10,941 bases of DNA from a virus. Taxonomy: Duplodnaviria > Heunggongvirae > Uroviricota > Caudoviricetes. Below, one piece after another: positions 1-10,941 of this stretch (within the stretch, counting starts at the first letter, position 1; each line of letters begins with the position of its first letter). Location of the stretch: IMG/VR virus record IMGVR_UViG_2563366831_000008; one strand, written 5' to 3'. The notes under the pieces were generated by a model, which was not told the DNA's origin, did not search any database, and saw nothing but the letters and a program-made list of their open reading frames with translations. A program made the translations under genes and the position numbers.

Positions 1-1164
1 TTACGCCTTCTTTATATCCTCCATAATTCCAGAGTGGGACATATTTGGGACATTATCACCAAAAATGTCGTCTATTTTCCTCGCATGCTCTGTCAAATGA
101 TTAGGCGCAAGGTGAGCATACCTACGAACCATTTCTATGGACTCCCATCCGCCCATTTCCTGAAGCACTGATAATGGGACGCCTGACTGAATCAGCCAGC
201 TTGCCCAGGTGTGTCTGAGGTCATGGAAACGGAAATCTTCAATTCCTGCACGACGACAAGCTGATAGCCATGATGTCTTGCTGTCGATGCGCATCTTCCT
301 GACCGCAGGCGTTGATGTTCCATCTGCTCGCTTAGCCGCCTTGGTATGTACAAACACCCATTTGTGATGCTTGCCTATTTGATCACGCAACACTTTACAG
401 GCGGTATCGTTCAGCGCCACACCAATGGCGCGGTTTGATTTGCTCTCTTCTGGATTCACCCAGGCAACTCGTCGCTGCATGTCGATTTGTTGCCATTCCA
501 GATTTATGATGTTCGACTTTCTCAGACCAGTTGCCAGCGCAAACTTGACGACAGATTTCAGTGGTTCGGGGCACTCATCAATAAGGCGTTTTGCTTCCTC
601 CTTTTCCAGCCATCTGACTCGCTTGTTTCTGACCGCTGGTATCTTGATGACAGGCGCTTTTTCCAGCCACTTCCAGTCGCGTTCTGCAGCACGGAGAATG
701 GCCTTTATCATGGCAAGATGCTTTGCCTTTGTCTGAGTTGATACTGGCTTTGGTTCATAAACAGGCGGTTCTTTACCTTTCCTGATGGCGGCCTGAACTT
801 TCTGTTTCCATATTTCTTTCGTCTTTCTGTTATGCATTCTGCTTACAGCAGAGTAAATCTTTGCCTCCGAGATATCTTTAAGCCTTATACCCTCAAAATG
901 TTCAAGCCAGAACTCAATCCGGCTTTTATCTGAATCGAGAGATTTTTTATCAGCTTTTTCCTCAAGCCATCTTAGGCAGGCCTCTTCAAAAGTGACATCA
1001 GGTAAATCCCCTAGCTTTTCTACTCGCCAGAGTTCTGCTTTTCGCTTGTCGTGCAACTCCTGAGCTTGCCGCTTGTCCTTTGTGCCAAGAGATTCCTTAA
1101 TTCGTTTCCCGCCCGGGAGCGAATACGAGGCATACCATATTTCATTTCTGCGGAAGAGTGACAT
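1..1164 (-). CDS. int: Tyrosine recombinase / phage integrase (P22/DLP12-like, not lambda Int)
   Basis: 387-aa ORF; N-terminus [24 protein letters not shown] matches the P22/DLP12 integrase family as I recall it; C-terminal HDLRHT...RYAH catalytic region; SD GAGGAAA 4 nt before ATG at 1164. Stop codon is at the window edge, so attL lies outside the window. Confidence 0.93.
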
Positions 1165-1391
1165 TTTCTTTCCTCTGTTATGCCATCACCCGCGCTCACC
1201 TGGACAGTATGCAGCGGAGACTGAAGCGCCGCAATGCAGGCTTGCCGTGTTGTGAGGTAAGGAGATTTTGGCTTGGTTGGATCTTTACGTGTTGCCTGTA
1301 GGCGGCCTGTTCGTATCCAGTTGGTGGCGGTTGGTCTGGATATCTTAAGAAACTGACAGGCCTCATCGAGTGTGAGGCTGTATGATTCCAT
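1020..1391 (-). CDS. xis: Excisionase-like protein (Xis)
   Basis: Position immediately upstream of int; start MESYSL... at 1391 with SD GAGG about 6 nt upstream (the ORF track's start at 1421 lacks an RBS). The ORF overlaps the int start by about 145 nt, so the true 3' end is uncertain. Confidence 0.6.
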
Positions 1392-1641
1392 GGTTACCTC
1401 TGCTTTTTGAACGCATGTCACGTAACTTCTTAATGTGTTCTGCCGTTTCGATCTCTTCTGCTATCCGATCTGCATCAGCTTTATTCACAGGTTCAAAGTC
1501 ATGATTAAAGCGGAACATGCTGGCGATACATGTTCTGCCTTTTCGGATGTAGTGAACTTTGTTGTGGGTAGAACGCAGGATTTTGCAGGGAGTACCGTGG
1601 TGGTCGACGTACCAGGTGTTAGGAAAAATGATTCTGAACAT
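1363..1641 (-). CDS. Hypothetical phage protein (92 aa)
   Basis: Intact ORF with strong SD GAGGTG 5 nt before the ATG at 1641; overlaps the xis start by 29 nt, consistent with translational coupling in an early leftward operon. No recognisable domain. Confidence 0.6.
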   Translation of the reverse strand: MFRIIFPNTWYVDHHGTPCKILRSTHNKVHYIRKGRTCIASMFRFNHDFEPVNKADADRIAEEIETAEHIKKLRDMRSKSRGNHGIIQPHTR

Positions 1642-1688
1642 TTTTACACCTCAGTTGGACGATGTTGAAATTTGCTGCTTTGAGGCCA

Positions 1689-1907
1689 TCACAGTCCCCA
1701 TTGTTTGTTCTTAAGTTCGATCTCCTCCTGGCAACTTGCACAAGTCCGACAACCCTGAACAGCCAGGCGTCTTCGCTCATCTATCGGATCGCCACACTCA
1801 CAACAATGAGTGGCAGATACAGTCTGGTAGTTCAGACGACGCATTTTTATTGCTGTATTGCGCTGTAATTCTTCGATTTCTGATGCTGAATCAATTATGT
1901 CTGCCAT
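1689..1907 (-). CDS. DksA/TraR-family C4-type zinc-finger protein
   Basis: 72-aa ORF with CxxC-N17-CxxC (CCECGDPIDERRRLAVQGCRTCASC), typical of phage TraR-like proteins; weak SD. Confidence 0.8.
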   Translation of the reverse strand: MADIIDSASEIEELQRNTAIKMRRLNYQTVSATHCCECGDPIDERRRLAVQGCRTCASCQEEIELKNKQWGL

Positions 1908-1962
1908 CTTTCATTAATCCCTGAATTGTTGGTTAATACGCTTGAGGGTGAATGCGAATAAT

Positions 1963-1984
1963 AAAAAAGGAGCCTGTAGCTCCC
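1963..1984 (-). terminator. Rho-independent terminator candidate (minus strand)
   Basis: On the minus strand: hairpin GGAGC-tacag-GCTCC followed by TTTTTT; lies between the 2006..2287 ORF and the TraR-like gene. Confidence 0.5.
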
Positions 1985-2005
1985 TGATGATTTTGCTTTT
2001 CATGT

Positions 2006-2287
2006 TCATCGCTCCTTAAAGACGCCGTTTAACATGCCGATCGCCAGACTTAAATGAGTCGGTGTGAATCCCATCAGCGTTACCGTTTCGCGGTGCTTCT
2101 TCAGTACGCTACGGCAAATGTCATCGACGTTTTTATCCGGAAACTGCTGTCTGGCTTTTTTGATTTCAGAGTTAGCCTGACGGGCAATGCTGCGAAGGGC
2201 GTTTTCTTGCTGAGGTGTCATTGAACAAGTCCCATGTCGGCAAGCATAAGCACACAGAATATGAAGCCCGCTGCCAGAAAAATGCAT
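2006..2287 (-). CDS. Hypothetical phage protein (93 aa from ATG 2287; alternative start at 2221 gives 71 aa, MTPQQENALRS...)
   Basis: Open frame in the early leftward operon; neither candidate start has a strong SD, so the start is uncertain. Confidence 0.5.
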   Translation of the reverse strand: MHFSGSGLHILCAYACRHGTCSMTPQQENALRSIARQANSEIKKARQQFPDKNVDDICRSVLKKHRETVTLMGFTPTHLSLAIGMLNGVFKER

Positions 2288-2297
2288 TCAGTGGTTG

Positions 2298-2489
2298 TCA
2301 TACCTGGTCTCTCTCATCTGCTTCTGCTTTCGCCACCATCATTTCCAGCTTTTGTGAAAGGGATGCGGCTAACGTATGAAATTCTTCGTCTGTTTCTACT
2401 GGTATTGGCACAAACCTGACTCCAATTTGAGCGAGGCTATGTGCCATCTCGATACACGTTCTTAACTCAACAGGAGATGCTTTGTGCAT
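2298..2489 (-). CDS. Small phage protein, lambda orf61-like (63 aa)
   Basis: Same size and position as the lambda ORF upstream of orf60a, and overlaps the next ORF by 28 nt as in lambda; G-rich SD 4 nt before the ATG. Confidence 0.6.
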   Translation of the reverse strand: MHKASPVELRTCIEMAHSLAQIGVRFVPIPVETDEEFHTLAASLSQKLEMMVAKAEADERDQV

Positions 2490-2644
2490 ACAGCCCCCCG
2501 TTTATTATTTATCTCCTCAGCCAGCCGCTGTGCTTTCAGGGGATTTCTGATAACAGAAAGGCCGGGAAATACCCAGCCTCGCTTTGTAACGGAGTAGACG
2601 AAAGTGATCGCACCTACCCGGATATTATCGTGAGGATGCTTCAT
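2462..2644 (-). CDS. Small phage protein, lambda orf60a-like (60 aa)
   Basis: Protein [19 protein letters not shown]... matches my recollection of lambda orf60a; its ATG overlaps the exo stop as ATGA (2641-2644), the lambda arrangement. The ORF track start at 2650 (MAM...) is two codons further upstream. Confidence 0.7.
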
Positions 2645-3321
2645 CGCCATTGCTCCCCAAATACAAAACCAATTTCAGCCAGTGCCTCGTCCATTTTTTC
2701 GATGAACTCCGGCACCATCTCGTCAAAACTCGCCATGTACTTTTCATCCCGCTCAACCACGACATAATGCAGGCCTTCACGCTTCATACGCGGGTCATAG
2801 TTGGCAAAGTACCAGGCATCTTTTCGCGTCACCCACATGCTGTACTGCACCTGGGCCATGTAAGCCGATTTTATTGCCTCGAAACCACCGAGCCGGAATT
2901 TCATGAAATCCCGGGAGGTAAACGGGCATTTCAGTTCCAGGCCGTTGCCGTCACTGCATAAACCATCGGGAGAGCAGGCGGTGCGCATACTTTCGTCGCG
3001 ATAGATGATCGGGGATTCAGTAATATTCACGCCGGAAGTGAATTCAAACAGGGTTCTGGCGTCGTTCTCGTACTGTTTTCCCCAGGCCAGCGCCTTAGCA
3101 TTAACTTCCGGAGCCACACCGGTGCAAACCTCAGCCAGCAGGGTGTGGAAGTAGGACATTTTCATGTCAGGCCACTTCTTTCCTGAGCGGGGCTTTGCTA
3201 TCACGTTGTGAACTTCTGAAGCGGTGATGACGCCGAGCCGTAATTTGTGCCATGCATCATCCCCCTGTTCGACAGCTCTCACGTCGATCCCGGTACGCTG
3301 CAGGATAATGTCCGGTATCAT
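2641..3321 (-). CDS. exo: Lambda exonuclease (Red-alpha), 5'-3' dsDNA exonuclease
   Basis: 226-aa protein essentially identical over its length to lambda Exo as I recall it ([40 protein letters not shown]...GFVFGEQWR); overlaps the bet stop by 4 nt. Confidence 0.97.
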
Positions 3322-4103
3322 GCTGCCACCTTCTGCTCAGTGGCTTTCTGTTTCAGGAATCCAAGAGCTTTCACTGCTTCGGCCTGTGTCAGTTCTGACG
3401 ATGCGCGAATGTCGCGGCGAAATATCTGGGAACAGAGCGGCAATAAGTCGTCATCCCATGTTTTATCCAGGGCGATCAGCAGAGTGTTAATCTCCTGCAT
3501 GGTTTCATCGTTAACCGGAGTGATGTCGCGTTCCGGCTGACGTTCTGCAGTGTATGCGGTATTTTCGACAATGCGCTCGGCTTCATCCTTGTCATAGATA
3601 CCAGCAAATCCGAAGGCGAGACGGGCACACTGAATCATAGCTTTATGCCGTAACATCCGTTTGGGATGCGACTGCCACGGCCCCGTGATTTCTCTGCCTT
3701 CGCGAGTTTTGAATGGTTCGCGGCGGCATTCATCCATCCACTCGGTAACGCAGATCGGATGATTACGGTCCTTGCGGTAAATCCGGCATGTACATGATTC
3801 ATTGTCCTGCTCAAAGTCCATGCCATCAAATTGCTGGTTTTCATTGATGATACGGGACCAGCCATCAACGCCCACCACCGGAACGATGCCGTTCTGCTTG
3901 TCAGGGAAGGCGTAAATTTCTTTCGTCCACGGATTAAGGCCGTACTGGTTGGCGACGATCAACAATGCGATGAACTGCGCATCGCTGGCATCACCTTTAA
4001 ATGCCGTCTGGCGAAGAGTGGTGATCAGTTCCTGTGGGTCGACAGAATCCATGCCGACACGTTCAGCCAGCTTCCCAGCCAGCGTTGCGAGTGCTGTACT
4101 CAT
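3318..4103 (-). CDS. bet: Lambda Bet (Red-beta) single-strand annealing protein
   Basis: 261-aa protein matching lambda Bet ([37 protein letters not shown]...), same length and context. Confidence 0.97.
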
Positions 4104-4108
4104 CCGTT

Positions 4109-4405
4109 TTATACCTCTGAATCAATATCAACCTGGTGGTGAGCAATGGTTTCAACCATGTACCGGATGTGTTCTGCCATGCGCTCCTGAAACTCAACAT
4201 CGTCATCAAACGCACGGGTAATGGCTTTTTTACTGGCCCCGTGGCGTTGTAAATGATCGATGCAGAGTGATTCAAACAGGTGCTGGGGCAGGCCTTTTTC
4301 CATGTCGTCTGCCAGTTCTGCCTCTTTCTCTTCACGGGCGATCTGCTGGTAGTGACGCGCCCAGCTCTGAGCCTCAAGACGATCCTGAATGTAATAAGCG
4401 TTCAT
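4109..4405 (-). CDS. gam: Gam, RecBCD inhibitor (98-aa GamS form)
   Basis: [60 protein letters not shown]... matches lambda Gam from the internal start codon onward. Confidence 0.93.
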
Positions 4406-4478
4406 GGCTGAACTCCTGAAATAGCTGTGAAAATATCGCCCGCGAAATGCCGGGCTGATTAGGAAAACAGGAAAGGGG

Positions 4479-4622
4479 TTAGTGAATGCTTTTGCTTGAT
4501 CTCAGTTTCAGTATTAATATCCATTTTTTATAAGCGTCGACGGCTTCACGAAACATCTTTTCATCGCCAATAAAAGTGGCGATAGTGAATTTAGTCTGGA
4601 TAGCCATAAGTGTTTGATCCAT
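4479..4622 (-). CDS. kil: Kil (host cell-division/FtsZ inhibitor), 47 aa
   Basis: [47 protein letters not shown] matches lambda Kil; it is the C-terminal 47 codons of the 89-aa track ORF; overlaps cIII by 32 nt as in lambda. Confidence 0.9.
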
Positions 4623-4755
4623 TCTTTGGGACTCCTGGCTGATTAAGCATGTCGATAAGGCGTTTCCATCCGTCACGTAATTTACGGGTGATTCGTTCAA
4701 GTAAAGATTCGGAAGGGCAGCCAGCAACAGGCCACCCTGCAATGGCATATTGCAT
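4591..4755 (-). CDS. cIII: CIII (FtsH/HflB inhibitor that stabilises CII), 54 aa
   Basis: [54 protein letters not shown] is near-identical to lambda CIII; SD AAGGAG upstream of the ATG at 4755. Confidence 0.93.
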   Translation of the reverse strand: MQYAIAGWPVAGCPSESLLERITRKLRDGWKRLIDMLNQPGVPKNGSNTYGYPD

Positions 4756-4816
4756 GGTGTGCTCCTTATTTATACATAACGAAAAACGCCTCGAGTGAAG
4801 CGTTATTGGTATGCGG

Positions 4817-4835
4817 TAAAACCGCACTCAGGCGG
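4817..4835 (-). terminator. Hairpin / possible attenuator at the ea10 stop codon
   Basis: Minus strand CCGCCTGAGTGCGG followed by TTTTA; the ea10 stop lies in the loop. Lambda has regulated RNA structure upstream of cIII; the function here is uncertain. Confidence 0.3.
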
Positions 4836-5196
4836 CCTTGATAGTCATATCATCTGAATCAAATATTCCTGATGTATCGATATCGGTAATTCTTATTCCT
4901 TCACTACCATCCATTGGAGGCCATCCTTCCTGACCATTTCCATCATCCCAGTCGAACTCACAAACAACACCATATGCATTTAAGTCTTTCGAAATTGCTA
5001 TAAGCAGAGCATGTTGCGCCAGCATGATTAATACAGCATTTAATAAAGAGCCGTGTTTATTGAGTCGGTATTCAGAGTCTGACCAGAAATTATTAATCTG
5101 GTGAAGTTTTTCCTCTGTCATTACGTCATGGTCGATTTCAATTTCTATTGATGCTTTCCAGTCGTAATCAATGATGTATTTTTTGATGTTTGACAT
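4828..5196 (-). CDS. ea10: Ea10-like early protein (122 aa)
   Basis: Size (122 aa) and position (immediately pL-proximal to cIII) equal lambda ea10; assignment is by context and size, as I do not recall the lambda Ea10 sequence. Confidence 0.7.
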   Translation of the reverse strand: MSNIKKYIIDYDWKASIEIEIDHDVMTEEKLHQINNFWSDSEYRLNKHGSLLNAVLIMLAQHALLIAISKDLNAYGVVCEFDWDDGNGQEGWPPMDGSEGIRITDIDTSGIFDSDDMTIKAA

Positions 5197-5361
5197 CTAT
5201 TCATATCCTCATAGATAAAAAATCGCCTTCACACTGGAGGGCAAAGAAGATTTCCAATAATCAGAACAAGTCGGCTCCTGTTTAGTTACGAGCGACATTG
5301 CTCCGTGTATTCACTCGTTGGAATGAATACACAGTGCAGTGTTTATTCTGTTGTTTATGCC

Positions 5362-5387
5362 AAAAATAAAGGCCGACTATGCGGCCT
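5362..5387 (-). terminator. Rho-independent terminator candidate (minus strand)
   Basis: Minus-strand hairpin AGGCCG-catagt-CGGCCT followed by TTTATTTTT, 5 nt downstream of the stop of the 5392..5841 ORF. Confidence 0.55.
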
Positions 5388-5391
5388 GAAA

Positions 5392-5841
5392 TTACTTAAC
5401 CAATGATGCTGCATATTCGATAAGGTAAAGCTTTGGGGCCAGCCAAATTTTTAACCAAGTCATATTGGTTACTACACCAATAATAAAAATCCCCCACAGA
5501 GTCAAAACTCCAACCAATGGCATGATAAGAAGATTAATATCACCTTTGCTATCCCAAACCATTGTCGGCCTGTATTTGGGATTTCCTTTCTCCCATGAAT
5601 ATCCTTCATCACCGATTTTACCTGTCTCAACTCTTTGGCACTGCTTCTTCATAAACCAGAAAACCAGTGGGATTGTTAGAATGGCCATTAATGTTTTAAT
5701 CAGACTGTCAACCATATTCCATAGCAGCAACTGATGAACAACATCAGGAATCTGTGCCTGGCTAAATGAAACAGCCGCGTCTATTCCATTACTGGCTTTT
5801 TGCAGTAGTTCTACGAGAATCTTGTTTGCTTGTTCTTCCAT
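5392..5841 (-). CDS. Predicted inner-membrane protein (149 aa), possible superinfection-exclusion-type accessory protein
   Basis: Strong SD AAGGTGA before the ATG at 5841; at least two long hydrophobic stretches (LMAILTIPLVFWFM; LLIMPLVGVLTLWGIFIIGVV); flanked by terminators; sits where lambda carries ral/sieB. Confidence 0.7.
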   Translation of the reverse strand: MEEQANKILVELLQKASNGIDAAVSFSQAQIPDVVHQLLLWNMVDSLIKTLMAILTIPLVFWFMKKQCQRVETGKIGDEGYSWEKGNPKYRPTMVWDSKGDINLLIMPLVGVLTLWGIFIIGVVTNMTWLKIWLAPKLYLIEYAASLVK

Positions 5842-5882
5842 ATATCACCTTGATTGTAATAAGCATGAAATTATTTACGGAC

Positions 5883-5911
5883 AAAAATAAAGGCCACCAT
5901 CAGGCAGCCTT
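5883..5911 (-). terminator. Rho-independent terminator candidate (minus strand)
   Basis: Minus-strand hairpin GGCTGCC-tgat-GGTGGCC (7 bp including two G-U pairs) followed by TTTATTTTT. Its 5' flank (CAAAAATAAAGGCC) repeats that of the 5362..5387 terminator. Confidence 0.5.
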
Positions 5912-5980
5912 GTAGTTCTGTTTACCAAGTTCTCTGGCAATCATTGTCGTCGTTCGTATTGTCTACACCATTGATTCTTA

Positions 5981-6067
5981 TCAATAGTCGTAGTCATACG
6001 GATAGTCCTGGTATTGTTCCATCACATCCTGAGGATGATCTTCGAACTCTTCAAATTCTTCTTCCAT
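5981..6067 (-). CDS. Candidate micro-ORF encoding a 28-aa highly acidic, Tyr-rich peptide (MEEEFEEFEDHPQDVMEQYQDYPYDYDY)
   Basis: ATG at 6067 preceded by SD GAGGTGA; 12 of 28 residues are D/E and none K/R; lies 58 nt downstream of N, just before a terminator. Purely sequence-based; could be non-coding. Confidence 0.35.
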   Translation of the reverse strand: MEEEFEEFEDHPQDVMEQYQDYPYDYDY

Positions 6068-6125
6068 ATCTCACCTCAAATAAGTGGTTTGCTGCCTAAT
6101 TTCATTTTCTGGCGACCAACACAAG

Positions 6126-6398
6126 TCATCTTGCTGTCAGTTGTTTGGATTTCCGGTAGCCTGCCGCGTAAAGAGCTACGTTTGGAAGACAAGTTGAGCC
6201 TTCATATTTTCTGGTCAGCGTTGTCAGTGTTATTACTTCTGCTCTCATTGCTGGTTTGCGCTTGCATTGCAAGACCACTCGTGAAGGGGTTGGCCTGTGT
6301 AGCTTGTCGGAGCTGATCGCCTTCTGACTTTGCAGATTTGCGCGACGAGCTCTACGGCGAGAAGCTGCGGTGCCTTTAAATTCTGTTTTTCTGGACAT
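6126..6398 (-). CDS. N: N-type transcription antitermination protein (90 aa), of the 933W/H-19B/phi21 type rather than lambda
   Basis: N-terminal arginine-rich motif MSRKTEFKGTAASRRRARRANLQ and C-terminal ...CLPNVALYAAGYRKSKQLTAR, which resembles Stx-phage N proteins as I recall them; SD GGGAGG before the ATG at 6398 (track ORF start at 6482 has no RBS); first gene after pL/nutL. Confidence 0.85.
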   Translation of the reverse strand: MSRKTEFKGTAASRRRARRANLQSQKAISSDKLHRPTPSRVVLQCKRKPAMRAEVITLTTLTRKYEGSTCLPNVALYAAGYRKSKQLTAR

Positions 6399-6496
6399 AG
6401 ATTCCTCCCGAATAAACTTTGGCGATGCAATCTCGAAGCTCCTCCTGAGACGGTTGCTTCGGCATTGCATCCCACAGCTCATGTGGTTGGGTGATC

Positions 6497-6542
6497 TGGC
6501 TTTTCAGCCACGTAGTCGAGAGTTCGACGTTGTTTAAAGAGC
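6497..6542 (-). promoter_or_regulatory. nutL site: boxA (6530..6542) and boxB hairpin (6497..6510)
   Basis: Minus strand reads GCTCTTTAAACAA (boxA-like, cf. CGCTCTTTAACAA) and, 19 nt downstream, TGGCT-GAAA-AGCCA (5-bp stem with GAAA loop), in the N leader between pL and N. Confidence 0.6.
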
Positions 6543-6588
6543 CTGCCAGTCTGTTCCGTTTGGCTTCCAGCGTCCTGCTGACGGTTAA

Positions 6589-6617
6589 ATAGTACGATAT
6601 GTACTTTATTGTGTCAA
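6589..6617 (-). promoter_or_regulatory. pL promoter candidate
   Basis: Minus strand TTGACA (plus 6612-6617), 17-nt spacer, TACTAT (plus 6589-6594); correctly placed upstream of nutL and N. Confidence 0.5.
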
Positions 6618-6673
6618 TACGATTTGCTCTAAAATGGGGTGATTTTTTATAACACTTTGTATTTAATAGTGTT
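6591..6673. promoter_or_regulatory. OL operator region (candidate repressor-binding palindromes)
   Basis: AGTAC-gatat-GTACT (6591-6605) overlaps the pL -10; AACACT-N11-AGTGTT at 6651-6673. A related motif AGTACatattGTAT occurs in OR (8323-8336). Confidence 0.4.
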
Positions 6674-6808
6674 GTTTTTTAGCGTGGGTGTATTGCCTCG
6701 GCGATGTAAGGAGAGATCAGAATTGCGTGGTTTAGTGAGTTGTATCTATTTATTTTTCAATAAATACATTTGGTTATGTGTCTTTAGGTGGGGGCGTGAG
6801 GCAAAGAA

Positions 6809-6830
6809 AACCCGGCGCTGAGGCCGGGTT
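6809..6830. terminator. Bidirectional rho-independent terminator (tIMM-like)
   Basis: AAAA-CCCGGC-gctgag-GCCGGG-TTTT: 6-bp GC stem with a U-tract on either strand, directly after the stop of the HicA-like gene. Confidence 0.6.
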
Positions 6831-7115
6831 TTAGCTAATGATTTGGAATCCTATATCCTCAAGCGTTGCGTCACCTCTGCATAACGCATGAAAGTGACGA
6901 GCTTTCAGTCCAGCTTGCTTAGCCATGGATTTTATTAAATCTCTGGAGAATGGGGCGTGATGCTTATCAACTGTAACCACCCATTTTCCTTTACTGTTCT
7001 TGAGAACCCACTGTTCGTGAGAGGTTCCTGTTTTAGGTTTCATTTCAAACCCCATTTTCTTAAGTCCCCTGATTACCTCGTCGTATTTCAAAGGAGTAAG
7101 CTTTTTCAAGAACAT
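6831..7115 (-). CDS. HicA-family (YcfA-like) putative mRNA-interferase toxin, 94 aa, with a C-terminal extension of roughly 25 aa
   Basis: Core KYDEVIRGLKKMGFEMKPKTGTSHEQWVLKNSKGKWVVTVDKHHAPFSRDLIKSMAKQAGLK fits the HicA pattern (GxxH motif, basic dsRBD-like fold signature); start is 11 nt after the upstream HicB-like stop. Family call is from motif memory, not a search. Confidence 0.7.
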   Translation of the reverse strand: MFLKKLTPLKYDEVIRGLKKMGFEMKPKTGTSHEQWVLKNSKGKWVVTVDKHHAPFSRDLIKSMAKQAGLKARHFHALCRGDATLEDIGFQIIS

Positions 7116-7126
7116 GTAATGTAACC

Positions 7127-7423
7127 CTAAGCATGAGCATCACAAGGCTCAGCAAAGAGTTTTGCTTCACCTCGTTTTCTGACAAAAACCTGAAATGCAA
7201 TTACCCAATACTTAAGCCACATAGATAAAGGTGCTTTCCGACTTAGTAGTTGTTTTGCATATTCCGGCTCTGATAGCGCTTCAGTGAAAAAATCTTTAAT
7301 CTGCTCATCCAGTTTGTTTACAGCTTCTTTCATAGTATCTGCTTGCGCTGCCAATGACAGGTCTAAACATGCAGCTACGTAAACGCCGTTCTGCTGGTAG
7401 GCCATGCAACGTAAGGTTTTCAT
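7127..7423 (-). CDS. HicB-like (RNase-H-fold antitoxin domain) protein, 98 aa, without a recognisable DNA-binding domain
   Basis: N-terminal GVYVAACLDLSLAAQADTMKEAVNKLDEQI resembles the HicB N-domain signature (beta-strand, then xGxT/EEA helix); strong SD GAGGAGA 6 nt before the ATG at 7423; located upstream of the HicA-like gene. Confidence 0.6.
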   Translation of the reverse strand: MKTLRCMAYQQNGVYVAACLDLSLAAQADTMKEAVNKLDEQIKDFFTEALSEPEYAKQLLSRKAPLSMWLKYWVIAFQVFVRKRGEAKLFAEPCDAHA

Positions 7424-7595
7424 TTTATCTCTCCTCAGAAGCTCTCATGTAGGAGCTTAAGTGAAGTTTACCCTATAGGTAATTTTAGACAACCCCAAAA
7501 TACCTATATTTTGTAAATGTCAATACATTAGCAGCGAATACCTTCCAACTTATCCACAAGCCAGAGATTGATAGCTTAAAAAACAAACAGAGAAA

Positions 7596-8255
7596 TTACC
7601 CAAACGTCTCTTCTGGCCACTGGCTGGCGATAACTTTCCCCACAACGGAACAACTCTCATTGCATGGGATCATTGGATATTGCGGGTTTAGTGGCTGTAG
7701 AAACACCTGACCGCTATCCCTGATCAGTTTCTTGAAGGTAAACTCATCACCACCAAGTCTGGCTATGCAGAAATCACCTGGCTCAACAGCCTGCTCAGGG
7801 TCAACCAGAATTAACATCCCGTCAGGAAAACTAGGTTTGGAACCTGTTGGGGCGGTCATCGAGTTACCTTCAACCTCAAGCCAGAATGCAGAGTCACTGG
7901 CTTTTTTGGTTGTGCTTACCAATCTCTCCGCATCGCCTTTGGTAAAGGTTCTGAGTTCTGGAGAGAACATCCCAGCCTGAACATGAGAAAAAACAGGGTA
8001 CTCATATTGTTTTTTAACTGGGGCCGATGAGTATTCGCCAACAGGTGAAAATGTCCCGTCGTGGTTGAATGATATGTTATCAATACCAAGGTATTTAAAC
8101 ACCACACCAATATCACTAAGAGATGGATGACGAGATCCGCGCAACCAGTGTCCAATTCCACCCTGCGTCATACCTAGCTCTTCGGCTAACTTCTCTTGAG
8201 TTATGCCGAGCTCTTTCATTCTGGATCTAGCCAGTTCATACCATTTCATTTTCAT
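7596..8255 (-). CDS. cI: CI prophage repressor (HTH N-domain plus S24 LexA-like autocleavage C-domain); chimeric
   Basis: From ...[28 protein letters not shown]... to the C-terminus the protein matches lambda CI; the N-terminal ~100 aa (HTH ...[20 protein letters not shown]...) is unrelated to lambda CI. Start is uncertain: the track ORF begins at a TTG (8297), the first ATG is 8291; 8255 or 8249 (MKMKW/MKW) fit the AAGGA SD best. Confidence 0.88.
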
Positions 8256-8366
8256 GTCCTTATTATTACGCTCTGTATTGCAACCATCCATGCACAATGT
8301 GTATTTTTTCTTGCATTAAAAAAGTACATATTGTATTTTTTTCTTCATGGTTACTATGGAGGGCAT
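8256..8366. promoter_or_regulatory. OR region: divergent pRM/pR promoters and operators
   Basis: pR candidate: TTGCAT (8311-8316), 17-nt spacer, TATTTT (8334-8339), about 25 nt upstream of the cro ATG. Palindromic elements GTATTTTTT-N9-AAAAAAGTAC (8301-8327) and AGTACatattGTAT (8323-8336). pRM not pinned down. Confidence 0.55.
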
Positions 8367-8582
8367 ATGAGCAACCTACGAAAATATCGAGAGTCACTGA
8401 ATATCTCTCAAACAACACTTGCTAAGGCAGTTGGATGCACACAGGGAGCTATCGGACATTGGGAATCTGGTCGTCGCTTCCCAGACCTTAAAACATGCCG
8501 TGCTCTTGTTGCGTGTCTAAACAAGTTAGGCGCAAAAGTAAGTCTTGATGACGTGTTCCCGCCGGAGCACAAAGCCGCTTAA
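8367..8582 (+). CDS. cro: Cro-type repressor (71 aa, HTH)
   Basis: MSNLRKYRESLNISQTTLAKAVGCTQGAIGHWESGRRFPDL... with an HTH; SD GGAGG immediately upstream of the ATG at 8367; divergent from cI. The 128-aa track ORF from 8196 is an upstream extension without an RBS. Confidence 0.85.
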   Translation: MSNLRKYRESLNISQTTLAKAVGCTQGAIGHWESGRRFPDLKTCRALVACLNKLGAKVSLDDVFPPEHKAA

Positions 8583-8590
8583 TAAGCGGA

Positions 8591-8636
8591 GCCGCTCTTT
8601 GTAACAACGGACATTCGTCCTACGTCGCTGAAAAGC
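8591..8636 (+). promoter_or_regulatory. nutR site: boxA (8591..8605) and boxB hairpin (8623..8636)
   Basis: CGCTCTTTGTAACAA (boxA-like), then TCGCT-GAAA-AGCGA hairpin 17 nt downstream. A possible further hairpin ATGCGT-ttcc-ACGCAT at 8667-8682 may belong to a tR1-like region. Confidence 0.6.
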
Positions 8637-8723
8637 GAGCCCCAAGATATCTGACCAACTAAGGCCATATGCGTTTCCACGCATACCTTTCAACTAACTA
8701 TTCACTATTGGAAATCTTAAGAA

Positions 8724-9020
8724 ATGGAACAAACAAATTACAGCAAACTATCACAGCGCGACGTTGATCGCGCAGAAACAGATTTACTTATCAACCTGTC
8801 AACGCTTACTCAGCGCGGTCTGGCAAAGATGATTGGCTGTCATGAATCGAAGATAAGCAGAACAGACTGGAGGTTTATAGCTTCGGTCTTGTGTGCTTTT
8901 GGCATGGCATCAGACCTCAGTCCGATTAGCAGAGCTTTTAAGTATGCGCTTGATGAAATCACCAATAAAAAACGCCCGGCGGCAACCGAGCGTTCTGAAC
9001 AAATCCAGATGGAGTTCTGA
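8724..9020 (+). CDS. cII: CII transcriptional activator (98 aa); chimeric
   Basis: C-terminal ...NKKRPAATERSEQIQMEF matches lambda CII; the N-terminal two thirds (MEQTNYSKLSQRDVDRAETDLLINL...) differ from lambda. Confidence 0.88.
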   Translation: MEQTNYSKLSQRDVDRAETDLLINLSTLTQRGLAKMIGCHESKISRTDWRFIASVLCAFGMASDLSPISRAFKYALDEITNKKRPAATERSEQIQMEF

Positions 9021-9044
9021 GGTCATTACTGGATCTATCAACAG
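8966..9044 (-). ncRNA. oop: oop-like antisense RNA (terminator hairpin inside the cII 3' end)
   Basis: Minus-strand hairpin CGCUCGG-uugccg-CCGGGCG followed by UUUUUUAUU (plus 8966-8993) matches the lambda oop terminator; the flanking cII 3' end and O 5' end appear lambda-like. The 5' end is inferred from the lambda length of about 77 nt. Confidence 0.5.
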
Positions 9045-9052
9045 GAGTCATT

Positions 9053-9952
9053 ATGACAAACACAGCAAAAATACTCAACTTCGGCAGAGGTAACTTTGCC
9101 GGACAGGAGCGTAATGTGGCAGATCTCGATGATGGTTACGCCAGACTATCAAATATGCTGCTTGAGGCTTATTCGGGCGCAGATCTGACCAAGCGACAGT
9201 TTAAAGTGCTGCTTGCCATTCTGCGTAAAACCTATGGGTGGAATAAACCAATGGACAGAATCACCGATTCTCAACTTAGCGAGATTACAAAGTTACCCGT
9301 CAAACGGTGCAATGAAGCCAAGTTAGAACTCGTCAGAATGAATATTATCAAGCAGCAAGGCGGCATGTTTGGACCAAATAAAAACATCTCAGAATGGTGT
9401 ATCCCTCAAAACGAGGGAAAATCCCCTAAAACGAGGGATAAAACATCCCTCAAATTGGGGGATTGCTATCCCTCAAAACAGGGGGACACAAAAGACACTA
9501 TTACAAAAGAAAAAAGAAAAGATTATTCGTCAGAGAATTCTGGCGAATCCTCTGACCAGCCAGAAAACGACCTTTCTGTGGTGAAACCGGATGCTGCAAT
9601 TCAGAGCGGCAGCAAGTGGGGGACAGCAGAAGACCTGACCGCCGCAGAGTGGATGTTTGACATGGTGAAGACTATCGCACCATCAGCCAGAAAACCGAAT
9701 TTTGCTGGGTGGGCTAACGATATCCGCCTGATGCGTGAACGTGACGGACGTAACCATCGCGACATGTGTGTACTGTTCCGCTGGGCATGCCAGGACAACT
9801 TCTGGTCCGGTAACGTGCTTAGCCCGGCCAAACTCCGCGACAAGTGGACCCAGCTCGAAATCAACCGTAACAAGCAACAGGCAGTCGTGACAGCCAGCAA
9901 ACCAAAACTCGACCTGACAAACACAGACTGGATTTACGGGGTGGATCTATGA
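9053..9952 (+). CDS. O: Lambda O replication initiator protein
   Basis: 299-aa protein matching lambda O (MTNTAKILNFGRGNFAGQERNVADLDDGYARLSNMLLEAYSG...); SD AGGAG upstream; contains the ori iterons. Confidence 0.97.
   Translation: MTNTAKILNFGRGNFAGQERNVADLDDGYARLSNMLLEAYSGADLTKRQFKVLLAILRKTYGWNKPMDRITDSQLSEITKLPVKRCNEAKLELVRMNIIKQQGGMFGPNKNISEWCIPQNEGKSPKTRDKTSLKLGDCYPSKQGDTKDTITKEKRKDYSSENSGESSDQPENDLSVVKPDAAIQSGSKWGTAEDLTAAEWMFDMVKTIAPSARKPNFAGWANDIRLMRERDGRNHRDMCVLFRWACQDNFWSGNVLSPAKLRDKWTQLEINRNKQQAVVTASKPKLDLTNTDWIYGVDL
9401..9530. repeat. Lambda-type replication origin: four ~19-20 bp iterons plus AT-rich region
   Basis: Direct repeats ATCCCTCAAAACGAGGGAAA (9401), ATCCCCTAAAACGAGGGATA (9421), CATCCCTCAAATTGGGGGATT (9444), ATCCCTCAAAACAGGGGGAC (9468), followed by the A-rich tract ACAAAAGAAAAAAGAAAAGATTATT. 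Confidence 0.9.
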
Positions 9953-10614
9953 AAAACATCGCCGCACAGATGGTTGACTTTGACCGTGAGCAGATGCGTC
10001 GGATCGCCAACAACATGCCGGAACAGTACGACGAAAAGCCGCAGGTACAGCAGGTAGCGCAGATCATCAACGGTGTGTTCAGCCAGTTACTGGCAACTTT
10101 CCCGGCGAGTCTGGCTAACCGTGACCAGAACGAACTGAACGAAATCCGTCGCCAGTGGGTTCTGGCTTTTCGGGAAAACGGGATCACCACGATGGAACAG
10201 GTTAACGCAGGAATGCGCGTAGCCCGTCGGCAGAATCGACCATTTCTGCCATCACCCGGGCAGTTTGTTGCATGGTGCCGGGAAGAAGCATCCGTTATCG
10301 CCGGACTGCCAAACGTCAGCGAGCTGGTTGATATGGTTTACGAGTATTGCCGGAAGCGAGGCCTGTATCCGGATGCGGAGTCTTATCCGTGGAAATCAAA
10401 CGCGCACTACTGGCTGGTTACCAACCTGTATCAGAACATGCGGGCCAATGCGCTTACTGATGCGGAATTACGGCGCAAGGCTGCCGATGAACTGACCTGT
10501 ATGACAGCGCGAATTAACCGTGGTGAGACGATACCTGAACCAGTAAAACAACTTCCTGTTATGGGCGGTAGACCTCTAAATCGTGCACAGGCTCTGGCGA
10601 AGATCGCAGAATGA
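9949..10614 (+). CDS. P: Lambda P (DnaB helicase loader), C-terminally truncated by an IS insertion (221 aa versus 233 in lambda)
   Basis: Protein matches lambda P up to ...RAQALAKIAE; the ATG overlaps the O stop as ATGA; the reading frame ends at a TGA supplied by the first bases of the IS terminal repeat (10612-10614). Confidence 0.9.
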   Translation: MKNIAAQMVDFDREQMRRIANNMPEQYDEKPQVQQVAQIINGVFSQLLATFPASLANRDQNELNEIRRQWVLAFRENGITTMEQVNAGMRVARRQNRPFLPSPGQFVAWCREEASVIAGLPNVSELVDMVYEYCRKRGLYPDAESYPWKSNAHYWLVTNLYQNMRANALTDAELRRKAADELTCMTARINRGETIPEPVKQLPVMGGRPLNRAQALAKIAE

Positions 10615-10941
10615 ACCGCCCCGGGTTTCCTGGAGAGTGTTTTATCTGTGAACTCAGGCTGCCAGATCATCGTTTCCGATGGAAGCATAATAAGCTTTTT
10701 CTGCTTCTGCCGGAGGAGTATGGCCCAGCCTTTCCAGCAATCGTCGATTGTTATACCAGTCCACCCACGTGAGTGTGGCCAGTTCCACTTCTGCACGGTT
10801 TTTCCAGCTCTTACGGTGTATTACCTCCGCTTTGTAAAGACCATTGATGCTCTCCGCCATCGCGTTGTCATACGAGTCGCCTGTACTTCCTGTTGATGCC
10901 AGTAATCCGGCTTCCTTAAGCCGCTGTGTGTAGGCCAGCGA
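10612..10941 (-). mobile_element. IS3-family insertion sequence (IS629-like), right end; element continues beyond the window
   Basis: Terminal sequence TGAACCGCCCCGGGTTTCCTGGAGAG begins exactly where similarity to lambda P stops, and resembles the IS629 terminal inverted repeat as I recall it; a transposase 3' end follows on the minus strand. Confidence 0.8.
10654..10941 (-). CDS. IS3-family transposase (OrfB, DDE integrase domain), C-terminal fragment; 5' part lies outside the window
   Basis: ...MAESINGLYKAEVIHRKSWKNRAEVELATLTWVDWYNNRRLLERLGHTPPAEAEKAYYAS is the conserved C-terminal region of IS3-family OrfB; the frame is open to the window edge; stop is 42 nt inside the IS end. Confidence 0.8.
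   Translation of the reverse strand, partial: SLAYTQRLKEAGLLASTGSTGDSYDNAMAESINGLYKAEVIHRKSWKNRAEVELATLTWVDWYNNRRLLERLGHTPPAEAEKAYYASIGNDDLAA

Follow-up and report, generated by a model that had tools for sequence, protein, structure and literature searches.

T4 Imm and HK97 gp15 are small inner-membrane proteins that block the entry of DNA; gp15 is the product of a moron. The SieB protein of lambda and P22 is likewise membrane-associated and is encoded by an accessory gene in the N-ral neighbourhood. In lambda, orf28 has stood on the map for decades without explanation; it is non-essential by CRISPRi, with no plaque phenotype on knock-down (PMC10695390). For ral, the same source gives a knock-down phenotype on EcoKI+ hosts (MG1655, C3000). 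Ribosomes of E. coli pause or become unstable on acidic residues encoded in the first 30 codons, an effect relieved by EttA and YbiT, and control through such an acidic run has a regulatory precedent in the MgtL leader (PMC11282234, PMC11162784). The family phrog_3054, which includes Sf6 gp34, is among the larger phage protein families without a Pfam model or a described function. The interval examined here lies at positions 5392-6067 of the window, that is, of the whole 10,941-nucleotide stretch of viral DNA that was analysed. The interval is probably a three-piece mosaic within a lambdoid early-left (PL) accessory region, consisting of a copy of orf28, a dead ral and an inserted gene for a membrane protein. 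As part of a lambda-like prophage the interval is ordinary mosaic sequence, and orf28, Ral and phrog_3054 (WP_000392425.1) are database entries already, with no new kind of element among them.

The right-hand neighbour of the interval is the antiterminator gene N (6126-6398, minus strand; Pfam N_peptide, E = 3.6e-32; RefSeq coordinates from an identical prophage, L003), which marks the PL operon. Its left edge is formed by ea10 (4828-5196, minus strand; Pfam DUF2528, E = 3.8e-46), 97.5% identical to lambda ea10. These two Pfam matches bore out an earlier sequence-only reading, which had placed an accessory cassette of the early-leftward genes between ea10 and N, and both ORFs named there were present on the minus strand with Shine-Dalgarno sites, one of 149 aa (5392-5841) and one of 28 aa (5981-6067). 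A PL-like promoter (TTGACA-17-TACTAT) was observed at 6617-6589. It was the sole promoter-like site returned by a consensus sigma-70 scan of positions 5150-6750, with none between N and ea10, although a weak or non-consensus internal promoter would escape a scan of this type. As the N-ea10 stretch holds no promoter-like site, orf28, the ral remnant and the 149-aa gene are presumably transcribed from PL. N-modified RNA polymerase would presumably read through both of the terminators described below, so that all three pieces would be carried on the PL transcript.

The 28-aa micro-gene (MEEEFEEFEDHPQDVMEQYQDYPYDYDY; 5981-6067, minus strand) is a homologue of orf28. It was matched end to end by the phrog_16060 profile (28/28 positions, E = 4.6e-18), and lambda orf28 (lambdap47, NP_040623.1), of equal length, agrees with it at 27 of 28 positions (96%), the single difference being E10D in the window copy. 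The two copies have in common their Shine-Dalgarno site, a 17-nt overlap with the start of ral and their position in the PL operon. The Shine-Dalgarno site, GAGGTGA (6071-6077, minus strand; read from the sequence, with the ATG 3 nt further on), is conserved among orf28 copies, while upstream homology breaks at about -20. In the window orf28 starts 58 nt past the N stop with no ORF in the gap; it adjoins N directly because sieB is absent, whereas in lambda sieB lies in between. Twelve of the 28 residues are Asp or Glu (43%), five are Tyr and one is His, with no Lys or Arg, in keeping with the earlier description of a peptide without basic residues except for the one His.

Copies of orf28 were also found upstream of diverged ral genes (Ral 74-80% identical) in P22, BTP1 and ST-35. 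The start of ral overlapped orf28 by 17 nt in all 130 of 130 unique contexts, with the orf28 stop 14 nt inside ral. These observations show that orf28 and ral form a fixed module in which orf28 strictly accompanies ral, from lambda to P22. The module differs little among phages, so that only a few dozen substitutions were usable, and part of this likeness comes from recent mosaic exchange and not from constraint.

The partner of the window copy is deleted, unlike that of lambda. Alignment with lambda and Sf6, together with two Ral fragments found by tblastn, placed a ral pseudogene at 5900-5997 (minus strand), with its ATG at 5997 and the 17-nt overlap with orf28 retained. Homology to the ral of lambda (66-aa product) runs at 92-98% through the initial 11 codons, the final 19 and the terminator, while the central 103 bp are gone and the frame is shifted, with the junction near 5961/5962. 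Short imperfect repeats, TGG(A/G)CAAT, flank the deletion. The frameshifted product would be 18 aa long (MTTTIDKNQWCRQYERRQ*), and what is left of the C-terminal part lies out of frame and ends at 5900; a continuous ORF of about 60-66 aa with the Cys-rich centre of Ral was therefore lacking in the window. With the central 103 bp missing and the frame shifted no Ral protein is possible, and the alignments show a ral that is present and, by its predicted product, inactivated. The sequence-only reading had the accessory genes standing where lambda carries ral and sieB; this did not hold, as lambda itself has orf28 directly upstream of ral and the window retains ral as a frameshifted deletion remnant. 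The same deletion was observed in 12 of the 130 contexts, in different backgrounds and with at least two junction types.

Two features in this part of the interval, the ral remnant (5900-5997) and a second terminator-like hairpin (5890-5911), had been missed in the sequence-only reading. In the PGAP annotation, positions 5900-5959 are named as a 19-aa 'antirestriction Ral family protein' and are not flagged as a pseudogene. This is a point for annotation, in that a 19-aa fragment carries the Ral family label while the pseudogene is overlooked.

ORFs of at least 20 aa number 35 in this 2 kb, so that a 28-codon ORF is by itself uninformative, and we examined how orf28 varies among its copies. 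These were gathered by scans with degenerate DNA patterns, and codons 10-19 were unbiased by the retrieval patterns. The frame was kept in 213 copies representing 38 alleles, with just a single premature stop, which supports the conservation across lambdoid phages that the sequence-only reading had proposed to check. Within codons 10-19, 11 of 13 variants fell at third positions (p = 2e-4), and 9 of 13 were synonymous against 14% expected (p = 1e-5). Over codons 2-23 the third position accounted for 22 of 30 variant sites (p = 9e-6), again with a synonymous excess. At codons 9-10 the non-singleton replacements were solely E<->D, and in BTP1 the frame survives 9 nucleotide changes. A gene on the other strand (plus-strand ORF 5944-6099) was considered as the cause of the conservation and rejected, since the variable sites are its second codon positions. 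A polymorphism that is mostly third-position and mostly synonymous is that of a real coding gene, and this statistical signature shows orf28 to be a genuine protein-coding micro-gene. An entry long unexplained in the lambda map thus now has a clear coding signature.

For the role of this gene we tentatively put forward, at somewhat less than even probability, a small trans-acting acidic peptide, which might for example pair with Ral or imitate an acidic ligand resembling nucleic acid or the SSB tail. With low confidence, orf28 may act together with the ral module. If it does act in trans, orf28 would be a new functional gene in the lambda PL operon.

A cis-acting role, in which orf28 would be a leader or coupling ORF that sets the translation of ral, appears less likely and must be called doubtful as a whole. 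It would have ribosomes pause or abort on the acidic run MEEEFEEFE depending on the state of the cell, while those reaching the stop, 14 nt past the ral AUG, would melt a local hairpin and allow ral to be initiated. The invariable 17-nt overlap with the ral start fits such a mechanism, as does a 9-bp hairpin in lambda (CUAUUGAU-AAAA-AUCAAUGG) that covers the stop of orf28 together with ral codons 4-10. In the predicted fold the initiation regions of orf28 and ral are paired as well, the non-singleton E<->D changes at codons 9-10 preserve charge, and the pausing of E. coli ribosomes on early acidic runs, with MgtL as precedent, is on record (PMC11282234, PMC11162784). Against this, ral has an AGGA of its own 8 nt before its ATG, and the RNA fold gave a z-score of just -2.0, a weak signal. 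Non-acidic residues (H, P, Q, V, M, Y) are constrained as well, with changes mostly synonymous, which would be needless in a pure coupling ORF. In 11 of the 12 ral-deleted contexts orf28 was intact, a count that speaks somewhat against a leader but is indecisive because those alleles may be young.

The third piece, the 149-aa gene (5392-5841, minus strand), lies within a 521-bp insertion relative to lambda (5361-5881, minus strand), which alignments showed to hold a Shine-Dalgarno site, the gene and a terminator. A 14-nt direct repeat, GGCCTTTATTTTTG, bounds the insertion: in lambda this 14-mer abuts GCATAAA, whereas in the window 521 bp stand between its two copies. On one side is the terminator-like hairpin with T-run that follows ral (5882-5911, hairpin 5890-5911, minus strand), homologous to the lambda sequence just past ral; on the other, directly after the 149-aa gene, is a second hairpin with T-run (5360-5387, hairpin 5370-5387, minus strand), whose Sf6 homologue is annotated tL2A. 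The cassette is thus flanked by terminators on both sides, and the terminator-gene-terminator arrangement of a family member recurs in an unrelated podovirus-type context. The alignments show the 149-aa gene to be a self-contained cassette that, as reconstructed from them, was placed exactly behind the ral terminator with 14 nt of the terminator duplicated. As in a moron, the insertion lies between elements adjacent in lambda and has its own terminator; for a promoter of its own, the consensus scan, which weak promoters would escape, returned no sigma-70-like site from N to ea10 or upstream of the homologue at L248.

The protein itself was assigned to the phrog_3054 (Sf6 gp34) family by a full-length match over residues 1-149 (E = 4.2e-64). 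Its Shine-Dalgarno site, AAGGTGA (5845-5851, minus strand), was read from the sequence with the ATG 3 nt further on, and Kyte-Doolittle windows gave two hydrophobic segments at about residues 43-64 and 104-126. The earlier call of a predicted membrane protein with an RBS and its own terminator was thus confirmed by these segments, by AAGGTGA and by the hairpin at 5370-5387. An AlphaFold2 model (pLDDT 76) has helices at residues 2-68 and 106-125, and in the short-loop members of the family the loop has only 12 residues. The protein is therefore modelled as a two-TM hairpin, for which the K+R counts would predict an N-out/C-out topology.

The family is large, with 516 close homologues and about 2,480 representative clusters at 50% identity, and all 121 of 121 sampled members matched phrog_3054. 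Its motifs, ..GIDAAVSFSQAQIPDV..QLL.W in the N-terminal helix and WLKIW.APKLYLIEYAA at the C-terminus, are present in the 149-aa protein, and family alignments have conserved N- and C-terminal helices around a variable, swappable TM1-loop-TM2 core. Conserved ends with a variable core suggest a specificity-determining interaction that may take place at the membrane. The same division is seen against Sf6 gp34, which occupies the equal slot, directly past the ral terminator and before a tL2A-like terminator, and also has two TM segments: identity is complete over the first 40 residues and nearly so over the last 21, whereas the core is unrelated, leaving 50% identity overall (140 vs 149 aa). Family genes were found after N, right behind a holin-holin-endolysin-Rz/Rz1 array, in antisense orientation between the terminase and portal genes, and with a glycosyltransferase or DNA methyltransferase gene as neighbour. 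Besides temperate phages, at least one large T4-like contig, of 344 kb and probably from a virulent phage, carries a member, which argues against a purely lysogenic-conversion function. Co-travel of orf28 with the membrane gene was considered and rejected, as 22 homologue loci from other genera all lacked orf28 and ral in their neighbourhood.

Searches for known relatives gave little. Neither the 28-aa nor the 149-aa protein had a match in Pfam or NCBIfam or, at E < 1, in PADLOC-DB v2, and the 121 family members had no consistent match to any Pfam family. The family profile found nothing below E = 0.5 among PDB sequences, fold searches gave no match, and a literature search on the membrane-protein accessions and motif found nothing. 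The 149-aa protein likewise matched no well-characterised family of unrelated function; such a match had been named in the sequence-only reading as counting against its proposal. As to SieB, which that reading had proposed to check, there was no Pfam match at E < 1 and hhalign gave a probability of 0.1-0.2% against lambda and P22 SieB, so that a relationship was rejected. Next to orf28, in 126 contexts, sieB was present in 33, a gene of the 149-aa family in 15 and both in none (Fisher p = 0.011), a weak exclusivity given that 78 of the 126 contexts had neither and that the contexts are not phylogenetically independent.

With no match in PADLOC, Pfam, NCBIfam, the PDB or the fold searches, the idea of exclusion draws on topology, position and analogy. 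In the lytic phase the 149-aa protein may act at the cytoplasmic membrane, which we propose with low confidence, and by analogy it could, like T4 Imm or the Sie proteins, keep incoming phage DNA out, with its specificity set by the variable core, a possible reading although the odds lean against it. Ranked next after exclusion is a lysis-timing factor, antiholin-like or associated with spanin or holin, which we regard as unlikely. In prophages of Pseudocitrobacter, Buttiauxella, Dryocola, Proteus and Providencia the homologue begins 0-12 nt from the end of Rz/Rz1 or overlaps it, at a site that immediately follows a pair of holins and an endolysin, and it is downstream of an endolysin in Pantoea and one other locus. 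This coupling to spanin genes in several genera indicates a role in lysis as much as one in exclusion. The member in the 344-kb T4-like contig is also in line with lysis timing, and the N-out/C-out hairpin suggested by the K+R counts resembles small lysis regulators. Yet the lambdoid phages of E. coli, Salmonella and Shigella, the window included, carry the gene beside N in the early PL operon, far from the lysis genes, and none of the 121 members consistently matched a holin or antiholin family in Pfam or PHROG. In lambdoid genomes, moreover, the stretch behind the lysis genes is a general hotspot of moron insertion.

A bolder reading, which we regard as improbable, concerns both genes. Orf28 would be a translated trans effector common to lambda, P22 and their relatives, either one that Ral cannot do without in opposing type I restriction enzymes, or one that imitates an acidic, aromatic-ended ligand (such as the SSB C-terminal tail) and thereby diverts a host protein of DNA metabolism or defence; separately, phrog_3054 would be a widespread family serving exclusion or immunity, with its specificity set by the swappable TM1-loop-TM2 core. 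That the 28-codon frame is instead a chance, untranslated ORF in a conserved non-coding ral leader is very improbable: short ORFs are common at 35 of at least 20 aa per 2 kb and lambda orf28 is non-essential (PMC10695390), but the GAGGTGA site is a perfect Shine-Dalgarno at optimal spacing, and the frame kept in 213 copies with a single premature stop, the third-position bias with its synonymous excess and the frame maintained in BTP1 all stand against it.

Compared with the described systems, the membrane gene differs from sieB in its placement, sieB being on the strand opposite to PL, between N and orf28, and the 149-aa gene following ral on the PL strand itself. With T4 Imm and HK97 gp15 the 149-aa protein is alike in kind only, as a small phage inner-membrane protein. 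Leaders of the MgtL type are, like orf28, short ORFs with an acidic cluster in the first 10 codons just upstream of the gene that they regulate (PMC11282234, PMC11162784). The likeness is one of sequence and position; unlike in those leaders, the constraint on orf28 covers the whole peptide.

By gene content the window is a lambda-like prophage. The genes int, those of the xis region, exo, bet, gam, kil and cIII (all - strand) occupy the low-coordinate side, followed by ea10 (4828-5196, -) and the flagged interval; beyond this lie N (6126-6398, -), a PL-like promoter (6617-6589, -), a hicA/hicB pair and then cI (-), cro, cII, O and P (+) and, after P, an IS3-family fragment (-). The HicA toxin/HicB-like (DUF1902) antitoxin pair (6831-7423, -) is found between PL and cI, the place of rexA/rexB in lambda. 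At least nine complete E. coli genomes, O157:H7 493/89 and LSU61 among them, have a prophage with a segment 100% identical to 5370-6125, and in the O55:H7 CB9615 prophage the identity is 99.9%; the one locus examined for integration lay beside the tRNA-Arg gene next to fimZ. Gene P (9949-10614, +) encodes 221 aa, against 233 aa in L003, an otherwise identical prophage with RefSeq/PGAP annotation, and an IS3-family transposase fragment (10654-10860, -) follows the shorter gene. Since the exact P/IS3-fragment junction was absent in one piece from the complete E. coli genomes of the collection, the prophage has probably been disrupted and is likely to be defective. A PGAP 'frameshifted hypothetical protein' (6376-6598, L003 7007-7229, -), overlapping the N start and the PL-to-N leader, is probably an annotation artefact across the nutL region.

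Both frames flagged between ea10 and N are real and located exactly as the sequence-only reading placed them: a gene for a 149-aa membrane protein (5392-5841, -), with AAGGTGA 3 nt before its ATG and a hairpin and T-run directly downstream, and a 28-aa micro-ORF (5981-6067, -), starting 58 nt past the N stop with GAGGTGA 3 nt before its ATG. The acidic, Tyr-rich composition reported for the peptide also held, MEEEFEEFEDHPQDVMEQYQDYPYDYDY containing 12 Asp/Glu, five Tyr, one His and no Lys or Arg. The premise that the interval replaces what lambda carries was mistaken: the lambda RefSeq record itself annotates the micro-ORF as orf28 (lambdap47, 34271-34357, with a 17-nt overlap with the ral start), from which the window copy differs solely by E10D, and it matches the 28-position profile phrog_16060 (E = 4.6e-18). 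What survives of the proposed accessory cassette is one inserted membrane gene, the micro-gene being resident lambda orf28 beside a dead ral. Every one of these components is already listed in databases, and all are uncharacterised.

Searching for loci with Ral and scanning IMG/VR twice with degenerate patterns brought together 216 orf28 copies, 213 with adequate flanks, representing 38 orf28 alleles and 100 haplotypes of a 207-nt segment. The frame proved conserved across lambdoids, with coding-type variation in these 213 copies and an intact frame also upstream of diverged ral genes. Within codons 10-19, free of search-pattern constraint, 11 of 13 variants fell at position 3 (binomial p = 2e-4) and 9 of 13 were synonymous, against 14% expected (p = 1e-5); across codons 2-23, 22 of 30 fell at position 3 (p = 9e-6). 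These statistics ignore phylogeny and include few independent substitutions, since recent mosaic exchange has left the orf28-ral module near-identical between phages. Of the replacements in codons 10-19, two at third positions were Glu->Asp and two at positions 1-2 were singletons. An overlapping + strand ORF (5944-6099) cannot explain the pattern, as the variable sites are its second codon positions. P22 combines a Ral of 74% identity with an orf28 of 100% identity; ST-35 orf28, upstream of a diverged ral, has two replacements, and BTP1 (Ral 79% identical) encodes MEEEFEEFDEHPQDVMNQYQEYPYGYDY, its frame intact despite nine nucleotide changes. Homology among contexts ends some 20 nt before the ATG, with the SD conserved. 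The ral start overlaps orf28 in all 130 unique contexts, a non-lambdoid phage with its own promoter for ral is without orf28, and neither orf28 nor ral was found near homologues of the 149-aa gene in 22 loci from other genera. By the substitution pattern and this linkage, orf28 is a real coding micro-gene that goes with the ral module and not with the membrane gene; its coding signature and strict ral linkage are useful by-products of the analysis.

The sequence-only reading overlooked ral, found as a deleted copy on alignment with lambda and Sf6: from the micro-ORF SD to the terminator at 5890-5911, the window is the lambda orf28-ral segment minus 103 bp of ral interior. The deletion falls between GGTGT(G/A)GA/CAAT and GGG/CAAT, which contain the imperfect repeats TGG(A/G)CAAT. 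As 103 cannot be divided by 3, the frame stops after 18 codons (MTTTIDKNQWCRQYERRQ) and the last 19 Ral codons are out of frame. RefSeq/PGAP nevertheless names 5900-5959 (-; L003 6531-6590; ATA start) an intact 19-aa 'antirestriction Ral family protein' (WP_229996399.1), not a pseudogene. The deletion was observed in 12 of 130 unique orf28 contexts (about 10%), 11 giving an 18-aa and one a 16-aa product; its junction (window about 5955-5970) recurs in loci L119, L120, L165, L169, L206, L213, L215, L224, L231 and L240. Carriers have differing neighbours and phage backgrounds, and the junction is spelled in at least two ways (GTGGGCAAT versus GTGGACAAT or GTAGACAAT), consistent with recurrent slippage or an old allele spread through recombination; this variety suggests a slippage hotspot between the repeats, and a deletion-prone ral allele is a second useful by-product.

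It is quite possible, if short of probable, that orf28 acts in trans as an acidic peptide. Amino-acid constraint does extend to the non-acidic residues, and the SD is very strong. The peptide also finishes with acidic residues and then an aromatic one at its C-terminus, as SSB-type tails do. A cis-acting leader is more doubtful; the remaining weight falls on neither. Translation of orf28 would stop 14 nt into ral, in the 5' arm of a 9-bp hairpin (CUAUUGAU-AAAA-AUCAAUGG; window about 5966-5990; lambda locus L005 about 1700-1725 (-), lambda 34258-34283) covering the stop codon and ral codons 4-10. The predicted minimum-free-energy fold of lambda also pairs the initiation regions of orf28 and ral, with a z-score of only -2.0. 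The N-terminal acidic run could likewise fit a leader: without intervention by EttA or YbiT, E. coli ribosomes pause on such runs or are destabilised by them, and MgtL is a regulatory precedent (PMC11282234, PMC11162784). CRISPRi knock-down of lambda orf28 gave no plaque defect (PMC10695390), and orf28 and ral were removed together in engineered strains (PMC2327257).

By homology comparison the 149-aa protein is unrelated to SieB. It matched phrog_3054, of unknown function (E = 4.2e-64), and had no Pfam, NCBIfam or PADLOC match; PDB and BFVD fold and sequence searches gave nothing informative. We found 516 close homologues in Enterobacterales, and a family profile search reached 2,480 representative clusters at E <= 1e-3 (1,111 at E <= 1e-10). 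All 121 sampled members matched phrog_3054, with no consistent Pfam family among them. The gene is a mobile accessory gene of temperate prophages and a T4-like phage. In several genera members immediately follow N, and in six loci they abut or overlap the Rz/Rz1 end behind two holins and an endolysin. Others adjoin a glycosyltransferase or DNA methyltransferase, sit among small early ORFs arranged in arrays, run antisense in the space separating terminase from portal with terminators again on the flanks, or lie on a 344-kb contig of a T4-like, probably virulent phage; presence in both kinds of phage suggests action during lytic development. The antisense homologue in L248, a podovirus-type prophage, is bracketed by terminator-like hairpins at 3965-3981 and 4408-4427 (+), which suggests that gene and terminators travel together as one unit. 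Beside orf28, 126 unique contexts held sieB (33), the 149-aa gene (15), both (0) or neither (78), an exclusivity with Fisher p = 0.011 when relatedness of contexts is ignored. Our best guess, a tentative one, is that the protein acts at the cytoplasmic membrane as a block of the Imm or Sie kind, with specificity set by the variable core; a lysis-timing role, which we consider unlikely, follows close behind.

In an AlphaFold2 model (pLDDT 76), TM1 forms part of a long helix (2-68); a small beta loop, TM2 (106-125) and an amphipathic helix at the C-terminus follow. K+R density per 12 residues is 3.0 just after TM1 and 0.45 just before, which predicts an N-out/loop-in/C-out topology. Both ends are conserved, about 42 residues at the N-terminus and WLKIW.APKLYLIEYAASL at the C-terminus, with P32 and K137 invariant, while TM1, the loop (12-60 residues) and TM2 vary. 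An 89-aa antisense ORF within the gene (5465-5734, +) also appears 'conserved' in 10 loci from other genera, but the simplest view is that it merely mirrors conservation of the coding strand and is no gene. Where translation of the 149-aa gene and of lambda-type orf28 begins, 19 nt are identical, AAGGTGATATATGGAAGAA (window 5842-5851 and 5833-5841; L005 about 1797-1815, -), and both proteins begin MEE; this stretch might be a linker for recombination or might reflect how the cassettes were put together.

Relative to lambda, the 149-aa gene is a clean 521-bp insertion (5361-5881). Lambda reads GGCCTTTATTTTTG followed by GCATAAA; the window reads GGCCTTTATTTTTG, then TCCGTAAAT, the SD and gene, and GGCCTTTATTTTTG again before GCATAAA. 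As read from these junctions, the insertion is a gene-plus-terminator cassette between 14-nt direct repeats, with a terminator-like hairpin on either side. N-mediated read-through of terminators from PL is established in lambda, and as a promoter scan found no sigma-70-like promoter between N and ea10, the gene is presumably expressed in this way. Sf6 shares the arrangement, its distal hairpin being annotated tL2A and the neighbouring boundary sequence also annotated. Sf6 gp34 shares its first 40 residues exactly with the 149-aa protein and its last 21 almost exactly, whereas the middle is unrelated; by this comparison, alleles keep conserved ends and swap the core that lies between them. A third useful by-product is the view gained of the phrog_3054 family, of its size and of its mosaic anatomy.

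Follow-up and report, generated by a model that had tools for sequence, protein, structure and literature searches.

HicA toxins act as mRNA interferases independently of the ribosome, and are neutralised by the binding of HicB. In the canonical systems, such as those of E. coli K-12 (PDB 6hpb/6u0i), B. pseudomallei (6g1n/6g26), Y. pestis (HicA3B3, 4p78) and S. pneumoniae (HicBA, 5yrz), HicA has about 58-65 aa; in E. coli K-12 hicAB the toxin gene comes first. Gerdes has sorted HicA loci into 14 classes (mBio 2024, PMC10865869). The canonical HicB proteins, with their C-terminal HTH or RHH domain, fall into Classes 3 and 4 of this scheme, whereas Class 2 modules, or hicBA, have hicB before hicA, the HicB being small (63-103 codons) and lacking a DNA-binding domain. 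According to the same work, Class 2 modules are still without experimental test. Its Table S1 includes a Class 2 pair of Enterobacter hormaechei, QLT26295.1/QLT26294.1, recorded as 'hicBA (plasmid)?'. A prophage-borne HicA/HicB pair has also been studied in Pseudomonas putida, the HicAB2 of prophage P1; it is a toxin-first hicAB with a conventional locus name and belongs to a different subfamily (Sci Rep 2026, PMC12894663).

The pair studied here shares with Class 2 the B-then-A order, a HicB of 98 codons, a gap of 11 nt and the lack of a DNA-binding domain. With the canonical systems it has in common the HicA family and the catalytic-type histidine. It differs from them in its HicB, which is devoid of HTH or RHH domain and has a two-helix insert between α1 and β4 with an invariant Arg in an RKAP motif, and in its longer HicA of 94 aa; in contrast to E. 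coli K-12 hicAB, the antitoxin gene precedes the toxin gene. Since HicB has no HTH or RHH domain, autoregulation by operator binding is not to be assumed for this pair. The E. hormaechei pair of Table S1 has proteins of the same lengths (98 and 94 aa) and an identical 11-nt gap; three residues in HicB and two in HicA separate it from ours (97-98% identity). The proteins are therefore not substantially different, and what the Gerdes paper does not describe is the location in lambdoid prophages, between cI and the immunity terminator. The preliminary description of this DNA had presented the module as one of atypical architecture. This cannot be maintained, as the architecture is that of a published class, catalogued down to this very pair, and both genes bear RefSeq names. 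The pair is an ordinary, already catalogued toxin-antitoxin cassette and not a discovery. We consider it, with a probability of roughly 0.8 that covers the toxin-antitoxin identity and the cassette nature, to be an exchangeable moron that fills the slot between cI and the tIMM-like terminator with a functional type II toxin-antitoxin cassette (hicBA, Class 2).

The window, that is the whole stretch of 10,941 nucleotides analysed, corresponds to the early region of a lambda-like prophage, with int, exo, bet, gam, N and cI on the minus strand and cro, cII, O and P on the plus strand. The cI repressor gene (7596-8297, minus strand; Pfam Peptidase_S24 and HTH_3) encodes a protein that shares 98.7-99.6% identity with its counterparts in phages 2B8, Nil2, ev207 and phi-8. 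It lies directly upstream of the cassette and in the same orientation. The pair is thus placed between cI and a GC-rich bidirectional terminator, upstream of pL and of N (6126-6482, minus strand; Pfam N_peptide). A promoter scan located a pL-like promoter, TTGACA-17-TACTAT, at 6617-6589 on the minus strand, and a 24-nt inverted match links the OL region (6587-6610) to the OR region (8318-8341). The same region, identical to the window, is found in E. coli O55:H7 CB9615, in a prophage inserted at the lambda attachment site beside ybhC; the locus tags of the pair in this strain are G2583_RS04835 and G2583_RS04840. Of 5426 complete E. coli genomes, 20 have the exact cassette. The P gene of the window prophage is truncated, with an IS3-family transposase adjoining, and because IS3 disrupts P the prophage is probably defective.

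The two genes are tightly linked on the minus strand, with the lengths and the gap announced beforehand: the hicB-like antitoxin gene at 7127-7423 and hicA at 6831-7115. The spacer from the hicB stop codon (TAG) to the hicA ATG, 11 nt at 7116-7126, contains only a weak Shine-Dalgarno-like motif, AGGG. With the antitoxin gene first and hicA beginning so soon after it, the two are expected to be co-transcribed, and the weakness of the AGGG motif suggests that their translation is probably coupled. The hicB gene has a Shine-Dalgarno sequence of its own, GAGGAG (7431-7436, minus strand), which is kept in the 83%-identical cassettes L053-55.

The toxin assignment is supported by several lines. The 94-aa protein matches the HicA profile PF07927 (E 8.4e-11), scoring 42.3 bits where the gathering score is 27, its residues 12-70 covering positions 2-58 of the 58 in the profile, and nearly all of its homologues carry the same domain. 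It is assigned to phrog_353, 'toxin', in PHROGs, and named 'type II toxin-antitoxin system HicA family toxin' in RefSeq. In an alignment of 29 homologues, His33 of the motif G30-T-S-H33 is invariant, as are 18 other columns. When compared by hhalign with a canonical 61-aa HicA (probability 92.5%), T31-S32-H33 come to stand opposite GSH of the GSHH motif, and His33 also aligns with the His of Thermus thermophilus HicA (1whz), for which the sequence alignment using the family profile reaches E 0.028. Other solved HicA sequences, being too divergent, gave no match to the 94-aa protein in the PDB sequence search. The HicA-type core noticed at the outset is thus well founded, and the C-terminal tail of about 25 residues attributed to it has to be shortened: residues 70-79 (xxRxFHxLC) align with the C-terminal helix of 1whz and belong to the conserved core, which reaches approximately residue 79, and only the last 15 residues or so (80-94) form a variable extension, missing from homologues of 80-82 aa. 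From what is known of the family, the protein is predicted to be a small ribosome-independent mRNA endoribonuclease with a dsRBD-type fold, which would cleave mRNA without the ribosome by means of His33, located in the turn after strand 1.

For the 98-aa protein, sequence comparisons alone remain below threshold. No Pfam family of the HicB clan (HicB, HicB_lk_antitox, DUF1902, UPF0150) is reached, the closest being DUF1902 with 16.4 bits against 22 (E 0.01). Sub-threshold DUF1902 matches recur in 20 of 31 family members at E<0.1, the best at E 2.9e-4, and RefSeq names the product 'DUF1902 domain-containing protein'. Profile comparison by hhalign connects the family to a published Class 2 HicB (probability 82.6%) and gives no signal with a canonical RHH-HicB (1.9%). 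In the PDB, the protein and its family profiles found only insignificant matches, the best of HicB fold being TTHA1013 and TTHA1756 (E 0.4-1.6), and the solved HicB sequences were absent from the profile matches. The predicted structure is more informative. An AF2 model with 130 family sequences as input (pLDDT 84.9, pTM 0.74) has the topology β1(3-11) β2(14-19) β3(24-28) α1(31-51) α2(53-60) α3(66-81) β4(87-93). Its top structural matches are, consistently, HicB structures, whereas a first, shallow model (pLDDT 65.6) had matched none of them. The model displays the β-β-β-α-β order that characterises the partial RNase H fold of the HicB family, and from this topology all 98 residues would make up one such domain of HicB/DUF1902 type, β1-β2-β3-α1-[α2-α3 insert]-β4. 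Conserved motifs of the family are LRC.A, C.DLsLAAQADT, LL.RKAPLS and F.E; the two-helix insert carries the most conserved of them, LL.RKAPLS, with Arg62 invariant. On the strength of this predicted structure, the sequence methods being sub-threshold, we take the 98-aa protein to be a HicB-fold antitoxin, which would neutralise HicA by direct binding as is usual in the family.

The proposal that this protein has neither HTH nor RHH domain stood up to all approaches: no DNA-binding domain was detected by Pfam in the protein or in its family, and the model is single-domain. The lengths in the family agree with this, since an exhaustive profile search gave 1459 clusters at E<=1e-3 of which the best 150 are all of 80-167 aa and matched over almost their full length. 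As to the likeness of the pair to HicA and HicB, it holds through the PF07927 match for the one and the fold of the model for the other; at the level of Pfam thresholds, the 98-aa protein stays below every family of the HicB clan.

Both genes behave as a unit. Relatives of the 98-aa protein were located at 39 species-level loci in Gammaproteobacteria, and at 35 of these the next gene downstream, in the same orientation, is a HicA homologue, with spacers of -1 to 18 nt. Compared with the 83%-identical cassette L053, pN is 0.08-0.11 while pS, at 0.73 and 0.89, is saturated (for hicA, pN 0.08 and pS 0.89). Judged from these sequence comparisons, both genes are under strong purifying selection. 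The initial suggestion of a toxin-antitoxin module is thereby supported by the Pfam match of HicA, the HicB fold of the model, the conserved linkage and the purifying selection.

The cassette has been captured repeatedly behind repressor genes. Five different cI genes are found upstream of it, four for E. coli-type repressors and one from a Pseudomonas phage. Close relatives stand behind three other S24 repressors (214, 221 and 237 aa), with N_peptide- or N36-type antiterminators on their other side. In the phage collection, tblastn recovered distant pairs only, in seven Pseudomonas phage records; in one of these phages, Medea1, the pair is directly downstream of the annotated cI and is itself unannotated. 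By megablast in the same collection the cassette occurs in no E. coli phage record, where the terminator alone matches. Other copies stand within the tail or baseplate regions of prophages, those of Klebsiella included, another one adjoins an Arc/Mnt-like gene, and further ones occupy ordinary chromosomal neighbourhoods without phage genes. The surroundings of the 39 genome loci were surveyed by eye on crude ORF calls.

The position itself deserves comparison with other phages. The element that closes the region, a tIMM-like bidirectional intrinsic terminator (6807-6832), consists of a GC-rich 10-bp stem, AAAACCCGGC/GCCGGGTTTT, with a 6-nt loop, and overlaps the stop codon of hicA. On the minus strand it folds with -16.3 kcal/mol (z -3.8 against shuffled controls) and is followed by UUUUCUUUG; on the plus strand the values are -19.9 kcal/mol and z -3.2. 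Both strands fold well below shuffled sequences, in agreement with the bidirectional terminator first proposed at the end of the pair. It is 91-94% identical to an immunity-region element in 103 lambdoid phage records (megablast, phage collection), and in the record of mEp332 the matching element carries the annotation 'immunity region' and 'terminator'. As this terminator directly follows hicA, the pair occupies exactly the position of rexAB in lambda, as had been claimed, and the same slot is used recurrently in other prophages. BstA of BTP1, an NYN-domain protein in 2B8 and a DUF1828 protein with a hypothetical gene in ev207 are found at the corresponding place, delimited by cI and the immunity terminator, and have the orientation of cI. 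What the slot contains varies, and is probably expressed in the lysogen. Because phages with practically the same cI (98.7-99.6%), namely 2B8 and ev207, hold other cargo there, we regard the slot as a swap site and hicBA as an interchangeable passenger among others. Of this cargo, rexAB and BstA have an established defence phenotype. With rexAB the pair has only the genomic position in common: RexA and RexB families are absent from the Pfam scans of both proteins, PADLOC is also without match, and while RexAB are a sensor and a membrane effector, our pair is predicted to be an RNase toxin and a protein antitoxin.

The terminator completes a cI-hicB-hicA transcription unit just before pL. A further terminator separating cI from hicB was considered and discarded, the interval folding no better than shuffled sequences (z -1.0). 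Since no strong terminator follows cI, transcription of hicBA from pRM in the lysogen is plausible on sequence grounds; it would proceed by read-through and stop at the tIMM-like terminator. The cassette need not rely on cI transcription, as it has a conserved 5' region of its own, which would be a second source of transcripts. About 100 nt 5' of hicB accompany the cassette into prophages whose cI genes differ, starting from a TTGACA hexamer (7518-7523, minus strand) that is kept as TTGACA or TTGACT, beyond which the sequences diverge. In the E. coli LF82 lysogen, prophage HicB/HicA pairs have been listed among the expressed prophage genes ('morons'), which, by analogy, is consistent with expression of hicBA in the window prophage.

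What the cassette does for its carrier may be seen in several ways. By analogy, the history of the slot, with rexAB and other cargo, together with Gerdes's argument, would favour a device of abortive infection or exclusion, in which HicA would be freed when an infecting phage stops host transcription or when HicB is degraded. This defence reading is tempered by HicAB2 of the P. putida prophage P1, which is toxic and neutralisable and gave no defence or stability phenotype (PMC12894663), and we hold it only tentatively, at somewhat less than even odds. The search for known defence families suggested at the start came out empty: no family of PADLOC-DB 2.0 matched either protein at E up to 1, and the NCBIfam scan of both was also without match.

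Alternatively, the pair could serve prophage addiction or retention, being selected for killing the cells that lose the prophage and not for anti-phage defence. Such is the classical behaviour of type II toxin-antitoxin systems on mobile elements, as in phd/doc of P1, and the authors of a study of gonococcal HicAB propose prophage maintenance as a possible role. The many mobile contexts of the cassette, including tail-gene morons without obvious expression in the lysogen, fit this explanation, as does the truncated P gene beside the IS3-family transposase, since retention of such a prophage cannot rest on phage fitness. However, integrated chromosomal prophages are seldom lost by segregation, the cassette is also present at stable, non-mobile chromosomal sites, and in P. 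putida neither the excision nor the copy number of prophage P1 was affected by its HicAB2 (PMC12894663). We find addiction doubtful, if still a serious candidate. The probability left by defence and addiction goes to a selfish passenger.

The recurrence behind five different cI genes, and the co-orientation with cI within the cI-tIMM unit, uninterrupted by a strong terminator, would also suit a regulator of phage development. If hicBA expression depended on pRM, cleavage of cI upon induction would end the synthesis of HicB, and HicA set free would degrade host or phage mRNA and so modulate induction or host shut-off. Against this stand the cassette's own conserved 5' region and its occurrence as a unit at places remote from repressor genes. 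The unrelated cargo found in the slot of same-cI phages places such cargo outside the core developmental circuit, and in N. gonorrhoeae the expression of a prophage hicAB was unchanged upon knock-down of a cI-like repressor. A developmental role therefore appears improbable to us. That the 98-aa protein is no antitoxin and some unrelated small protein, HicA being solitary and inactive or controlled otherwise, could be argued from the sub-threshold sequence searches and the first structural model without HicB match, but is hardly credible given the consistent HicB matches of the deeper model, the order and tight linkage kept in 35 of the 39 loci, the strong purifying selection on both genes and the lethality to be expected of a solitary active HicA.

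The pair is of modest value. It offers a convenient experimental entry point to HicAB systems without DNA-binding domain (Classes 1 and 2), whose regulation is raised as a question in the literature, since it is situated in the best understood transcription unit of phages, from cI to tIMM, behind several repressors and with a compact, dyad-bearing 5' region. It also adds one more example of the lambdoid cI-downstream slot as a swap site for small lysogen-expressed cargo, next to rexAB, the NYN-domain protein and the DUF1828 pair.

A residual interest lies in the 5' region. No sigma-70 promoter reaching the scanner threshold of 9/12 was found between cI and hicB (7424-7595). Conservation points to a candidate cassette promoter, with a score of 8/12, at 7465-7492 on the minus strand, in which TTGTCT (7487-7492) and TAAACT (7465-7470) are separated by 16 nt. 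A -10-like TAnACT precedes the ATG by 41-42 nt in the window and in cassettes L053, L041 and L045, reading TAAACT, TACACT or TAGACT among the last three. The -35-like hexamer is bracketed by an inverted repeat with 12-nt arms, TATAGGTAATTT/AAAATACCTATA (7474-7508), which we rejected as a conserved operator as it is absent from the 83%-identical cassettes L053-55.

As a separate observation, this region is conserved and dyad-symmetric, yet neither of the two proteins has a recognisable DNA-binding domain. One may imagine that the family of HicB proteins without such a domain autoregulates by an undescribed mode, and also that the five-fold capture behind cI means a lysogen-expressed exclusion system; we judge this combination unlikely. 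Possible routes of autoregulation would be that the helical insert of HicB, with the invariant Arg of RKAP, is a new DNA-binding element, that the whole HicBA complex binds DNA, or that HicA, as an RNase of dsRBD fold, targets a hairpin in the leader of the mRNA that encodes it.

The dyad in question, AAGCTC-N8-GAGCTT (7439-7458, minus strand), lies in the hicB leader, just downstream of the -10-like TAnACT, and could serve as an operator or as a 5' hairpin. The idea of a stable RNA hairpin was set aside because the fold is weak (z -0.7), and the 1-nt spacers of the Photorhabdus and Xenorhabdus dyads also argue against this form. Among 43 non-redundant upstream regions, 33% contain a perfect inverted repeat with arms of at least 6 nt, against 12% +- 4.5% in shuffled sequences; none of 200 shuffles reaches the observed 33%, a figure that is indicative only since the loci are related. 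The last 48 nt before the hicB ATG are 85% identical to those of L053 although synonymous sites are saturated, and despite the same saturation the arms of the dyad are identical in L053-55; in other subgroups its position is taken by dyads of different sequence.

The pairing of a hicB-like gene with hicA next to a repressor gene recurs beyond lambda-like prophages. In Pseudomonas phage Medea1 (MW862109), such a pair lies immediately 3′ of the annotated cI and on the same strand, at about 3171-3701 of the compared locus L059 (record positions 37929-38459). The Medea1 record does not annotate the pair; it instead places two hypothetical ORFs, Medea1_0055 and Medea1_0056, on the other strand of that stretch. 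In a metagenomic phage-like contig (L057 2809-3814), the cassette directly follows an Arc/Mnt-like repressor gene, an arrangement similar to the immI-type context of P22 and a further instance of the cassette downstream of a repressor. A Stenotrophomonas sp. locus (L019 4617-5408, minus strand) carries a putative S24 LexA/cI-type repressor ORF convergent with the cassette, an assignment made by visual inspection of rough ORF calling.

The slot between cI and the immunity terminator also receives other cargo. Phages ev207 and 2B8 encode the same cI as the window (98.7-99.6% amino acid identity) and differ in what follows it: a DUF1828 protein and a hypothetical gene in ev207 (L060 1133-2439), and an NYN-domain (RNase-like) protein in 2B8 (L061 1476-2333). 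The two records assign no function to either cargo.

Dyad-symmetric elements are enriched family-wide in the upstream regions of hicB-like genes. When these regions were scanned from -62 to -11 relative to the ATG in loci L002-L059, arms of at least 6 nt were present in 33% of them vs 12% in shuffles. The dyads immediately follow a -10-like TAnACT; their position is constant and their sequence varies between subgroups. Such enrichment is odd for an antitoxin devoid of a recognisable DNA-binding domain. The window also contains a longer inverted repeat (7474-7485 / 7497-7508), with 12-nt arms of which 11/12 positions are complementary and an 11-nt spacer, flanking on both sides a -35-like hexamer 5′ of hicB. 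This repeat is missing from the 83%-identical cassettes located behind other cI genes (L053-55), and is thus specific to the window's version of the cassette. Elsewhere in the immunity region, a 24-nt inverted match (83%) links the pL/OL region (6587-6610) with the pR/OR region (8318-8341); it probably corresponds to operator and promoter sequence common to both regions for this immunity type.

In E. coli O55:H7 CB9615 (L001 5538-6324), whose prophage is otherwise near-identical to that of the window, the annotation gives bet a frameshift and breaks N into pseudogene pieces, whereas the window ORFs for bet (261 aa) and N are intact. The 20 E. coli carriers of the exact cassette thus represent differing stages of prophage decay. 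The window prophage is itself probably replication-defective, since the product of its replication gene P has 221 aa vs 233 aa in CB9615 and an IS3-family transposase fragment (10615-10941; ORF 10654-10860, minus strand) adjoins the 3′ end of the gene.

Follow-up and report, generated by a model that had tools for sequence, protein, structure and literature searches.

Positions 7596–9020 of IMGVR_UViG_2563366831_000008, a virus-derived stretch of 10,941 nucleotides that we analyzed in full (the window), raise a question about the origin of phage immunity genes: relative to phage lambda, both cI and cII appear to join lambda C-terminal coding sequence to N-terminal coding sequence of another kind. 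A first-pass annotation read this as recombination within the two genes that had produced a chimeric immunity region. Are these junctions genuine, and are they peculiar to this element? Our analysis indicates that the region very probably represents a complete lambdoid lysis/lysogeny switch of a known immunity type, that of VT2-Sakai (Sp5), Stx2 phage II, Nil2, 2851, 1717 and the non-Stx phage 2B8.

ORF mapping and family searches show that the window covers a lambdoid prophage's early region, including its lysis/lysogeny control genes (Table 1). The prophage occupies the argU/intD site beside tRNA-Arg, and five or more complete E. coli genomes contain argU/intD prophages that are 100% identical to bases 1–10611. 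Because P is cut by an insertion sequence in the source genome, the prophage may be non-inducible to productive growth. An Rfam search of the whole window returned the cIII RNA thermometer as its sole match, with no oop or nut family matched. Direct reading of the sequence suggests a possible nutR-like region (Table 1). The GCTGAAAAGC motif occurs again at 6499–6508 on the minus strand, upstream of N, as a candidate nutL.

Table 1. Features of the window, with coordinates counted from its first nucleotide; promoters, operators and RNA signals are predictions
Feature	Coordinates	Strand	Sequence or signal	Remarks
int	1–1164	−		followed by exo, bet, gam
N-type antiterminator gene	6126–6482	−		Pfam N_peptide, E=4e-32
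pL	6617–6589	−	TTGACA-17-TACTAT	promoter scan 10/12; overlaps OL1 and OL2
OL1	6590–6606		core AGTACGATATGTACT, 6591–6605	identical to AP005154 putative operator
OL2	6615–6631			2 positions differ from AP005154 site
OL3	6648–6664			2 positions differ from AP005154 site
Lambda block	6711–6830			corresponds to stretch just downstream of rexB
hicA/hicB-like pair	6831–7423	−		
cI ORF	7596–8297	−		233 aa, raw ORF
cI 3′ part	7596–8006	−		lambda-type hinge and S24 autocleavage/oligomerization domain
Lambda block	7600–8006			93.6% identity; cI 3′ part, lambda 37231–37637
cI 5′ part	8007–8255	−		non-lambda HTH_3 DNA-binding domain
pRM (weak)		−	~TGGATG-17-AATAAT	abuts OR2, overlaps OR3
OR3	8264–8280		TATTACGCTCTGTATTG	overlaps predicted pRM −10; 1 mismatch to AP005154 putative operator
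OR2	8290–8306		ATGCACAATGTGTATTT	abuts predicted pRM −35; identical to AP005154 putative operator
pR	8311–8339		TTGCAT-17-TATTTT	contains OR1
OR1	8322–8338		AAGTACATATTGTATTT	inside pR; inverted repeat; identical to AP005154 putative operator
cro	8367–8582	+		HTH_3 (P22/434-like) type
nutR-like region	8593–8638	+	boxA-like CGCTCTTTGTAACAA; boxB-like hairpin TCGCTGAAAAGCGA	candidate, read from sequence
pRE	8714–8746	−	CII box TTGC-tgtaat-TTGT, 8733–8746; −10 TAAGAT, 8714–8719	predicted
cII	8724–9020	+		98 aa
cII body	8724–8958	+		codons 1–79; HK022/21/933W-type allele
cII tail	8959–9020	+	TNKKRPAATERSEQIQMEF	codons 80–98; lambda-type FtsH degradation tag; overlapped by oop
Lambda block	8959–10611			98.3% identity over 1,653 nt; cII end, O and P
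oop antisense RNA gene	8966–9043 (approximate ends)	−	tO hairpin 8969–8996; pO 9050–9078	
O	9053–9952	+		
P	9949–10614			interrupted by an IS3-family element

By blastn, lambda (J02459) shares just three homologous blocks with this area (Table 1), and a codon-by-codon comparison of cI with its lambda counterpart revealed an abrupt switch at 8006/8007 (plus-strand coordinates). The annotation had CI matching lambda from about residue 100 onward behind a different helix-turn-helix domain, and both statements hold. Codons through Q97 of the 233-aa ORF bear no relation to lambda and the N-terminal 83 residues are 23% identical, whereas from Y98 (YEYPVF; equivalent to lambda Tyr102) to the end 135 of 136 residues are identical to lambda CI. 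The sole amino acid change in this hinge and C-terminal domain (CTD) is a tryptophan-to-leucine substitution (W129L), the single non-synonymous difference alongside 26 synonymous ones in the cI 3′ part. This ratio argues that the CTD exchange with lambda is old and was followed by very strong purifying selection.

The domain structure of CI is that of a LexA/CI-type S24 phage repressor, with Pfam HTH_3 at residues 25–72 of the 233-aa ORF (E=2e-10) and Peptidase_S24 at 101–223 (E=1.3e-28), and its C-terminal part matches the lambda cI structures 3bdn, 8gmu and 2ho0 in the PDB. The cI breakpoint is located in the linker that connects the DNA-binding domain to the C-terminal one. Since hinge and CTD are lambda-identical apart from the one substitution, the VQAG/MF, GNSM and FKKL motifs are all present in CI; the Ala-Gly cleavage site and the Ser/Lys dyad are intact, and A94, G95, S132 and K175 are invariant in the alignment. 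From the 99% identity to the lambda CTD, together with its known structures and biochemistry, we infer that CI undergoes RecA-stimulated autocleavage.

An abrupt change in similarity need not mean recombination: the two proteins could have descended vertically from a common ancestor with lambda, their DNA-binding parts evolving much faster under diversifying selection for new immunity. Fast diversification of immunity determinants is to be expected, and in homologues from other enterobacteria (P0002–P0007) the N-terminal domain (NTD; 77–83% identity) and CTD (80–85%) do co-diverge. Yet in cI and in cII alike, 100% identity gives way to background inside a single codon, and the nearest other CI NTDs are those of Salmonella P22-like C2/CI repressors (52–55%), far closer than lambda's. 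Among 120 homologues, moreover, CTDs at least 80% identical to that of CI carry at least four unrelated NTD classes (CI's own; one of 50–57% identity from Salmonella and Enterobacter; the lambda class; and one of 27–31%), NTDs of CI's family are also joined to CTDs of just 58–63% identity, and in one E. coli protein (P0107) the breakpoint is shifted to a later position inside the CTD. The occurrence of one CTD class on at least four NTD classes indicates that domain shuffling is general in cI. The CTDs found across NTD classes are all ~80–89% identical to that of CI, in a star-like pattern from which no direction, and so no donor lineage, can be inferred.

The second junction lies within cII, where similarity to lambda switches just as abruptly, at 8958/8959. 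The last 19 residues of CII (TNKKRPAATERSEQIQMEF) are those of lambda, with every nucleotide alike, whereas the first 79 are 29% identical. The annotation was therefore right that CII keeps a lambda C-terminus behind a different N-terminal part, although that part amounts to 79 of 98 residues, or four fifths of the protein rather than the two thirds it gave. CII is nonetheless a member of the Pfam family Phage_CII (PF05269; residues 1–92 of 98, E=8.5e-34) and matches the lambda CII structure 1xwr (E=9e-10), so the body remains recognizable as a homologue of lambda CII, as vertical descent would have it. Its closer relatives are elsewhere: the body is 87–95% identical to those of phi21, HK022 and 933W, 99% to that of 2B8 and 95% to those of Stx2 II-type phages. 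The body is the widespread allele of HK022, phage 21 and 933W and not a new one; these are phages with quite different CI and Cro proteins.

What the cII junction borders is evident from the DNA. The 102 bp of 8959–9060 match lambda at every position (100% identity); this block includes synonymous positions and the non-coding cII–O spacer and that carries oop, its promoter and the FtsH degradation tag. On the minus strand, a terminator-like hairpin (8996–8969) and a promoter-like site overlapping the O start (9078–9050) are present, and the records of phages 21 and 434 place oop on the homologous sequence. A leftward pO at the O start, a transcript of ~77 nt and a terminator in the 3′ end of cII are the features of oop, and the gene is predicted here on these grounds; in lambda, oop overlaps cII by 52 nt (PMC5869508). 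Position 8958/8959 sits a few bases beyond the T-run of the oop terminator, which identifies it as the left edge of an oop–O–P module.

Could the tail instead have been preserved purely by selection on the protein as an FtsH tag, unconnected to oop or to the replication module? The FtsH signal of lambda CII comprises its C-terminal 16 residues (PMC5869508), so such selection is conceivable, and a tag of this kind is present in our CII, where, by analogy with the lambda literature, it would direct degradation. Protein selection does not account for perfect DNA identity over 102 nt that extends through synonymous positions and the pO-bearing cII–O spacer, however, and the same CII body occurs elsewhere with quite different tails. 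Instead, tail type tracks the replication module: the lambda tail accompanies lambda-type O in the window, 2B8 and 434, and a KKKSPAATEDFKQIDMQF tail accompanies HK022-type O in Stx2 II, VT2-Sakai and HK022, while 933W has a third tail type and phage 21 a hybrid one. We therefore regard maintenance by protein selection as scarcely credible. That the tail co-varies with downstream O and not with the CII body also runs against vertical descent, which, given this and the cI data, is highly improbable. The cII junction thus does not reflect an event particular to CII but marks the left-hand limit of the lambda-type replication module (8959–10611).

Intragenic borders of this kind have precedent. 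In phage 21 (AJ237660), whose CII body is 87% identical to ours and whose Cro is unrelated (24%), the limit of lambda homology is likewise intragenic, in the part of cII that oop overlaps. It is annotated 36 nt before the cII stop codon, compared with 62 nt in the window, and this position accounts for the hybrid phage 21 tail, KKKRPVCKTERSEQIQMEF. The 'border lambda immunity' entry in that record, placed inside cII and oop, shows that an intragenic border has long been documented.

Between the two junctions, the immunity determinants are of a different type from lambda's. Cro, which the annotation had also judged non-lambda, matched only HTH_3 (E=4e-12), HTH_31 and HTH_19 in Pfam, without a match to the lambda Cro family; a global alignment forced on it and lambda Cro paired 60 residues at 30% identity. 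Cro and the CI NTD have a common recognition-helix motif, TQGxIGHW, within 62 aa of 35% identity (E=9e-13), as expected of proteins that read the same operators. Six predicted 17-bp operators of the type ARTAC-N5-GTAYT flank pL and pR (Table 1). Two sites in the window fit this pattern, compared with 0.03 expected by chance: OL1 and OR1, the latter through its core AGTACATATTGTATT (8323–8337). The annotation's AGTAC-N5-GTACT palindromes are indeed non-lambda, but the sole perfect copy is OL1, which lies outside 7596–9020.

The remaining operators, OL2, OL3, OR2 and OR3, are individually weak, with two to three mismatches to the palindrome, and a scan for AGTAC-N5-GTACT with three mismatches allowed returned 32 matches in the window, too permissive a result to define them. 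In GenBank, the Stx2 phage II entry (AP005154) already lists putative 17-bp operators, three per side. A three-way comparison of the window with 2B8 and Stx2 II shows conserved operators between variable spacers, a modest phylogenetic footprint. Measured between centres, the operators lie 32 and 26 bp apart in OR and 25 and 33 bp apart in OL, as against ~24 and ~23 bp in lambda. Given this difference, lambda-style pairwise cooperativity should not be assumed here, notwithstanding the identical CTD; no alternative OR2 at a lambda-like distance (~25 bp) from OR1 is visible in the sequence.

Taken with the absence of lambda homology across 8007–8958, the window lacks the determinants that define lambda immunity (its CI DNA-binding domain, Cro and 17-bp operators), and the annotation's proposal that the helix-turn-helix domain, Cro and operators differ from lambda's in specificity is probably correct. 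Gel shifts with the six VT2-Sakai operators are consistent with this: lambda CI bound them at 3.7–6.4 uM, compared with 0.2–0.35 uM for its own OR1/OL1 (PMC10742460).

The operator and promoter layout also bears on where cI begins. The raw ORF starts at 8297 and databases place the start at 8291 (231 aa); the true start is probably the ATG at 8255 (or that at 8249), which, for 8255, would yield a protein of 219 aa. Annotated products of 231–233 aa are likely too long because their 5′ ends overlap OR3/OR2 and the pRM annotated in AP005154, and public cI annotations thus probably set the start codon too far upstream. With a predicted pRM start at or beside the ATG at 8255, the cI mRNA would be near-leaderless, as in lambda.

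A further predicted element is the promoter at which CII would act. The annotation had proposed a minus-strand TTGC-N6-TTGT repeat as the activator site of pRE, with coordinates one base off (8732–8746): the sequence, TTGCtgtaatTTGT, spans 8733–8746 and corresponds to nucleotides 10–23 of cII. Matches of the TTGC-N6-TTGY type are not significant by count (3 versus 1.45 expected), and the case for the box rests accordingly on positional conservation. The phage 434 record places the pRE −35 and a 'CII binding site consensus ttgynnnnnnttgy' at the same register of cII, and this register is common to eight lambdoid phages, including lambda, 434, 21, HK022, 933W, Stx2 II and 2B8. The six intervening bases and the coding sequence vary among these phages, and in the window a TAAGAT −10 element lies at the lambda-equivalent distance from the box. 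These data support homology, by position, of the box to the pRE activator site.

How does the region compare with named phages? Lambda resembles it in the CI hinge and S24 domain, the last 19 residues of CII, oop, pO, O (1 aa difference), P, gene order and the register of the pRE CII box. It differs in the CI HTH domain (23%), the CII body (29%), a Cro of a different fold family and unrelated operators, and it carries rexAB where the window has hicAB, as well as an N of a different type. In the Stx2 II group (AP005154; VT2-Sakai/Sp5, Nil2, 2851, 1717), CI and Cro are 100% identical to ours, three operators (OL1, OR2 and OR1) are identical and the remaining three carry 1–2 base differences, and the N and OL region is 94.5% identical; unlike the window, however, the group has an HK022-type CII tail and oop (79% DNA identity over 8959–9060), an HK022/P22-type O–P module and another gene where the window has hicAB, between cI and OL. 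Phage 2B8 (LR595859/NC_049952) combines both sets of features: DNA identity is 99.5% over 7595–9100 and 98.6% over 7595–10611, CI and Cro are 100% identical, CII matches at 97 of 98 residues, and the cII tail, oop, O and P are lambda-type, as in the window. It differs in having 858-bp ORF cargo in the cI–OL slot, where the window has hicAB, and a P without an insertion sequence. With the same repressor, Cro and operators, the window appears to belong to the VT2-Sakai/Stx2 II/2B8 immunity group.

These comparisons speak directly to whether the element acquired a new hybrid immunity region through a recent pair of intragenic recombinations of its own. The abruptness of the junctions relative to lambda is compatible with such an origin, and at 98.3% identity to lambda over 1,653 nt the right-hand block, comprising the replication module and cII tail, could have been gained comparatively recently. 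The distinctive chimera implied by the first-pass annotation, however, is not what we found: CI is identical over its full length to the proteins of Stx2 II and 2B8, as is Cro, CII is near-identical to that of 2B8, and the combination of a lambda-type cII tail with lambda-type O and P already exists in 2B8. Full-length identity with a known phage was the outcome that the annotation itself had named as refuting its reading. The 26 synonymous differences against one non-synonymous difference in the cI CTD likewise mark an old divergence under purifying selection. The junctions that the annotation placed inside cI and cII are therefore real relative to lambda but are the property of a whole lineage.

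The distribution of the region reinforces this point. In the phage database, 334 records match 7400–9100, with 2B8 at 99.5% identity and Stx2 II, VT2-Sakai, Nil2, 2851, 1717 and Stx1 phages at ~96%. The non-lambda core (8007–8958), counted as present at 80% coverage or more, occurs in 631 of 5,426 complete E. coli genomes, about one in nine, and the CI cluster in a large protein collection holds 1,686 member sequences. The CI allele corresponds to the 'Clade I' CI of Stx phages, which is 61% identical overall to lambda CI (Fagerlund et al. 2022, PMC8951638), and cI and cII of Sp5 are active when cloned (PMC3355084). In view of this prevalence, a recent origin specific to this element is very unlikely. 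Recombination among lambdoid phages generated both junctions relative to lambda, which are borders between modules; both were inherited by a large phage lineage and are not specific to the prophage studied here.

Together, these features suggest how the switch would operate. Through its P22-C2-like HTH domain, CI would bind three operators each at OR and OL and so repress pR and pL, while activating and autoregulating pRM through OR2 and OR3. It would dimerize and oligomerize via the near-lambda hinge and S24 domain, and RecA-stimulated self-cleavage at an Ala-Gly site identical to that of lambda would inactivate it. Cro, with a recognition helix nearly identical to that of CI, would compete for the same operators. 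CII is predicted to activate pRE at the TTGC-N6-TTGT box within its own 5′ coding sequence, to be degraded by FtsH by way of the lambda-type C-terminal tag, and to be opposed by antisense oop RNA. Our comparisons support the view that the lambda-type parts that were kept are the carriers of RecA-stimulated autocleavage and oligomerization (the CI hinge and S24 domain) and of FtsH targeting (the CII tail).

CI and lambda CI differ in DNA specificity and share essentially the same dimerization, oligomerization and cleavage domain, so mixed assemblies of the two are possible. In cells carrying both immunities, mixed dimers or octamers might couple or weaken repression of the two heteroimmune prophages and synchronize their induction, and the unusual operator spacings of 32/26 bp (OR) and 25/33 bp (OL) may point to use of one and the same CTD in a cooperative geometry other than lambda's; we consider this scenario rather unlikely.

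The region is real, textbook lambdoid mosaicism of a kind already known, and the annotation outlined it correctly, with its elements at or close to the positions given. Since the same mosaic is found in Shiga toxin phages and 2B8 and in about a ninth of complete E. coli genomes, it is an ordinary one. It offers a clear example of such mosaicism, one breakpoint lying in the linker between protein domains and the other where a small-RNA gene ends, and the apparent junction internal to cII makes better sense as the border of the oop/replication module. In annotation terms, the region can be assigned to the VT2-Sakai/Stx2 II/2B8 immunity group, and this assignment predicts that the prophage would confer superinfection immunity against many Stx phages and would show lambda-like SOS inducibility.

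Comparison of the cI coding sequences indicates that purifying selection on this gene, both across the lambda-type hinge and S24 half of CI (CTD; 7600–8006) and over its whole length, is very strong, because the synonymous and non-synonymous differences number 26 and 1 between the window and lambda CTDs, and 10 and 0 between the window gene and that of Stx2 II. Every one of the latter lies in the CTD half, and the non-lambda HTH_3 half (NTD), OR and cro coding sequences of the window and Stx2 II are identical. In the record of the related phage VT2-Sakai (AP000363), cI carries an in-frame stop at codon 31 (MT*GG), a position occupied by Gln in all relatives, and the sole cI annotation is a 510-nt 3′ CDS.

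Public annotations (PGAP, AP005154) start cI at 8291, yielding a 231-aa protein; this position falls within OR2/OR3, upstream of the annotated pRM. A better fit is initiation at ATG 8255 (or 8249), in which case the cI mRNA would probably be near-leaderless, like that of lambda. The predicted operators are asymmetrically spaced between the two sides, with centre-to-centre distances of 32 bp (OR1–OR2) and 26 bp (OR2–OR3) at 8264–8338, versus 25 bp (OL1–OL2) and 33 bp (OL2–OL3) at 6590–6664. These differ from the lambda spacings of about 24 and 23 bp, although the cooperativity domain is lambda-identical.

Other features in the window
Feature	Position	Strand	Details
lambda cIII RNA thermometer, upstream of cIII	4710–4768	-	Rfam RF01804, 88.5 bits, E=5e-21
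Candidate nutL boxB hairpin	6498–6509	-	core GCUGAAAAGC
hicA toxin gene and DUF1902/HicB-like gene	6831–7595		Pfam HicA_toxin E=8e-11 for hicA
Candidate nutR boxB hairpin	8625–8638	+	core GCUGAAAAGC
IS3-family element, inserted in P	10611–10941		transposase C-terminus 10654–10860 (-)

The hicA/hicB-like cassette beside cI has sharp edges, at a terminator-like GC hairpin common to lambda and the window (6830) and at the cI stop codon (7596). In lambda, rexA–rexB fill this exact slot, whereas 2B8 and Stx2 II/VT2-Sakai each hold a different gene there. Upstream of hicB, a 12-nt inverted repeat (7474–7485/7497–7508) looks like an operator of hicB itself. The candidate nutL and nutR boxB hairpins share their core, and boxA-like sequences adjoin them at about 6531–6543 (-) and 8593–8607.

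The IS3-family element, whose end (TGAACCGCCCCGGG...) resembles IS629, removes the final 12 codons of P and provides its stop codon. P is intact in identical prophages of other genomes; with P interrupted by the IS, the window's prophage copy may be replication-defective.

Follow-up and report, generated by a model that had tools for sequence, protein, structure and literature searches.

An IS629 end closes replication gene P at codon 221 in a lambda-like Escherichia coli prophage

The closest described counterpart of the protein considered here is the helicase loader P of phage lambda (PDB 6BBM, 8V9T). In the 2.66 Å DnaB-lambda P structure, P is described as having four domains, the last of which (domain IV, residues 193-233) is a C-terminal "lasso" or "grappling hook" (PMC12661323). 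The lasso helix packs against two adjacent DnaB subunits, on the DH helix of the one and the LH helix of the other, forming a three-helix bundle of about 1400 Å2 that shears the DH-LH interface during ring opening, and the contacts named there are those of P Ala215, Lys218, and Ile219 with DnaB Trp294, of Ile222 and Phe226 with Met301, and of Phe226 with Leu305 (PMC12661323). In the B6P6 intermediate order extends to all six lassos, including those whose P is otherwise disordered, and in the authors' view stable binding to DnaB probably begins with the lasso; domain III has the larger DnaB interface at about 1600 Å2 (PMC12661323). Other reports describe that residues 103-233 of lambda P suffice for robust DnaB binding (PMC6391071) and that P with a 66-residue tag on its C-terminus still complements a Pam phage (PMC3640518). 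Because that fusion complements, the extreme C-terminus of P tolerates change.

IS629 is placed in the IS51 group of the IS3 family of insertion sequences, and IS3411 is an isoform of it. A survey of this element gives target duplications of 3-4 bp, lists IS1203 as another isoform, and names prophages as the preferred location, holding 62% of the copies in O157:H7 (PMC3271280); some IS629 copies are named IS1203 by RefSeq. Insertions into P of resident lambdoid prophages have precedents. In the replicative-killing survivor 566a, a spontaneous P::IS2 insertion at lambda bp 39690, at about codon 37, abolishes P function; P is toxic, and its loss can benefit the host; this insertion is one of several mutations with which cells outlive the induction of a defective lambda prophage (PMC4926192). 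We also found an independent IS1203/IS629 element near codon 89 of P in another prophage, one that adjoins emrE and ybcK, in many O157:H7 genomes including SS52 (L014:1501-3515). That copy has the same orientation as the one described below and likewise falls early in the gene and destroys the protein. In other genomes the element lies just downstream of P or in ren (L001:3762-4975), and the P-ren region has thus been hit repeatedly by IS1203/IS629. The event described here is therefore of a kind that is already known, namely routine prophage decay, and IS629 in lambdoid E. coli prophages is abundant and well documented. Within the portions of the literature that our search covered, we found no description of an argU-site lambdoid prophage with IS629 at codon 221 of its P gene.

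The window, by which we mean the whole 10,941-nucleotide stretch of DNA that we analysed (IMG/VR record IMGVR_UViG_2563366831_000008), holds a lambda-type early region with int, exo, bet, gam, kil, cIII, N, a HicA/HicB-like pair, cI, cro, cII, O, and P. It starts exactly at the stop codon of intD, with the intD side at 1-1164 on the minus strand. When the entire window was compared by megablast with 5,426 complete E. coli genomes, five prophages were listed with 100.0% identity over positions 1-10611, and in each listed record the match ends at 10611. The prophage of E. coli MY1-8 (NZ_CP122517.1) is 100% identical over this same interval and diverges exactly at 10612. This intact relative adjoins a tRNA-Arg gene (L002:3909-3985; L012) and has full lysis, head, and tail modules, the last two lambda-like; it also carries a porin gene, essD-rrrD-rzpD, and a gene for an Iss (Bor-like) lipoprotein. 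The IS-bearing element is a lambda-like prophage beside the argU tRNA gene, at the intD/DLP12 site of E. coli. Because the lambda-type early region is complete and the MY1-8 relative has full modules, the prophage was probably complete before the IS arrived.

The integration site (argU, intD) is that of DLP12 in E. coli K-12, and the right arm of the relatives shares with DLP12 rusA, ylcG, quuD, a porin gene at the nmpC position, essD, rrrD, and rzpD. DLP12 itself is heavily deleted. In contrast to DLP12, the window prophage keeps a complete lambda-like early left arm together with the immunity and replication region, and the MY1-8 relative keeps full head and tail genes. A prophage of the MY1-8 type looks like the complete counterpart of the K-12 DLP12 remnant. 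Two further features of the early region deserve mention. A HicA-family toxin gene (6831-7115) and a DUF1902/HicB-like gene (7127-7423), both on the minus strand, lie between N and the cI-like repressor gene, so that the pair (6831-7423) sits roughly where lambda has rexAB. In the identical MY1-8 sequence, the RefSeq annotation includes an incomplete HTH (xis-like) pseudogene and, just downstream of N, a hypothetical gene with a frameshift, corresponding to 1326-1391 and 6376-6598 on the minus strand of the window; this is minor decay older than the IS insertion.

At its right end the window carries the P gene, the start of which overlaps the stop of the upstream O-type gene (9053-9952). Both this overlap and the operon order cro-cII-O-P-ren-nin are as in lambda. 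The predicted protein belongs by sequence to the lambda P family (Pfam PF06992, Phage_lambda_P, at E=8e-62 and 208 bits, where the cutoff is 26), and its reading frame is 97% identical to lambda P until it ends with ...NRAQALAKIAE. Read directly, the window gives ...GGRPLNRAQALAKIAE for the last P residues and then TGA at 10612-10614, which is formed by the first three bases of the IS629 end. As the IS end starts at 10612 with this in-frame stop codon, P ends at Glu221, inside the lasso at its C-terminus (193-233, domain IV), which is therefore incomplete. The coordinates of these features are collected in Table 1.

Table 1. Features at the junction of gene P and IS629 (positions in the window)
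Feature	Position	Strand	Evidence
Truncated replication gene P (lambda-type DnaB helicase loader)	9949-10614	+	221 codons and IS-derived TGA; without residues 222-233
GAA target triplet, left copy of the 3-bp duplication, codon 221 (Glu)	10609-10611	.	MY1-8 empty site ...gcaGAA^attaaagc; right junction in L004 ...GGTTCA/GAA/attaaagc
IS629 copy, first 330 bp; the window ends inside it	10612-10941	-	330/330 identical to annotated IS629
IS629 terminal inverted repeat, OrfB-proximal end	10612-10636	.	14/14 and 23/25 complementary to the other end (L003 copy)
Transposase orfB, 3' end: last 95 codons and stop (10654-10656)	10654-10941	-	Translation; Pfam rve_3 E=1.4e-12, rve_2 E=2.6e-7

The uninterrupted allele in MY1-8 fixes what the insertion removed. 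The MY1-8 P gene is 702 bp long, and its product of 233 aa is the same as that of the window through Glu221 and then runs on with IKAKFGLKGASV to its stop, the C-terminus of the full protein reading AEIKAKFGLKGASV. In nucleotides, the empty site is ...atcgcaGAA^attaaagctaag... Because the MY1-8 allele continues in this way, the truncation amounts to exactly 12 residues and the boundary lies between positions 10611 and 10612. Over its 233 residues, this complete allele shares 97.4% identity with lambda P (J02459, 39582-40280), and it matches the "Helicase loader" chain of PDB 8v9t over residues 1-233 (E=1e-150). A length of 233 aa is shared by most of the listed members of the 90% protein cluster of P, and close homologues sampled from sequenced phages (lambda, 933W, 21, SfI, and Stx1a phages) all align through residue 233; 152 phage records carry P homologues at 95% identity or more. 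A sequence-only reading of this DNA had already stated that similarity to lambda P breaks off after ...ALAKIAE, that the IS gives P its stop codon, and that 12 residues are lost, and the translation and the MY1-8 allele agree with all of this. The same reading had opened the element at 10560, which is merely margin; the element itself stands, with its edge at the boundary given above.

From position 10612 on, the sequence reads TGAACCGCCCCGGGTTTCCTGGAG... and opens with the terminal repeat TGAACCGCCCCGGG, as had been predicted. A single IS end lies within the window, and the other was taken from the full copy in the L003 contig described below; the two form an imperfect repeat of the 5'-TG...CA-3' type, with 14 of 14 positions matching at the tip and 23 of 25 over 25 bp. 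Our reference was the copy in LC567828.1, which its depositors annotated as "IS3 family IS629" and which is 1310 bp long with the target duplication TAA. All 330 bases of the window from 10612 to 10941 are identical to it, and the full L003 copy agrees at 1302 of 1310 positions (99.4%), bearing out the earlier assignment to IS629. The 95 OrfB residues encoded on the minus strand end in ...YYASIGNDDLAA and carry the integrase-core families rve_3 and rve_2. The window holds this last part of OrfB alone, and the two-gene organisation is seen in L003, where orfA encodes 108 aa (HTH_Tnp_1) and orfB 295 aa (HTH_21 and rve); RefSeq annotates related copies with a "programmed frameshift" and an AL1L pseudoknot. 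The window ends at base 330 of the IS, and the length of 1310 bp and the target duplication (GAA/GAA) were read from L003 and L004, respectively. With its terminal repeat, its length, its two genes, and a 3-bp duplication, the element itself is no different from IS629. Megablast matches to IS3-family elements begin at window position 10611/10612 in thousands of E. coli records, and those in the phage collection begin at the same place and, if annotated by their depositors, carry the label "insertion sequence: IS3 family IS629". The interval 10612-10941 was matched in 4145 of 5426 complete E. coli genomes, where it is annotated as "IS3 family transposase", and the number of IS629 places per genome has a median of 3 and reaches 50. 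In the window the transposase genes run antisense to the pR transcript, which covers O and P.

The exact P-IS junction was absent from the 5,426 complete E. coli genomes, from the INPHARED phages, and from the GTDB species representatives; in the nearest records with P as well as IS629, the element occupies ren, the space between P and ren, or a point near codon 89 of P. An exact-sequence look-up placed the 221-aa product on 17 contigs, and among the places listed at least nine samples, nine of nine, have the same junction, coming from both NCBI assemblies and Logan read-set assemblies. Most of these contigs end 29-110 bp into the IS, as expected, since short-read assemblies break at repeats. 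Two extend further. The first, a 387-kb scaffold (GCA_000350725.1, here L004), agrees with the window at every base as far as a scaffold gap within the IS. Beyond the gap come the other IS end, GAA, and ATTAAAGCTAAG..., so that the far end abuts GAA and ATTAAAGC, the rest of P. The two junctions are thus GAA/TGAACC on the left and GGTTCA/GAA on the right, and this 3-bp target duplication marks a clean transposition. Downstream, 4,003 of 4,003 bases are the same as in MY1-8, covering 'P, a ren-like gene, ninB, dam, ninE, ninX, rusA, and so on. The sequence-only reading had expected the other IS end, a 3-bp duplication, and the remainder of P to lie beyond the window, and all three were found in L004 with flanks identical to the window. 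The gap itself (L004:10759-13003) consists of 2,245 N, compared with the 877 bp of IS629 that are missing, and may be a poor estimate of size or may contain extra sequence.

The second, a 75-kb contig (GCA_946299395.1, here L003), holds the whole IS and leads elsewhere. Its far IS end (L003:10664-13733) abuts 'hyxB, a 5'-truncated autotransporter gene, followed by ykgH-ykgGFE-rclR-rclA, and not GAA-'P. This right flank is identical at 8,693 of 8,693 bases to the MY1-8 flank of an IS629 copy between truncated hyxA and hyxB (L021:22376-25535, corresponding to MY1-8 3652375-3655534), which lies 253 kb from the P site in inverted relative orientation. The IS can recombine homologously with other IS629 copies, and recombination between these two inverted ones would invert the 253-kb segment and give a P'-IS629-'hyxB junction, with int through P' to one side and 'P-ren through Q, together with the lysis and structural genes, to the other; because int and P' would be separated from the remainder, the prophage could not be excised as a unit. 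From this one junction we infer either an IS629-IS629 inversion that split the prophage or an assembler mis-join across the 1.3-kb repeat. In MY1-8 the hyxA'/'hyxB copy is 1,400 bp long instead of 1,310 (L021:22376-23775), with about 90 extra bases near the OrfB-proximal end that divide the BLAST match into two pieces, and the truncation of both genes at this site indicates an IS-associated deletion.

Taken together, we regard it as very likely that a 1310-bp IS629 element of the IS3 family transposed into the GAA triplet at codon 221 of P in an argU-site lambda-like prophage, truncating P. The last 12 residues (IKAKFGLKGASV) would thereby have been displaced to the far side of the IS. We infer that the insertion is evolutionarily recent, because its flanks match the uninterrupted prophage exactly. 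The opposite view, that a 221-aa P is a natural short form of the loader and that the similarity to IS629 is incidental, could draw on a second 221-aa P sequence in the protein collection (P0011). We read eight of its contigs, and in all six places shown the gene is cut by the contig end and reads ...GCAGAAAT, which is the intact allele with no stop. As the listed cluster members are mostly 233 aa long, the close homologues from sequenced phages (including lambda, 933W, 21, and SfI) are all of this length with no natural 221-aa P among them, an allele identical up to 10611 runs on for 12 more codons, and the sequence after 10611 is 100% IS629, we give a natural short variant practically no credence. 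P0011 likewise offers nothing for an insertion hot spot at this codon, as the six places shown stop at the contig end, at P nucleotide 664/665, within intact GAAAT. These six contigs (L015-L020, last 60 bases each) come from different assemblers and prophage backgrounds, and all end at this nucleotide of intact P, two bases beyond the point where the IS sits in the window. Their shared end suggests that co-resident lambdoid prophages branch here, with a mosaic boundary at the P tail/ren, and such contig breaks give rise to spurious "221-aa partial P" database entries. An assembly artefact, in which a prophage contig was joined to a repeated IS, might be suspected from the many IS629 places per genome and from the absence of the junction in complete E. 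coli RefSeq genomes and GTDB species representatives. It is nevertheless very improbable, as nine independently assembled samples share the junction, each reaching 29-110 bp or more into the IS, and a chimera would not yield the matching right junction of L004 with its GAA duplication. More weight is due to the possibility that the IS in the window is itself the breakpoint of a 253-kb IS629-mediated inversion as in L003, in which case the prophage would be split and the truncation of P would be secondary. The P'-IS629-'hyxB-ykgH-ykgGFE-rclR-rclA arrangement, the flank identical to the MY1-8 hyx copy, and the inverted orientation of the two copies all speak for it. The window, however, differs from both L003 and L005 at positions 6627 and 8309 and shows no difference from L004, in whose lineage the insertion is clean and the downstream prophage intact, and the join in L003 could be an assembly error across the repeat. 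Flank identity therefore favours the simple insertion of L004 as the state of the genome from which the window came, and we consider an inversion there unlikely, though well short of negligible.

With a simple insertion as the preferred reading, the question is what the truncated protein can do. The residues lost, 222-233, are the distal half of the lasso helix with which lambda P ends, the half that binds at the DnaB DH/LH nexus, which agrees with the earlier statement that the P C-terminus takes part in the interaction with DnaB, as the structure report describes (lasso 193-233, with Ile222 and Phe226 contacting the DH helix; PMC12661323). The truncated P retains Ala215, Lys218, and Ile219 and would keep domains I-III as well as the proximal half of the lasso helix, lacking Ile222, Phe226, and the rest. 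This loss would be predicted to weaken capture and opening of the DnaB ring, so that replication of the oriLambda type after induction would be reduced or abolished. A replication defect of P(1-221) is plausible, as Ile222 and Phe226 pack against DnaB, and we think a substantial loss of P function likely. Because 12 terminal residues alone are removed, the outcome is less certain than in the P::IS2 and codon 89 cases. Transcription may be affected as well: with its 1.3 kb placed antisense in the pR operon, after P and before ren-nin-Q, the IS may lower expression of the late regulator. On the plus strand, a consensus-based terminator scan found a single terminator-like site in the terminal repeat, a weak hairpin of 5 bp with a T-run, a count no higher than in shuffled sequence, and N-mediated antitermination could carry pR transcription through the IS. 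Such read-through, together with the retained domains and half-helix and the tolerated C-terminal tag (PMC3640518), would suit a truncation that is functionally neutral or merely hypomorphic, in a prophage that still replicates; partial activity of P is possible, since the tag is tolerated and the interface of domain III is larger than that of the lasso. Against this, residues 222-233 are retained in all close homologues from viable phages, and Ile222 and Phe226 are named contacts of the bundle that pries the DH-LH interface of DnaB apart, made by the segment described as the likely first stable binder (PMC12661323), and we therefore hold a neutral or mild effect to be unlikely. In the portions of the literature that our search covered, we found the tolerated C-terminal tag and an N-terminal deletion, and no published test of a deletion of P 222-233. 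More speculatively, and in our opinion improbable, the truncation could be a selected, attenuated allele, in which DnaB binding is too weak for P-lethality or replicative killing upon spontaneous derepression. It would then stabilise an otherwise complete prophage, while the IS629 copy seeds large inversions, over the 253 kb to the hyx locus, by which the prophage halves are locked in place, and P(1-221) would be a natural separation-of-function lasso mutant.

The value of this finding lies mainly in annotation. The 221-aa "replication protein P" entries in databases (ELC23504.1, EOU37985.1, and others) represent an IS-truncated, pseudogene-like allele and not a variant loader, and the prophage should be scored as probably replication-defective. 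Apart from this, there are two modest points of biological interest. One is the IS629-mediated inversion-type junction in the sister lineage, and large IS629-mediated rearrangements could have a breakpoint at this IS copy. The other is the allele itself, in which the distal half of the lambda P lasso helix is naturally deleted and which could serve to test the recent structural model of DnaB ring opening.
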